IMG/VR virus record: IMGVR_UViG_2579778894_000010 | Length of the DNA stretch: 6,498 nt | Source of the DNA: a virus | Lineage: Duplodnaviria > Heunggongvirae > Uroviricota > Caudoviricetes | Direction: 5' to 3' (one strand) | Part shown: in pieces, positions 1-6,498 of the stretch | How the letters are laid out: the number at the start of each line of letters is the position of its first letter | How positions within the stretch are numbered: the first letter of the stretch is position 1 | Program-made: the position numbers and the translations under genes | Notes under the pieces: generated by a model | What the model saw: only the letters and a program-made list of their open reading frames with translations | Databases searched by the model: none | What the model was told of the DNA's origin: nothing

Positions 1-79
1 CGATGCAGATCGTTCAGGCTGTAACGCCCATAAGCATCACGACGAACTTCAATACCATCAATGACCATCAGATTATTCA
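1..79 (-). CDS. 5' fragment of an unidentified gene downstream of rusA (first 26 codons, continues past window start)
   Basis: ATG at 79..77 preceded by a strong SD (minus-strand AGAGGAG at 91-97); frame open to the window edge, translating MNNLMVIDGIEVRRDAYGRYSLNDLH. The fragment is too short to assign a family. Confidence 0.4.
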
Positions 80-99
80 TACTTCGTTTCTCCTCTTGA

Positions 100-489
100 T
101 CAGGCGGCTGCACCCGCCGTTTTCTCGTACTTACTGATAGTGATCTCGACCTTCCCTTTCGGGATAACCGGTCCCCACTCCACCAGCATTCTTTTCACCT
201 GACTGTCGTCTTCCCACACACCCGCATGGGTCAGGGCGTCAAACAGCGCCTTGTTATAGTTGTCCAGATCGCGGATCCGGTTATCCGGAGGAAACAACAC
301 GATCTCCACTGAAGCAGGTGCCGACGTTGGTTTCGGCAGACGACGTAACTGCTCAACTATTGCTGCGCACGCCGCGCTCTGGAATTTGCGCCCCGCTGCG
401 CTTATCAGACTCTTACCAGCAAACGCCCCTTTGTTGGGGTGTCGCCAGTACGTGTTCACGCTGGGCGGGAAAGGCAAGATCAGCTTCAT
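100..489 (-). CDS. rusA: RusA-family Holliday junction resolvase
   Basis: 129-aa ORF with the RusA-like pattern LPFPPSVNTYWRH ... PPDNRIRDLDNYNKALFDALTHAGVWEDDSQV (acidic catalytic cluster). Its ATG (489..487) overlaps the upstream gene's TGA (486-488) as ATGA. Confidence 0.88.
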   Translation of the reverse strand: MKLILPFPPSVNTYWRHPNKGAFAGKSLISAAGRKFQSAACAAIVEQLRRLPKPTSAPASVEIVLFPPDNRIRDLDNYNKALFDALTHAGVWEDDSQVKRMLVEWGPVIPKGKVEITISKYEKTAGAAA

Positions 490-812
490 ACTTTCAGGCC
501 CCTCTCATGTAACCAGTGGGCTGCACGCAGCCTGGCGTTTTCCTCACCGGCAAGCAGTGCGCGGATAATCCCGACCGCCTCGCTGTCGTCGTCCTTCACC
601 GCGGTATGAAGAGTTATCCCCCGGGCCACGCCACGCTTTATCGTGATGACGCCTTTTTTCTCCAGTGCGCGAAGATGCTCCACCGCTGCATTCACCGAAC
701 GGTATCCCAGCATGGTTGCCACCTCCTGATTGGTTGGCGGAAAGCCACGTTCTTGCTGGTAAGAAATCAGCATATCCAGCACCTGCTGCTGGCATTGAGT
801 TAACGTCGTCAT
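486..812 (-). CDS. LexA N-terminal (winged-HTH) DNA-binding domain protein lacking the S24 peptidase domain
   Basis: 108 aa. Residues about 5-70 (QQQVLDMLISYQQERGFPPTNQEVATMLGYRSVNAAVEHLRALEKKGVI) closely resemble the LexA N-domain including the recognition-helix region SxNAAxEHLxAL. No Ser/Lys autoprotease domain; short C-terminal helical tail instead. ATGA overlap with the Dam stop at 809-812. Confidence 0.8.
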   Translation of the reverse strand: MTTLTQCQQQVLDMLISYQQERGFPPTNQEVATMLGYRSVNAAVEHLRALEKKGVITIKRGVARGITLHTAVKDDDSEAVGIIRALLAGEENARLRAAHWLHERGLKV

Positions 813-1462
813 GCCGCCATCTCCCTGACCAGTTTTTCCGCCTGCTGGCGAACCTGCGCCAGAAAGGCCTCACCACATGCCTCAAGTTCATCGCGCCCGA
901 TGTAGCTGATTGCCGGTCCCTTCCGGGTCTTGTCGAAAACAGCAATAGCACCAGCGAAGAAAGCGCCTGTCGGCACCTGCTTCTCGTCCTTCGGGATAAA
1001 CCAGGCTGGCAGTTCAAAACCAATACGCCCGCGAATAAAAGCAATATGGTCTGCATCTTCCGGCCACCAAACTTCGCTGGTGGCAGCTTTGATCAGGAAA
1101 ACATAGCGCCCGCCTTTATCACGCATGGCACTGGCATGCTTCATGATGTAACGCATGCCGGTGATGTATTGCCCCTCATGCTGACTGGCGCGGCTGTACG
1201 GGGGATTACCAAAGGCAGCACCTTTAAGCTCCGCAAGACGTTCTGACCAGTCATGCGCCAGCGCGTTGTCTTCCGCAGTGTAATACGCGGCGCATTTGGC
1301 GTTATCACCATCAGTAAACAGATCCAGAACAAACGGGCCAAACAGGGTGTTAATTCCCCAGAAAATGTTGTCCGGCGTGCGCCACTGATCGCCCACTTCC
1401 TTCAGTTCATGGGCTGGTTTGTTCCGCAGCTCCACCAGCGCCTGGCAATATTTATTACTCAT
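809..1462 (-). CDS. phage Dam-type DNA N6-adenine methyltransferase
   Basis: Catalytic motif NPPY in FGNPPYS; overall resemblance to phage orphan N6-adenine MTases. Start chosen at ATG 1462..1460 (MSNKYCQ...) because it overlaps the upstream stop as TAATG; the track ORF extends to 1495 with an alternative upstream start. Confidence 0.85.
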   Translation of the reverse strand: MSNKYCQALVELRNKPAHELKEVGDQWRTPDNIFWGINTLFGPFVLDLFTDGDNAKCAAYYTAEDNALAHDWSERLAELKGAAFGNPPYSRASQHEGQYITGMRYIMKHASAMRDKGGRYVFLIKAATSEVWWPEDADHIAFIRGRIGFELPAWFIPKDEKQVPTGAFFAGAIAVFDKTRKGPAISYIGRDELEACGEAFLAQVRQQAEKLVREMAA

Positions 1463-1950
1463 TAAGCCCCCACGTAATTCCCTGACAGATACCACTCTTC
1501 ACCCGATGCAGCGCGCTTGCTGCTTTTCCGTAAACACCGCTCACGACGCGCAAGAAAATTGTTTCGCTCTTGCTGGGAGTGGCTTTCACGGAATGCCGCC
1601 ATCCACACCGTTGCAGCACGACGGTATAAGCCCCTGGACTCCAGTTCTTCCGCCTGGCGAGTCAGGCACAAAATCACCCGGGGATCGTTAGTGCCGACAT
1701 AGAAATTGCGCACAGGTCTGGATTCACGAACTGGTTGCGGTTCCGGCTCCTGCGGTATCTCAGTCAGCCGCGGGAAATGTCTGCGTGTATCCCCTTCACA
1801 ACGGTGAGCCACACGCCCACTCTGACGTAACTTGCTTGCTGACTGCAGAACGCGCTGTCGTGAGTAACCTGCAAAAGCATCCGCAATGTCTCCGGAAGTA
1901 CACCCCGGATGGGCTTCAATGAATTTCTGAACGTCATTCAAAAGACTCAT
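1462..1950 (-). CDS. PerC-like transcriptional regulator with N-terminal extension
   Basis: C-terminal half (RQAEELESRGLYRRAATVWMAAFRESHSQQERNNFLARRERCL) matches the PerC/Pch-type pattern (GLWRRAA..W ... RR..C) as I recall it. ATG at 1950..1948 lies just after the upstream TGA (1953-1955) with a G-rich SD-like sequence; the track start at 1956 is GTG. Confidence 0.6.
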   Translation of the reverse strand: MSLLNDVQKFIEAHPGCTSGDIADAFAGYSRQRVLQSASKLRQSGRVAHRCEGDTRRHFPRLTEIPQEPEPQPVRESRPVRNFYVGTNDPRVILCLTRQAEELESRGLYRRAATVWMAAFRESHSQQERNNFLARRERCLRKSSKRAASGEEWYLSGNYVGA

Positions 1951-1952
1951 GA

Positions 1953-2894
1953 TCACCCCCTGAATCCTGCCGGGATCTGGCTGTAGTCCACGTTGTCGTA
2001 ACTGGCTTTGAAGTACGGGTCTTCGCGTTTTTCGGTGTACGTGCTGACGGACGGCGATAAGCGCAGGGAAAGCTCATCCCATTTTTCCCGCAGCTTCGAC
2101 GGGCTGAGCACGTTACGGCACCAGAACGGATCGCGACTGACGCGGCTGTACATCTCGCAGATTTGTTTATGAGTACGACCATCCTGCACACACATCAGGC
2201 GAATTTCGTTTGCCCAGGCTGTCCAGTTCGGTTCTTTGGGACGAACCACCTCGCCGTCACATTCGGCGGCATGCTCGTACAGGGCGATGATTTTTTTCCA
2301 GAGCCACTGTGCGCAGGTCAAATCATCCTGCGTCCCCCACTGGCGCTTTTTAGGGCTGAATACAACCGCATCAGGATGGCGAGTTAAAAAATCCTGTTCA
2401 GCCGTCTGCGTGTCCGGTTGCGAAGCGTCCGGACGAGAAGTTTTTTTATCTGACGGATCATGTTTTGATTTTACTGACGGATCCCCACCAGATTCTGACG
2501 GGTGAAAACCCGCTTTTTTGCCAGATTTCGACGCATCAAATTTTGACGGGTCAGATTTTGATGCGTCAGATTTTGACGGGTCAGAATCTGACAGTTGAGA
2601 AAATGCCGCTGCCTGAAGCTTCGCAACGTTAAGCTGATAAACATTCGACGCATTGCGGTTACCCTGGCGACGCGCCCTACGCGTTAACCAGCCTTCTGCT
2701 TCCAGCCGTGCGATAGCCGTTCTGACGGTACTCATCCCCGCGCCAATCTGGCGGGCAATGGTTTCAATTGATGGCCAGCACACACCTTCGTCATTACTGA
2801 AATCAGCCAGGCGGGCCATAATTGCCACGCTGGATAATTTCATGCCTGATGCAGCGCAACCATCCCATACATAGCCGGTTAATTTAGTGCTCAT
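1953..2894 (-). CDS. replication initiator (lambda O-like organisation: N-terminal HTH DNA-binding domain, repeat linker, DnaT-like C-terminal domain)
   Basis: 313 aa. N-terminal winged-HTH segment (VAIMARLADFSNDEGVCWPSIETIARQIGAGMSTVRTAIARLEAEGWL); low-complexity SK(S/F)D-rich linker encoded by the iteron array; C-terminal tail ending SQIPAGFRG resembles the C-terminus of host DnaT. SD AGAGG 8 nt upstream of ATG 2894. Confidence 0.8.
   Translation of the reverse strand: MSTKLTGYVWDGCAASGMKLSSVAIMARLADFSNDEGVCWPSIETIARQIGAGMSTVRTAIARLEAEGWLTRRARRQGNRNASNVYQLNVAKLQAAAFSQLSDSDPSKSDASKSDPSKFDASKSGKKAGFHPSESGGDPSVKSKHDPSDKKTSRPDASQPDTQTAEQDFLTRHPDAVVFSPKKRQWGTQDDLTCAQWLWKKIIALYEHAAECDGEVVRPKEPNWTAWANEIRLMCVQDGRTHKQICEMYSRVSRDPFWCRNVLSPSKLREKWDELSLRLSPSVSTYTEKREDPYFKASYDNVDYSQIPAGFRG
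2446..2598. repeat. iteron-like array (candidate origin of replication) inside the initiator gene
   Basis: Five tandem 15-bp units at 2524-2598 (GATTTCGACGCATCA, AATTTTGACGGGTCA, GATTTTGATGCGTCA, GATTTTGACGGGTCA, GAATCTGACAGTTGA) plus three more TGACGG-containing copies at 2446-2505. Each unit carries a short palindrome TGACGGGTCA. Confidence 0.6.
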
Positions 2895-2903
2895 GACCGA
2901 CCT

Positions 2904-3242
2904 CTATTTCCCTGAATTTACGACGAAACTGTTCGAGCGGGCTGAAGCACTCATGCTCATAGCCTTCGCGGAGGTAGATAACACGTTGTGTTTCCGGCTC
3001 CCAACGAATGACTCTGACGGGCACTCCGTAGTGATCTTTGAACCAGCGGTTAACTTGTCGCAAAGGACTGTCTCCTTCTGCCGGTTGAAATCACCCACAG
3101 CCCACTCTGCAAAGCTGTGGGTTACAATTTCCCTGTCACCTGGTACATTTACTGCATAGCAATACTCCACCTTCGCTTTTCCACCCGGTACAGGAAGCGC
3201 AATCAGTTGCGAGCGACGGTAGTGTGTTGTTAAACTGTTCAT
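2904..3242 (-). CDS. hypothetical protein (112 aa)
   Basis: ATG 3242..3240 overlaps the upstream TGA as ATGA; ends 10 nt before the initiator start. No recognisable motif; C-terminal third is low complexity. Contains a perfect 8-bp hairpin at 3094-3121. Confidence 0.5.
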
Positions 3243-3802
3243 GCGTTAGTTTCTCCACAGTCACGACACGCCACGGCGCCCGGAGCTGCACACTCGCGGG
3301 CGTCATTACTTTCTGAAATGCAAAAAATTTTGTAGACCAGTGCTGCATGCTCCTGCAGCTTCGAAATTGAGAGGTACAGCTCGTCGTTAATTGCTGTCTT
3401 CTCATGCGGTTCCACTACACCGTCTTCAATTGCTGAACGAATCTGTTTTGAATAACTGCCGATCTGTTCAATGACTTCCAGCAGGCGCTGGTTAATATCG
3501 GCGTTGTCCACATCCTCGACGTCAGGAAGAGACACAAAGACGCCATTTGCAGACTGCGCCACTGCGTCAGCAATGAAGTGAGTTCCACCAGCACGTTGCA
3601 AAATCATTGCCCATCCCAGCGGGAAAATCTGATCGCCATCGGCACGAAGGCGGTTAAATAATGCGTTCTCTGTTACATCCAGCCAGTCAGCTGCTTCAGC
3701 GTAACCACCCGGCAACTTTGCGATAGTTTTTCTGACAGCTTTCACGTACCACTCAGGCTGTTTTTCTACTTTCCAGTGATGCTTACCCACGGTTAGCCTC
3801 AT
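3239..3802 (-). CDS. CII-like/YdaT-like phage regulatory protein (tentative)
   Basis: Occupies the cII position directly after cro. Central segment ([41 protein letters not shown]) looks like a CII-type HTH; acidic C-terminal part. Start uncertain: ATG 3802 has a weak SD, in-frame GTG 3790 has GAGG at a 6-nt spacer, and the track ORF starts at 3904 overlapping cro. Confidence 0.55.
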
Positions 3803-3827
3803 CGTTCTGTGGTTTCTGTTAATCGAT

Positions 3828-4028
3828 TTATCCATTAGATTTTTCATAAAGCTCAGGTTTAAATGGCAACCGTCCGCAAGTTCTATATGCAGCTTCTGCT
3901 GCACGTCCTTTTGGAATTAACTGGCCCGGACGGTTTCGCCACTGATAAACGGCTTCAGTTGTTATGCCGAAAAAAGCAGCAACTTTCTCAATACTGCCGA
4001 AGTAGCTTTCGATATCGTCAGTTGTCAT
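3828..4028 (-). CDS. cro: Cro-type repressor (P22 Cro-like)
   Basis: 66 aa, divergent from the cI-like gene. HTH segment FGSIEKVAAFFGITTEAVYQWRN resembles P22 Cro as I recall it. Strong SD GGAGGG 5-10 nt upstream of ATG 4028. Confidence 0.8.
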   Translation of the reverse strand: MTTDDIESYFGSIEKVAAFFGITTEAVYQWRNRPGQLIPKGRAAEAAYRTCGRLPFKPELYEKSNG

Positions 4029-4125
4029 ACGCCCTCCAAACTAAGTTTTGTTAGATGCTAATTACAAATCTATCTTTGGTCAATAAAAACTAAGATTACT
4101 TAGCGATTAAAGAAATGGTGCTCCT
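4029..4125. promoter_or_regulatory. divergent immunity promoter/operator region (oR-like; pR toward cro, pRM toward cI)
   Basis: Two 14-bp dyad sites of form CTAA-N6-TTAG: 4041-4054 (CTAAGTTTTGTTAG) and 4090-4103 (CTAAGATTACTTAG). Minus-strand candidate pR: -35 TTGACC, 17-nt spacer, -10 TAGCAT, placed so the 4041-4054 site overlaps the transcript start. Confidence 0.6.
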
Positions 4126-4752
4126 ATGGAAACGGTTGGTCAGCGTATAAAAGCTCTGAGAAGAGTTACCAGAACGTCCCAGAAAGAATTGGGTAAATTT
4201 TGTGGAGTAAGCGACGTTGCTGTGGGGTACTGGGAGAAAGACATCAATACCCCTGGCGGGGAGGCACTTTCGAAATTAGCGAAGTTCTTCAATACGTCAA
4301 TAGATTACATTCTTTACGGTGCTGAGTTTGAAGGCAAACTCGTCACAAACATGCGCAGAGTTCCTGTAATATCGTGGGTTCAGGCTGGGCAGTTTACTGA
4401 GTGCAGGGCAGCAGAAGTGTTTAGTGAAGTGGACAAGTGGGTAGATACATCATTAAAGGTTGGTGATAACTCATTTGCATTAGAGGTTAAAGGTGACTCC
4501 ATGACTAACCCTAATGGCCTCCCAACAATACCAGAAGGCGCAACAGTGATTGTAGATCCAGATGCAGAACCTCGTCATGGAAAAATAGTCATCGCTCGAC
4601 TTGATGGAACAAACGAAGCTACAGTAAAAAAATTAGTCATCGATGGCCCTCAAAAGTTTTTAGTGCCATTAAATCCTCGGTATCCCAACATCCCTATCAA
4701 TGGTAATTGCCTTATCATTGGTGTAGTCAAAGGAGTTCAATACGAACTCTAA
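4126..4752 (+). CDS. cI: cI/C2-type prophage repressor (XRE HTH plus S24 LexA-like autopeptidase domain)
   Basis: 208 aa. N-terminal HTH (QKELGKFCGVSDVAVGYWEK); C-terminal S24 signatures: catalytic Ser in GDSM, Lys in EATVKKLV, and a cleavage-site-like AG; overall resembles P22 C2. Confidence 0.9.
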   Translation: METVGQRIKALRRVTRTSQKELGKFCGVSDVAVGYWEKDINTPGGEALSKLAKFFNTSIDYILYGAEFEGKLVTNMRRVPVISWVQAGQFTECRAAEVFSEVDKWVDTSLKVGDNSFALEVKGDSMTNPNGLPTIPEGATVIVDPDAEPRHGKIVIARLDGTNEATVKKLVIDGPQKFLVPLNPRYPNIPINGNCLIIGVVKGVQYEL

Positions 4753-4764
4753 GACCTCTCTTCT

Positions 4765-4797
4765 CTAACTAAGGCACCGAACCAAGAAAAGTTTGGT
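4765..4797 (+). terminator. rho-independent terminator downstream of the cI-like gene
   Basis: Stem CACCGAAC (4765-4772) / GTTTGGTG (4781-4788), 8 bp with one G-U, 8-nt loop, followed by TTTTCTCTT. Confidence 0.55.
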
Positions 4798-4824
4798 GTT
4801 TTCTCTTGTCATGATAACTAAGTT
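4796..4824 (+). promoter_or_regulatory. candidate pL/oL-like element: operator copy overlapping a sigma70-like promoter
   Basis: AACTAAGTTAAGTTAGAT (4806-4823) matches the oR site AACTAAGTTTTGTTAGAT (4039-4056) at 16 of 18 positions. It sits inside -35 TTGTCA (4796-4801), 17-nt spacer, -10 TAGATT (4819-4824) on the plus strand. Confidence 0.4.
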
Positions 4825-4917
4825 AAGTTAGATTTTATATCAAAGATAACGAACAGGCAGGACGCCCACGAAGTAGCCGCCTGGGGCATATGAAGTCCAG
4901 GATGATTCGTTAGCAAC

Positions 4918-4940
4918 AAAAAAGCGCCCTACAGGACGCT
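4918..4940 (-). terminator. rho-independent terminator for the minus-strand orphan gene
   Basis: On the minus strand: AGCGUCC-UGUA-GGGCGCU stem-loop (7 bp, one G-U) followed by U6 (plus-strand A-run 4918-4923), about 40 nt after the stop at 4980. It is strand-specific: the same position is a C-A mismatch in plus-strand RNA. Confidence 0.5.
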
Positions 4941-4979
4941 TAGCTCTTTAACAATCTGGATATCCACAACAGTAGTAAT

Positions 4980-5471
4980 CTACAGATTGCCGTTAAGTTT
5001 TCTGGACAACTCCTCAATGGATGGAGGCGATACGTAATCCGGATTTTTATTCATCAGAAACTTATTTTCACAGTGGAGGCACCTGCTTTTATGAAAAAGC
5101 TCATCTTCGCTAACCGGGAATGGTTGAAGTATCGATACTATCTTTTGTCCAAAACATTTTGGGCAAAGATGCATGGTTATGCTGCCACCGTTCACGATTA
5201 CCTCCTTCGAGTATACAAAAGTACCCGACTCAAGTTGGTTAAGGATATAGCCTTCCGTCTGAGCCTCAAAGTTTTCGAATTCTGCAATTTTAGCTTTGAG
5301 AGAAGCATTTATTTCTTGATAAGAGCCCACCAGTTCAACGAGAGACACGCATTCGCGCTGAATAGACGCAAGCTTTGAGTTCAGCTCACCAATAGCCGCA
5401 TTTACTTCAGCTTGAGTTTTTGCCTCGTTCATTAGTTTTGCAATCTGGGCTGTTTCACGAATAGCCGTCAT
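4980..5471 (-). CDS. orphan coiled-coil / C4 zinc-ribbon protein (about 163 aa); candidate moron
   Basis: Predicted start ATG 5471..5469 (MTAIRETAQIAKLMNEAK...); the track ORF extends to 5759 but the extra N-terminal 96 codons look like non-coding read-through. N-terminal half is heptad-like and Ala/Glu/Lys-rich; C-terminal half has CPKC-x21-CLHC. By eye it is AT-rich and convergent with cI. Alternative GTG start at 5495. Confidence 0.6.
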   Translation of the reverse strand: MTAIRETAQIAKLMNEAKTQAEVNAAIGELNSKLASIQRECVSLVELVGSYQEINASLKAKIAEFENFEAQTEGYILNQLESGTFVYSKEVIVNGGSITMHLCPKCFGQKIVSILQPFPVSEDELFHKSRCLHCENKFLMNKNPDYVSPPSIEELSRKLNGNL

Positions 5472-5509
5472 TGCTGCCGTTAATTCAGCGATCACATTGA
5501 ATACTCTTA

Positions 5510-5555
5510 TTGTTGTTGGGGATATCCAGATTAACCGAATCCTTGTTGTTGGGGA
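5510..5555. repeat. two exact 13-bp direct repeats (TTGTTGTTGGGGA) spaced 33 bp, upstream of the orphan gene
   Basis: Copies at 5510-5522 and 5543-5555, lying 40-85 bp upstream of the predicted start at 5471. Confidence 0.6.
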
Positions 5556-5782
5556 ATAACCAGGTCCACCTCGCCTGATGTGGCTAAAAGCAGGCACATA
5601 ACAGCTAAGTATTTTCAACCAGAGAGAATCCTTAGCGTTGTGGTGAATGCGGCTCAGCGCACGCGGGTTAAGGTTGAGGCTGACAGTCGACCTTCTGTGG
5701 ATACCCACCCGCCTGGTGTGCAACCTTCGCCAGGCACCGGGAGGCACCCGGCACCACAACTTTATGCTGTGTGTAGTCCTGG

Positions 5783-5828
5783 CGGTACCAGTTTGTACCC
5801 TTGCTTCCGGCTGGTACCGTCCTTTTTT
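5783..5828 (+). terminator. terminator-like hairpin followed by a T-run (plus strand)
   Basis: Perfect 9-bp stem CGGTACCAG (5783-5791) / CTGGTACCG (5811-5819), 19-nt loop, then TCC TTTTTT (T-run 5823-5828). Confidence 0.45.
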
Positions 5829-5829
5829 G

Positions 5830-5916
5830 CAAAACAGAGAAGAGCATCACCGGACGACGGGCTCATAACCCAATCCATCCGGGCGGCTGCCACCGCAGGT
5901 GTTCTTCTCTGTTTTG
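5830..5916. repeat. 14-bp perfect inverted repeat enclosing a 59-bp GC-rich segment
   Basis: CAAAACAGAGAAGA (5830-5843) and TCTTCTCTGTTTTG (5903-5916) are exact reverse complements; the enclosed sequence contains further short stems such as CCGGG/CCCGG. Confidence 0.55.
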
Positions 5917-5965
5917 TGGAGAAACCAACCGACCTTGCAGGGTCGATATGATGAGGAGCAGCAAA

Positions 5966-6328
5966 ATGGCTAGCGAACGCAGTACTGATGTGCAGGCATT
6001 TATCGGGGAGCTGGACGGCGGCGTATTTGAAACCAAAATCGGCGCAGTTCTCAGTGAGGTCGCTTCCGGTGTGATGAACACGAAAACCAAAGGGAAGGTC
6101 TCACTCAATCTGGAAATCGAACCGTTTGATGAGAACCGTGTGAAAATCAAACACAAACTCTCATATGTTCGCCCAACTAACCGCGGGAAAATTTCCGAAG
6201 AAGACACCACCGAAACGCCGATGTATGTCAATCGCGGTGGTCGCCTGACTATTCTGCAGGAAGACCAGGGACAATTACTGACTCTTGCCGGTGAACCTGA
6301 CGGAAAACTCCGCGCAGCAGGTCGTTAA
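5966..6328 (+). CDS. hypothetical protein (120 aa) in the first-leftward-gene (N) position
   Basis: ATG 5966 preceded by SD GAGGAG (5953-5958) at a 7-nt spacer; the track ORF start at 5801 is an upstream extension through GC-rich non-coding sequence. No Arg-rich N-like motif and no family recognised. Confidence 0.65.
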   Translation: MASERSTDVQAFIGELDGGVFETKIGAVLSEVASGVMNTKTKGKVSLNLEIEPFDENRVKIKHKLSYVRPTNRGKISEEDTTETPMYVNRGGRLTILQEDQGQLLTLAGEPDGKLRAAGR

Positions 6329-6393
6329 TATCGTTCGTAATAAACTGATTATTTATCTCATCACTGAATATCTTTATATAGTGAGGACTTATT

Positions 6394-6447
6394 ATGTCTC
6401 AGAACTTAGGGAAGGTGCGAATAAGCGGGGAAATACTTCTCGGCTGA
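6394..6447 (+). CDS. possible 17-codon small ORF (MSQNLGKVRISGEILLG)
   Basis: SD GAGGA (6383-6387) 6 nt before ATG 6394; followed by a 6-bp stem TCGGCT (6440-6445) / AGCCGA (6475-6480) and TTTTTT (6481-6486). Very short, so speculative. Confidence 0.2.
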   Translation: MSQNLGKVRISGEILLG

Positions 6448-6498
6448 CTCAGTCATTTCATTTCTTCATGTTTGAGCCGATTTTTTCTCCCGTAAATG

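Follow-up and report, generated by a model that had tools for sequence, protein, structure and literature searches.

We conclude that a small open reading frame in a lambdoid prophage encodes a selected and very common prophage product, in which a LexA DNA-binding head is joined to a novel helical tail, and that this protein is not a remnant of LexA. For convenience, we call the protein and its family LexD. As a catalogued and named protein family it is already known: PHROG 362 ("transcriptional repressor") covers LexD 1-108 with profile positions 1-106 of 106 (E=2.6e-59), and NCBI/RefSeq gives its homologues, of about 106 aa, the name "LexA family transcriptional regulator." Our literature searches found no functional study of LexD and met the protein only in gene catalogues; one of these, for example, lists a pfam01726 "pham" present in 15 Stx phages. 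What is new here is the SOS-box and dinI wiring of a sister lineage.

The DNA analyzed, a stretch of 6,498 nucleotides that we call the window, comes from a lambdoid prophage, of which it is the immunity-to-nin segment, as judged by its ORF list and by Pfam and PHROG matches. The DNA of Escherichia phage PhiR29_1 is 100% identical to the window, and that of Shigella phage SfII, mEp460, and several Stx2-converting phages is about 97% identical. The plus strand carries a CI-type repressor; the minus strand carries, in order, Cro, a CII/CP76-like gene, a YmfM-like ORF, an O-like replication gene, a PerC/YfdN-like gene, Dam, LexD, RusA, and KilA-N. Of the KilA-N gene, at the minus-strand end, the first 80 nt only lie inside the window. 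An Rfam search of the window gave no match. The features that surround LexD are these:

4126..4752, plus strand: CI-type repressor (Peptidase_S24 PF00717, E=1.8e-27; HTH_3 PF01381)
4055..4083, minus strand: promoter-like site upstream of cro (consensus scan)
809..1462, minus strand: phage Dam methyltransferase, upstream of LexD (PF05869, E=2.6e-44)
809..812, minus strand: 4 nt ATGA overlap of the Dam stop and the LexD start (sequence, ORF coordinates)
486..812, minus strand: LexD gene, stop included; ATG start, 108 aa; LexA-type DNA-binding protein without a peptidase domain
486..489, minus strand: 4 nt ATGA overlap of the LexD stop and the RusA start (sequence; common to close relatives)
100..489, minus strand: RusA Holliday-junction resolvase, downstream of LexD (PF05866, E=6.6e-15)

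A Shine-Dalgarno sequence, GGGAGA, lies 8 nt upstream of the LexD ATG.

The original prediction described the product of 486..812 as a LexA DNA-binding domain that lacks the autoprotease domain, and this observation is confirmed as real and statistically secure. Residues 1-65 match PF01726 (LexA_DNA_bind) from end to end (model 1-65 of 65, E=2.6e-19, 69.2 bits with a gathering cut-off of 23.7), and BLASTP aligns LexD with E. coli LexA at 39/90 identities (E=2e-21). The top match in a sequence search of the PDB was the E. coli LexA N-terminal domain 1lea (E=6e-16), gap-free through residue 70. The predicted fold is borne out as well. An AlphaFold2 (AF2) monomer model, with a pLDDT of 78.6 and a pTM of only 0.53, was superposed by Foldseek on the LexA N-terminal domains 1lea and 3jso with an rmsd of 0.9-1.6 A over 66-72 residues at 48-52% identity. 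The head is modeled as helices at 6-22, 28-35, and 40-52 and strands at 56-58 and 66-68, with a two-stranded wing. Foldseek matches other than the LexA domain (MntR, MepR, BlaI, and others) had poor rmsd and were set aside, as was the Rrf2 family, whose name is attached to some NCBI records for LexD (PF02082, 16.8 bits against a cut-off of 30, E=0.0079). The parts of the protein map to the DNA as follows:

606..812, minus strand: winged helix-turn-helix, residues 1-69, homologous without gaps to LexA 1-69 (phmmer/BLASTP, AF2, Foldseek)
663..698, minus strand: recognition helix SVNAAVEHLRAL, residues 39-50 (alignment to E. coli LexA)
591..605, minus strand: flexible linker, residues 70-74, at the position of the LexA hinge (AF2 pLDDT below 50 for 71-74; alignment)
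489..590, minus strand: tail, residues 75-108, with predicted helices 75-87 and 93-103 (AF2; specific to PHROG 362)

LexA cleaves itself at the Ala84-Gly85 bond by means of a Ser119-Lys156 dyad in its C-terminal S24 domain. In LexD there is no match to Peptidase_S24 (PF00717) in the same Pfam search that does detect this domain in the window CI. The homologues are nearly all 104-112 aa long, and in the set that covers LexD at full length (104-165 aa) S24 is found in none. RecA-stimulated self-cleavage is therefore impossible throughout the family, as had been predicted. The HMMER and BLASTP alignments with LexA nevertheless reach residue 90, placing LLAGE opposite VAAGE and A88-G89 opposite the scissile pair. 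We rejected mimicry of the cleavage site because the Ala-Gly pair varies across the family (AN, VG, TR, ER, DD, and AC are also present). LexD has no catalytic domain with which to cut it. Lacking both an S24 domain and a conserved scissile bond, LexD is therefore functionally not a member of the LexA repressor family, COG1974.

Directly after the linker comes an acidic run, DDD, at residues 74-76. When searched alone, the tail had no significant match in Pfam, and among PHROGs it matched only phrog_362 (positions 71-106, E=1.1e-13); homology to a known domain was rejected on these grounds. In divergent members, A97 and L101 are invariant and hydrophobic residues at 82/83, 86/87, and 100 are conserved; in an exhaustive profile search, members just 40-50% identical still align through the tail. 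The last 39 residues are thus a conserved, selected two-helix module rather than a leftover. We propose that the tail may serve in dimerization.

LexD is both widespread and constrained. Of 5426 complete E. coli genomes, 2233 (41%) carry the gene at 90% identity or more, with up to four copies each, and it occurs in more than 587 IMG/VR contigs; a P0137 scan of viral contigs gave no match. Across 57 distinct alleles, pN/pS is 0.05 (0.03 in the DNA-binding domain and 0.07 in the tail), comparable to the values for Dam (0.04) and RusA (0.10). Divergent members were placed by cluster names in Cronobacter, Enterobacter, Kosakonia, Cedecea, Klebsiella, and Salmonella, and all family members with a named source come from Enterobacteriaceae.

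A LexA-like recognition helix had also been predicted, and this too holds. Papers that cite the LexA-DNA crystal structure report S39, N41, A42, E44, and E45 as the DNA contacts of LexA helix 3 (PMC3091678, PMC13416735); the window LexD keeps four of these five, S39, N41, A42, and E45, with E44 replaced by Val. The residues that are invariant across the family (L4, E30, S39, L50, K53, R64, G65, and I66) are all identical to those of E. coli LexA, N41 and G54 are nearly invariant, and several independent lineages carry SPNAAAEHLKAL, which equals LexA at 11 of 12 positions. On the other hand, E44 is never kept in the family, P40 and R28 are changed, and residues 42-46 vary among members: NAAVEH, NTITGH, NAATDM, NGAFEH, NAVLLH, and NTVFIH. 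A close Citrobacter relative has NTIAGH instead of NTITGH. Enterobacteriaceae hosts presumably share essentially one LexA. With reading residues that differ among members borne by these hosts, the family taken together cannot act uniformly as an SOS-box mimic. The idea of an uncleavable LexA mimic is partly supported, by the fold, the homology, and the missing S24 domain, and it stays plausible, though not as a description of the entire family. The acidic residues E44 and E71 of LexA are V and A in LexD. Charge changes at such positions, E45K and E71K, raise DNA binding by LexA in vivo, and by analogy the loss of the E44 and E71 charges may compensate for a weaker dimer.

The original prediction had emphasized a gene coupled between Dam and RusA, and this proved only partly right. 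The 4 nt overlaps exist on both sides, and in 84 of 85 close relatives of the locus RusA comes after LexD with that overlap. The eight divergent loci listed for the window type (class I), namely L003, L007, L008, L012, L113, L141, L142, and L144, all have RusA behind LexD as well. Dam, in contrast, is present in 61 of the 85 close relatives. In the other 24, a PerC-like gene abuts LexD at the identical junction sequence, implying that Dam is an insertable cassette. In divergent members the upstream neighbor is variable and may be Dam, a C5 methyltransferase, a PerC-like gene, or a replication gene. Downstream, DUF968 and the Q antiterminator are found in almost all cases. The constant partners of LexD in the window lineage are RusA, DUF968, and Q, with Dam optional.

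Consensus scans of the minus strand found no promoter-like site from that of cro to LexD and no terminator-like site from cro to RusA. These scans suggest that LexD is a delayed-early gene in the pR operon, and the site at 4055..4083 is likely to be the pR-type promoter of this early-right operon. The window CI, which is of the S24 type, would be the RecA-sensitive switch whose cleavage and loss release LexD expression.

We searched the phage for operators that LexD or LexA might occupy. PhiR29_1 contains a single exact CTGT-N8-ACAG (0.74 expected), which lies in the tape-measure gene, and a search allowing one mismatch was also at chance level. Scored with a position weight matrix of 20 E. 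coli SOS boxes, neither the window nor PhiR29_1 has a match of 13 bits or more. When CTGT/ACAG half-sites were compared with mononucleotide shuffles of PhiR29_1 at spacers of 0-20 nt, a test of many comparisons, there was no convincing enrichment. The two highest counts, ACAG-N14-CTGT (5 against 0.7 expected, with sites inside genes) and CTGT-N19-ACAG (4 against 0.8 expected), were marginal for so many comparisons, and we did not accept them as evidence. Relatives of the window phage do have strong SOS boxes: inside the coding region of the cI linker, where an N6/N4 methyltransferase gene starts downstream of Q, and ahead of a KilA-N gene that comes after RusA. Targets for cross-talk between co-resident prophages therefore exist.

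A sister lineage, class II, provides a link to the SOS response. Its LexD proteins, from Klebsiella, Cedecea/Enterobacter, and Salmonella, are 118-165 aa long, with an N-terminal extension and the same tail, and the order of the locus is SOS box, dinI (optional), phrog_1813, LexD, phrog_1212, RusA (optional), DUF968, and Q. An SOS box of canonical form, scoring 17-29 bits, lies at most 1.5 kb upstream of LexD in 100 of 109 class II loci but in 0 of 94 class I loci, and dinI occurs in this stretch in 97 of the 109 and 0 of the 94, respectively, the class II loci being mutually related, so that the counts are not of independent events. The arrangement recurs in at least six lineages, between which LexD protein identity stays below 65%. 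The boxes agree with the published consensus taCTGtatatatataCAGta; one example is TACTGTTTATTTATACAGTA. At L110 the box comes after a predicted terminator, and at L009 it abuts a predicted promoter, TTGCAA-17-AATAAT; in the other class II loci, a promoter is visible by eye only. The canonical box ahead of class II LexD implies that this LexD is itself SOS induced, usually together with DinI.

Judged by these boxes, the LexD family is wired into the SOS circuit by way of class II. The tie to the SOS response put forward in the original prediction accordingly finds its footing in the sister lineage, where LexD sits in LexA-box operons, often with dinI, but not in the window phage, which has no SOS box above chance. 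The class II wiring strengthens the SOS link. The most divergent heads, those of Klebsiella and Salmonella class II, still lie behind canonical boxes, so host LexA alone explains these boxes. No second conserved palindrome, as a candidate LexD operator, was found beside the class II SOS boxes; the sole conserved inverted repeat there spans the LexD ribosome-binding site and start codon.

DinI is carried by many temperate phages. It binds the RecA filament and, borne by phages, modulates the SOS response (PMC7556043). In most class II loci, one SOS box precedes both dinI and LexD, but the two proteins are unrelated, the target of DinI is RecA and not DNA, and DinI is absent from the window.

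The mechanism that we propose is that LexD acts as a RecA-insensitive, dimeric binder and repressor of LexA-type operators, a reading to which we give somewhat less than an even chance. LexD would be made from the early-right operon once CI repression is lifted. Residues 1-69 would then bind double-stranded DNA in the manner of LexA, with the recognition helix in the major groove and the wing on the backbone. The acidic linker and two-helix hairpin would replace the dimerization and cleavage domain of LexA, the hairpin most likely pairing two subunits. This would yield a minimal dimeric repressor that is proof against RecA and lacks the C terminus that sends the cleaved LexA fragment to ClpXP. 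Its likeliest targets would be LexA-type operators, with CTGT-like half-sites, in host SOS promoters and in co-resident lambdoid prophages; these LexA-controlled genes would be re-repressed by LexD while host LexA is being destroyed.

Work on LexA makes a mimic of this kind plausible. Some capacity for SOS-box binding and repression persists in the free N-terminal domain of LexA, which the cell has to clear by ClpXP (PMC10584840). LexA N-terminal domains contact one another on the operator, and a LexA DNA-binding domain joined to any dimerizer is a working operator-specific repressor (PMC7102963). The engineered proteins LEVI and LexRO (PMC7102963) resemble LexD in having a LexA DNA-binding domain, a short linker, and a small dimerizer, and their operator binding needs dimerization; they are synthetic and built with LOV domains, whereas LexD has a natural tail, a hairpin of 34 residues that we infer to dimerize. 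The natural fragment left by cleavage, E. coli LexA 1-84, shares with LexD the winged-helix fold (48-52% identity, gap-free over 1-70), the scaffold, the wing, and the contacts S39, N41, A42, and E45. It differs in that LexD is the product of a gene of its own and no cleavage fragment, with a conserved two-helix tail in place of an exposed C terminus that directs the protein to ClpXP. LexD also lacks the E44, P40, R28, and E71 of LexA, and it lies in a prophage early operon, whereas lexA is an autoregulated host locus. More tentatively, we suggest that LexD could be a mini-LexA, proof against RecA and ClpXP and present in about 40% of E. coli genomes, that re-represses the SOS regulon and the LexA-controlled genes of rival prophages after induction, so ending the host damage response on the phage's terms and arbitrating between co-resident prophages; paired with DinI in the sister lineage, it would make up an anti-SOS module that is SOS induced and limits itself. 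The rival-prophage targets envisaged are antirepressors, dinI, methyltransferases, and the boxes inside cI.

The closest precedent for LexD offers a different account. The protein gp6 of the Bacillus tectivirus GIL01 is a truncated LexA homologue with a different operator and is the activator of the late promoter P3 (PMC6182141). Like LexD, it is phage encoded and is essentially a LexA DNA-binding domain without a peptidase, and both are about 44% identical to the host LexA domain; gp6 nevertheless binds GaCACAnnTGTGaC, and its own promoter is repressed by LexA, as the wiring of class II LexD would have it. LexD might likewise be a captured LexA domain that has drifted to a phage operator and activates or represses a phage promoter, for example in the timing of Q or late expression. 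Such drift would fit the helix-3 reading residues, which vary between lineages as phage immunity specificities do, the position of LexD upstream of DUF968 and Q in almost all cases, and the window phage's chance level of SOS boxes. Against it, the half-site spacing and palindrome searches found no conserved candidate operator in the phage, several lineages retain a recognition helix nearly identical to that of LexA, and the window subfamily keeps four of the five contacts noted above. Moreover, BLASTP of LexD against gp6 gave no alignment at E<=100. We therefore rejected a sequence relationship; the analogy is functional only, and the two appear to be independent captures from unrelated hosts. 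They also differ in form and setting, since gp6 has 66 aa and no C-terminal helical module, its operator and activator role were shown experimentally whereas LexD is known from sequence and model, and GIL01 is a tectivirus without CI whereas the LexD phage is a lambdoid prophage with a cleavable CI. We regard a gp6-like role as possible but doubtful.

A role beside RusA has less in its favor. LexD might be an accessory or architectural DNA-binding partner in recombination or replication, acting with RusA on branched or replicating phage DNA, and the positional and conceptual parallel is NinH of lambda, a homodimeric mimic of the host protein Fis (PMC7166090). Each is a small nin-region protein that imitates the DNA-binding portion of a global DNA-binding protein of the host, and both adjoin a phage Holliday-junction resolvase, Rap for NinH and RusA for LexD. 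However, NinH has another fold and copies another host protein, and its dimerization, bending, and sequence preference have been demonstrated, whereas what we know of LexD comes from its sequence and model. The translational coupling of LexD to RusA in 84 of 85 close loci, and the presence of RusA after LexD in all the divergent class I loci examined, despite a varying upstream neighbor, speak for such a partnership. It is improbable all the same, given that most class II loci, those of the Klebsiella type (90 loci; L112, for example), have LexD without RusA, and that conservation of the base-contacting residues S39 and N41 is what a sequence-specific reader would show. The stricter notion that LexD always needs RusA is rejected by the same Klebsiella loci. 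RusA occurs widely without LexD, for example in K-12 DLP12 and phage 82. Finally, the extension of the LexA alignment through residue 90 could be taken to mean that LexD is a functionless, decaying lexA fragment or a pseudo-substrate decoy that presents Ala88-Gly89. This is disfavored, and we think it very unlikely: decay is at odds with a pN/pS of 0.05 over 57 alleles, with a gene found in 41% of complete E. coli genomes, and with a tail conserved in members 40-50% identical, and a decoy is at odds with an Ala-Gly pair that the family does not conserve.

The SOS response controls prophage induction, mutagenesis, persistence, and Shiga-toxin release. If the proposal that LexD represses LexA-type operators is true, a LexA look-alike that is immune to RecA would add an unrecognized layer of SOS control. 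Its carriers include roughly two in five sequenced E. coli genomes, and Stx2-converting and Shigella serotype-converting phages are among them. LexD could then shorten or reshape the SOS response in induced cells, could silence the LexA-controlled antirepressors of competing prophages, and could confound experiments or drug strategies that assume LexA to be the sole reader of SOS boxes. Even if its operator has diverged, LexD would be a second, independently evolved case in which a phage has converted the DNA-binding domain of host LexA into a regulator of its own, implying that capture of this domain is a recurrent strategy and not a tectivirus one-off.

In the window locus, LexD is preceded by a Dam gene that is an optional cassette with precise boundaries. 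Dam is missing in 24 of the 85 close relatives, and there the PerC-like gene directly adjoins LexD, with the sequence of the PerC-like/LexD junction unchanged (…VSVRELRGG-V-MTTLTQ…). The cassette and other genes of the window are as follows.

809-1462, minus strand: Dam gene, an optional cassette (compare locus L045, 7507-8327)
1953-2894: O-like replication gene with an acidic Ser/Pro/Lys repetitive stretch (SDSDPSKSDASKSDPSKFDASKS)
2904-3242: homologue of YmfM of the e14 prophage (phrog_1170)
3239-3904: homologue of YmfL of the e14 prophage (CII/CP76-like)
4980..5759, minus strand: 259-aa ORF, whose phrog_1244 match is limited to residues 94-244

The title of a bioRxiv paper describes ymfM as an SOS-inducible filamentation gene. 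The repetitive stretch in the O-like gene probably represents origin iterons; no P-like, DnaC-like or helicase gene follows the O-like gene, the next gene being the PerC-like one. Long ORFs without a family match overlap the 259-aa ORF on both strands at about 5480-5950.

SOS boxes, scored in bits with a position weight matrix from 20 E. coli boxes, were found in relatives of the window phage.

L001 (SfII) 11949-11968; L032 3546; L010 3103: perfect box (TACTGTATATAAAAACAGTA or TACTGTTTTTACATACAGTA), 26-27 bits
L029 12086-12105; L110 6739-6758: strong box (TACTGTAAAAATAAACAGTG), 20-22 bits
L072 8765-8784: box of 22 bits, with RusA on one side and a variant KilA-N gene on the other

The perfect box is internal to the SfII-type cI repressor gene, in the stretch coding for the linker that joins the HTH and S24 domains. 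The strong box occurs in about 30 related phages; it overlaps the opening codons of a gene for an N6/N4 DNA methyltransferase immediately 3' of Q. The third arrangement, seen in one relative (L072), suggests a LexA-controlled antirepressor-like gene directly after the LexD-RusA pair.

Four proteins from other bacteria (P0127, P0128, P0135 and P0139) consist of a pair of LexA_DNA_bind domains in tandem and lack a peptidase domain. Each may be a naturally occurring 'dimer' of the LexA head within a single chain.

In class II, the sister lineage of LexD, a conserved inverted repeat, TGCGCCA-N12-13-TGGCGCA, covers the Shine-Dalgarno sequence and ATG of LexD (L009 4983-5008; L119 ~2101; L138 ~3983), and possibly forms an RNA hairpin controlling LexD translation. 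The class II gene order runs from a canonical SOS box through dinI (optional), a small phrog_1813 ORF, LexD, phrog_1212, RusA (optional) and DUF968 to the Q antiterminator, as in these loci.

L112 513-3106: class II operon
L009 4560-7413: class II operon
L110 3561-6195: class II operon
L114-L227: further examples

This order implies that Q and LexD both lie downstream of a LexA-controlled promoter.

Follow-up and report, generated by a model that had tools for sequence, protein, structure and literature searches.

A probable replication origin within the linker-coding part of an O-like initiator gene in a lambdoid prophage

Introduction

A block of DNA located at positions 2433–2600 of a prophage sequence (IMG/VR record IMGVR_UViG_2579778894_000010; 6,498 nucleotides, referred to here as the window) is probably the replication origin of the prophage, embedded in the part of its own initiator gene that encodes the interdomain linker. 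A probability of approximately three in four is assigned to this reading, which was reached through sequence comparison, and which is in line with the original prediction of a prophage origin at this place. The support comes from the constraint on synonymous sites in related genes, the retention of one of the motifs through a frame shift in phage phiP27, the inheritance of the block together with the N-terminal domain of the initiator, and the occurrence of different repeats alongside different N-terminal domains. The architecture appears to be that of a textbook lambdoid in-gene origin, and this particular origin is most likely new and previously unannotated.

In the literature searched, no published description of this origin was found, nor any experiments on binding or origin function in this family of initiators, and the papers on the Shigella phages do not discuss the origin. 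The two papers of the Llarena group on the “Eru” replication types of the Stx phages were also considered as a possible source, and describe other sets of genes, with no origin.

Genomic context of the initiator gene

The part of the lambdoid prophage covered by the window is its immunity and replication region. This prophage is of the SfIV/SfII-like type of Escherichia coli and Shigella, and its early-right operon is encoded on the minus strand. The initiator gene occupies the O slot of this operon, behind the cI, cro, and cII-like genes (Table 1), and is followed downstream by the genes of a PerC-like regulator, a Dam methylase, a protein with a LexA DNA-binding domain, and RusA.

No helicase or helicase-loader gene (P, gene 12, or DnaC-like) is found downstream from the initiator in the operon, and most of the 68 related loci likewise have no loader gene after the initiator. 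In phiP27, the gene that follows the homologous initiator, L18, is DnaC-like, and in Stx2a_F451, the corresponding gene, gp36, encodes a primase-helicase.

Table 1. Coordinates of the features of the initiator gene, its repeat sites, and the neighboring genes in the window.
Feature	Positions	Strand	Basis or remark
S24-peptidase cI-type repressor gene	4126–4752	+	
P22-Cro-like gene	3828–4028		
CII/YmfL-like regulator gene	3239–3904		
Small gene	2904–3242		Function not assigned
Initiator gene, 313 aa	1953–2894	-	Winged-helix N-domain, disordered linker, helical C-domain, short conserved tail
Winged-helix DNA-binding domain, codons 1–98	2601–2894	-	AlphaFold2 wHTH, aa 1–98; presumed iteron reader
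Block under DNA-level purifying selection, codons ~99–154	2433–2600		Contains all eight sites; proposed origin core
Class A array, five 15-bp units	2529–2598		Starts, read on the + strand, at 2529, 2544, 2559, 2574, 2589
Class A site CGACGCATCA	Start 2529		
Class A site TGACGGGTCA	Starts 2544 and 2574		
Class A site TGATGCGTCA	Start 2559		
Class A site TGACAGTTGA	Start 2589		
Class B dispersed site TGACGGGTGA	2496–2505		Coding strand within TTTCACCCGTCAGAATCTGG
Class B dispersed site TGACGGATCC	2475–2484		Invariant GATC
Class B dispersed site TGACGGATCA	2451–2460		Second conserved GATC; final site ahead of the module junction
AT-richest 40-mer of the initiator gene, 27.5% GC	2436–2475		Composition profile; candidate unwinding region
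Helical C-terminal domain, codons 162–278	2061–2411	-	AlphaFold2, confident; presumed host-replisome recruitment module
C-terminal tail SQIPAGFRG, aa 305–313	1956–1982	-	BLASTP vs K-12 DnaT

The initiator protein

The profile comparisons identify the 313-aa protein as a homologue of replication initiators, given that PHROG 391 (“replication initiation O-like”) matches residues 1–313 across profile positions 1–298 of 298, with E = 5.5e-135. The Pfam scan (E <= 0.01) recovered HTH_36 (42.9 bits, for a cut-off of 25), GntR, HTH_29, PaaX, DnaD_N, RP-C, and MarR, with no match to Phage_rep_O, the family of the lambda O protein. The DNA of the gene is 98–99% identical to that of genes of the Shigella phages SfIV and SfII and several E. 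coli phages, which are labeled “DNA replication protein O”, “primosomal protein”, or “replication protein” in the phage records, where the O labels are functional analogies. In RefSeq, the gene is labeled only as a “helix-turn-helix domain-containing protein”, without annotation of an origin.

In the AlphaFold2 model, the winged-helix domain and the helical C-terminal domain flank a disordered region (aa 103–161, pLDDT <50), which coincides with the peptide encoded by the repeats. The winged-helix domain dominates the matches in the fold search with the full model, and the search with the C-domain alone returned weak matches only. The similarities of the initiator domains to the replisome organizers of the DnaD and SPP1 G39P type are also all weak.

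The short C-terminal tail is identical at eight of its nine residues to the extreme C-terminus of the E. coli DnaT (BLASTP, E = 0.009), and the likeness to this protein is limited to the tail, with no significant similarity being found by BLASTP against the K-12 DnaT outside these last nine residues. This match accounts for the “primosomal protein I” labels in the phage records. In the homologues, G310 and R312 of the tail are invariant, P308 and F311 are conserved in at least 90% of cases, and the tail also ends initiators that carry different C-domains. The paper on the preprimosome structure does not address the function of the tail. The idea that initiators with no tail are followed by a loader gene was not supported, as the relatives without the tail mostly have no loader either.

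The repeat sites

Eight 10-mers of the form TGAYNNRTCA are found on the plus strand, spanning positions 2451–2598, with start-to-start spacings of 24, 21, 33, 15, 15, 15, and 15 bp. The original prediction of eight copies of a unit of approximately 15 bp was right in the number of sites and their location, but only five of the copies are arranged in tandem at intervals of 15 bp (class A), while the other three are dispersed (class B). The Tandem Repeats Finder program delimits the array at 2522–2585, with a period of either 15 (4.3 copies) or 30, and find_repeats recovers the repeat families D1 and D2. In comparison with TGACGGGTCA, two of the eight copies are exact, four differ at one or two positions, and two differ at three.

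This clustering far exceeds chance expectation, given that six distinct matches (with up to two mismatches) lie within 150 bp, whereas no more than three were found in any of 1000 simulations of the window under a first-order Markov model. The pattern derived from the family, GAYNNNTCARAW, occurs nine times in the window, for an expected 0.46, and eight of these nine occurrences are located at 2448–2586.

All eight sites lie within codons 99–148 of the initiator reading frame, in the part that encodes the linker, and they share a single frame, with spacings that are all multiples of three. The coding-strand consensus of class A is TCT GAC NNN TCA AAA, which is read as S-D-x-S-K, and the peptide runs ...LSDSDPSKSDASKSDPSKFDASKS...HPSES..GDPSV..HDPSD. 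The claim that the repeats are contained in the initiator gene and encode its SK(S/F)D linker is thus confirmed.

The “internal palindrome” attributed to the unit was sustained in part. In the position matrix of 667 units from 68 loci, TCA is conserved at 85–96% per base and the lysine codon is AAA in 98% of cases, and the central NNN varies. The dyad symmetry is confined to the outer three bases of each half-site, and no covariation was detected between site positions 4 and 7, which reduces the supposed palindrome TGACGGGTCA to TGA...TCA. The number of units in the homologues ranges from zero to about 12, and the length of the protein varies along with it.

Conservation of the block as DNA

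The constraint on the block was evaluated in a sample of 80 loci, each from a different bacterial species, that encode this N-terminal domain, with the codons being aligned for the 68 loci in which both the domain and the linker are present. The comparison indicates that the block is conserved at the level of the DNA, and not of the protein. The median normalized codon entropy is 0.86 in the N-domain (codons 6–95) and 0.045 in the linker (Mann–Whitney p = 9e-11). The synonymous sites of the N-domain are saturated in these 68 loci, where almost every synonymous codon of the conserved amino acids is in use, and the majority fraction at the third position rises from approximately 0.5 in the N-domain to 0.8–0.9 in the block. 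The fraction of codons identical to those of the window is 0.43 in the N-domain and 0.85 in the linker, with the linker having the higher value in all 67 of 67 loci, including those of Yersinia, Providencia, Proteus, Pantoea, and Rahnella. The limits of the constrained block nearly match the interval given in the original prediction.

A number of linker codons are effectively frozen, such as Ser TCA (68/68), Val GTA (67/67), Asp GAT (68/68), Lys AAA (100%), and Phe TTT (100%), and the codons GAT CCG TCA GTA of the site at 2475–2484 are 94–100% invariant in the 68 loci. The serines of the linker are encoded by TCA or TCT in 84% of cases, in comparison with 25% elsewhere in the same genes, where AGC is preferred, and the lysines are encoded by AAA in 98%, in comparison with 62% elsewhere. 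Other positions within the same block are free to vary, with a normalized entropy of 0.5–0.76, including the NNN at the center of the units, the GGN of codon 136, and the GAY of codons 105 and 110. This alternation of fixed and free positions at the scale of single codons points to site-specific selection, rather than recent shared ancestry.

The same pattern bears on the possibility that the conservation reflects the recent horizontal spread of a 170-bp segment, in which the repeats would act as a recombination hotspot, with no selection on the DNA itself. The lambdoid phages are mosaic, the module junctions adjoin the block, and repeats promote unequal exchange, all of which would fit this explanation. 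A recent sweep would not be expected to leave invariant and free codons side by side, however, and the contrast between domain and linker extends to all 67 loci in such different hosts, so this explanation appears to be very unlikely.

A further alternative is that the repeats are no more than a low-complexity protein linker (SDxSK) generated by replication slippage, with the DNA having no function of its own. The peptide is disordered and rich in Ser, Asp, and Lys, the number of units differs between close relatives, as slippage would predict, and every site is in one frame. In the initiator subfamily, 381 of the 381 sites are in frame, which means that the frame alone cannot distinguish DNA repeats from protein repeats. 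This explanation does not account, however, for the almost complete lack of synonymous variation in the linker across 68 species next to a saturated domain, for the preference for TCA and TCT over AGC, or for the strict division of the aspartate codons by position, with GAC in the array and GAT at the dispersed sites.

Nor does it account for the arrangement in phiP27, in which the N-domain is 62% identical to that of the window. The motif around the site at 2496–2505 is nearly invariant in 27 diverse loci, and phiP27 retains 23 nucleotides of it, GGTTTTGACCCTTCAGAATCTGG, in a shifted frame that results from a one-base indel, and is translated as VLTLQNL, rather than FDPSESG. The evidence of the synonymous sites and the frame shift largely refutes the purely protein-level explanation, and the existence of homologues with out-of-frame repeats at the same place, described below, also stands against it, which leaves it highly improbable.

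Selection on the structure of the RNA, or on a translational signal in the initiator mRNA, would also act on the nucleotide sequence, and the RNA of the coding strand does fold better than shuffled sequences (-52.7 kcal/mol, z = -4.8). This fold can be attributed to the dyad symmetry of the units, of which it is a by-product. The first hairpin depends on the number of units, which varies from 0 to 12. In the second, compensatory changes are absent, and most of 27 sequences disrupt 4 of the 14 pairs. The scan at the gathering threshold also returned no Rfam family, and this explanation seems scarcely probable.

The contrast between the synonymous sites of the domain and those of the linker is a clean computational signature for origins hidden inside genes. 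A scan of the lambda O homologues was intended as a positive control, but was uninformative, because the N-domains of all 80 loci were 100% identical, and no synonymous contrast could be computed.

The N-domain and the repeats as a module

The N-domain and the repeat block are inherited together, and are found joined to at least three unrelated types of C-domain. Phage mEp460, conversely, shares the C-domain and the downstream genes of the window, with approximately 97% identity that extends only as far as window position ~2449, immediately beyond the site at 2451–2460. Upstream from this junction, mEp460 has a different N-domain and four different 15-nt repeats, CATCGGGTCAAAATG, followed by an AT-rich run. 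The spacings of these repeats are 23, 46, and 24 bp, which places them in different reading frames.

Other N-domains are found in SfV, Stx2a_F451, and the loci L081, L082, L084, and L085, each with its own repeats at the same place, and the more distant homologues, in Psychrobacter, Thorsellia, Phlomobacter, and others, have their own family of repeats at this same position. The spacing is typically 22–23 bp in SfV, Stx2a_F451, and the distant homologues, and the repeats of the relatives with other N-domains are often out of frame. Given this co-inheritance and co-variation, the N-domain and its repeats appear to constitute a single specificity module, and the comparison supports the view that the repeats behave as cis-acting DNA sites tied to the DNA-binding domain of the initiator.

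The AT-rich end and the GATC sites

The candidate unwinding region is located at the promoter-distal end of the array, where it overlaps the last two sites. Its GC content ranks at the 0.2 percentile within the gene and the 2.3 percentile of the whole window. No DnaA boxes were found within 2303–3176, and no promoter was found inside the block. A terminator-like hairpin at 2499–2512 on the antisense strand is poorly conserved.

The aspartate-proline codons of the class B sites are GAT-CCN in 126 of 126 cases, while the aspartate codon of the tandem array is GAC in 90 of 90. The GAT-CC of the dispersed sites results, in turn, in two GATC sites being conserved across the family. Dam methylation of these two invariant sites in the AT-rich end may also control the firing of the origin, and the methylase involved would possibly be the one encoded in the same operon.

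These sites are also relevant to the possibility that the block serves as a cis-acting binding element for the initiator or some other protein, without being an origin. Selection at the level of the DNA demonstrates a function of the DNA, but not which function, and plasmid iterons serve in control as well as initiation. The block might contain sites for autoregulation or copy control (“handcuffing”), act as a transcriptional roadblock in the early operon, or be an element that senses Dam or SeqA, and this last option would be in keeping with the invariant GATC pair and its absence from the array, together with the DNA methylase genes found just downstream from the initiator in the window and in many relatives. 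An origin would fit the position of the block, its co-inheritance with a DNA-binding domain, the AT-richness of its end, and the resemblance to the origins of lambda, P22, and L, however, and the 6.5-kb replication region shows no second repeat cluster and no other AT-rich candidate. Control and origin functions can also coexist in the same element, and a cis-acting element with no origin function is considered unlikely.

Comparison with known systems

In the record of phage lambda, four iterons are annotated inside gene O. The iteron-bearing part of the O protein is a flexible linker. The analogy with lambda drawn in the original prediction is apt with regard to architecture, in that the iterons lie where the initiator gene encodes the linker and the array has a candidate AT-rich end. 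In both cases, partly dyad-symmetric repeats are located between the parts of the gene that encode the DNA-binding N-domain and the recruitment C-domain, the element occupies the cI-cro-cII-O position of the early-right operon, and the N-domain and its sites behave as a single specificity module. The AT-rich segment on the promoter-distal side may be a further parallel. The lambda iterons are located near the center of gene O (PMC8022706).

The differences from lambda are nevertheless considerable. The N-domain of the window is of the HTH_36 type, outside the lambda O family. The sites number eight, where lambda has four, and their sequence is unrelated to ATCCCTCAAAACGAGGGA. The period is 15 bp and in frame here, whereas iterons are spaced approximately 20–24 bp apart in lambda and most plasmids. 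The AT-rich segment is shorter, less extreme, and interleaved with the sites, whereas lambda has a clean block of approximately 40 bp. The initiator here is not followed by a P gene, and has a DnaT-like C-terminal tail.

Phages P22 and L, which are also lambdoid, and have initiators distantly related to O, contain their own repeats inside gene 18 (PMC8022706). In phage L, there are six imprecise copies of an 11-bp unit (PMC8022706), which provides a precedent for short units. Both phages encode a DnaB-type helicase (gene 12) beside the initiator, unlike the operon of the window, and their repeat sequences are different. The presence of distinct in-gene repeats in each type of initiator is the pattern by which the iterons of lambda, P22, and L were identified (PMC8022706).

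The lambda-type origins of the Stx phages (933W and the “P27” of the Wegrzyn laboratory) have six iterons, and the additional iterons lengthen the initiator (PMC7466680), just as the number of units and the length of the protein vary together here. Mutations in these iterons that leave the sequence of the O protein unaltered abolish the establishment of the plasmid, which reflects a dual coding and cis function (PMC7466680). The initiators of these phages are true lambda-O homologues with lambda-type iterons, however, unlike the initiator of the window. The “P27” origin data (Kozlowska et al.) were rejected as evidence in the present case, as they refer to lambda-type iterons, and not to the L17 gene of the phiP27 record AJ298298, which is a different initiator, related to the gene of the window.

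The iteron origins of plasmids (of the RepA, pi, and TrfA class) are intergenic, with iterons of 17–22 bp and, usually, DnaA boxes, in contrast with the intragenic 15-bp sites found here, which have no DnaA box. The window is set apart by its in-frame period of 15 bp, its pair of invariant GATC sites, its lack of a helicase-loader gene, and the DnaT-like tail of its initiator.

Proposed mechanism

If the block is the origin, induction of the prophage would lead to the expression of the 313-aa initiator from the early-right operon on the minus strand. The N-terminal winged-helix domain would then bind all eight of the TGA-N4-TCA sites, of which five recur every 15 bp, and the other three lie farther apart and end in the GATC-containing AT-rich stretch. 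The resulting nucleoprotein complex would destabilize this AT-rich end, at approximately 2436–2475, while the helical C-domain and the DnaT-like tail would bring in the host DnaB/DnaC or primosome machinery. The recruitment of host machinery is proposed because the operon encodes neither a helicase nor a loader. The binding of the sites by the initiator, the unwinding of the AT-rich end, the origin activity, and the route of helicase recruitment are all inferred from the comparisons described above.

A more specific version of this scheme, which is proposed tentatively, and is doubtful in its full form, is a one-gene module in which the protein reads the 15-bp array in its own gene and recruits the host helicase through an IPxGFRG motif copied from DnaT, with Dam gating as a possible addition. 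If this motif does recruit the host helicase, no phage-encoded loader would be needed.

Distribution and significance

The 281-bp segment that spans the repeats has matches in 2941 of 5426 complete E. coli genomes, in up to five places per genome. The module is also found in the Shigella serotype-converting phages SfII and SfIV, and in prophages of Klebsiella, Salmonella, Yersinia, Pantoea, and Providencia.

Given this distribution, a known origin and its specificity module would help to predict cross-activation or competition among co-resident prophages, and would also be useful for the construction of vectors and the reading of coverage peaks in induction sequencing. The most original leads to emerge here are the tail that resembles DnaT and the pair of conserved GATC sites. 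The tail offers a testable handle on the capture of the host helicase by phages that have no loader, and may perhaps also be informative on the binding partner of the C-terminus of DnaT itself.

Repeat units and GATC-bearing sites of the initiator gene

Initiator homologues that are otherwise close differ in how many 15-bp units, each encoding five amino acids, make up the tandem array, with counts between zero and about twelve (proteins P0006, P0015, P0030, P0048, P0049, P0064, and P0069). Some of these copies have lost the entire tandem array, yet both GATC-bearing sites are retained, which may mean either that the array-less copies belong to defective prophages, or that the dispersed sites form the minimal core of the candidate origin. 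The first GATC is present in all 68 loci of the species-level relatives, and the second is found in most of them, with the Asp codon in 59 of the 68. The choice of codon for the Asp-Pro pair follows the type of site, with GAT-CCN being found at the GATC-bearing sites in 126 of 126 cases, and GAC-CCN in the tandem array in 90 of 90.

In the phage phiP27, the conserved motif GGTTTTGACCCTTCAGAATCTGG is maintained as DNA, despite a one-base indel that changes its reading frame. The two GATC-bearing sites themselves read GATCCGCAAG in this phage, as against GATCCGTCAG, a change that may represent co-variation with its initiator N-domain, which is 62% identical to that of the window. A terminator-like hairpin is found in the stretch separating the tandem array from the dispersed sites, and is probably incidental, given its poor conservation among the 68 loci.

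Positions of the features in the window and in the phiP27 locus
Feature	Position	Strand	Details
Dam methylase gene	809-1495	minus	same operon as initiator
PerC-family / wHTH small gene	1462-1956	minus	start at -3
SQIPAGFRG tail	1956-1982	minus	aa 305-313, initiator extreme C-terminus
Two GATC sites	2456-2459, 2480-2483		AT-rich end of repeat block
Terminator-like hairpin	2499-2521	plus	CGGGTGAAAACCCG, then CTTTTTTGCC; antisense to initiator gene
59-aa ORF	2884-3063	minus	DUF4222, E = 8.6e-19; phrog_1343, E = 2.1e-34
112-aa ORF	2904-3242	minus	phrog_1170, E = 4.6e-70
phiP27 initiator homologue (L087, AJ298298)	1501-2427 (locus)		frame change at about locus 1900-1925

Genes flanking the initiator

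The methylase gene of the window has counterparts in many of the relatives, in which DNA methylase genes of several families are located close downstream of the initiator, and it is possible that methylation is linked to the function of the candidate origin. There is a four-base overlap between the PerC-family / wHTH gene and the initiator stop codon, both in the window and among the downstream genes of many relatives (loci L006-L077), which suggests that this regulator is translationally coupled to the initiator. Upstream of the initiator, the 112-aa and 59-aa ORFs overlap in different frames, and both have strong family matches. As phrog_20047, a family of 63 residues, covers only residues 1-63 of the 112-aa ORF, the real genes may be one of approximately 63 aa and the DUF4222 gene, or else there may be a genuine overlap or frameshift. 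The annotation of SfIV includes the 112-aa ORF only.

The DnaT-like tail

The C-terminal tail of the initiator is alike in eight of nine residues to the extreme C-terminus of the Escherichia coli K-12 DnaT (SQIPPGFRG). The IPxGFRG tail also terminates related initiators with other C-terminal domains, such as SfV orf39, whose final 24 residues are identical to those of the window's initiator. This tail may be a short DnaT-mimicking motif that engages a host replication partner, and no role for it is mentioned in the 2026 preprimosome structure paper.

Distribution in Escherichia coli genomes

Of 5426 complete E. coli genomes, 2941 match the segment 2380-2660 of the window, and eleven of the matches are plasmid-borne. 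The segment occurs in up to five places in a single genome, and several prophages of one origin type can therefore co-reside, so that cross-activation or competition between them become questions.

Follow-up and report, generated by a model that had tools for sequence, protein, structure and literature searches.

How does a phage begin to replicate its DNA when its initiator gene is not followed by a gene for a helicase loader? The question is posed by a stretch of 6,498 nucleotides, referred to here as the window, from a virus record of the class Caudoviricetes (IMG/VR IMGVR_UViG_2579778894_000010). In it an open reading frame of 313 residues with an ATG start (1953..2894, minus strand) encodes a putative replication initiator of lambda-O-type architecture, and the place at which related modules carry a loader gene is taken by a gene of another kind. 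An initial annotation had read the end of this protein as DnaT-like and had proposed either that helicase loading is left to the restart primosome of the host or that the module is defective.

Architecture of the initiator and its putative origin

The gene has the same boundaries as a RefSeq CDS (WP_000104986.1, 'helix-turn-helix domain-containing protein'), and its product matches phrog_391, 'replication initiation O-like', over residues 1–313 (E 5.5e-135). The gene itself is common and the family of lambda-O-like initiators to which it belongs is already known. AF2 lays the protein out as two folded domains plus a linker and a tail, both of them disordered. The N-terminal winged-helix DNA-binding domain (residues 1–98; 2601..2894, minus strand; pLDDT ~72–88) contains a match to Pfam HTH_36 at residues 23–70 (E 4.2e-11, 42.9 bits against a cut-off of 25) and, from analogy with lambda O, is presumed to be the part that binds iterons. 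The Phage_rep_O N-domain (PF04492), which is matched by lambda O, Gifsy-1 O and mEpX1 O, is absent from this initiator, for which Pfam gives only HTH_36 and other wHTH families; the two types of N-domain are reported to be related by HHpred (Brezellec et al. 2017, PMC5509034). Since the PDB matches that Foldseek returned for the full-length model were only MarR/wHTH regulators for the N-domain, a second AF2 model was made of the C-terminal part.

The second folded unit is a helical core domain (residues 172–282; 2049..2381, minus strand; pLDDT 84–98) which, judged by its sequence, is the C-terminal domain of lambda O. BLASTP aligns the initiator with lambda O at 31% identity over 216 aa (E 3e-26), tblastn with the core domain recovers the O proteins of lambda, 434 and 933W (39.8% identity, E 4e-18), and 2689 clusters (50% identity) match the domain at E<=1e-3. 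In lambda O this domain is the part that interacts with P, and in the present family it is kept irrespective of the type of loader. The protein closes with a disordered tail (residues 283–313; 1956..2048, minus strand; pLDDT <60), in which a hypervariable spacer precedes a conserved peptide.

The disordered linker contains DPSKSDASKS repeats, which are encoded by an iteron-like array (2488..2594) of about seven overlapping or adjacent copies of CCGTCAAAATCTGA at a spacing of 15 bp, the unit being partly palindromic (GTCAGATTTTGAC). The array was found by TRF (period 15, 4.3 copies, score 86–100), by a repeat search (D1 and I3–I8) and by a pattern search that gave seven matches in the array, the expectation for the window as a whole being 0.68; in the shuffled controls 0 of 200 shuffles reached eight matches. 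The number of repeats differs among homologues. Just downstream of the array in the direction of transcription lies an A+T-rich patch (...gatccgtcagataaaaaaac...; 2440..2479), with a GC content of 0.325 in the composition profile. At the level of sequence the gene holds both iterons and an AT-rich region, and in lambda the annotated iterons likewise lie inside the O gene. By analogy with ori-lambda, the array is presumed to represent origin iterons in the same layout and the patch to be the unwinding element, from which we infer that this region may function as an origin.

Neighbouring genes and the place of the loader

The gene that stands where related modules have a loader (1462..1956, minus strand) encodes a PerC/YfdN-like regulator (Pfam PerC E 2.3e-9; phrog_1324 E 2.8e-78), named 'PerC family transcriptional regulator' in RefSeq, and overlaps the stop codon of the initiator. 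The initial annotation had placed a PerC-like regulator, and not a P or DnaC loader, next to the initiator, and the Pfam match confirms it. Beyond this gene lie Dam, a LexA-DBD-only protein and RusA. On the other side, a DUF4222 gene (2884..3063, minus strand; Pfam DUF4222 E 8.6e-19) overlaps the start of the initiator by 11 nt; it is a frequent upstream neighbour of the initiator family, found in the same place in loci L083, L084 and L085 and in RefSeq.

No homologue of a loader or helicase was found within the window, and the complete genomes of SfV and PhiR29_2, which carry the same module, contain no ORF that resembles DnaC, P or DnaB (all E>0.2, with positive controls at E<1e-30). As the module is without a P- or DnaC-type loader, it must rely on the host to load the helicase. 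Sequences related to the initiator occur in 3410 of 5426 complete E. coli genomes and also in Shigella serotype-converting and Stx2-converting phages. A literature search on 'initiator-solo', SfV orf39 and PhiR29 returned nothing useful.

The terminal peptide and its candidate partner

The last nine residues of the initiator, SQIPAGFRG (1956..1982, minus strand), form an [IV]PxGFRG-COOH motif. In E. coli K-12 (NC_000913) DnaT terminates in SQIPPGFRG, so that eight of the nine residues agree, and BLASTP places both motifs at the extreme C-terminus; the DnaT-like tail that was initially claimed is thus borne out. Sequence comparison indicates that the match exceeds chance. IPxGFRG is conserved in the DnaT family, and among 51 members of the initiator family (56–99% identity) P308, G310, F311 and R312 vary little or not at all and the ~25 residues preceding P..GFR are hypervariable. 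Profile–profile comparison of initiator and DnaT aligns only 17 columns, all in the tail (P 2e-4). The initial annotation had proposed comparing a longer C-terminal part with DnaT, and here the likeness proved to be confined to the disordered tail, the folded domain having none. BLASTP, hhalign and a deep core-domain HMM compared with DnaT gave no similarity outside the tail, and a phmmer search of the PDB gave no DnaT homology of the folded part. The three-helix ssDNA-binding domain of DnaT (PF17948) was not found in the initiator by Pfam at E<=10, and neither were the N-terminal oligomerisation domain and the acidic linker of DnaT, the N-terminus of the initiator being a wHTH. As sequence and fold comparisons were negative outside the tail, we rejected the idea that the folded part is homologous to DnaT.

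Other identities for the tail were considered by reasoning and set aside: the motif matches neither a beta-clamp-binding motif (QL[SD]LF) nor a ClpX degradation tag. The carboxylate of the final Phe is essential in the SSB C-terminus, and a canonical mimic of that peptide, which would need it at the terminus, was also rejected. In the literature searched, no discussion of the DnaT tail motif was found.

The [IV]PxGFRG peptide stands at the end of DnaT and of phage initiators of at least five unrelated kinds, Rac YdaU and Gifsy-1 'O' among them, and its distribution follows the type of loader. In a GTDB scan, used for diversity because an IMG/VR scan with C-terminal alignment gave only loci of 97–100% identity, lambda P lay directly downstream of the initiator in 27 of 27 loci with a lambda-type tail, and no lambda P was present at any of 23 loci with a GFRG tail. 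Three of these 23 had a DnaC-like gene directly downstream, and the other 20 had neither P nor a DnaC-like gene within ±5 kb. A set of 120 IMG/VR loci chosen by tail pattern alone contained a DnaC/YdaV-type loader in 47 cases and lambda P or a DnaB-like gene in none. Read from the loader side, of 78 ORFs that lie immediately before a Gifsy/YdaV-type loader, 76 terminate in ..IPxGFRG, and these fall into at least three clusters of protein body; initiators upstream of the distant DnaC-like loader of phiP27/mEpX1/Hafnia type have a different tail. Among the three loader types tested, the peptide was thus found only with the DnaC/YdaV type and never with lambda P.

The same correspondence is seen within the initiator's own family. 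Two members (P0044 and P0067, 74% and 66–69% identical) have a tail of lambda O type (..DFDNTDWIYG..) and are each directly followed by a Phage_lambda_P gene, and three others (L106, L110 and L112) retain a DnaC-like gene directly downstream. Rac YdaU (DUF1376), which ends VNTVSLPDSAIPPGFRG, precedes YdaV, a protein 50% identical to E. coli DnaC, and the pattern of tail and loader is the same in Gifsy-1 'O', Shigella phage 75/02 gp15 and Klebsiella Kp4885-1. In E. coli itself dnaT lies immediately upstream of dnaC, so that the host pair and Rac YdaU–YdaV share a layout of initiator or tail first and loader second. Because the tail changes with the type of loader while all of these phages use host DnaB, it is the loader that these comparisons point to as the partner of the tail. 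Part of the association could nonetheless reflect linkage or nucleotide constraint, since the DNA of the tail abuts the loader gene and contains its Shine–Dalgarno sequence. The sampled loci, moreover, are not phylogenetically independent, many of them being close relatives.

We therefore favour, with moderate confidence, the reading that the tail is a portable peptide which engages DnaC-type loaders, so that the initiator would mimic DnaT and use host DnaB–DnaC directly. As a working lambda-O-type origin-binding initiator, the protein would bind through its winged-helix domain the 15-bp iterons inside its own coding sequence, assemble an O-some-like complex on them and open the origin at the A+T-rich patch. 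The terminal peptide would then dock onto a DnaC-type loader or the DnaB–DnaC complex, and the initiator would deliver host DnaB–DnaC to the opened origin. On this proposal imitation of DnaT by the initiator is what allows the phage to dispense with a loader gene. From the comparative data we infer that the initiator would replace DnaT and would not depend on PriA, PriB or DnaT, with a DnaC-type loader as the probable binding partner of the tail. The host-outsourced loading suggested at the outset thus stands in so far as a P- or DnaC-type loader is lacking from the module, and its assignment to the restart primosome is disfavoured by the same data.

That assignment is one alternative: the tail would plug the initiator into the PriA–PriB(–DnaT) restart primosome, loading would depend on priA, priB and dnaT, and the tail might bind PriA or PriB, as the C-terminal part of DnaT perhaps does, or act as an SSB-C-terminus-like peptide (an acidic run, then I-P-x-x-F). 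It draws on the presence of one tail in initiator and DnaT, on a preprimosome in which the C-terminal domain of DnaT docks on PriA and its linker on PriB (PMC13377028), and on the replication of some phages and plasmids with support from restart proteins (PMC5778457). PriA and PriB are constant in the host, however, yet the tail differs between loaders of the P, YdaV and phiP27 types, and the parts of DnaT that are reported to contact PriA and PriB, its folded C-terminal domain and acidic linker, are without an equivalent in the initiator; in the SSB-like variant, moreover, Arg and Gly follow the Phe. We regard this alternative as unlikely. We think it improbable, too, that the tail has no partner-specific role and is kept because its DNA contains the downstream gene's ribosome-binding site and moves with that gene as one recombination block, DnaB–DnaC being recruited through the lambda-O-type core or another host factor. 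The codons of Arg312 and Gly313, AGG GGG (1956..1961, minus strand), do double as the Shine–Dalgarno sequence of the next gene, whose ATG lies 5 nt past the stop, as they do at dnaT–dnaC, ydaU–ydaV and Gifsy-1 O–dnaC; the rare AGG and AGA dominate at the Arg position, and the core domain is conserved whichever loader is present. The conserved peptide nevertheless spans 9–17 residues, far beyond the needs of a ribosome-binding site, and it is retained where the next gene starts 22–41 nt away (L100, L119 and L088) and in loader-less loci on several protein bodies, although the ~25 residues before it drift freely. Its Ile, Pro, Gly and Phe codons vary synonymously and its Arg codon may be AGG, AGA, CGT or CGC, which argues for selection at the level of the protein.

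A defective module, the other possibility that was initially raised, or one whose loader comes from another resident prophage, for instance a Rac YdaV-type protein, would accord with the lack of a loader gene in the window and with the presence of other prophages with DnaC-like loaders in many E. coli strains (PMC2669165). An identical module is found, however, in complete genomes deposited as phages (PhiR29_2, with E. coli C as the host on record, SfV, SfII, SfIV and mEp460), of which SfV and PhiR29_2 are those seen above to lack a loader. The reading frame is unbroken and has been conserved across thousands of genomes, and both domains and the tail appear to be under purifying selection. Defect or borrowing is thus largely refuted, and we give it very little credence.

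The docking of the tail on DnaC-type loaders, which we prefer, has to be set against several observations. The initiator's own tail (..YDNVDYSQIPAGFRG) is without the upstream VNxISxPD part found beside loader genes. In a cryo-EM study of the preprimosome from 2026, the candidate recruiter of DnaB/DnaC is the N-terminal domain of DnaT and not its tail (PMC13377028). The only reported effect of removing residues 154–179 of DnaT is weaker and less cooperative binding of ssDNA (PMC4132743). A wider proposal is more tentative, and we would not be surprised to see it fail. In it, [IV]PxGFRG would be what DnaT uses to pass the preprimosome on to DnaB–DnaC, and a portable 'DnaC-loader docking tag' on unrelated origin-binding scaffolds. 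Phages that carry only the tag could discard the loader and use host DnaC, dnaT–dnaC might be a domesticated phage cassette of tagged initiator plus loader, and the last ~15 residues could be a modular code for the type of loader (lambda P, YdaV/DnaC or phiP27-type).

What is new here is the comparative pattern, in which one C-terminal peptide of 9–17 residues is carried by DnaT and several unrelated phage initiators, is associated with DnaC-type loaders alone, never with lambda P, and outlasts the loss of the phage loader gene. The pattern yields a hypothesis, cheap to test, on a step of E. coli replication restart: how DnaT recruits DnaB/DnaC 'remains unknown' according to the 2026 paper on the preprimosome structure (PMC13377028). 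If true, the hypothesis would account for the ability of a large class of temperate phages, Stx2-converting and O-antigen-converting ones among them, to replicate with only one replication gene, and it suggests a simple rule by which the last residues of an initiator predict its helicase-loader dependence.

Comparison with known systems

Reliance of a lone origin-binding initiator on the helicase and loader of the host has parallels. Weigel and Seitz reportedly described 'initiator-solo' phage replication modules in 2006, and the plasmid initiators pSC101 RepA and R6K pi recruit host DnaB–DnaC directly. To our knowledge these systems have no sequence in common with the present protein, and we know of no description of a DnaT-type tail adaptor among them. 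Lambda O and ori-lambda are alike in the homologous helical C-terminal domain, in the iterons and AT-rich patch within the linker-coding part and in the position of the gene after cro and cII-like genes; they are unlike in that lambda O ends ..LTNTDWIYGVDL in place of IPxGFRG and that no P gene follows here. The DnaD C-terminal domain/SPP1 G39P fold gave low scores with no sequence-level Pfam match, and is a lead and not a membership.

Another O-like initiator with an HTH_36 N-domain and a DnaT-derived C-terminal element is DopC of the Cellvibrionales and Oceanospirillales (PMC5509034). Unlike the phage protein, it has a folded DnaT C-domain (HHpred to 2RU8), is without the lambda O C-terminal domain and iterons, and is chromosomal and paired with the P-like DopE (PMC5509034). 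Were DopC to prove GFRG-tailed, it would be a counter-example to the proposed role of the tail, because P-like DopE adjoins it. The terminal peptide and the layout at the gene end are shared with Rac YdaU–YdaV, Gifsy-1 O–DnaC, Shigella phage 75/02 gp15–gp16 and Klebsiella Kp4885-1, modules in which the loader is present where this one has its PerC-like gene, and in which the initiator bodies are of other kinds (DUF1376, Phage_rep_O and Phg_2220_C).

E. coli DnaT is closest in the tail, differing from the initiator by Pro for Ala in the last nine residues and having 17 residues in common with a sister branch of the phage family (VNHISEPDTEIPPGFRG vs VNTVSEPDSQIPPGFRG). In the rest the two proteins part: the initiator is without the N-domain of DnaT, its acidic PriB-binding linker and its PF17948 domain, and its gene is not beside dnaC. 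DnaT is an adaptor of replication restart, whereas the phage protein, judged by its sequence, is a putative origin-specific dsDNA-binding initiator.

A lambda-O-type initiator with a DnaT-like terminal peptide

The initial annotation had given the initiator a DnaT-like C-terminus, a description that stands for the terminal peptide and fails for the folded domain. The 313-aa protein closes with SQIPAGFRG and E. coli DnaT (read from NC_000913) with SQIPPGFRG, a match at eight of nine positions by BLASTP, beyond which the comparison yielded nothing convincing. Alignment of 51 members of the family (56–99% identical) shows little or no variation at P308, G310, F311 and R312, and the ~25 residues preceding the motif are hypervariable. 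IPxGFRG is also kept among DnaT homologues, and within the phage family one branch has the ending ..VNHISEPDTEIPPGFRG, its DnaT counterpart being ..VNTVSEPDSQIPPGFRG. Together these patterns indicate that the match is not due to chance. Initiators ending ..EPDTEIPPGFRG also lie in Escherichia-type prophage replication regions on 5- and 23-kb contigs of GTDB MAGs named 'Bacillota bacterium' and 'Veillonella parvula' (L101 and L105), contigs which are probably mis-binned.

Searches with the remainder of the protein gave a different relationship. The core C-terminal domain (residues ~172–282) is homologous to that of genuine lambda O, with tblastn matching it to lambda, 434 and 933W at 39.8% identity (E 4e-18) and BLASTP aligning the initiator with lambda O at 31% over 216 aa (E 3e-26). 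The domain is widespread, being matched by 2689 clusters (50% identity) at E≤1e-3. The Pfam DnaT domain (PF17948) does not match the initiator even at E≤10, DnaT scores about −1 bit against a core-domain profile made from 150 diverse representatives, hhalign of the initiator family against DnaT aligns the last 17 columns alone (P 2e-4), and a Foldseek search of the PDB with the C-terminal domain returned nothing below E 1.7. Membership of the DnaT family was rejected, since the tail alone is in common and the folded domain lacks DnaT similarity. Given the homology of the C-terminal domain and the negative DnaT searches outside the tail, the initiator is a lambda-O-type protein with a different, presumed origin-binding domain (HTH_36), whose resemblance to DnaT is limited to its terminal peptide. 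Some proteins of this kind are already labelled 'primosomal protein I' by annotation pipelines.

AlphaFold2 predicts a winged-helix N-domain (residues 1–98; Pfam HTH_36, with MarR-like fold matches), a disordered linker (102–160), a confident helical C-terminal domain (162–280) and a disordered tail (284–313), with a pLDDT of 84 when the C-terminal part is modelled by itself. The coding DNA of the linker is an array of 15-bp, partly palindromic repeats (CCGTCAAAATCTGA) at 2488–2594; seven copies of the pattern lie there, and 0.68 would be expected over the entire window. An A+T-rich patch comes next, at 2440–2479 (GC 0.325). Among homologues the SD(A/T/P)SK linker repeats number from ~1 to >8 (for example in family member P0048; columns 120–200 of the family alignment, A1), so that iteron copy number in the DNA varies as a polymorphism within the coding region.

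Gene setting and absence of a loader

The window corresponds to the early-right part of a lambdoid prophage, one of the E. coli/Shigella SfV/SfII/SfIV/mEp460 type. Its minus strand encodes a Cro-like protein (3828–4028), a YmfL/CII-like protein (3239–3904), a DUF4222 protein (2884–3063; Pfam E 8.6e-19, in the RefSeq annotation), the initiator (1953–2894), a PerC/YfdN-like protein (1462–1956), Dam (809–1495), a 108-aa protein with the LexA DNA-binding domain only (486–812; PF01726 E 2.6e-19, TIGR00498 residues 1–91) and RusA (100–489), and a cI-type S24 repressor is encoded on the plus strand (4126–4752). RefSeq has the identical gene set with identical boundaries here. The 1.9-kb stretch surrounding the initiator gene is matched by 3410 of 5426 complete E. 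coli genomes, and deposited phages matching the window at 95–99% identity include SfV, SfII, SfIV, mEp460, PhiR29/PhiR49 and Stx2-converting phages.

Some features of this region stand apart from replication. The LexA-domain protein (486–812, minus strand) is without the S24 self-cleavage domain and might act as a LexA mimic, resistant to cleavage, that occupies SOS boxes in induction. The DUF4222 ORF (2884–3063) overlaps, in a different frame of the same minus strand, a 112-aa YmfM-like ORF (2904–3242; phrog_1170 E 4.6e-70) of a kind annotated in GenBank phage PhiR29_2; each has family-level support, and the explanation is overprinting of the two genes or else a mis-annotation passed on. GC content is 0.42 across ~3750–5250 against 0.50–0.58 elsewhere in the window, covering the immunity region and an ORF of unannotated function (a 516-nt hypothetical gene in RefSeq, ~4980–5495, minus strand, with CxxC..CxxC motifs); this drop suggests a mosaic insertion of other origin.

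As had been proposed, no loader gene comes next to the initiator, the PerC-like gene lying directly downstream and overlapping its stop codon. SfV (37 kb, 53 genes) has a single replication gene, PhiR29_2 (record host E. coli C) carries the identical 313-aa gene, and neither has loader or helicase annotations. All six-frame ORFs of SfV, PhiR29_2 and the window were searched by unfiltered phmmer with E. coli DnaC, Rac YdaV, lambda P, a second P, three distant DnaC-like loaders and a phage DnaB-like helicase; nothing was found below E 0.2, with positive controls at E<1e-30. A loader elsewhere in the prophage, which would have spoken against the proposal, was therefore absent from these three sequences. 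The suggestion that the module is defective is contradicted by the same gene in SfV and PhiR29_2, which are complete phages. SfV and SfII are inducible, lysogenising phages. Single-initiator phage modules have precedents, reportedly described by Weigel and Seitz in 2006.

Tail class and loader type

The tail is modular and tracks the type of loader. Representatives with a lambda-O-type C-terminal domain have extreme C-termini of discrete classes, namely IPxGFRG, the lambda O type ..D[FL]xNTDW[IA]xG.. (lambda O itself ends ..LDLTNTDWIYGVDL), ..WNSxEAWENTL and others. P0044 and P0067 belong to the same family as the initiator and are identical to it at 74% and 66–69% of positions, respectively, up to residue ~282; they have the lambda-type tail instead, and a Phage_lambda_P gene directly follows each. 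Across 52 diverse GTDB-scan loci together with other fetched loci, in counts that ignore kinship, lambda-type tails have a lambda-P-like gene directly downstream in 27/27 cases, with no DnaC-like gene seen and none having neither within ±5 kb. For GFRG-type tails the figures are 0/23 with a lambda-P-like and 3/23 with a DnaC-like gene directly downstream, and 20/23 with neither within ±5 kb. Pfam assignments of the next three ORFs gave 25 Phage_lambda_P in the non-GFRG group, and none in the GFRG group, which had three IstB/DnaA-ATPase matches. One DnaB_C match occurs somewhere within the non-GFRG group.

The association also appears when starting from the loader or from the tail. IMG/VR ORFs ending directly upstream of Gifsy/YdaV-type DnaC-like loaders comprise at least three body clusters, and 76 of the 78 end [VPL]NxISxP[DG]xxIPxGFRG. 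A DNA pattern for IPxGFRG-stop retrieved 120 IMG/VR loci (median length 10.7 kb), 47 with a DnaC/YdaV-type loader and, considering the whole locus, 0/120 with a lambda-P-like or DnaB-like gene; the GFRG tails without a loader sit on several different initiator bodies. Proteins followed by DnaC-type genes include Rac YdaU (DUF1376; ..VNTVSLPDSAIPPGFRG, then YdaV), Gifsy-1 'O' (Phage_rep_O N-domain; ..VNHISAPDKTIPTGFRG, then a DnaC homologue), and, each before a DnaC-like gene, Shigella phage 75/02 gp15 (..VNHISEPDTEIPPGFRG), Klebsiella Kp4885-1 (Phg_2220_C; ..INHVSTPDNFVPAGFRG) and Aeromonas pAEv1818 gp25, which has a true Pfam DnaT domain and ends ..PPGFN. YdaV and host DnaC share 50% identity across the whole of YdaV, DnaT can be aligned with the C-terminal 80 residues of YdaU (E 9e-9), and host dnaC is immediately downstream of dnaT.

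Other loaders are accompanied by other tails (classes from L098–L138, L091, L133, L139 and L140). The distant DnaC-like loaders of phiP27, mEpX1 and Hafnia yong1 are 27–29% identical to YdaV, and two of these three sampled loci (mEpX1, L152; Hafnia yong1, L154) have ..KDYGQT[DE][MI]P[SA]WA.. upstream, phiP27 L17 having a different ending of its own. Tails ..WNSxEAWENTL (Serratia, Erwinia, Xenorhabdus) and ..EWDLTKTMTADKLNQLIQEGY (Aeromonas) are upstream of lambda-P-like genes. Three initiators with a lambda-O-type C-terminal domain, from Acerihabitans, Sodalis and Edwardsiella prophages (L123, L124, L125), end ..WNxIW.. and are followed by neither a P nor a DnaC-like gene; large ORFs of 403–1031 aa lie downstream.

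Proposed role and origin of the tail

Each of these phages relies on host DnaB, yet their tails differ according to the kind of loader; on the simplest reading, then, the tail would make contact with the loader, alone or in its complex with the helicase. This fits classical lambda genetics, in which specificity for P maps to the C-terminal part of O. Binding of the internal iterons and opening of the AT-rich patch would fall to the wHTH domain, and the flexible tail would capture host DnaB-DnaC, as proposed for DnaT's tail; DnaC would then load DnaB, such that a phage loader gene would not be needed and DnaK/DnaJ-type release of P would presumably not be required.

The association could partly come from linkage and nucleotide-level constraint, as the DNA coding for the tail both adjoins the loader gene and carries the Shine-Dalgarno sequence of the gene downstream; the sampled loci, from IMG/VR as well as GTDB, are moreover not phylogenetically independent. 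The Arg-Gly codons of the initiator, AGG GGG (1956–1961, minus strand), are the ribosome-binding site of the PerC-like gene, and where genes end in a GFRG tail their closing AGG GGG or AGA GGG likewise serves a next gene whose ATG is 2–6 nt past the stop. Pure linkage is nevertheless hard to reconcile with a conserved stretch of 9–17 residues, with synonymous variation in the motif (Arg as AGG, AGA, CGT or CGC), and with its retention where the next gene is 22–41 nt off and through repeated loader loss. Published evidence weighing on the other side of a tail-loader contact includes a 2026 cryo-EM study in which the DnaT N-domain is the preferred candidate for recruiting DnaB/DnaC, with no discussion of the tail (PMC13377028), and the removal of DnaT 154–179, whose sole reported effect is weaker cooperative ssDNA binding (PMC4132743). 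DopC (HTH_36 plus DnaT C-domain), which is paired with P-like DopE (PMC5509034), would be a counter-example if it ends in GFRG.

The Shine-Dalgarno overlap is laid out alike at the initiator, host dnaT-dnaC (L001), ydaU-ydaV (L146) and Gifsy-1 (L148), and this likeness of the host junction to the phage modules fits a common origin of the cassette. A few relatives (L106, L110, L112) still have the initiator-plus-DnaC-like arrangement, and descent from such a module is suggested by how exactly the loader gene has been replaced, immediately past the stop codon. O-like proteins fused to DnaT-derived elements have precedent (Brezellec 2017, PMC5509034); in the searchable literature we found no description of the tail as a portable, one-loader-type peptide in common with DnaT, or of its being kept in loader-less phages.

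The initiator probably works like lambda O. It has in common with that protein the C-terminal domain and the origin layout, the lambda ori iterons being annotated within gene O just as the repeats and AT patch lie inside the initiator gene, and differs from it in having neither a Phage_rep_O N-domain nor a P gene of its own.

Follow-up and report, generated by a model that had tools for sequence, protein, structure and literature searches.

The DNA analysed here, a stretch of 6,498 nt that we refer to as the window, is part of an E. coli lambdoid prophage that resembles CPS-53 and SfV and carries two divergent regulatory genes. On the minus strand, a cro-like ORF (3828-4028, 66 aa; Pfam P22_Cro, E 4.4e-11; RefSeq Cro/CI family regulator) lies 97 bp from the ATG of the gene from which it diverges, a plus-strand gene for a 208-aa cI-type repressor (4126-4752). 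The repressor combines an N-terminal HTH (Pfam HTH_3, 1.3e-9) with a C-terminal LexA/S24 autocleavage domain (Peptidase_S24, 1.8e-27). The N-terminal domain resembles P22 C2 (phmmer, residues 3-65, E 4.5e-11 to 1adr and 2r1j) and the C-terminal domain resembles lambda cI (E 5e-28 to the lambda cI CTD in the PDB), with VQAG, GDSM and VKKL aligning with the Ala-Gly, Ser149 and Lys192 motifs of lambda. Judged by these homologies, the switch is a natural chimera in which a P22-type DNA-reading head is joined to a lambda-type cooperativity tail.

Pattern searches with the dyad CTAA-N6-TTAG (CTAANNNNNNTTAG) gave three exact matches in the window, at 4041-4054, 4090-4103 and 4818-4831; shuffled windows yield 0.07 matches on expectation, and none of 200 shuffles reached three copies. 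The same three matches and no others were found when 25.2 kb of the identical prophage and its host flank were searched. The first two lie in the cro-cI intergenic region, precisely where an earlier sequence-only reading of the window had placed them. The third copy exists as well and, as that reading held, is identical to the first at 16 of 18 positions, the 18-mer AACTAAGTTNNGTTAGAT matching at 4039-4056 and at 4816-4833. Its location had been given as 4806-4823, however, which is 10 bp off, and the end coordinate 4823 cuts through the site because the dyad occupies 4818-4831; position 4806 is the first base of the -35 hexamer of the promoter described below, not of the dyad. With up to two mismatches to the dyad allowed, the whole window contains 24 matches against 23.6 expected, and because this is chance level, degenerate sites are not callable from the window alone.

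The two intergenic dyads flank a candidate pR on the minus strand (4055-4083), for which the promoter scan indicates a -35 of TTGACC (4083-4078), a 17-bp spacer and a -10 of TAGCAT (4060-4055); its GGTCAA and -10 are conserved in an alignment of 22 loci. The predicted operator OR1 (CTAAGTTTTGTTAG, 4041-4054) lies directly downstream of the -10 and covers the predicted pR start, and the predicted operator OR3 (CTAAGATTACTTAG, 4090-4103) lies upstream of the -35, 23 bp ahead of the cI ATG. Each is exact in 20 of the 22 loci, OR1 at a fixed 49 bp from OR3, and a central GAT..AC signature separates OR3 from OR1 and OL1 in all genera. A degenerate candidate OR2 (CAAATCTATCTTTG, 4065-4078) with two mismatches sits inside the spacer of pR, at spacings of 24 bp to OR1 and 25 bp to OR3; the homologous position reads as a perfect CTAATCTTTATTAG in two Rahnella loci (L013 and L026) and as TCAATCTATCTTAG in mEp460_4F5. 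The intergenic region holds, in the manner of a lambdoid switch, two exact and one degenerate dyads at 24/25-bp spacing that overlap the candidate pR. The promoter scan of the window returned no consensus promoter for cI (pRM) on the plus strand. OR3 should overlap pRM. By analogy with OL1 and pL, TAGCGA (4101-4106) might conceivably serve as the pRM -10; OR2 would then lie near -41.5, its position in lambda.

Past the end of cI, a plus-strand hairpin with the arms CACCGAAC/GUUUGGUG is followed by a U-tract (4775-4802). The hairpin itself (4775-4798; -13.4 kcal/mol, z -2.96), which runs into UUUUCUCUU, is plausibly the cI terminator on the basis of its predicted fold; it was not listed by a simple terminator scan, and a hairpin occupies this position in most relatives. 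It is followed by a candidate pL on the plus strand (4806-4834) with a -35 of TTGTCA (4806-4811), a 17-bp spacer, a -10 of TAGATT (4829-4834) and a predicted start near 4841. A sigma70-like promoter had previously been read at 4796-4824, and the match to consensus holds although the coordinates do not; the promoter scan gave 3 sites versus 4.1 in shuffles. The predicted operator OL1 (CTAAGTTAAGTTAG, 4818-4831) lies within the pL spacer and overlaps the -10, and its 14-mer is identical in 12 other loci of 6 genera. A weak candidate OL2 (CCAAGAAAAGTTTG, 4782-4795), with two mismatches, is found in the loop and 3' arm of the putative cI terminator, just upstream of the pL -35 and 36 bp from OL1. 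This position shows a single mismatch (CTAAG....GTTTG) at 35-36 bp in mEp460_4F5, LLS and nine other loci, and Yersinia (L016) and Providencia (L020) have a perfect CTAA-N6-TTAG 34 bp upstream of the promoter-embedded site. Because OR2 and OL2 carry two mismatches each, a pattern no better than chance, both are proposed from their position and from the relatives. The operator set originally put forward, two sites at oR and one at oL, falls short of what the relatives reveal, namely an oR of three parts and an oL of probably two.

For comparison we used 22 related loci, the window included, of which 20 are genome loci with a cI 64-90% identical. In nine other genera, about 20 prophages with a repressor 64-90% identical carry the dyads at matching positions and with matching spacing. 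In relatives with a related repressor the downstream copy is conserved, a check that the sequence-only reading had itself called for: 17 of the 22 loci, from Escherichia, Enterobacter, Kosakonia, Kluyvera, Serratia, Rahnella, Yersinia, Providencia and Proteus, have an exact dyad, which in most of them occupies the spacer and -10 of a conserved TTGACC/17/TAGATT promoter, as OL1 does inside TTGTCA/17/TAGATT in the window. In the other five (Rouxiella and allied loci, and Serratia L012) OL1 is unrecognisable within 140 bp of the cI stop. The cassette is common, with at least 80% of window positions 3800-5000 present in 514 of 5,426 complete E. coli genomes; the immunity type is thus found in about one in ten of these, with relatives in at least nine other genera.

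Alignment of the window with PhiR49_1 (L005) by blastn gives 96.6% identity up to 3814, 99.7% identity from 4848 and nothing between. This homology gap, seen against heteroimmune relatives, delimits an immunity cassette (3815-4847) that consists of cro, oR, cI, the cI terminator and oL/pL, and because homology stops at 3814 and resumes at 4848, all operator sites lie within one cassette of 1,033 bp. Matches to heteroimmune phages, SfV among them, all begin at 4848, ~7 nt past the predicted pL start; homology that resumes just past a promoter start in this way is the hallmark of a boundary of the immunity module, here at pL. At the same position, ahead of a conserved leader RNA described below, a TTGAC-type promoter with other dyads is present in 95 of 109 distinct contexts (84 distinct spacers); in SfV, a TTGACA promoter at the corresponding place contains that phage's own dyad, of the GTAC type.

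The dyad also co-varies with the recognition helix of the repressor. Every locus whose helix 3 is GVSDVAVGYWEKD or a close variant of it carries the dyad, and eight of eight checked loci that have the P22-like helix GVSHVAISQWEK and a cI no more than 46% identical lack it. Helix 3 of the window repressor is SDVAVGYWEKD compared with SNVAISQWERS in P22, and the two differ at positions that are base-contacting in P22. Since helix 3 differs and loci with a P22-like helix are without the dyad, the repressor would appear to act like P22 C2 with a separate DNA specificity. A paper from 2025, the only one in the literature searched that discusses this repressor, described its specificity as "unknown and likely novel", with its relatives unstudied, and reported 47% identity to P22 C2, mostly in the C-terminal domain (PMC12315714). 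A full-text literature search found no paper with the operator strings, the literature on mEp460, SfV and ST64B regulation yielded no operator data for this immunity type, and neither binding nor transcript data on this repressor turned up in the papers searched.

Comparison of relatives supports the interpretation of the dyads as operators, and they are very probably the sites through which the cI-type repressor shuts off pR and pL. We regard as likely, with good confidence, the model as a whole, that is, an immunity cassette in which a P22-C2/lambda-type cI acts on CTAA-N6-TTAG to repress both pR and pL. The earlier proposal that one repressor governs both early promoters agrees with every computable test that the reading had named, on a comparative basis. 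In the model, a cI dimer would recognise the 14-bp dyad, in its extended form aaCTAAG-N4-nTTAGat. We infer binding, and the preferences of cI and Cro among the sites, and Cro presumably binds the same sites as cI. The oR would be tripartite, with OR1 over the pR start, OR2 in the pR spacer and OR3 where pRM must be, and the oL, past the cI terminator, would place OL1 on the pL spacer and -10 and OL2 36 bp upstream, one helical turn beyond the oR spacing. In a lysogen, repressor at OR1/OR2 and OL1/OL2 would block access of RNA polymerase to pR and pL. Filling of OR2 and OL2, the weak sites, would be cooperative and proceed via the lambda-like C-terminal domain, perhaps with looping between oL and oR across ~0.78 kb, and repression would be relieved by RecA-stimulated cleavage at the conserved Ala-Gly. 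The pL transcript would run rightward and comprise, in order, a 67-nt structured leader RNA, the antisense of an inserted orphan gene, a 400-nt conserved leader and yfdP...xis-int.

Comparison with SfV, mEp460_4F5, LLS and L177 defines a variable cargo slot on the predicted pL transcript (4912-5565), which in the window is occupied by a minus-strand orphan gene (4980-5495, 171 aa; PHROG 1244, a family of unknown function) with its terminator, likewise on the minus strand and detected by scan and fold, at 4922-4941. The orphan gene had no PADLOC match, and its Pfam result was only a weak coiled-coil-type match. SfV and mEp460_4F5 share 4848-4911 and the sequence from 5566 onward, with other genes between, and the slot is empty in LLS and L177. 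The placement of pL upstream of the orphan gene in the sequence-only reading agrees with these two, where pL or the leader RNA abuts the yfdP leader. That leader is a conserved non-coding region of the early-left operon (plus strand, 5566-5965; conserved in SfV, LLS and mEp460_4F5). Within it, 5607-5830 gave a full-length match to Rfam STnc100 of 40.3 bits (E 2.8e-6), under the gathering score of 47 bits, so that the membership threshold is not reached, and this STnc100/PasD-like segment is probably a divergent STnc100 relative and not a curated member. It is joined by a strong intrinsic terminator with U6 (5781-5822; -20.5 kcal/mol, z -3.5) and a 95-nt hairpin (5826-5920; -56.6 kcal/mol, z -4.6), both on the plus strand. 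The first early-left gene, yfdP (5966-6328, plus strand), is assigned from the RefSeq annotation of the identical prophage and PHROG 204, and the operon yfdP, yfdQ, yfdR ... xis, int is on the plus strand, co-oriented with the candidate pL. Expression of the yfdP operon from pL would need read-through because the strong terminator at 5781-5822 sits between. The one other Rfam match in the window, to mir-5880 on iteron repeats, is spurious.

The 5' end of the predicted pL transcript is a conserved structured RNA of 67 nt (4847-4913, plus strand), identified by covariation and found in more than 100 phages as more than 110 distinct variants. It has an outer helix (4849-4853/4906-4910), a hairpin (4880-4884/4897-4901) and invariant loops; compensatory changes occur in 10 of 14 pairs (319 cells versus 111 in shuffles), and RNAalifold recovers both helices. 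A search of the whole window against Rfam, at E up to 1, gave no match for the leader RNA, oR or oL. A preprint on Pas sRNAs, considered as an account of the leader RNA, concerns STnc100/PasD instead. Across lambdoid phages of Enterobacterales that are heteroimmune and lack N, more than 100 in all, the leader RNA always lies 12-25 nt past the -10 of the repressor-controlled leftward promoter. This position is reminiscent of the put RNAs of HK022 and HK639: like these, the leader RNA is ~70 nt long and multi-helix and directly follows pL in a lambdoid phage that has no N, and it shares with them the short strings ACGAAC and CAGGAUGA. Unlike put, it is single copy, the stretch of the pR operon within the window having no second one, and its helix layout is a closing helix around two hairpins. 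For the comparison, HK022 putL was read from the genome with its numbering checked against PMC9378689, and the HK639 comparator was the annotated putL-like RNA at 6188-6313 of L208. Homology to put was rejected, since a covariance-model search with filters off on L206, L207 (HK022) and L208 (HK639) found nothing better than E 0.35, with scores of at most 9 bits and E >0.3 on the pL and pR regions of HK022 and HK639 and none of the weak hits on the put regions. As an antiterminator, the leader RNA may be analogous to HK022 put, not homologous. We propose only tentatively, and with more doubt than conviction, that it is an undescribed class of cis-acting early-transcript element, in the most interesting version a protein-independent processive antiterminator. 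If true, it would let pL transcripts pass the intrinsic terminators ahead of yfdP-int, and pL would mark the entry to a second RNA antitermination system of independent evolutionary origin.

A structured RNA that starts ~7 nt past the predicted pL start, with a hairpin and then a strong intrinsic terminator on the plus strand ahead of yfdP, would also be expected if the downstream promoter were repressor-sensitive but mainly made a short non-coding RNA, with yfdP-int served by another promoter. The product would be either the 67-nt leader ending at the hairpin at 4922-4941 or an STnc100/PasD-like sRNA ending at 5781-5822, and STnc100/PasD relatives are described as prophage sRNAs. Several observations make either outcome improbable. 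The plus strand has no promoter-like site between 4835 and 5965, including 5830-5965, and the early-left genes are all co-oriented with the candidate pL. The U-tract of 4922-4941 is on the minus strand only, the plus-strand fold being weak (-7.5 kcal/mol, z -1.5), and in SfV and mEp460_4F5 the leader RNA runs directly into a plus-strand ORF.

The overlap of the third dyad with a promoter might itself be fortuitous, the copy at 4818-4831 being auxiliary only, either used to anchor a loop or left over from recombination at the edge of the cassette; the imperfect -35 of the window (TTGTCA) and a promoter scan that finds 3 sites versus 4.1 in shuffles leave some room for this. We nevertheless think it very unlikely, as the -35, the 17-bp spacing and TAGATT are conserved with the dyad across genera, most relatives having TTGACC, and heteroimmune phages carry a promoter with their own dyad at the corresponding place. 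It would be more surprising still, and hardly credible, if the dyads were chance AT-rich palindromes or the sites of another regulator, such as the CII-like YmfL or a host factor. The regions are AT-rich and the operator role for cI/Cro is argued from sequence, but three copies were reached in none of the shuffles, the dyad vanishes exactly where the recognition helix of the repressor changes, and all copies are inside the exchanged cassette whereas ymfL is mostly outside it.

The lambda switch comprises oR1-3 and oL1-3 with pR, pRM and pL, and its operators have centres spaced at ~24 bp. The window has a lambda-like arrangement of divergent cro/cI genes, three intergenic putative operators at ~24-bp centres and an operator cluster at pL beyond cI. 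It is unlike lambda in that its operators would be 14-bp CTAA-N6-TTAG sites rather than the 17-bp lambda sites, read by a DNA-binding domain that is not lambda-like, in that oL and oR are ~0.78 kb apart instead of 2.3 kb with only two oL sites evident, and in that rexAB is missing between cI and pL and N is missing after pL, where a structured RNA and a non-coding leader are found instead. In P22, whose operator core is TTAAG-N4-CTTAA, the repressor C2 is the closest solved N-terminal homologue (E 5e-11) and the xTAAG half-site with non-contacted central bases is similar, although the half-site is CTAA here versus TTAA in P22. The 434 operators, ACAA-N6-TTGT, are 14 bp with 4-bp half-sites and six variable central bases. 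The geometry here is 434-like, 14 bp with 4-bp conserved half-sites and six varying central bases that could tune affinity, but the half-site sequence is different, and no 434 chain was among the PDB sequence matches of the repressor. Phages of the SfV/SfII/SfIV/ST64B/PhiR49 type have the same gene order, near-identical flanks and the same layout of cI, terminator, pL and leader RNA, and differ in a 224-aa repressor with GTAC-type dyads; they have been reported to be without N, cII and cIII homologues (PMC3851460). LLS and mEp460_4F5 are of the same immunity type, with the three exact dyads and pL conserved and with CI proteins that are the closest phage relatives; LLS is without the leader RNA and the orphan gene, and mEp460_4F5 has a different cargo gene.

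The consensus aaCTAAG-N4-nTTAGat now proposed is testable and, together with the map of five sites and the proposed positions of pR and pL, suffices for the design of EMSA probes and reporter fusions, or of a repressor/operator pair that is orthogonal. A specialist would be unsurprised by the switch because it is conceptually textbook lambda-style; less expected is that the pL transcript would open with a conserved structured RNA.

The window belongs to a CPS-53/SfV-like lambdoid prophage, of which it is the early region; its positions 3800-5000 are 100% identical to NZ_CP024815. The minus strand encodes an O-like replication gene (1953-2894), a CII-like protein (Phage_CP76, YmfL; 3239-3904) and a 66-aa P22_Cro-family protein (3828-4028). 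The plus strand encodes a 208-aa cI-type repressor (4126-4752; HTH_3 and Peptidase_S24) and, 3' of cI, a series annotated by RefSeq that runs from yfdP, yfdQ and yfdR to excisionase and integrase. Residues 3-65 of the repressor resemble the N-terminal domain of P22 C2 (E 5e-11) and residues 75-205 the C-terminal domain of lambda cI (E 5e-28), with VQAG, GDSM and VKKL lining up with the lambda cleavage site, Ser149 and Lys192; judged by homology, it is a chimera of these two parents. Within the O-like gene (2445-2596), some five 15-bp repeats in tandem (CAGATTTTGACGGGT-like) and related copies are probably origin iterons; they caused a spurious Rfam match to mir-5880.

The dyad CTAANNNNNNTTAG has exactly three matches in the window, at 4041-4054 (OR1), 4090-4103 (OR3) and 4818-4831 (OL1), where 0.07 are expected by chance, and none of 200 dinucleotide-preserving shuffles contained three. 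The 18-mer AACTAAGTTNNGTTAGAT occurs at both 4039-4056 and 4816-4833, and the identical E. coli CREC-629 prophage has no match beyond these three sites in 25.2 kb including host flank. The three dyads proposed by the sequence-only reading are therefore real, and its first two positions were right; the third, which it put at 4806-4823, lies 10 bp further right, 4806 being the first base of the pL -35 hexamer.

A consensus scan placed a candidate pR on the minus strand (-35 TTGACC 4083-4078, 17-bp spacer, -10 TAGCAT 4060-4055), with OR1 directly 3' of the -10 and covering the predicted start at ~4048, and a candidate pL on the plus strand (-35 TTGTCA 4806-4811, 17-bp spacer, -10 TAGATT 4829-4834; predicted start ~4841), with OL1 within the spacer and overlapping the -10. 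Since promoter-like matches in the region are no more numerous than in shuffles, the scan by itself is no proof, and the weight falls on conservation in relatives. It found no consensus pRM, the promoter for cI. The pR -35 is part of a near-palindrome, TTGGTCAA (4076-4083), so that the plus strand reads TTGGTC/TGGTCA where a pRM -35 would be required, and the two -35 elements may overlap back-to-back. Past cI, a hairpin at 4775-4798 (-13.4 kcal/mol) followed by UUUUCUCUU is plausibly its terminator.

Related loci were collected by scanning one genome per species. Those with a cI 64-90% identical come from Enterobacter, Kosakonia, Kluyvera, Serratia, Rahnella, Yersinia, Rouxiella, Providencia and Proteus, and together with phages LLS and mEp460_4F5 and the window they form a comparison set of 22 loci; in a further group from the same scan cI is only 32-46% identical. 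The OR1-OR3 distance is 49 bp in every one of the 22 loci, each site is exact in 20 and one mismatch away in the remainder, and the OR3 centre is always GAT..(A/G)C while that of OR1 and OL1 is GTT. By the sequence-only reading's own criterion, loss of the downstream copy from close relatives would refute it. It survives this check: an exact dyad lies 40-113 bp past the cI stop in 17/22 loci, in most of these inside TTGACC/17/TAGATT, and 12 other loci, from six genera, have the OL1 14-mer CTAAGTTAAGTTAG unchanged. The five with no such downstream dyad are the Rouxiella group and one from Serratia (L012), in which the sequence after cI is unrelated. Two MAG loci (L019, uncultured Serratia; L028, uncultured Gammaproteobacteria) carry a second exact CTAA-N6-TTAG pair, also 49 bp apart, ~440-570 bp upstream of cI and far upstream of the normal oR, which suggests that the operator region was duplicated or relocated in these prophages; they also have no recognisable OL1 downstream of cI.

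All dyad-bearing loci share helix 2-3 of the repressor, CGVSDVAVGYWEKD, varying only by A/S/T or D/G. In eight loci examined from the 40-46% identity group the helix is GVSHVAISQWEK or similar, close to GVSNVAISQWERS of P22 C2, and no CTAA-N6-TTAG occurs anywhere in ~5.6 kb. Of the computational evidence, this co-variation speaks most strongly for the dyad being read by this predicted repressor.

The boundaries of the module point the same way. Against PhiR49_1, whose cI is a different protein of 224 aa, blastn identity is 96.6% as far as 3814 and 99.7% from 4848 onward, the stretch between having no match, and in SfV, SfII, SfIV, ST64B and others the match likewise begins at 4848; SfV has its cI, a terminator and a TTGACA promoter with its own GTAC-type dyad, then the same downstream sequence as the window. 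This indicates that 3815-4847 (1,033 bp) is exchanged as a unit. It ends ~7 nt past the predicted pL start, the expected signature of an immunity region bounded by a putative pL. Statistics, cross-genus conservation, recognition-helix co-variation and module boundaries thus all support the predicted operators. The operator strings had no match in a full-text literature search. The description of LLS (PMC12315714, Genome Res 2025) states that its CI and Cro have their nearest relatives in mEp460_4F5, an unstudied phage, and N, cII and cIII homologues were reported absent from SfII, SfIV and SfV (PMC3851460). As far as sequence can tell, the switch is an ordinary lambda-type one with a specificity not previously assigned.

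The three-site picture can be extended to a five-site map with OR2 and OL2 as candidates. In two Rahnella loci the exact midpoint of the OR1-OR3 interval is occupied by a perfect third dyad, CTAATCTTTATTAG; the homologous position reads CAAATCTATCTTTG in the window (4065-4078) and TCAATCTATCTTAG in mEp460_4F5. The oR would thus have three parts, their centres 24 and 25 bp apart, with the weak middle candidate lying in the pR spacer. This resembles the standard oR layout of lambda and suggests cooperative filling via the lambda-like C-terminal domain. Most relatives have CTAAG-N4-AGTTTG (one mismatch) 5' of the pL -35, 35-36 bp from OL1, where it shares bases with the loop and 3' arm of the putative cI terminator; the window counterpart, CCAAGAAAAGTTTG (4782-4795), has two mismatches. 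One Yersinia and one Providencia locus (L016, L020) without the terminator hairpin carry a perfect dyad 34 bp 5' of the copy inside the promoter. The 35-bp OL spacing would exceed that of oR by one helical turn. By pattern alone two-mismatch dyads occur at chance frequency, so OR2 and OL2 are candidates only.

The sequence-only reading had also put pL upstream of the orphan gene, and this placement is right. That gene (171 aa, 4980-5495, minus strand; PHROG 1244, no Pfam assignment or PADLOC match) is convergent with pL and has its own terminator (4922-4941, minus strand). SfV and mEp460_4F5 match the window over 4848-4911 and again over 5566-6409, with different genes between; in LLS, sequence homologous to 5566 onward follows pL within ~20 nt, and in IMG/VR contig L177 it directly follows the leader RNA. 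These comparisons indicate that the gene and its terminator are cargo inserted in the pL transcription unit. The slot (4912-5565), flanked by the leader RNA and the conserved yfdP leader, holds orf33 in SfV, a 122-aa ORF in mEp460_4F5 and nothing in LLS or L177; it resembles a hotspot for morons or accessory genes, placed just within the pL transcript.

The operators are of a familiar kind; the more notable part is the leader RNA, 67 nt (4847-4913, plus strand) common to heteroimmune phages just after pL. A degenerate pattern gathered variants from at least 120 IMG/VR contigs, giving at least 112 distinct variants over all loci, from heteroimmune lambdoid phages and prophages of Enterobacterales. 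Among the variants listed, two helices co-vary strongly around invariant loops, with double changes in 10/14 pairs, 319 compensatory cells vs 111 ± 12 in shuffles, and 90% standard-pair cells vs 15-44% with partners slid; RNAalifold returned the same helices. The closing helix takes CGAAC/GUUCG-like, GUCAUC/GAUGAC and CCACC/GGUGG forms, and the internal hairpin keeps a GGCAUAYGAA loop. Among the matches listed, 95/109 distinct upstream contexts have a TTGAC-type -35 that precedes the closing helix by 31-63 nt (mostly 40-53), and the 84 different spacers include many obvious dyads, indicating that the element marks the 5' end of the predicted pL transcript across many immunity types.

The leader RNA has no Rfam match. 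Its covariance model, which gives the window 88 bits, does not match the put elements of HK022 and HK639, scoring at most 9 bits on their pL/pR regions, which hold putL, putR and an annotated putL-like RNA. The obvious guess is that the leader RNA acts in cis on the early-left transcript, in antitermination, stability or processing. Between pL and yfdP stand a strong intrinsic terminator (5781-5822 plus U6, -20.5 kcal/mol) and a 95-nt hairpin; LLS has the terminator without the leader RNA, which counts against an essential antiterminator role.

This terminator, ~140 nt before yfdP in the path of pL transcription, also ends a full-length sub-threshold match to Rfam STnc100 (5607-5830, plus strand; 40.3 bits vs 47), a prophage sRNA family recently tied to PasD. 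The 95-nt hairpin (5826-5920, plus strand), in the yfdP 5' leader, is internally branched and very stable; the 143-nt fold reaches -56.6 kcal/mol (z -4.6), and the sequence is kept in LLS, SfV and mEp460_4F5.

Follow-up and report, generated by a model that had tools for sequence, protein, structure and literature searches.

A Rip1-family gene in an antisense cassette downstream of a pL-like promoter in a lambdoid prophage

Rip1, the “ring interacting pore 1,” was reportedly described by Patel and colleagues in 2026 (Nature 651:1060) as an antiviral defence protein encoded by a Pseudomonas aeruginosa prophage. Its action as a single-protein anti-phage defence has been characterised by experiment, and family members elsewhere assemble as approximately 12-mers around the rings formed by small terminase or portal proteins, generating a membrane pore (PMC12908700 and PMC13434031). 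The pore is triggered by late morphogenetic proteins, which a prophage also makes (PMC13434031).

The exclusion gene sieB of lambda and P22 is a prophage moron that lies antisense within the pL operon, and its product acts by a mechanism that differs from that of Rip1 and is poorly understood. The sieB/sas precedent in P22 is said to go back to work by Ranade and Poteete in 1993. In P22, the only phage for which the sas precedent exists, the superinfecting phage makes an antisense RNA that controls sieB (PMC12197685). The rexAB genes of lambda, which provide prophage-expressed abortive infection at the membrane, lie beside the repressor, upstream of pL, and are co-transcribed with cI. In mRNAs of the hok/sok type, which encode a membrane-damaging protein, the 5' and 3' ends are held together by fold-back (fbi) pairing.

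The window analysed here, a stretch of 6,498 nt, belongs to a lambdoid prophage at the argU site and carries a minus-strand gene that an original prediction had regarded as an orphan. That gene is real and no longer an orphan: it probably represents an enterobacterial, pore-forming defence of the Rip1 family that is expressed in the lysogen and shut off by leftward antisense transcription.

The gene and its place in the leftward operon

The features of the locus are as follows.

4126–4752, plus strand: cI-like repressor with an HTH and an S24 peptidase domain (Pfam Peptidase_S24, 1.8e-27; HTH_3, 1.3e-9; PGAP ‘LexA family protein’)
about 4770–4807: terminator-like hairpin 3' of the cI-like repressor (-13.4 kcal/mol)
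4806–4834, plus strand: predicted pL-like promoter TTGTCA-17-TAGATT, from a promoter scan
4818–4831: putative repressor operator CTAAGTTAAGTTAG, a motif match overlapping the pL-like promoter
4914–4941, minus strand: intrinsic terminator AAGCGTCC-TGTA-GGGCGCTT then TTTTTGTTG, from a terminator scan and RNA folding
4953–4978, minus strand: 3' arm, within the 3' UTR, of an inverted repeat of 26 nt (mRNA strand, TTACTACTGTTGTGGATATCCAGATT), from a repeat search
4980–5495, minus strand: Rip1-family coding sequence of 171 aa, running from GTG 5495 to the stop codon 4982–4980, with ATG 5471 as codon 9
5507–5532, minus strand: 5' arm of the same inverted repeat, within the 5' UTR (AATCTGGATATCCCCAACAACAATAA), from the repeat search, ending within the Shine-Dalgarno sequence
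5496–5602, minus strand: conserved cassette leader, delimited by cross-genus conservation above that of the coding sequence
5595–5566, minus strand: 30-nt sieB-type module within the leader
5554–5543 and 5521–5510, minus strand: two CCCCAACAACAA motifs within the leader

In the ORF listing and its translation, the minus-strand reading frame runs without interruption to its end at 4980. The start originally proposed, ATG 5471, which yields 163 aa, was dropped in favour of GTG 5495, which is most likely the true start since it is annotated by PGAP (WP_000559922.1), opens the N-terminus M-I-A-E-L-S/T-A-A-M found in all relatives of the family alignment, and is preceded by the Shine-Dalgarno sequence AAGAG at 5508–5504, while Met9, which corresponds to ATG 5471, is not kept among relatives. 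As anticipated, the gene converges with the plus-strand repressor and is a self-contained unit with its own minus-strand terminator, whose stem (4941–4922; 8 bp, 5 of them G-C, loop of 4) is followed by TTTTTTGTTG up to position 4914. Its supposed AT-richness relative to the flanks holds on the right, where region 5600–5900 has a GC content of 0.568 as opposed to 0.428 in the gene, but not on the left, where values of 0.435 in cI and 0.423 in the intergenic region are found (cro, 0.433).

With respect to position, the gene lies 3' of the consensus pL-like promoter and its operator (4806–4834) and is therefore antisense inside the leftward operon, instead of between the repressor and that operon as had been thought. 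The operator motif, CTAAG-N4-STTAG, is confined to 4041 and 4090 (oR) and 4818 (oL), giving six strand-hits where 0.42 would be expected. In relatives that lack the cassette the first leftward genes begin in the slot just after the pL-like promoter; on the plus strand, the cassette is followed by yfdP and then by later genes. Transcription from the pL-like promoter would run antisense across the whole cassette. Relatives of the family are found in prophages or phages, and all cases examined have the gene antisense to the phage operon in which it lies; in one Salmonella relative the operon is the rightward one, after cro. Like rexAB, the window gene would be a prophage-expressed abortive infection gene beside the repressor whose product acts at the membrane. 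Unlike rexAB, it is convergent with cI, is located on the downstream side of pL, comes with a leader and a terminator of its own, and encodes a single, unrelated protein.

Homology to Rip1

The original prediction recognised no family for the protein, a view that was overturned when homology search and structure prediction both led to Rip1. The window protein matches phrog_1244 (E 9e-60), which at E <= 1e-50 also takes in Rip1 of Escherichia phage HK446 (gp037, PDB 9oox), HkaP of HK630 and JBD30_030 of Pseudomonas. A single-sequence phmmer search of PDB sequences yielded 9oox_L, ‘ring interacting pore 1 (Rip1)’ (E 2.7e-7), with window residues 14–150 aligned to residues 28–159 and both CxxC pairs in register. 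A profile built from relatives of the window protein matched the 9oox chain over its full length, covering approximately 146 of the 164 residues of HK446 Rip1 (E 1.3e-19; profile 5–151, chain 15–160), and BLASTP against HK446_037 gave 27% identity (E 4e-11). When an AF2 model of the monomer (pLDDT 85.8) was compared to the PDB with Foldseek, the sole match was 9oox_M/L (E 6.7e-7, probability 1.0), with a TM score (target) of 0.73 and an rmsd of 3.4 over 120 columns; the second-best entry had an E of 0.4. By sequence and by modelled fold, the window protein is thus a full-length homologue within the Rip1 family (phrog_1244).

The helical N-terminal half that had been foreseen is present in the model, where helices are predicted at residues 2–24 and 28–79, followed by six strands. 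Residues 7–30 of the Ala-rich, amphipathic N-terminus have a hydrophobic moment of 0.40–0.44, and the protein is soluble by prediction, no transmembrane segment being predicted (maximum Kyte-Doolittle 19-residue mean, 0.85). The two CxxC pairs noted at the outset are borne out, as C111, C114, C139 and C142 are invariant in the family and align with the Cys pairs of HK446; the spacer between CPKC and CLHC, given as 21 residues, is in fact 24. These four cysteines are among 15 invariant alignment columns, with catalytically irrelevant positions varying. The helical N-terminal half is the most conserved portion of the family, and the most variable is the stretch that separates the two CxxC pairs and continues beyond them, where indels also occur.

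Further searches added little to this assignment. Pfam coiled-coil matches (TMF_TATA_bd, HAUS5 and others, all sub-threshold) were rejected as composition artefacts of the long helix. An NCBIfam search with the window protein gave nothing usable, PADLOC 2023 holds no model covering the phrog_1244 Rip1 family, and the SieB family is absent from the Pfam, PHROG and NCBIfam matches of the protein.

The HK446 protein is similar in size (164 aa as opposed to 171 aa) and likewise passes from a helical N-terminal half to a C-terminal half of beta/zinc-ribbon type that bears two CxxC pairs; both are encoded by stand-alone single genes, antisense in a phage operon. The copy in HK446 is found just after N, whereas that in the window lies directly after pL, adjoining cI. 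At approximately 27% identity, an activity like that of HK446 Rip1 is suggested for the window protein by homology. HkaP of HK620 and HK630, which is annotated as a ‘putative superinfection exclusion protein’ and also belongs to phrog_1244, was recovered by tblastn (28% identity, E 3e-13). Its gene is likewise antisense in the pL operon, but is located between hkaQ/N and cIII, encodes a protein with a different C-terminal spacing, and lacks the flanking inverted repeat.

The level of identity to the tested Rip1, the variability of the CxxC-flanked segment and the breadth of the superfamily, with 2,728 clusters of which the window subfamily makes up 21 (E <= 1e-30), could also indicate a Rip1-family protein of diverged function, one that uses its variable zinc-ribbon to bind some other ligand, from phage or cell, or that serves as a nucleic-acid-binding or regulatory zinc-ribbon and not as a pore; weak, sub-threshold matches to other zinc-ribbons (RNAP subunit P, ECs_2282 CxxC) point in the same direction. 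We consider such divergence unlikely: sequence and fold alike match the solved Rip1 collinearly over the full length, conservation is highest in the helical half, as it should be in an effector module, and HK446 Rip1 has the same slot and antisense layout. We know of no tested member of the window subfamily. A pore-forming defence stays the preferred reading, and the window subfamily could provide a diverged test set for the recognition by Rip1 of differing terminase and portal rings.

Leader, trailer and exchange of cargo

Across genera, the leader and trailer of the cassette are more strongly conserved than the protein and its coding sequence, and the leader probably holds a promoter, a 5' UTR, or both. 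In blastn searches, its 30-nt module was located at 34394–34428 in lambda and at 11401–11435 in P22, in each case directly upstream of sieB (34482–35036 in lambda), with the homologous stretch reading GTGCCTG(T)CTTTTARCCACRTCAGGC..GGTGG. The slot of the window gene corresponds to the one that in lambda and P22 holds the exclusion gene sieB, SieB itself being unrelated to the window protein. The module is also present above the Rip1 gene of HK446 and above hkaP. The HK446 leader harbours two CCCCTACAG hairpins and a sequestered Shine-Dalgarno sequence, in place of which the window leader has its CCCCAACAACAA motifs and the 5'-3' inverted repeat, which is absent from HK446, HK630 and JBD30.

Apart from a role at the RNA level, the 30-nt module can be read as a candidate promoter, TTTTCA-N18-TGgTATNCT. 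In cassettes of non-window types, the hairpin 3' of the module displays strong covariation, 57 distinct leaders yielding 33 different predicted stem pairs. The idea that the window-type leader forms a strongly structured RNA was rejected: its single-sequence fold is no better than those of shuffled sequences (z +1.09), RNAalifold gives a weak consensus (-8.97 kcal/mol, covariation -0.26), and no Rfam family matches the leader even at E 10. Taken by itself, the window-type leader does not exceed shuffled sequence in structure, which leaves any control at the RNA level hypothetical. A proposed three-helix leader, with four double-change pairs against 1.0 +/- 0.9 in shuffles (equalled by 2 of 500), is suggestive only.

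The arms of the inverted repeat are 85% complementary, their conservation extends to loci of Salmonella, Citrobacter and O157, and the 3' arm follows 115 of 122 cassettes regardless of cargo. Together they are predicted to form a helix of approximately 20 bp (pair probability ~1.0; -26 to -28 kcal/mol), although no covariation between the arms was detected, the changes at loci L022, L024, L025 and L026 being uncompensated. By this predicted long-range helix the window mRNA would be closed in a manner that resembles hok/sok mRNAs; the analogy is mechanistic only, as the cassette has no sequence relation to hok/sok and no Sok-like gene was identified. The terminator is kept in most cassettes of the window type, its conservation having been seen at 13 loci from other genera. 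Two other explanations of the repeat were discarded. An invertible DNA switch was sought with a synthetic inverted-cassette query: across 5,426 E. coli genomes no place covered at least 80% of it, and 372 of these genomes have the native arrangement. Terminal repeats of a transposon or MITE are at odds with conservation that extends approximately 70 nt past the 5' arm and 35 nt past the 3' arm, and no convincing target duplication was seen.

The gene is intact in 650 of 5,426 complete E. coli genomes (~12%), O157:H7 included, an occurrence that is far beyond chance, and full-length relatives occur across many enterobacterial genera; a peptide-pattern scan of the genome collection gave just 10 loci. 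The slot behaves as a hotspot, since the same flanks carry other genes in other E. coli strains and phages. Cargo within the frame of leader and trailer includes Rip1-like proteins, the ECs1072 family, two-TM proteins accompanied by Pro-rich micro-ORFs, SieB, and other small ORFs by the dozen; an assignment of the two-TM cargo to SieB was rejected, Pfam giving it no support. Rip1 homology, cargo exchange and the sieB-slot correspondence together favour the earlier suggestion of a single-gene defence or exclusion cargo in a repressor-adjacent hotspot.

A broader and doubtful proposition is that the frame constitutes a portable defence-cargo cassette of a lambdoid phage guild, with an antisense “password” for kin phages and a 5'-3' helix switch. 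The frame is always antisense in an early operon, so that an incoming or induced phage bearing it would produce transcripts complementary to the leader held in common. If so, leader antisense could silence all resident cassettes together, serving in sas-like fashion as a “password” against exclusion by kin, and the helix of approximately 20 bp could provide a pore-forming gene with a switch of the fold-back or RNase III kind.

Proposed action and control

By homology to Rip1, the window gene may encode a small, prophage-encoded protein that is harmless by itself. Upon superinfection, its C-terminal zinc-ribbon/beta domain would bind a ring-shaped oligomeric phage protein, either small terminase or portal, around which it would assemble as a ~12-mer, and its N-terminal amphipathic helices would then form a pore in the inner membrane, killing the infected cell before phage maturation. 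In the lysogen, transcription of the gene would be driven via its own sieB-type leader and ended by its own terminator; upon induction, or upon infection by a kin phage with the same cassette, leftward RNA complementary to the whole mRNA would be expected to switch the gene off, as sas RNA does for sieB in P22. We infer the defence activity, the trigger, pore formation and antisense control, and silencing by leftward read-through is suggested by an antisense placement that recurs and by the sieB/sas case of P22 (PMC12197685). That shut-off is needed at induction, with the prophage's own terminase or portal as the trigger, is a conjecture.

Such a function, Rip1-type pore-forming abortive infection, would be a likely one for a “hypothetical protein” carried by approximately 12% of complete E. 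coli genomes. The shared leader module ties the expression of Rip1 to an antisense (sas) control known only from P22, making testable the question of how a prophage escapes killing by its own terminase-sensing defence. The regulatory frame may even outweigh the gene in interest, in that one leader module and one antisense slot are common to Rip1 homologues, sieB and many small genes, and the module could be employed to find new prophage defence cargo.

Given that the reported triggers are late proteins made by the prophage itself (PMC13434031), and that Pseudomonas phages carry the gene between terminase genes, a part in the lytic cycle could be imagined, in which rings of the terminase or portal that the phage itself makes would set off an auxiliary pore to time lysis. 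This is very improbable for a gene that invariably runs antisense to the surrounding lytic operon and carries a terminator of its own, the layout of a lysogen-expressed moron and not of lytic genes; its slot alternates with other cargo, the corresponding slot of lambda and P22 is occupied by the exclusion gene sieB, and dedicated lysis genes, essD and rrrD, are located elsewhere in the prophage. It is scarcely credible that the ORF is a decaying or non-functional remnant of a defective prophage, as the pseudogenes and the IS679 insertion in the integrase of the reference-genome host prophage might suggest, for it is intact and full-length in 645 genomes as two alleles (at least 99% and approximately 94% identity), retains the 15 invariant columns and strongly conserved regulatory flanks, and is also found in PhiR49_1 and PhiR29_1, two deposited phage genomes for which E. 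coli ECOR13 is listed as the host.

Gene product and its relationship to Rip1

The window holds the early region of a lambdoid prophage of E. coli and is 100% identical to NZ_CP066032.1, where the prophage is found at a tRNA-Arg site beside fimZ. Because of the strand layout of the window, its gene order is that of the lambda map reversed, and "leftward" early transcription runs along the plus strand.

Features of the window
Minus strand, in order: RusA, LexA-like protein, Dam methylase, PerC, O-like replication protein, DUF4222 protein, cII/YmfL-like protein, P22-type Cro
3828-4028, minus: P22-type Cro
4041 and 4090: repressor operators between cro and cI (oR)
4126-4752, plus: cI-like repressor (HTH and S24)
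4770-4807, plus: hairpin of -13.4 kcal/mol resembling a terminator, with a U-rich tail; lies past the cI stop and ahead of pL
4806-4834, plus: pL-like promoter TTGTCA-17-TAGATT from a promoter scan, overlapped by the operator at 4818
4818: repressor operator downstream of cI (oL)
4941-4922, minus: terminator of the Rip1-like gene, an 8-bp G+C-rich stem, then a T-run down to 4914
4953-4978 and 5507-5532: arms of a 26-nt inverted repeat that brackets the gene exactly
Right of the cI-like repressor, plus: frameshifted ymfH-like ORF
5966-6328, plus: yfdP, with yfdQ, yfdR and yfdT after it in the reference genome

The original prediction, of a self-contained gene on the minus strand with its own terminator, is largely right once its coordinates and spacing are corrected. 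The open reading frame ending at 4980 is real, as is the terminator that follows it. The proposed ATG start, at codon 9, gives way to the PGAP start, GTG at 5495, which yields 171 aa and is preceded at 8 nt by a Shine-Dalgarno sequence, AAGAG; the N-termini of all relatives read MIAEL(S/T)AAM, and several of them have another residue (I, L, Y or F) where the window protein has the Met of codon 9. The cysteine module is CPKC-x24-CLHC, rather than having a spacer of 21 residues. The supposed AT-richness of the gene (GC 0.428) holds against the right flank (0.568), but not against cI (0.435), cro (0.433) or the left spacer (0.423).

Scans of the protein against Pfam, NCBIfam and PADLOC gave no match above threshold; PHROGs places it in phrog_1244 ("unknown function", E 9e-60). 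A sequence search of the PDB yielded a single specific match, 9oox chain L, "ring interacting pore 1 (Rip1)", both with the single sequence (E 2.7e-7, residues 14-150, both CxxC pairs aligned) and with a profile of 25 relatives (E 1.3e-19, nearly the whole chain). An AlphaFold2 model built from the alignment of these 25 relatives (pLDDT 85.8) begins with a pair of long helices (2-24 and 28-79), followed by a six-stranded domain that carries the Cys pairs. In a Foldseek search of the PDB it matched only 9oox_M and 9oox_L (E 6.7e-7, probability 1.0, target TM 0.73, 28% identity), the next entry reaching only E 0.4. The 9oox entry is a cryo-EM structure of Rip1 from Escherichia phage HK446 bound to the small terminase of phage T6. 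Along their full length, the window protein, HK446 gp037, HK630 HkaP and gp030 of Pseudomonas phage JBD30 all match phrog_1244 at E <= 1e-50. The gene is no orphan, but a diverged addition to the Rip1 family. The superfamily comprises 2,728 clusters (50% identity) at E <= 1e-3 and 995 at E <= 1e-10, and the window's own subfamily only 21 at E <= 1e-30.

Rip1, the subject of Patel et al. 2026 (Nature 651:1060), is described in a review (PMC13434031) and a meeting report (PMC12908700) as a single-protein defence encoded by prophages, with homologues common in proteobacterial prophages, and as showing no toxicity when produced alone. In these two accounts, escape mutations map to the portal in Pseudomonas phages and to the small terminase in coliphages; 12 Rip1 subunits assemble around an 11-mer terminase ring, contacted via the C-terminal half, and the assembly, whose subunits carry an N-terminal amphipathic helix, acts as a pore, causing dye release from liposomes and puncturing cells (PMC13434031; PMC12908700). 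Residues 7-30 of the window protein form an Ala-rich, amphipathic stretch (hydrophobic moment 0.40-0.44), and prediction gives the protein no transmembrane segment. Among the aligned relatives, conservation peaks in the N-terminal half and is lowest between the Cys pairs, as would be expected if the N-terminal half were an effector kept constant and the C-terminal half a sensor that diversifies. The strong Rip1 homology, together with the slot that the gene occupies, supports the defence or exclusion interpretation, and by homology a ring-triggered pore leading to abortive infection is the probable mechanism.

Position within the leftward transcription unit

The operator motif CTAAG-N4-STTAG occurs only at 4041, 4090 and 4818 (six strand-hits versus 0.42 expected). 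With pL and the third operator left of the cassette, the leftward transcription unit includes the Rip1-like gene, in antisense orientation. The gene does not lie, as had been proposed, between the repressor and the leftward operon; in this it differs from lambda rexAB, which lies between cI and pL. The hairpin ahead of pL, analogous to tIMM of HK620, would end the cI transcript. HK446 Rip1 is also antisense, just past N, as is HkaP of HK620 and HK630, between hkaQ/N and cIII, which in HK620 is annotated as a "putative superinfection exclusion protein". In Pseudomonas, the homologue lies in antisense orientation between the genes for the small and the large terminase; in Citrobacter, a relative converges with cI and is antisense to both xis and int. 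In a Salmonella prophage (locus L012, 4001-4516), a relative with 75% protein identity and the same leader and trailer is antisense directly after cro, in the rightward operon and not on the pL side.

A sieB-type leader

The first 30 nt of the leader (5595-5566, GCCTGCTTTTAGCCACATCAGGCGAGGTGG) are the sequence found directly upstream of lambda sieB (34394-34428), whose coding sequence (34482-35036) is antisense between ral/orf28 and N; the same module directly precedes P22 sieB, HK446 Rip1 and HkaP. The gene thus occupies a sieB-type expression slot. A second scan located the module ahead of at least 40 different small phage ORFs; there a hairpin comes next, often with the Shine-Dalgarno sequence in its 3' half. 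The module may mark prophage moron or defence cargo. The hairpin stem covaries (GCTGG/CCAGC, ACTGG/CCAGT, TCTTGG/CCAAGA, CCTTTTA/TAAAAGG, TTCTCG/CGAGAA), 57 distinct leaders giving 33 different predicted stem pairs. The window leader (5496-5602, minus strand; loci L027-L265) is a modular element.

Ranade and Poteete reportedly mapped the P22 sieB promoter, lambda's being found by homology (J Bacteriol 175:4712, 1993), and are reported to have shown that an antisense RNA, sas, made by superinfecting P22, switches sieB translation (Genes Dev 7:1498, 1993). A review gives the same account of the sas switch, with a sas length of 105 nt (PMC12197685). By this precedent, antisense RNA from pL may control the window gene, which would be expressed in the lysogen from its sieB-type leader and silenced through leftward read-through.

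Another possible reading of the 30-nt module is as a sigma-70 promoter of the extended -10 type. No Rfam family matches the leader, RNAalifold on the window-type leader is weak, and as a single sequence this leader does not fold more stably than its shuffled versions (z +1.09), unlike that of HK446, which is structured and sequesters its Shine-Dalgarno sequence (z -2.35). For three proposed helices in the window-type leader (GCCTG/CAGGC, CCAC/GTGG, ATCCT/AGGAT), the covariation is no more than suggestive.

A conserved frame with exchangeable cargo

The shared leader and trailer frame is the part that most deserves follow-up. Across 13 loci in eight further genera, protein identity is just 45-75%, whereas the flanks are near-invariant over ~100 nt upstream and ~60 nt downstream, including both arms and the terminator. 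An exact leader 20-mer matched at least 120 IMG/VR contigs; the gene at a fixed distance past it is Rip1-like in 100 of 122 cases, and the trailer is found behind 115 of these cassettes, irrespective of cargo. Two types of uncharacterised cargo predominate among the remainder, both candidate defence or exclusion genes: an ECs1072-family protein (148-151 aa, NCBIfam NF033230), and a mini-operon encoding a Pro-rich peptide of 26-33 aa, a two-TM protein of 150-166 aa and a second Pro-rich peptide (alternative cargo loci: L008, 1979-2413; L029, L044, L083; L141, L036 and others).

The inverted repeat is kept across genera and cargo types. Its arms could be taken for transposon ends, which is unlikely because conservation extends well past them; an invertible switch is excluded by the absence of any inverted arrangement of the cassette in 5,426 E. 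coli genomes. Folding of the whole mRNA predicts, for E. coli, Salmonella and Citrobacter alike, that the 5' and 3' arms pair with each other (probability ~1.0) in a ~20-bp helix of -26 to -28 kcal/mol. No compensatory changes were seen between the arms and four loci carry uncompensated ones, so that the pairing is a prediction to which covariation lends no support.

Of 5,426 complete E. coli genomes, 650 carry the window gene. In other strains with identical flanks the slot holds different genes, namely an ECs1072-family gene, a ClpX-type zinc-finger gene with a small ORF, or a small ORF alone, and the unit 4943-5603 recurs at ~94% identity, with unrelated flanks, beside racR in an O157:H7 Rac-like prophage. 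In two E. coli strains (L009 and L011, ~1735-1805, minus strand) the slot holds an 81-aa ORF (MTFDEKELDNAINK...) with the sieB-type module and hairpin upstream; PGAP calls a 91-aa ORF on the opposite strand instead, which may be a strand mis-annotation.

Elsewhere in the window, the O-like replication gene encodes a repetitive stretch at ~2400-2650 (minus strand, DPSKSDASKSDPSKFDASKSG), and overlapping ORFs on both strands also encode repetitive peptides, which suggests iteron-like origin DNA repeats within the gene; an Rfam mir-5880 match there is spurious. Directly adjoining the cassette, and overlapping the frameshifted ymfH-like ORF, is a match, below the Rfam threshold, to STnc100, a prophage sRNA (5607-5830, plus strand; 40.3 bits versus a gathering score of 47, E 2.8e-6), reported as related to the PasD sRNAs (bioRxiv 10.64898/2026.05.13.724894). 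Among the 3,044 of 5,426 E. coli genomes with some match to a query of 4700-5900, most of the partial matches come from sub-segments within this part of the window (e.g. 5780-5900).

Follow-up and report, generated by a model that had tools for sequence, protein, structure and literature searches.

The two 13-bp direct repeats upstream of a minus-strand gene in the 6,498-nt stretch of Caudoviricetes virus DNA analysed here (IMG/VR record IMGVR_UViG_2579778894_000010; hereafter the window) are a conserved cis-regulatory feature of that gene. They form the central parts of two ~33-bp units arranged in tandem, and a conserved domain follows at positions 5566-5595. These elements are a sequence-variant homologue of the sieB promoter/sas region of phages P22 and lambda. 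We propose, with about 65% confidence in the reading as a whole, that they act as a bidirectional control module, with the promoter and leader of the gene on the minus strand and a sas-like antisense RNA on the plus strand.

The repeat units and the gene behind them

Exact copies of TTGTTGTTGGGGA occur twice on the plus strand of the window, at 5510-5522 (copy 1, which reads UCCCCAACAACAA on the minus strand) and at 5543-5555 (copy 2), with a start-to-start distance of 33 bp, as the sequence-only reading had reported. No third copy was found in the whole window when up to two mismatches were allowed; dinucleotide-preserving shuffles give an expectation of 0.23 at this tolerance, and at least two matches appeared in 4 of 200 shuffles. 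Similarity between the units extends over ~33 nt with one gap (TTGTTGTTGGGGA-TATCCAGATTAACC against TTGTTGTTGGGGAATAACCAGGTCCACC), a two-unit repeat that Tandem Repeats Finder did not call, and an inverted, degenerate third copy of the unit lies at 4953-4978 on the opposite side of the minus-strand gene. Both units are kept at 33-bp spacing in dozens of related prophage loci despite diverged flanks, the repeats being retained there alongside the gene, in keeping with the earlier proposal of a regulatory element.

The gene itself occupies 4980-5495 on the minus strand (171 aa), antisense inside the early-left (PL) transcription unit. Its placement directly downstream of the repeats was borne out, with the start corrected to a GTG at 5495-5493 that is kept in homologues together with the following codons, which show synonymous changes. 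A Shine-Dalgarno sequence, AAGAG (5504-5508, minus strand), stands 8 nt ahead of the GTG, is likewise kept in homologues and is separated from copy 1 by a single nucleotide. A hairpin at 4922-4941, followed on the minus strand by a T-run, makes up the intrinsic terminator of the gene. The encoded protein has an N-terminal coiled coil and a C-terminal CxxC...CxxC motif and belongs to phrog_1244 (E = 1e-59), a family without assigned function, so the gene is no true orphan, the label under which it was introduced and which we keep here for convenience. A SieB domain (PF14163) is absent from the protein, and no second product resembling Esc is evident for the gene, the in-frame ATG at codon 10 being unconserved in homologues.

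The P22 sieB promoter region and the sas antisense RNA are said to have been described by Ranade and Poteete in 1993. The region and its antisense RNA have since been summarised (PMC12197685, PMC7067206), and sas has been defined by RNA-seq as a transcript of 127 nt (sequence in Table 2 of PMC13397905). Alignment of the window with P22 sas gives 83 identical columns out of 134 (62%), a score reached by none of 500 shuffles, and within the 3' domain 31 of the 39 aligned positions are identical. Lambda, like P22, carries the CTGTAGGGGT version of both units, together with the 3' domain, ahead of sieB. The window shares with these two phages a moron set antisense inside the PL operon, the order of parts (3' domain, unit 2, A/T-rich linker, unit 1, Shine-Dalgarno, start codon), the 3' domain pattern CCACC..GCCUGA.GUGG..AAAAG.CAGGC, and two direct copies of a G-rich motif 33-34 bp apart. 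It differs from them in the unit motif, which is GTTGTTGGGGA (type T1) instead of CTGTAGGGGT (P22, type T2), in its target, which belongs to phrog_1244 rather than being SieB/Esc, in the position of the cassette directly after PL without an intervening N gene, and in the addition of a boxA of the rrn type and a long-range helix, neither of which has a counterpart in the P22 and lambda homologues of the repeats. Unit 1 folds into a local hairpin in P22, but not in the window variant.

The sequence-only reading had also raised, as a weak possibility, a type III toxin-antitoxin system in which the ~33-nt repeats would be an antitoxin RNA neutralising the downstream product. Two direct units of that length upstream of a small gene without assigned function, and on its strand, do recall such an arrangement. 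However, the units number only two and share just 13 exact bases, no terminator separates them from the gene, searches of the protein returned no match to ToxN, AbiQ or CptN, to PADLOC or to any other defence entry, the same units stand ahead of unrelated genes and, by homology with P22, only one unit would be transcribed on the strand of the gene; we regard the idea as effectively refuted. Its broader premise, that the repeats work at the level of RNA, fares better, both units being transcribed as sas in the homologous P22 module.

A predicted promoter and a predicted antisense RNA on opposite strands

A PWM scan of the minus strand places a predicted -35 element, TTCCCC, at 5551-5556, matching in position the TACCCC of P22 sieB, and a predicted -10 element, TAATCT (of the form TAnnnT), at 5528-5533, inside the A/T-rich linker that joins the units and with 17 nt separating it from the -35. 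On this strand copy 2, by P22 homology, overlaps the predicted -35 along with 8 nt at the beginning of the spacer. At the -10 position four relatives (L024, L025, L087 and L179) carry TATAAT and P22 carries TAAACT. In the P22 record (GenBank NC_002371) the annotated sieB promoter spans 29690-29720, and 29727 is given as the RNA start. The -35, TACCCC, thereby falls within the upstream unit and TAAACT within the linker, and transcription starts at the 7th nucleotide after the -10, one base before the motif of the downstream unit. Transferred to the window, this start site predicts that the orphan mRNA begins at 5521-5523, so that copy 1, read on the minus strand, would form the first ~13 nt of the 5'UTR and abut the Shine-Dalgarno sequence.

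The resulting prediction, which assigns the -35 to copy 2, the -10 to the linker and +1 to about 5521-5523, follows the P22 sieB arrangement and rests on homology. The window's own match is not significant: TTCCCC-17-TAATCT scores 5.9, which 1302 of 2000 shuffles reach, no better than chance when taken alone, and a consensus promoter scan of the window gave no match at the repeats. A blind PWM scan of the 61 modules that are not of the single-hairpin type placed the best minus-strand promoter at the same offset in 45, compared with ~7% for shuffles, a consistency across module variants that partly reflects shared ancestry. The statement that no sigma70 promoter is visible here probably needs revising, as the P22 sieB promoter and RNA start map to the same geometry and the window holds TTCCCC-17-TAATCT in register.

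The 33-bp spacing had been taken as three helical turns, and cooperative binding by a regulator had been proposed from it. The spacing is no evidence of helical phasing for a protein; under the predicted promoter it simply reflects the -35-to-+1 distance. Extended to the inverted third copy at 4953-4978, the regulator proposal would make the repeats binding sites on one helix face, occupied cooperatively and perhaps with DNA looping. It would account for 13-mers that are identical while their flanks differ and, through a type-specific factor, for the retention by each module type of its own motif in both units; one copy at the -35 and the other at +1 is also the classic position for a repressor. 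Against this, no protein stands out as a candidate, dyad symmetry is lacking in the 13-mer, the true operators of the window follow another motif (ACTAAG..TTAG), and the units occur with different repressors (L001 compared with the window) and ahead of several unrelated genes. Moreover, unit 2 has varied in ways that maintain base pairs, some of them G.U, and not sequence, promoter geometry accounts for the spacing, and the loops are single in single-hairpin relatives, where a related G/U-rich loop is present once only, so that paired motifs could equally reflect repeated duplication. We therefore consider regulator binding unlikely.

Returning to the bidirectional module, its plus strand is predicted to encode a sas-like antisense RNA at 5491-5612, the ends of which are set by homology to P22 sas. 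Its parts would run in the order anti-start codon, anti-Shine-Dalgarno, unit 1, linker, hairpin 2, 3' domain, as those of P22 sas do with hairpin 1 in the place of unit 1. Copy 1 falls within the 5' half of this RNA and also within the 3' arm of the long-range helix described below, and copy 2 provides the 5' arm and the GGGG loop of hairpin 2 (CCU.GUUGUU-GGGG-AAUAAC.AGG, 5541-5564), which was identified by folding and covariation and predicted independently by RNAalifold. The mean energy of hairpin 2 is -9.5 kcal/mol on the plus strand and -6.0 kcal/mol on the minus strand, with the plus strand stabler in all 16 variants. Across 25 variants, 97.3-98.7% of cells are paired (30-48% with partners slid) and four pairs have changed on both sides, compared with 0.3 in shuffles (0/500). 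One pair is G.U in 23 of the 25 and another is U.G in 12, U-A in 9 and C-G in 3. Such G.U pairs exist only in the plus-strand RNA. Hairpin 2 is under RNA-type constraint on that strand, and this conservation of structure supports the prediction of a sas-like RNA for the window type.

The conserved 3' domain (CCACC-uc-GCCUG-au-GUGG-cuaaaag-CAGGC, 5566-5595, plus strand), delimited by conservation and by the alignment with P22 sas, contains two possible helices that are either alternative or pseudoknotted, S1 (5566-5569/5580-5583) and S2 (5572-5576/5591-5595). The pseudoknot is a candidate, both compensatory pairs coming from a single lineage (L084). In single-hairpin relatives the DNA of this domain doubles as a minus-strand promoter. 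All structural evidence for the module is comparative; single-sequence folds of 5500-5610 did not exceed shuffled sequence in stability for either strand (z = 0.06 and 0.87), and Rfam covariance models applied over 5490-5625 returned only a 6-bit CrcZ fragment (E = 7.7). No plus-strand promoter was seen by eye just upstream of 5491. In a whole-window Rfam scan the only element found was a neighbouring STnc100-like one, and the STnc100/PasD literature, which concerns that neighbour and not the repeats, was set aside. A GcvB target mimic, an AgvB-like anti-sRNA, an Hfq ARN motif and a CsrA site, which the C/A-rich minus strand might bring to mind, were set aside as no more than side ideas about the 5'UTR; AgvB lies elsewhere, downstream of PR', and no Rfam match to AgvB occurs here.

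Transcription of the plus strand would come from a predicted PL promoter, TTGTCA-17-TAGATT (4806-4834), which is overlapped by OL operators sharing the ACTAAG..TTAG type with the OR operators (4039-4103). This promoter is predicted to read through the minus-strand gene into the module, a layout also seen in lambda and P22; in two relatives without a cassette (L151 and L171) the PL promoter and operator stand directly upstream of the conserved 3' domain. Promoter, start site and antisense RNA have been demonstrated in P22 alone, and by homology the window phage would possess the same, with a corresponding effect on the orphan protein. On the minus strand, copy 2 would supply the -35 (TTCCCC) together with the first part of the spacer, and the A/T-rich linker the -10 (TAATCT); transcription from ~5521-5523 would then place copy 1 as a C/A-rich 5'UTR start ahead of the Shine-Dalgarno sequence and the GTG. 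On the plus strand, repressor-controlled PL would yield a ~120-nt sas-like RNA (about 5491-5612) whose 5' half, consisting of anti-start codon, anti-Shine-Dalgarno and copy 1, would complement the translation-initiation region of the orphan gene, and in which copy 2 would form the GGGG-loop hairpin, followed by the conserved 3' domain. As a consequence of the repeat, the hairpin 2 loop would also be complementary to the extreme 5' end of the target mRNA. Once PL is active, upon induction or from a superinfecting relative, this RNA would be expected to anneal to the orphan mRNA and stop it from being translated, which is the manner in which sas silences SieB in P22.

BoxA and a long-range helix around the cassette

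The leaders of rrn operons comprise a boxB hairpin, boxA and a boxC/RNase III stem that encloses the 16S rRNA. A similar set of parts is found on the plus strand of the window, where GCUCUUUAACAA at 4943-4954, ~110 nt downstream of the predicted PL, is the sole exact match to boxA and agrees at every position with the 12-nt boxA in the leader of E. coli rrnB. It stands at the left border of the cassette in all 22 contexts of type T1, and the hairpin at 4922-4941 lies just upstream of it, matching the position of boxB in rrn leaders. The last bases of boxA already belong to the 5' arm of a long-range helix, AAUCUGGAUAUCCACAACAGUAGUAA (4953-4978), which is at the same time the inverted third unit; the 3' arm, UUAUUGUUGUUGGGGAUAUCCAGAUU, was located at 5507-5532 by an inverted-repeat search. 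Over 26 nt the arms are 85% Watson-Crick paired, or paired at 25 of 26 positions counting three plus-strand G.U pairs, and the duplex energy is -31.3 kcal/mol.

Arm pairs bracket the gene in each of the 22 distinct contexts, at -17 to -39 kcal/mol compared with -7 to -17 kcal/mol for shuffles, and in three loci (L005, L096 and L002) the arms have been replaced in concert. The plus-strand duplex is the stabler one in 20 of 21 contexts, with an advantage of -2.3 kcal/mol compared with +1.1 kcal/mol in shuffled sequences. The core of the helix that is universal measures only 13 bp and reaches just the last 3 nt of copy 1, and beyond it pairing through the 13-mer is partial (45-68% Watson-Crick per position). 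As in the E. coli rrn leader, a hairpin is followed by the boxA and at once by the 5' arm of a long-range helix that closes off a long untranslated segment, and both 5' arms contain ACAAUCUG. Unlike the rrn helix, that of the window encloses the antisense of a 0.5-kb protein gene instead of rRNA, and it is shorter and weaker (-31 compared with -54 kcal/mol).

These features allow a different reading of the repeats, as G/U-rich strands of an rrn-like device in the PL transcript that would be unrelated to silencing of the orphan gene. Copy 1 would then belong to the 3' arm of the helix and copy 2 to a boxC-like hairpin; boxA would recruit Nus factors for read-through of the antisense cassette, and the helix would loop the cassette out for cutting by RNase III, as occurs with 16S rRNA. 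The identical boxA and the same part order speak for such a role, as do the presence of boxA and complementary arms in 22 of 22 contexts with duplexes beyond shuffle energies, the concerted replacement of arms, the greater stability of the plus-strand duplex and the lack of any N-like gene between PL and the cassette. Yet the 13-bp core barely touches copy 1, no base-composition hint of a Rho loading site (C>G) was detected in the antisense cassette RNA, and P22 and lambda have both units without boxA or helix, which means that the units do not need them. We give only a small likelihood to this being what the repeats are for; in this variant the rrn-like device is better understood as supplementing the sas-like control module than as replacing it.

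The put RNAs of HK022 are cis-acting antiterminators just downstream of PL and PR. They resemble the predicted RNA in being two-hairpin RNAs, in lying near the start of the PL transcript and in occurring in a phage without N, but they show no sequence or motif match to it and are not antisense to a gene start. A put-like antiterminator was thus rejected despite the similar position, the module motif being absent from HK022 24000-32000 and no Rfam match being found there or here. The mEp 'Nus-dependent' phages, considered as a further parallel, belong to a different phage group.

Spread of the module and its cargo

Homology, conservation and RNA-type covariation of the module are shown directly by the comparisons made here. 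In lambdoid prophages it stands in front of no fewer than 34 families of accessory ('moron') genes that are unrelated to one another, as counted from called ORFs; SieB, BssS and an LprI-like protein are among them, although most are without assigned function; many of the minus-strand genes behind it have their start codon and Shine-Dalgarno sequence directly abutting unit 1. Units of the window type precede several unrelated genes, in 5 of these 34 families and 22 distinct T1 cassette contexts. Among 5,426 complete E. coli genomes, 2,099 contain a partial match to the module and 746 a match to at least 80% of the queried stretch. The unit motif falls into types, each kept in both units: GTTGTTGGGGA, CTGTAGGGGT, GACTGTGGAA, TGCATTGGGG and TTGTGGGGG.

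In phages with different cassettes, homology ends at points that fall precisely within the inverted repeats (4959 and 5512), raising the question of whether the repeats are the ends or scars of a mobile cassette (terminal inverted repeats plus a subterminal copy, or recombinase sites) that play no regulatory role. The cargo is indeed highly diverse, cassettes occur in tandem in three loci (L073, L104 and L163), and the merged arms form an 18-bp perfect palindrome, AATCTGGATATCCAGATT. On the other hand, the cassettes have neither a transposase nor a recombinase associated with them and show no target-site duplication, none of about 340 loci contained an empty site in which boxA directly adjoins the units, and the complementarity of the arms tolerates G.U pairs on one strand. 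Homologous recombination in the conserved flanks suffices to explain the breakpoints, and the units have a demonstrated role as promoter and antisense RNA in P22, making a purely mobile origin of the repeats very improbable.

Lambdoid morons reportedly each have their own promoter, gene and terminator (an account attributed to Juhala and colleagues, 2000). The window cassette is like these classical morons in being an accessory gene expressed from the prophage, equipped with a promoter and an intrinsic terminator (4941-4922) of its own and located between conserved phage genes; it differs in that its promoter would be part of a shared, conserved module from which an antisense RNA is encoded as well, and behind which many unrelated genes are found. 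A more speculative extension, which we hold as possible but doubtful, is that the sas/sieB region is a portable 'plug-in socket', existing in several sequence types, behind which lambdoid prophages place dozens of accessory or defence genes with no relationship to each other; it would combine a promoter active in the lysogen with an antisense off-switch that operates when PL fires. The motif types (GTTGTTGGGGA, CTGTAGGGGT, GACTGTGGAA and others) would then constitute antisense specificity groups, analogous to immunity groups, and a phage or a relative of the same type would switch off the cargo upon firing of its PL. In the N-less variant an rRNA-leader mimic would be added, with Nus factors carrying PL transcription through the antisense cargo, which might be looped out or excised, possibly freeing the antisense RNA.

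These readings would give concrete meaning to a common, unannotated non-coding stretch that has no Rfam family. The module could mark prophage accessory or defence genes in the PL leader, situated either beside the repressor or after N as in lambda and P22, and suggests as a general rule that such genes carry a built-in antisense off-switch tied to the lytic promoter of the phage. The variant with boxA and helix may additionally offer a test case for how an operon is kept running across a gene inserted backwards in its leader. A contig scan with the pattern GTTGGGGA-N20-26-GTTGGGGA, which is loose and gives mostly chance matches, returned E. coli and Scandinavium lactucae as the relevant organisms among the matches listed, so that at least these two are represented.

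Repeats and the module that carries them

The 13-mer TTGTTGTTGGGGA is present exactly twice in the window, at 5510-5522 (copy 1) and 5543-5555 (copy 2), and no third copy was found there with up to two mismatches allowed. Shuffled sequences gave a mean of 0.23 matches, with two or more in 4 of 200, supporting the sequence-only reading that two exact repeats spaced 33 bp start to start are real. They also lie, as that reading proposed, directly upstream of a minus-strand orphan gene, with copy 1 ending 1 nt from its Shine-Dalgarno sequence (AAGAG, 5508-5504, minus strand). We place this gene at 4980-5495 (171 aa), starting with GTG at 5495-5493, because in homologues the GTG and the codons after it are retained, with synonymous changes. 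The protein is a member of phrog_1244, which has no assigned function, and searches against Pfam and PADLOC gave no assignment.

The repeats are conserved alongside the orphan gene, and related phages have other minus-strand genes between the same flanks, homology to the window stopping at 4959 and restarting at 5512. Two scans of viral contigs recovered 103 distinct versions of a single architecture, in all of which the plus strand comprises, in order, the start codon and Shine-Dalgarno sequence of the minus-strand gene, one or two hairpin units, and a 3' domain (5566-5595 in the window) with the consensus CCACC-NN-GCCUGA-N-GUGG-NN-AAAAG-CAGGC. Versions with two units fall into several sequence types, each repeating its own motif: GTTGTTGGGGA in the window (T1), CTGTAGGGGT (T2), GACTGTGGAA, TGCATTGGGG and TTGTGGGGG. 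Candidate explanations for the shared motif are a tandem duplication of the promoter-proximal unit or, alternatively, a second loop-presented site nucleating pairing with the mRNA 5' end. The gene position behind the module is filled by at least 34 unrelated protein families, including SieB (PF14163), a BssS-family protein and an LprI-like protein. Among 5,426 complete E. coli genomes, 2,099 match part of window 5480-5620, and in 746 the match spans at least 80% of that stretch. Three related loci (L073, L104 and L163) have two cassettes in series with one module copy each, the upstream copy in L073 having lost its CAGGC arm, which suggests accumulation via recombination between modules. As far as checked, the breadth of module use over unrelated cargo genes, the module sequence types and the rRNA-leader mimic of this variant (described below) are apparently new.

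A probable sieB-type promoter and antisense RNA

The T2 module precedes sieB in 135 phage records including lambda, where the units and 3' domain occupy ~34,427-34,480 and sieB (34,482-35,036) lies just downstream, antisense in the PL operon and directly after N. In P22, which is organised alike, the GenBank record maps a sieB promoter (29,690-29,720) and a 'sieB RNA start site' (29,727). On the sequence, this annotation places the -35 (TACCCC) inside the upstream unit, TAAACT 17 nt further on in the linker, and the +1 at the A that directly precedes CCCCTACAG, the downstream unit. The P22 antisense RNA sas, 127 nt long in a 2026 RNA-seq study (PMC13397905, Table 2), extends from opposite the sieB start codon across the anti-Shine-Dalgarno and hairpin 1, then over the linker and hairpin 2 to take in the entire CCACC...CAGGC domain. 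One strand of the module thus encodes sas RNA, and the opposite strand provides the promoter and leader of sieB. According to reviews, sas is an antisense RNA that pairs with sieB mRNA and switches translation from SieB to Esc (PMC12197685; PMC7067206).

Window 5494-5617 is identical to P22 sas at 83 of 134 alignment columns, a score reached by none of 500 shuffles, and at 31 of 39 positions within the 3' domain. In register with P22, we predict a minus-strand -35 at 5556-5551 (TTCCCC, inside copy 2), a -10 at 5533-5528 (TAATCT) and a +1 at about 5521-5523, so that copy 1 would be the first ~13 nt of the orphan mRNA. The 33-bp repeat spacing would then be the -35 to +1 distance. The earlier statement that no clear sigma70 promoter is visible holds for the window alone, whose match scored no better than chance (1302 of 2000 shuffles reach it), but homology in register with P22 points to a probable one; close relatives carry TATAAT at the -10 spot. 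A PWM promoter scan of all modules, done before the P22 annotation was known, placed the best minus-strand promoter at the P22 offset in 45 of 61 modules other than the single-hairpin ones, versus ~7% of shuffles. Of the 37 single-hairpin modules, 32 have it one unit further upstream (TTcACC-16-TGgTATnnT). In these versions (L004, which is SfV, L141, L129 and others) the minus strand of the CCACC...AAAAG domain gives a good match to an extended -10 promoter, TT(c/a)ACC-16-TGgTATnnT (mean score 9.4 versus 6.8 in shuffles). Two-unit versions look like tandem duplications with the promoter shifted one unit downstream.

We take the repeats to be functional, and the best-supported reading makes them part of a sas/sieB-type bidirectional control module rather than an operator array. 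Cooperative binding by a regulator, the initial interpretation of the phased repeats, found no support and is the less probable alternative, and the defining features of a type III toxin-antitoxin system, considered for their periodicity, are absent.

Constraint on the plus-strand RNA

Copy 2 supplies the 5' arm and the GGGG loop of a hairpin spanning 5541-5564. In the 25 distinct T1 variants compared, standard pairs make up 97.3% of cells in the tested helices, as against only 30-48% in controls with slid partners, and both-side pair changes number 4 versus 0.3 in shuffles (0/500). At one stem position 23 of the 25 sequences have G.U; at another, 12 have U.G, 9 U-A and 3 C-G. Because of these pairing statistics, G.U pairs included, we assign the copy 2 helix to plus-strand RNA only. 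RNAalifold recovers the same hairpin, and the plus strand is the more stable one in 16/16 variants; single-sequence folding of both strands showed nothing special. Support for a pseudoknot in 5566-5595 comes from one lineage.

In this variant copy 1 does not fold into a hairpin of its own; 5507-5532 can instead pair with 4953-4978 beyond the gene (25 of 26 nt paired, including three plus-strand G.U), and the first nucleotides of the 5' arm coincide with the final ones of an exact rrn-type boxA, GCUCUUUAACAA (4943-4954, plus strand). Upstream of boxA is a hairpin (4922-4941) that serves as the orphan gene terminator on the other strand. The E. coli rrnB leader likewise has a hairpin, the identical 12-mer and then at once a helix 5' arm, its helix enclosing 16S rRNA. 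The boxA and complementary arm pair are present in 22/22 distinct T1 cassette contexts, with arm duplex energies well beyond shuffles and the plus strand favoured in 20 of 21 contexts, and the arms are replaced in concert in three loci (L005, L096 and L002). The universal helix core is only 13 bp, pairing across the remainder of copy 1 being partial. P22 and lambda, in contrast, lack this feature. We read it as a putative add-on for a phage without an N gene ahead of the cassette, probably allowing Nus-dependent read-through across the antisense segment, which is untranslated, with the helix perhaps processed by RNase III. In two relatives with other module types, L174 (plus strand, ~8142) and L177 (minus strand, ~10967), GCTCTTTAACAT precedes a hairpin, GCUCAGAG-UAAAUU-CUCAGAGC, and the two together resemble a conventional nut site (boxA and boxB).

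Immunity region and neighbouring elements

The window represents a lambdoid immunity region lying in flipped orientation, with an O-like replication gene containing ori iterons, cro (3828-4028, minus strand), OR operators (4039-4103), a cI-type repressor gene (4126-4752, plus strand) and a predicted PL (TTGTCA-17-TAGATT, 4806-4834, plus strand) overlapped by ACTAAG..TTAG operators of the OR type. From its position and strand, PL would transcribe to the right, reading the orphan gene in antisense and crossing the repeats before entering an STnc100-like element (5607-5830) and then yfdP and yfdQ. The four 15-bp iterons (CAGATTTTGACGGGT-like, 2522-2585) are presumably the origin of replication, and caused a spurious mir-5880 Rfam match (30.7 bits; gathering score, 97). 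Just 3' of the repressor gene, a plus-strand terminator-like hairpin (ACCAAG-AAAAG-UUUGGU, then UUUUCUC; 4780-4806) adjoins the PL -35. A PL-leader hairpin, AACGAACAGG...GAUGAUUCGUU (4849-4911, plus strand), is conserved among phages with different repressors. SfV is homologous to the window over 4848-4911 and again from 5566, and in L213, a locus without a cassette, the CCACC...CAGGC domain lies directly 3' of this hairpin. These junctions mark the slot for cassette insertion.

The STnc100-like sRNA element (RF02076, plus strand; 40.3 bits, short of the gathering score, 47; E = 2.8e-6) starts immediately 3' of the module, and a terminator-like hairpin with a U-run (~5781-5830) forms its end. 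It may form one PL-derived transcript with the sas-like RNA. A 2026 preprint links STnc100 to PasD sRNAs of pathogenic E. coli. Between its terminator and yfdP lies a long, very stable plus-strand hairpin (5823-5923; arms 5830-5853 and 5893-5916), the fold of 5780-5925 having -71.6 kcal/mol (z = -7.0 versus shuffles). The mRNA-sense (minus-strand) repeat CCCCAACAACAAUAAGAG comprises five consecutive A-R-N triplets, a putative Hfq distal-face motif. Within it, CAACAACA is potentially complementary to R1, a G/U-rich region of GcvB. In the left helix arm, CACAACA is a putative GcvB-pairing motif matching the published target consensus (PMC4104026).

Follow-up and report, generated by a model that had tools for sequence, protein, structure and literature searches.

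What kind of element fills the GC-rich interval between an orphan gene and the first leftward gene of an SfV-like lambdoid prophage, and on which strand does it work? The whole stretch of DNA analysed here (the window, 6,498 nucleotides) carries such a block, for which a preliminary description had placed the limits at 5600-5945 and offered three candidate roles: an RNA-based antitermination element, a structured sRNA or a leader of the orphan gene. Positions 5480-5965 are 100% identical to Escherichia phage PhiR49_1 and to many E. coli chromosomes, and the block, or most of it, is present in 3008 of 5426 complete E. coli genomes. Public records routinely label it as hypothetical proteins, on either strand. 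Of the three roles, the structured sRNA fits best, as judged by a sub-threshold match to the STnc100 family, by the locus and ends of a published RNA (sRNA-17) and by a seed-like strand beside a terminator. We consider it probable, though well short of certain, that the block holds an sRNA unit embedded in an operon leader, with a terminator that also attenuates the operon.

Genomic setting and coding status of the block

The cro gene (3828-4028) lies on the minus strand, as do the replication genes, and cI (4126-4752) on the plus strand. A repeat search found a family of operator-like repeats (D1), with two copies in the cro-cI interval (oR; 4034-4054 and 4083-4103) and a third at 4811-4831. 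Overlapping this third copy is a candidate pL promoter on the plus strand (TTGTCA-17-TAGATT, 4806-4834), the only plus-strand promoter-like site that the promoter scan returned for the region. We take it as pL and as the likely source of the transcript of the block; the same scan found no promoter in positions 5480-5636 of the window. Between the candidate pL and the block lies the orphan gene (4980-5471, minus strand). On the far side, the first operon gene is yfdP-like (5966-6328, plus strand; identified from the ORF list, PHROG family phrog_204 and the K-12 YfdP annotation), with a Shine-Dalgarno sequence GAGGAG at 5953-5958 and its ATG at 5966. Past this gene only the first yfdQ codons remain, interrupted by an IS5 end; in relatives the operon goes on via yfdR, yfdS and yfdT up to xis and int. 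The block is the untranslated leader of this repressor-controlled early-left operon (yfdP, yfdQ and onwards to xis/int), a structured RNA on the strand of the operon, in keeping with the leftward-leader position first proposed for it.

The conserved unit, at about 5566-5965, is wider than the interval originally delimited. The part common to SfV and phiES15 begins at a conserved upstream segment, CTCGCCTGATGTGGCTAAAAGCAGGCACATAACAG (5570-5603, plus strand, including a GCCUG..CAGGC hairpin; alignment A2), and homology with SfV-type phages reaches its limit near 5566. A hairpin, P0 (GCUAAG..CUUAGC, 5604-5636, plus strand; minimum free energy (MFE) fold and alignment A2), stands directly 5' of the core described below, and ST64B has a different hairpin in that position. 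At the other end, just 5' of the ribosome-binding site, the MFE fold gives a small plus-strand hairpin (CGACC-UUGCAG-GGUCG, 5930-5945), the place of which is occupied in ST64B by GGCGG..CCGCC (alignment A2). Two candidates were rejected. K-12 CPS-53 does not carry the block, a deletion there having fused the O-gene iterons to the yfdP ribosome-binding site, and the spacing of a sigma-54-like motif (TGGC-N9-GC, 5581-5595) is not kept in SfV.

GC content in the block is 0.56-0.60, against 0.41-0.45 in the flanks. The plus strand folds at -159.8 kcal/mol compared with -123.5 ± 5.7 kcal/mol for shuffles (z = -6.4; none of 100 shuffles as good), which bears out the initial picture of a GC-rich, hairpin-dense block. 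A decayed or unrecognised protein-coding gene would be suggested by the open reading frames that span the block (123 amino acids on the plus strand, 60 and 43 on the minus strand, and a further one of 73), by hypothetical-protein annotations and by small PHROG matches. None of these frames has a Pfam match, however, and the PHROG matches are partial, lie on both strands and belong to tiny families of unknown function. In the ST64B homologue, indels of 1 nt and 20 nt disrupt every frame while the RNA pairs and helices are preserved (alignment A2). Because Pfam matches are absent, the ST64B indels break the frames with the helices kept and the fold excess lies on the plus strand, we regard the block as non-coding, as had been proposed, with its signal on the plus strand; a protein-coding origin is scarcely credible.

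The minus strand also folds better than its shuffles (z = -4.0), and on that strand the block lies upstream of the orphan gene, as a regulatory region, an antisense RNA or a leader of that gene would. However, the Rfam match, the G-U pairs and the terminator described below work on the plus strand only, and the promoter scan found no minus-strand promoter in the block. Moreover, the block is kept in phages whose cargo differs or is on the other strand. These observations leave a role in the control of the orphan gene extremely improbable, and the suggestion that the block is its leader did not hold.

A pseudoknotted domain related to STnc100

The proposed Rfam covariance scan returned a full-length plus-strand match to STnc100 (RF02076) at 5607-5830 (E = 2.8e-6, model positions 1-206). 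Its score of 40.3 bits lies just below the gathering score of 47. The core alone scores 32.8 bits. Canonical copies score 72-131 bits against the same model, and the relatives in phiES15, RCS47, ST64B and Qin 33-41 bits. Matches to mir-5880, ftsZ-DE, 6C and MIR1094 were weak and were discarded as noise.

The matched element, module A (5636-5828, plus strand), consists of a pseudoknotted multi-helix domain, a 14-nt single strand and an intrinsic terminator. Its STnc100-like core, supported by the RF02076 match and by covariation, occupies 5637-5760. On the plus strand it comprises helices P1 (5637-5645/5752-5760), P2 (5648-5651/5658-5661), P3 (5664-5668/5707-5711) and P4 (5712-5718/5728-5734), a pseudoknot (5670-5676/5721-5727) and helix P5, with loop AGGCA (5737-5741/5747-5751). 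The smaller stems noticed at the outset, GCCTGG..CCAGGC (5711-5735) and CCGGG..CCCGG (5737-5751), are both present. The architecture is common to all copies. Helix P1 closes the domain and is followed by a short AAU junction and hairpin P2; then come a strand that pairs with the loop of the P4 hairpin, forming the pseudoknot, and a variable insert; finally, a near-invariant P5 (CCGGG-AGGCA-CCCGG) that abuts the 3' strand of P1. With STnc100, PasD1/D2 and EcOnc27 the window element has in common P1, the GGUGAAU junction (5642-5648), the pairing of the P4 loop with the strand after P2, an invariant CACCGGGAGGCACCCGGCACCA (5734-5756) and the terminator. It differs in P2, which is a CCCCC/GGGG helix in STnc100 (CCCCC-NNGCG-GNGGGG) and UGCG/CGCA in the window (UGCG-GCUCAG-CGCA, the pairs of which are flagged as non-standard in the model alignment), and in the extra helix P3.

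Relatives were gathered via the invariant P5 motif and the window-type P2 motif, which gave hundreds of copies. Clustering yielded 32 canonical clusters at 80% identity and, from the window-type motif scan, 31 at 90%, of which three without the P5 hairpin were set aside. Apart from one 388-bp contig with another label, the genome scan found complete copies in Enterobacterales genera only. Pairs were counted on alignment A1, a MAFFT alignment of 28 window-type sequences. Helix P1 is 97.6% paired, with compensatory changes on both sides in five of its nine pairs, P2 is 97% paired and P5 is 100% paired, with a G-C to U-A replacement in 12 of the 28 sequences. Such counts fail for P3, P4 and the pseudoknot, owing to register shifts between subgroups; P4 and the pseudoknot were instead assessed by parsing each sequence and comparing cognate with non-cognate pairings. 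The parse distinguished 59 different P4 stems and 54 different pseudoknot duplexes, with the start always at core positions 28-33, and pseudoknot/P4 pairing of at least 6 bp was found in 70.7% of cognate against 21.6% of non-cognate combinations. The duplexes include AAGGUUG/CAACCUU (window), AAGGCUGG/UCAGCCUU (phiES15), CAGUUAA/UUAACUG (Qin), CAGUCAA/UUGACUG and AGACUGACAAA/UUUGUCAGUCU. Covariation, recommended earlier as a check, supports the fold of module A including its pseudoknot, with covarying pairs behind P1, P2, P5, P4 and the pseudoknot.

Two further roles for parts of this fold were rejected. A riboswitch-like switch between the 3' arm of P4 (CGCCAGG) and CCUGGCG at the foot of the terminator is not kept in ST64B or phiES15, and the pyrimidine-rich variable loops match downstream ribosome-binding sites over 5 bp only, too little for an anti-Shine-Dalgarno role.

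Terminator, seed-like strand and deployment of the domain

Downstream of the core, an intrinsic terminator (5781-5828, plus strand; -20.5 kcal/mol) supplies the rho-independent terminator with which RF02076 closes. Its 13-bp stem contains the perfect 9-bp stem reported from the sequence (CGGTACCAG at 5783-5791 with CTGGTACCG at 5811-5819), followed by the T-run, here U6 at 5823-5828. It is 93-97% identical to mEp460 and Stx2c phages and homologous to the 3' end of sRNA-17. Between P1 and this terminator runs a 14-nt plus-strand single strand, UGCUGUGUGUAGUC (5765-5778), which stays the same in 25 of 31 distinct contexts, where several types of core are combined with four or more unrelated terminator hairpins. 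An sRNA seed beside an Hfq-binding terminator would be expected to show such constancy, which makes UGCUGUGUGUAGUC a candidate seed; no complement of it, or seed target, was found within the window. The DicF model (RF00039) also aligns, weakly but over its full length, at 5768-5822, at 15.7 bits against a threshold of 48, and places UGCUGUGUGUAGUC opposite the 5' seed of DicF. The 3' third of the RNA thus looks, from its sequence, like a DicF-type seed-terminator unit with a different seed. DicF, too, is an operon-internal sRNA of a repressor-controlled early operon (the Qin dicB operon) and has a single-stranded seed followed by a GGCGGUA.CAGUUU.. terminator hairpin. The seed sequence differs, however, and the module order is reversed, the window-type core of Qin coming directly after DicF.

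The block places a structured RNA directly before an intrinsic terminator. No N gene is recognisable from pL to yfdP, and the SfV leader contains multiple terminators; this arrangement invites comparison with the put and nut sites that had been suggested for this position. Such a cis-acting RNA would allow processive read-through of the terminator ending at 5823-5828 and of later ones, as HK022 put does in an early operon without an N gene, dependent there on the beta-prime zinc-binding domain. However, local alignments of the block with HK022 putL and putR scored 15-22, within the shuffle range (putL against putR, 35), and no similarity of fold was found. The put sites lie just past both early promoters, whereas the block is about 800 nt downstream of the candidate pL and is present in a single copy, with none in the pR operon. 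In addition, relatives of the block terminate normally, those with their own promoter giving discrete terminated sRNAs, and the Qin element comes after, not before, the dicF terminator. With no boxA inside the block either, the nut/put proposal lost its footing and this alternative is very improbable. A K-12 candidate for a put-like RNA, pawZ, turned out to be the argW attR pseudogene.

The only match of the window to boxA (YGCUCUUUA) lies outside the block, about 100 nt past the pL start, where a plus-strand hairpin (4922-4941) is followed by an exact rrn-type boxA, GCUCUUUAACAA (4943-4954; 0.04 matches expected by chance with up to one mismatch). The sequence is identical to the rrnG boxA-spacer ugcucuuuaacaa (PMC2724277). 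The order of hairpin and boxA in the pL leader is the boxB-boxA order of rrn leaders, and the boxA recurs in other prophages behind different hairpins and different operators. It is a candidate Nus-factor loading site, and a Nus-factor complex assembled there would protect the long untranslated leader from Rho. Such a complex is not expected to override an intrinsic terminator.

An RNA from the corresponding locus has already been mapped. sRNA-17 of E. coli K1 RS218 is 193 nt long, determined by 5' and 3' RACE and confirmed by Northern blot (Sun et al. 2020, PMC7719688); its authors reported that it had no homologue in Rfam and that its promoter was regulated by ArcA, and they left a polar effect on yfdP out of account. 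We placed it at mEp460 2854-3046 from the published primers, RACE primers and Northern probe (PMC7719688), and the orientation of the RACE primers and the probe makes it yfdP-sense. Its 5' end, CGUUGUGGUGAAUGCG, is the 5' strand of helix P1, with C5636 as the counterpart in the window, and its 3' RACE end falls within the terminator U-run. Like module A, it lies on the same strand of the interval between immunity region and yfdP in an SfV/mEp460-like prophage, with the CGUUGUGGUGAAUGCG 5' sequence, the homologous terminator and a length of about 190 nt. Both ends are conserved in the window, as CGTTGTGGTGAATGCG and GGCGGTACCAG..CTGGTACCG(T/C)(C/T)CTTTT (alignment A2). The interiors are of different types, STnc100-like in the window and another in mEp460 and RS218: mEp460 2871-2975 gave no alignment with window 5652-5745, megablast homology to mEp460 starts at about 5780, and P5 is CCGG-AGAUCAGCA-CCGG, with a different centre. 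By its ends, the window counterpart of sRNA-17 would span 5636 to about 5826.

The block is an operon-embedded and divergent variant within a known family of prophage sRNAs, with a sister RNA already published at the same locus. The link between PasD and STnc100 has been noted before (bioRxiv 10.64898/2026.05.13.724894). The wider family ties and a second fold, module B, appear undescribed. What is newer comprises the pseudoknot, the links across the family, the invariance of the seed-like strand, the boxA upstream of the block and module B.

How the domain is deployed differs between its two types. Canonical copies are stand-alone sRNA genes: a sigma-70 promoter ends a few bases 5' of P1 in 30 of 142 (strict rule) and a terminator follows 30-80 nt past P1 in 81 of 142, and in many cases this terminator stands back to back with a convergent one. 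A tRNA lies within 300 nt upstream in only 20 of 189. This agrees with the EcOnc27 and PasD literature, which describes Hfq-dependent, Northern-validated RNAs (PMC8550237, PMC12711010): EcOnc27/sRNA103 sits downstream of stx2B (PMC12711010), and PasD1 and PasD2, Northern-validated and dependent on Hfq (PMC8550237), are abundant on CsrA, with PasD2 a major CsrA-bound RNA. Whereas STnc100, PasD and EcOnc27 stand alone near late or stx genes, the window element is promoterless and within an early operon. Window-type copies, at 33-41 bits in Rfam, lie inside repressor-controlled early operons: in the spacer between the dicF terminator and dicB of Qin-like prophages, before kilR, before kil of Cronobacter phage phiES15, and between upl and tciA in the C1-controlled ban operon of P1-like phages. 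In the window and in the SfV/ST64B/phiES15 subgroup the core is followed by a terminator.

Might the core instead be a leader that acts purely in cis, controlling the early gene behind it, which is often toxic, either as a device for processing and stabilisation or as a 5'-UTR domain that binds a protein, with the short terminated RNA a by-product without function in trans? Window-type cores stand directly before dicB, kilR, phiES15 kil, P1 tciA and other ORFs. None of 60 has a promoter directly 5', and 47 of the 60 lead without an intervening terminator to a Shine-Dalgarno sequence and ATG, as before dicB and kilR, an argument that the core may in itself be a 5'-UTR element acting in cis. The sRNA-17 5' end lies exactly at the foot of P1, as expected of a 5'-terminal protective helix, and the lack of variation in the P5 loop and the J1/2 junction suggests that a conserved partner binds there. 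However, canonical members are free-standing units that bring their own promoter and terminator and have been validated as Hfq sRNAs, and in the window a terminator and the invariant seed-like strand come after the core. On this evidence we find a leader acting only in cis doubtful, yet of some standing as the main rival.

The embedded sRNA unit that we favour would work as follows. Transcription would start at the operator-covered promoter at 4806-4834, pass the boxA at 4943-4954 and run antisense through the cargo gene. It would then enter module A, with its STnc100/PasD-family domain (5637-5760), 14-nt strand (5765-5778) and terminator (5781-5828). An RNA of about 190 nt, the counterpart of sRNA-17, would be freed by termination at the U-run together with a cut at the foot of P1; by analogy with STnc100, EcOnc27, PasD and DicF it may act in trans, pairing through its conserved strand and using the terminator tail as an Hfq-binding end. 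The same terminator would reduce transcription into yfdP and beyond, and polymerases that read through would yield module B and the small hairpin, which might determine the form of the yfdP mRNA at its 5' end or how that mRNA is translated. Counting against this account, pL should be repressed in a lysogen.

Data on sRNA-17 bear on processing and attenuation. Because the qRT-PCR amplicon starts 250 nt 5' of the end mapped by 5' RACE, there must be a longer precursor, and processing probably generates the mapped end. Deletion of sRNA-17 raised yfdP about 95-fold, and yfdR also rose (PMC7719688). According to the primers, the deletion removed only the interior of the core (about 118 bp), keeping the terminator and leaving a resistance cassette. 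The 95-fold rise is therefore not proof of attenuation; it demonstrates linkage in cis but no mechanism. More broadly, viewing these sites as one type of RNA locus unites sRNA-17, STnc100/PasD/EcOnc27, the spacer between dicF and dicB, the leader of kilR and the ban operon of P1 in a single covarying pseudoknotted fold, which points to a shared partner. This view also suggests a fresh look at the virulence and transcriptome phenotypes reported for the sRNA-17 deletion, since they may include a polar effect on the yfdP-int operon.

Module B and its likeness to tRNA

Behind the terminator lies a second, unnamed structured RNA. Module B (5823-5923, plus strand; MFE fold and RNAalifold) is a three-way junction with a 26-bp long stem (5823-5848/5898-5923), arm A (5850-5882) and arm B (5883-5896). 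The long stem includes the exact 14-bp inverted repeat that had drawn attention to the locus (5830-5843/5903-5916, enclosing 59 nt), the arms of which can be extended to 24 nt at 83% complementarity in the repeat search. Long perfect stems in leaders can be RNase III sites, as in the lambda N leader, which makes such a role plausible here. Among viral contigs module B occurs at 120 or more loci, in at least 18 clusters at 85% identity, and almost always starts right behind a terminator U-run; in P1-like phages it lies 5' of the core rather than 3', twice. RNAalifold on 12 diverse copies gave 32 pairs, 12 of them with compensatory changes (for example C-G to G-C in 5 of the 12), and the G-U pairs are consistent with the plus strand only. 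No Rfam family matches it.

CGGGCUCAUAACCC (5858-5871), which forms the apex of arm A, shares all its 14 nt with the anticodon stem-loop of the E. coli initiator tRNA (metZ tRNA-fMet), and the loop YUCAUAW is preserved in P1-like and Raoultella copies. Unlike the initiator tRNA, module B has a 26-bp basal stem and lacks a D arm and a T loop. ARAGORN found no tRNA in the window, and RF00005 gave no match at E up to 10 in 5625-5770 or 5740-5965.

Modules A and B could both be tRNA-derived docking modules that enterobacterial phages shuffle within their early operons, a reading that we judge unlikely. P1 would then be the acceptor stem, P2 the D arm, P4 the variable arm and P5 the T arm; module A, a degenerate cloverleaf, would be matured at the foot of P1, with a host factor such as CsrA, Hfq or RNase P binding the invariant P5 loop, and module B would display its initiator anticodon-arm copy for the 30S P site, MetRS or an anticodon nuclease. 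If this were true, the modules and DicF-like seed-terminator units would make up an unrecognised RNA toolkit gating kil-type and excision genes. Descent from tRNA remains only a lead, since the window core gives no tRNA match. The helix order of module A nevertheless mirrors the tRNA cloverleaf. At one locus the place of module A, between CGUUGUGG and CCACAAC, is taken by an RNA scoring above the Rfam threshold for tRNA, and the acceptor stem of that RNA corresponds to helix P1.

A possible cargo slot, and a boxA in the pL leader

The orphan gene, a minus-strand cargo gene at 4980-5471, encodes a protein of 163 aa that matches phrog_1244 (unknown function, E = 2.4e-58). The N-terminal half of this protein is coiled-coil-like and a CxxC..CxxC motif lies close to its C-terminus; the gene has its own minus-strand terminator at 4922-4941. 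It is enclosed by a 26-nt inverted repeat (4953-4978 and 5507-5532, 85% complementary), and an extra copy in direct orientation (5537-5563) adjoins the right arm. Loci other than this one carry different cargo, which starts directly behind AACAATCTGG. The arrangement looks like a slot for exchanging cargo, with the pL leader on one side and the conserved RNA block on the other.

On the plus strand, a hairpin followed by boxA GCTCTTTAACAA was found by sequence match at 4922-4954. In the window, GCTCTTTAACAA is identical to the rrnG boxA-spacer, and the candidate pL, a promoter-like site, lies ∼100 nt upstream of it. The same boxA occurs behind different hairpins in other prophage loci. This hairpin-boxA element is a probable Nus-factor (anti-Rho) site serving the long untranslated leader.

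The RNA block and its relatives

Translations of the RNA block, the non-coding structured leader upstream of the yfdP-like gene, match phrog_33599, phrog_3651 and phrog_38074 (5580-5951, plus strand, and 5762-5893, minus strand). The matches fall on opposite strands, and we consider these families probably built from spurious ORF calls. Within module A, which joins an STnc100-like core to an intrinsic terminator, CGCCAGG in the 3' arm of helix P4 (5728-5734) and CCUGGCG at the terminator foot (5778-5784) are perfect complements. Such a pairing could serve as an antiterminator in the window lineage, but it is not conserved in ST64B or phiES15.

Phage P1 carries two tandem units in its ban operon (L008 2590-3130, plus strand), each consisting of module B, a three-way junction, and a core-like domain. 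On the minus strand, plp and upl are annotated across the same stretch, and these annotations may merit re-examination. At locus L427, the module A position is taken by a 127-nt RNA (1077-1203, minus strand) scoring 43.9 bits against the Rfam tRNA model; ARAGORN made no tRNA call on it. Its anticodon region is replaced by a 64-nt insert containing GGUUCAUAACC, and its acceptor stem UGUGGUU/AACCACA is the counterpart of helix P1 in module A. In the pR-side region of ST64B (L005 409-597, minus strand), IsrK, at 64.3 bits, was found adjacent to C4 antisense RNA, at 79.7 bits.

Published sRNA-17 assays

The qRT-PCR amplicon for sRNA-17, the 193-nt RNA of E. coli K1 RS218, is ∼397 bp long and corresponds to mEp460 2604-3000 (PMC7719688 Table S2), so that 250 nt of it precede the mapped 5' end. 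In the deletion strain the terminator was retained and a cassette left in place (PMC7719688 Table S2). The published expression changes and yfdP/yfdR de-repression may therefore stem from polar effects and from a transcript longer than sRNA-17.

IS5 in yfdQ, and O-gene repeats

An IS5 end (6406-6498), 98.9% identical to the annotated IS5 of the P1 and phage 434 records, breaks yfdQ (start 6394) within a few codons; the early-left operon of the window prophage is therefore disrupted. Tandem GACGGGTCAGATTTTGA-type repeats within the replication O gene (2519-2593), probably origin iterons, account for spurious mir-5880 Rfam matches. In E. coli K-12 CPS-53 (L001 9200-9620) the entire RNA block is absent: a deletion has fused the iterons of the O gene, annotated there as yfdO, with the yfdP ribosome-binding site.

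Follow-up and report, generated by a model that had tools for sequence, protein, structure and literature searches.

In the prophage region analysed here a terminator-like hairpin stands directly upstream of the first leftward gene and no N-like antiterminator is evident, which raises the question of how RNA polymerases that start at the leftward promoter reach the early-left genes. The window, meaning the whole 6,498-nucleotide stretch of DNA that was analysed (IMG/VR record IMGVR_UViG_2579778894_000010), is the immunity and early region of a lambdoid prophage of the SfV/SfIV/PhiR49_1 type; over positions 5560-5965 it has 100% identity with Escherichia phage PhiR49_1 and 97-98% with SfIV and SfV. 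N-less phages of this kind are common in E. coli, Shigella and Salmonella. The features of the window are collected in Table 1.

Table 1. Features of the window on and around the PL transcript.
Feature	Position	Strand	Description and basis
cro	3828-4028	-	followed by ymfL, ymfM homologues, replication genes, rusA
cI	4126-4752	+	gene layout
PL	4806-4834	+	-35 TTGTCA 4806-4811, 17-nt spacer, -10 TAGATT 4829-4834; 9/12 matches (promoter scan)
cI-type operator CTAAGTTAAGTTAG	4818-4831		overlaps PL; 14-bp palindrome type
Element A, 64-nt leader RNA	4848-4911	+	begins ~6-8 nt past the predicted PL start
Intrinsic terminator of the antisense gene	4922-4941	-	AAGCGTCCTGTAGGGCGCTT followed by TTTTTT on the - strand (terminator scan)
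rrn-type boxA with spacer, GCUCUUUAACAAU	4943-4955	+	~105 nt into the PL transcript
Antisense "moron" gene, phrog_1244	4980-5471	-	convergent with PL transcription (ORF list, PHROG)
STnc100-like core, 124 nt	5637-5760	+	Rfam match, MFE fold, covariation
Single-stranded linker UUUAUGCUGUGUGUAGUCCU	5761-5780	+	UGCUGUGUGWAGUC conserved in ST64B and phiES15
Candidate intrinsic terminator	5781-5828	+	stem 5781-5793/5809-5821, 15-nt loop, C spacer, U6 5823-5828
yfdP leader hairpin	5830-5916	+	14-bp outer helix AACAGAGAAGAGCA/UGUUCUUCUCUGUU, immediately 3' of the terminator
First leftward gene, YfdP homologue, phrog_204	5966-6328	+	PhiR49_1 annotation

The path from PL to the first leftward gene

Since cI is encoded on the + strand and cro on the - strand, the direction called leftward in lambda corresponds to the + strand of the window. 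An earlier note on this DNA had suggested a leftward promoter that overlaps an operator, and the promoter scan indeed located the -35 and -10 hexamers of PL at a position where they overlap a CTAAGTTAAGTTAG operator. Operators of this type also occur at 4041-4054 and 4090-4103 in the cI-cro intergenic region, and the motif has eight matches against 0.96 expected. At the positions homologous to PL, more than 100 phages carry promoters of the TTGACA type with different operators.

As the note had stated, a polymerase that leaves PL crosses the convergent antisense gene and then the hairpin before it arrives at the first leftward gene. The PHROG match of the antisense gene covers residues 94-244 of a long open reading frame, so that the gene likely starts at the ATG at 5471-5469. 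The stem of its terminator contains a U.G pair on the - strand, which is a C.A mismatch on the + strand, indicating that it is built for the - strand. Just upstream of the start of the antisense gene lies a direct repeat, TTGTTGTTGGGGA(A)TAWCCAG, at 5511-5530 and 5543-5563. It is adjoined by a block (5566-5603) whose counterpart in phiES15 and e14 contributes to a minus-strand promoter for the antisense genes; the extended -10 of that promoter (TGgTATACT or TGgTATGCT) is lost in the window. In another part of the window, between 2465 and 2655, repeated CAAAATCTGAC-like units with repetitive QILT/QNLT translations are found inside the replication-protein gene and look like origin iterons within an O-like gene; a match to mir-5880 was spurious and caused by these repeats.

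According to the annotation of PhiR49_1, the genes downstream of cI encode YfdP, YfdQ, an HD hydrolase, EaE, YfdT and the integrase. The gene at 5966 belongs to no Pfam family, and its PHROG category is that of unknown function. It matches no antiterminator family in Pfam or PHROGs, in agreement with the note, which had seen no N-like protein, and an Arg-rich N-like protein was thus not found as the first PL gene. Likewise, the first PL genes of ZF40, YeP1, SPN3UB, e14 and phiES15 match no antiterminator family in these two collections.

The stretch between the hairpin and the gene is itself structured. The outer helix of the leader hairpin has undergone compensatory changes in ST64B (G-C to A-U) and in e14, indicating that 5830-5916 is a transcribed leader, and the hairpin is a possible site of cleavage by RNase III or of other processing. 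If an unseen promoter in 5829-5965, or just upstream of the STnc100-like core described below, were to drive yfdP, the hairpin would never be crossed by PL transcripts. The promoter searches were consensus scans, which miss weak or non-sigma-70 promoters, and within this scope no sigma-70-like promoter was found on the + strand of 5480-5965, neither between the hairpin and 5966, where the note had likewise seen none, nor directly upstream of the core. In several relatives a -10-like hexamer lies 6-10 nt upstream of the core, and a promoter directly 5' of the core is conceivable in the window; however, transcripts from there would still face the hairpin, and the covarying helix at 5830-5916 suggests that this stretch is transcribed as a leader. 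Furthermore, almost no activity was seen in e14, where a reporter for the region upstream of ymfH-xisE-intE showed an active start in gentamicin alone, and there in just one of two replicates (PMC12132413). An independent promoter of this sort is therefore highly improbable. The lack of a visible promoter in 5829-5965, the transcribed leader and the lack of an antiterminator protein together indicate that PL transcripts must cross ~1.1 kb of untranslated RNA and then the hairpin.

The hairpin as a predicted terminator

The arms of the hairpin, CGGTACCAG (5783-5791) and CTGGTACCG (5811-5819), pair as the note had described, and the TTTTTT that it had noted lies at 5823-5828, separated from the stem by a single unpaired C on the + strand. 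The stem extends further than the arms, to 13 bp including three G.U pairs, with a folding energy of -19.7 to -20.5 kcal/mol (ViennaRNA RNAfold). For the 76-nt hairpin region a z-score of -3.04 was obtained, and one of 200 dinucleotide shuffles was equally stable. In an RNAfold-based scan of the + strand downstream of PL this is by far the most stable hairpin with a U-run within the window, the sole other site being a weak one at 6413-6458 (-11 kcal/mol), and in PhiR49_1 all sense-strand sites that a simple terminator scan found from the hairpin to the integrase gene are weak. On the strand of the rightward operon the window contains no hairpin with a U-run that is as clean, only loose and irregular candidates.

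The element thus has the G+C-rich stable stem followed by a U-run on the transcribed strand that is expected of an intrinsic terminator, but its 15-nt loop is longer than the 3-8 nt that are typical. The simple scan admits loops of 3-8 nt only, which is why the hairpin is absent from its list. The position of a hairpin with a U-run has been kept in relatives although the stem sequences have changed: unrelated stems followed by U5-U7 are found at this place in ST64B (GUCGGCGUC...GACGCCGAC-CUUUUU), phiES15 (GCCCGC-UUUC-GGGCGGGC-CU7), 933W, L075, L079 and L234. Most relatives have U5 followed by AC in place of a longer U-run. The hairpin therefore looks like a Rho-independent terminator, a prediction that is made from sequence and folding. 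The first seven bases of the RfaH ops element are matched by GGCGGTA in the 5' arm; an ops site was rejected, since the match fails at later positions and is not conserved in ST64B or phiES15. A GGCGGTAYCAG motif similar to one in DicF had also raised the suspicion of a DicF-like sRNA, for which there is no Rfam DicF match.

The hairpin is also found outside the immediate relatives of the window. Many phages, among them mEp460, the cdtI phage and the Stx2c phages, have just 5780-5965 in common with the window, a segment that comprises the hairpin, the leader and the beginning of yfdP and is 97% identical in mEp460 and the Stx2c phages. The restriction of the similarity to 5780-5965 in many phages indicates that a module or recombination boundary lies at 5780, at the foot of the hairpin.

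One way past such a terminator is that it simply leaks, so that a fixed fraction of polymerases reads through and the early-left genes are expressed constitutively at a low level once cI is inactivated, with no antitermination involved. The long loop, the three G.U pairs and the C spacer in front of the U-run are not optimal for termination, the U-run is interrupted after U5 in most relatives, and the near-identical hairpin works behind different upstream modules. On the other hand, U6 behind a stem of about -20 kcal/mol normally makes a competent terminator, and related lineages place canonical tetraloop terminators with U7 at this position, before kil or other early genes. A leak would also leave the boxA and element A, which are described below, unexplained. 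We regard a merely leaky terminator as possible, though not probable.

An STnc100-like RNA that ends in the hairpin

The Rfam family STnc100 (RF02076) matches 5607-5830 over its entire length (model positions 1-206 of 206; E = 2.8e-6) with 40.3 bits, a score that is below the gathering score of 47. The closing helix, the last hairpin and the terminator are all aligned, 22 nt of the 3' motif are identical, and it is the hairpin at 5781-5828 that aligns as the terminator of the family. In the core, the closing helix is formed by GUUGUGGUG (5637-5645) and CACCACAAC (5752-5760) and encloses, in this order, a GAAU junction, a first hairpin, variable middle hairpins and a last hairpin. The latter (CCGGG-AGGCA-CCCGG) is invariant and abuts the closing helix, of which the four outer pairs covary among 13 relatives. 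Complements to the linker and to the terminator loop were searched within the window, and only 8-mers at chance level were found, with no convincing target. As the 3' end of a structured RNA that is conserved, the hairpin is not a mere obstacle, and termination at this site yields a product.

Cores of the type seen in the window (W-type) are also present in ST64B and 118970_sal3, in Cronobacter phage phiES15, where the core precedes kil, and in P1 and P1-like phages, where it lies in the Pban operon just before tciA. The core of P1 is unannotated (L005 2502-2625, corresponding to 70078-70201 of the record). It is situated in the ban operon under C1 control, right behind the antisense plp/upl genes, so that the order of promoter, antisense genes and core is that of the window, and its closing helix, GUUGCGGUG with CACCGCAAC, contains a compensatory change from U-A to C-G. 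It is followed by no terminator, which shows that core and terminator are separable. In e14 of E. coli K-12 the core lies within the annotated ORF ymfH, in front of xisE-intE. This ORF (L135 3076-3387) overlaps the core, the terminator hairpin and the conserved leader, and the ymfH "gene" may be an RNA region rather than an ORF.

A pattern scan of IMG/VR placed the W-type cores in a much larger family, of which they form one branch. Its B-type members have the consensus NNNN-GGUGAAUGCGCAGGCUGAUGCGC ... AAGCCGGAGAUCAGCACCGGCCACC-NNNN with a covarying closing helix, and those that were tested are not detected by Rfam. Their loops GCUGA and UCAGC are mutually complementary, which suggests a kissing-loop contact; the W-type cores, including that of the window, have no such complementarity between the first and the last loop. 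In one B-type core, L003 2855-2989, the first-hairpin loop is GGCUGA and the last-hairpin loop AGAUCAGCA, with a complementarity of 5 nt. By our own count, a canonical terminator follows within 100 nt of the core in about half of the ~49 distinct B-type members; in P1 and in some other members of the family the core runs directly into a gene with no terminator. In mEp460, the cdtI phage and the Stx2c phages the place of the W-type core before the near-identical hairpin is taken by a B-type core. The order in the Stx2c phages is cI stop codon, terminator, operator-flanked PL (TTGACA), the closing helix of the core ~10 nt further on, hairpin and yfdP.

Many B-type cores are preceded by UGCUCUUU, which was considered as a boxA and rejected, since it forms the 3' strand of the covarying closing helix of an upstream domain. 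This domain of ~70 nt precedes the B-type cores of L011, L016, L046, L054, L094, L105, L107 and L109; its closing helix is AAGAGCAC/GUGCUCUU, or AAGAUUAU/AUAAUCUU in L107. Within it lies a GGGUUCGAnUCCC that resembles a tRNA T-arm, genuine tRNA genes are frequent in the neighbourhood (P1, L011, L069), and the domain may be a processing signal that makes the 5' end of the core. On the - strand of mEp460 (L002 323-524) and of a Stx2c phage (L003 625-826), matches to C4 antisense RNA and isrK exceed the gathering score; they adjoin antirepressor genes and look like an immI module of the P1/P7 type.

The core could also control its own terminator, either by sensing in the manner of a riboswitch or by binding the polymerase, and would then form one regulatory unit with the hairpin. 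In many lineages the core is accompanied by a terminator, its junctions and loops are invariant, and both W-type and B-type cores are joined to the near-identical hairpin module, which suggests that the two types are functionally equivalent. In addition, the Stx2c core begins ~6-10 nt after the predicted PL start and is directly followed by the terminator, a layout like that of put. However, inspection of the folds revealed no conserved alternative pairing between core and hairpin that could serve as an antiterminator, P1 and several other members lack a terminator, and relatives of the RNA have been reported to be trans-acting sRNAs bound by Hfq. Control by the core is thus rather unlikely.

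Element A and boxA at the start of the PL transcript

Two further elements were found on the PL transcript far upstream of the hairpin. The first, element A, consists of the helices P1 (4848-4853/4906-4911) and P2 (4880-4884/4897-4901), an invariant core of 22 nt, GGCAGGACGCCCACGAAGTAGC (4856-4877), and an invariant AUGA (4902-4905). Among 68 distinct sequences the pairing is maintained in 93.9% of cells, with compensatory changes in 10 of the 11 pairs, and the covariation score is 0.741, with shuffles reaching 0.197 and slid controls no more than 0.164; the G.U pairs fit the + strand. The exact 22-mer is present in at least 120 IMG/VR contigs and in 92 stretches of species-representative Enterobacterales genomes, and it ranges over Escherichia, Citrobacter, Klebsiella, Yersinia, Serratia, Pectobacterium, Xenorhabdus and Photorhabdus. 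In more than 100 phages with varied operators and immunity types the element lies 20-35 nt past a strong repressor-controlled promoter, and a mosaic boundary is found at ~4848. A search with a model of element A found a single copy in each locus, always on the PL side.

Element A has no Rfam match, and no description of its sequence string was found in the literature searched, which included that on ymfH and on antiterminator RNAs, so that it is apparently an undescribed leader RNA. Several known functions were considered for it and rejected. The GGA motifs that might bind CsrA are not invariant, members of the ZF40 type having UAGAUGA instead; hammerhead and other ribozyme cores have the wrong motif order and no Rfam match; and the frame of a small ORF is not conserved between the window and ST64B.

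The second element is a boxA. GCUCUUUAACAAU is identical to 13 consecutive bases of the boxA-spacer ugcucuuuaacaauuua of the E. coli rrn operons (PMC2724277), and the PL transcript thus contains the rrn boxA consensus UGCUCUUUA together with its spacer. The exact boxA has one match in the window, where 0.13 are expected even with two mismatches. Among 110 element-A loci, 19 carry the boxA; in most of these, including 14 with an offset of 86-87 nt, it adjoins the terminator of the convergent moron and the sequences diverge straight after it. In the window, too, the only hairpin that adjoins boxA is the upstream one, the antisense-gene terminator, which is optimised for the opposite strand. Antitermination of the boxA type is established mainly against Rho and not against intrinsic terminators. 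By analogy, a role of the boxA in shielding the long untranslated transcript, which crosses an antisense gene, from Rho would fit.

For element A, a role as a processive antiterminator that acts in cis in the manner of put can be considered, such that the nascent RNA would bind the very elongation complex from which it emerges and only polymerases that started at PL would pass the hairpin and the terminators of convergent morons. This would fit its constant place after repressor-controlled promoters of many immunity types, its strong covariation with G.U pairs on the + strand, the single copy on the PL side and the lack of an N-like gene, and the invariance of the 22-nt core from Escherichia to Xenorhabdus would fit a contact with a conserved host machine. 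A sense-strand terminator candidate lies within 2.5 kb downstream in 56 of 85 element-A loci, about a third of the 85 having a strong one (dG <= -19, by our own count), and antisense terminators are present in 65 of the 85. However, the enrichment of sense terminators over these 85 loci is noisy, and many of the loci lack a strong one. A covariance model of put moreover revealed no relation to element A, the architecture of which is different. Finally, the Stx2c phages and mEp460 carry the near-identical hairpin before yfdP without element A, which therefore cannot be required for read-through; either the terminator leaks or the STnc100-like core matters. A put-like function of element A is accordingly doubtful. 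The broader proposal, that element A represents a second, unrelated class of nascent-RNA antiterminators in very many N-less Enterobacterales prophages including e14, which perhaps acts together with boxA and Nus factors and passes both STnc100-type and convergent-moron terminators, is unlikely as it stands.

A terminator-ended RNA as a probable gate to the early-left genes

Taking these findings together, we propose that the hairpin is the 3' end of an RNA of ~190-220 nt of the STnc100/PasD kind, which is placed in the PL operon of an N-less prophage of the SfV/e14 type. Polymerases that stop at 5823-5828 would release an RNA with a multi-helix body, the single-stranded linker and a terminator with its U-tail, the simplest reading of this product, by analogy to its relatives, being that it is sRNA-like. 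Those that read through would enter the structured leader and then the operon from yfdP to int, so that the terminator would act as a gate before the early-left genes. On the way to the gate, the boxA would protect the ~1.1 kb of untranslated RNA between PL and 5966 from Rho, and the hairpin itself would be passed either by a partial leak or with help from element A or the STnc100-like core on the same transcript. This model as a whole, in which the terminator of an STnc100-like RNA stands before the early-left genes, is probably correct, judging from the sequence comparisons. The sub-threshold Rfam score, the 15-nt loop, which is long for an efficient terminator, the conceivable promoter directly 5' of the core, the nearly silent e14 reporter, the restriction of established boxA antitermination mainly to Rho, and the core of P1, which has no terminator, speak against it.

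With respect to the earlier interpretation, the terminator-like hairpin, the operator-controlled PL and the lack of an N protein have all held up, but the STnc100-like RNA, element A and the boxA had been overlooked. These three elements lie on the path from PL, which makes a protein-independent RNA antitermination at the hairpin a reasonable hypothesis. In itself the hairpin is ordinary, a terminator that ends a prophage RNA of an already catalogued family. What matters is the setting, in which a structured RNA that ends in a terminator would gate the early genes on the xis/int side of an N-less phage. The finding that the STnc100 family is much wider than its Rfam model matters for the annotation of prophage sRNAs in pathogens. 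In E. coli K-12, e14 has PL and element A upstream of ymfJ, as well as the core and the hairpin, and lacks the boxA. The question of antitermination can therefore mostly be tested in standard strains.

Comparison with known systems

The closest relatives of the RNA are STnc100, which has been treated as a prophage sRNA of unknown function (PMC12370729), and PasD1 and PasD2 of EPEC prophages, reportedly abundant sRNAs that end in intrinsic terminators, are bound by Hfq as determined by RIL-seq and have been grouped structurally with STnc100 (bioRxiv 10.64898/2026.05.13.724894). The window's RNA shares with them a length of ~200 nt, the closing helix UGGUG...CACCA, the GAAU junction followed by the first hairpin and the location in a prophage, and with STnc100 also the identical 3' motif CACCGGGAGGCACCCGGCACCA and a terminal intrinsic terminator. 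By contrast, its middle hairpins differ from those of STnc100. The canonical copies belong to the late region and lie near the Q and lysis genes or, in Stx2 phages, 75 nt downstream of stx2B, whereas the copy of the window is located in the early-left region between PL and yfdP.

HK022, too, is an N-less lambdoid phage in which a conserved structured RNA is made right after PL and a terminator stands further along the operon, so that early transcription likewise has to pass terminators without the aid of a phage protein. Its put RNA, of which there is a cryo-EM structure, consists of two stem-loops with a triplex and binds the zinc-binding domain of the beta' subunit (PMC9378689). Element A is made up of a single closing helix, a junction strand of 27 nt that contains the invariant 22-nt core, and one hairpin, and it is related to put neither in sequence nor in structure. 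A put covariance model (R1), which was built from putL and putR of HK022 together with HK639, phiEt88, CobraSix, S9-5 and UPF_BP1, recovered putL with 95.2 bits and putR with 47.8 bits, but detected nothing at element A or at the core; its sole match in the window, at 1037-1101 of the - strand, had 5.7 bits (E 8.6). A homology between put and either element A or the core was therefore rejected: blastn was not significant, the shared strings ACGAAC and CAGGAUGA are coincidental, and CCAGG in element A is the 3' arm of P2, where only the adjacent AUGA is invariant. Element A shares with put the position immediately downstream of PL, but whereas HK022 has both putL and putR, element A has no second copy downstream of PR in the rightward operon.

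The boxA resembles the rrn boxA, which is bound by NusB/NusE, and the boxA of lambda nut, in that the exact GCUCUUUAACAAU lies in an untranslated leader. It differs from the N/nut system of lambda in that no combination of a boxB with an N protein is evident, the only hairpin beside it being the terminator of the antisense gene.

Lambda 6S RNA, which is made from pR' and ends at tR', and StxS are short phage transcripts whose terminator is overridden by an antiterminator. They belong to the late operon, where the Q protein overrides the terminator, whereas the RNA of the window lies in the early-left operon, for which no protein antiterminator is evident. As in these systems, a promoter-proximal RNA of ~200 nt would end at an intrinsic terminator that precedes an operon, and the RNA released there would possibly be an sRNA.
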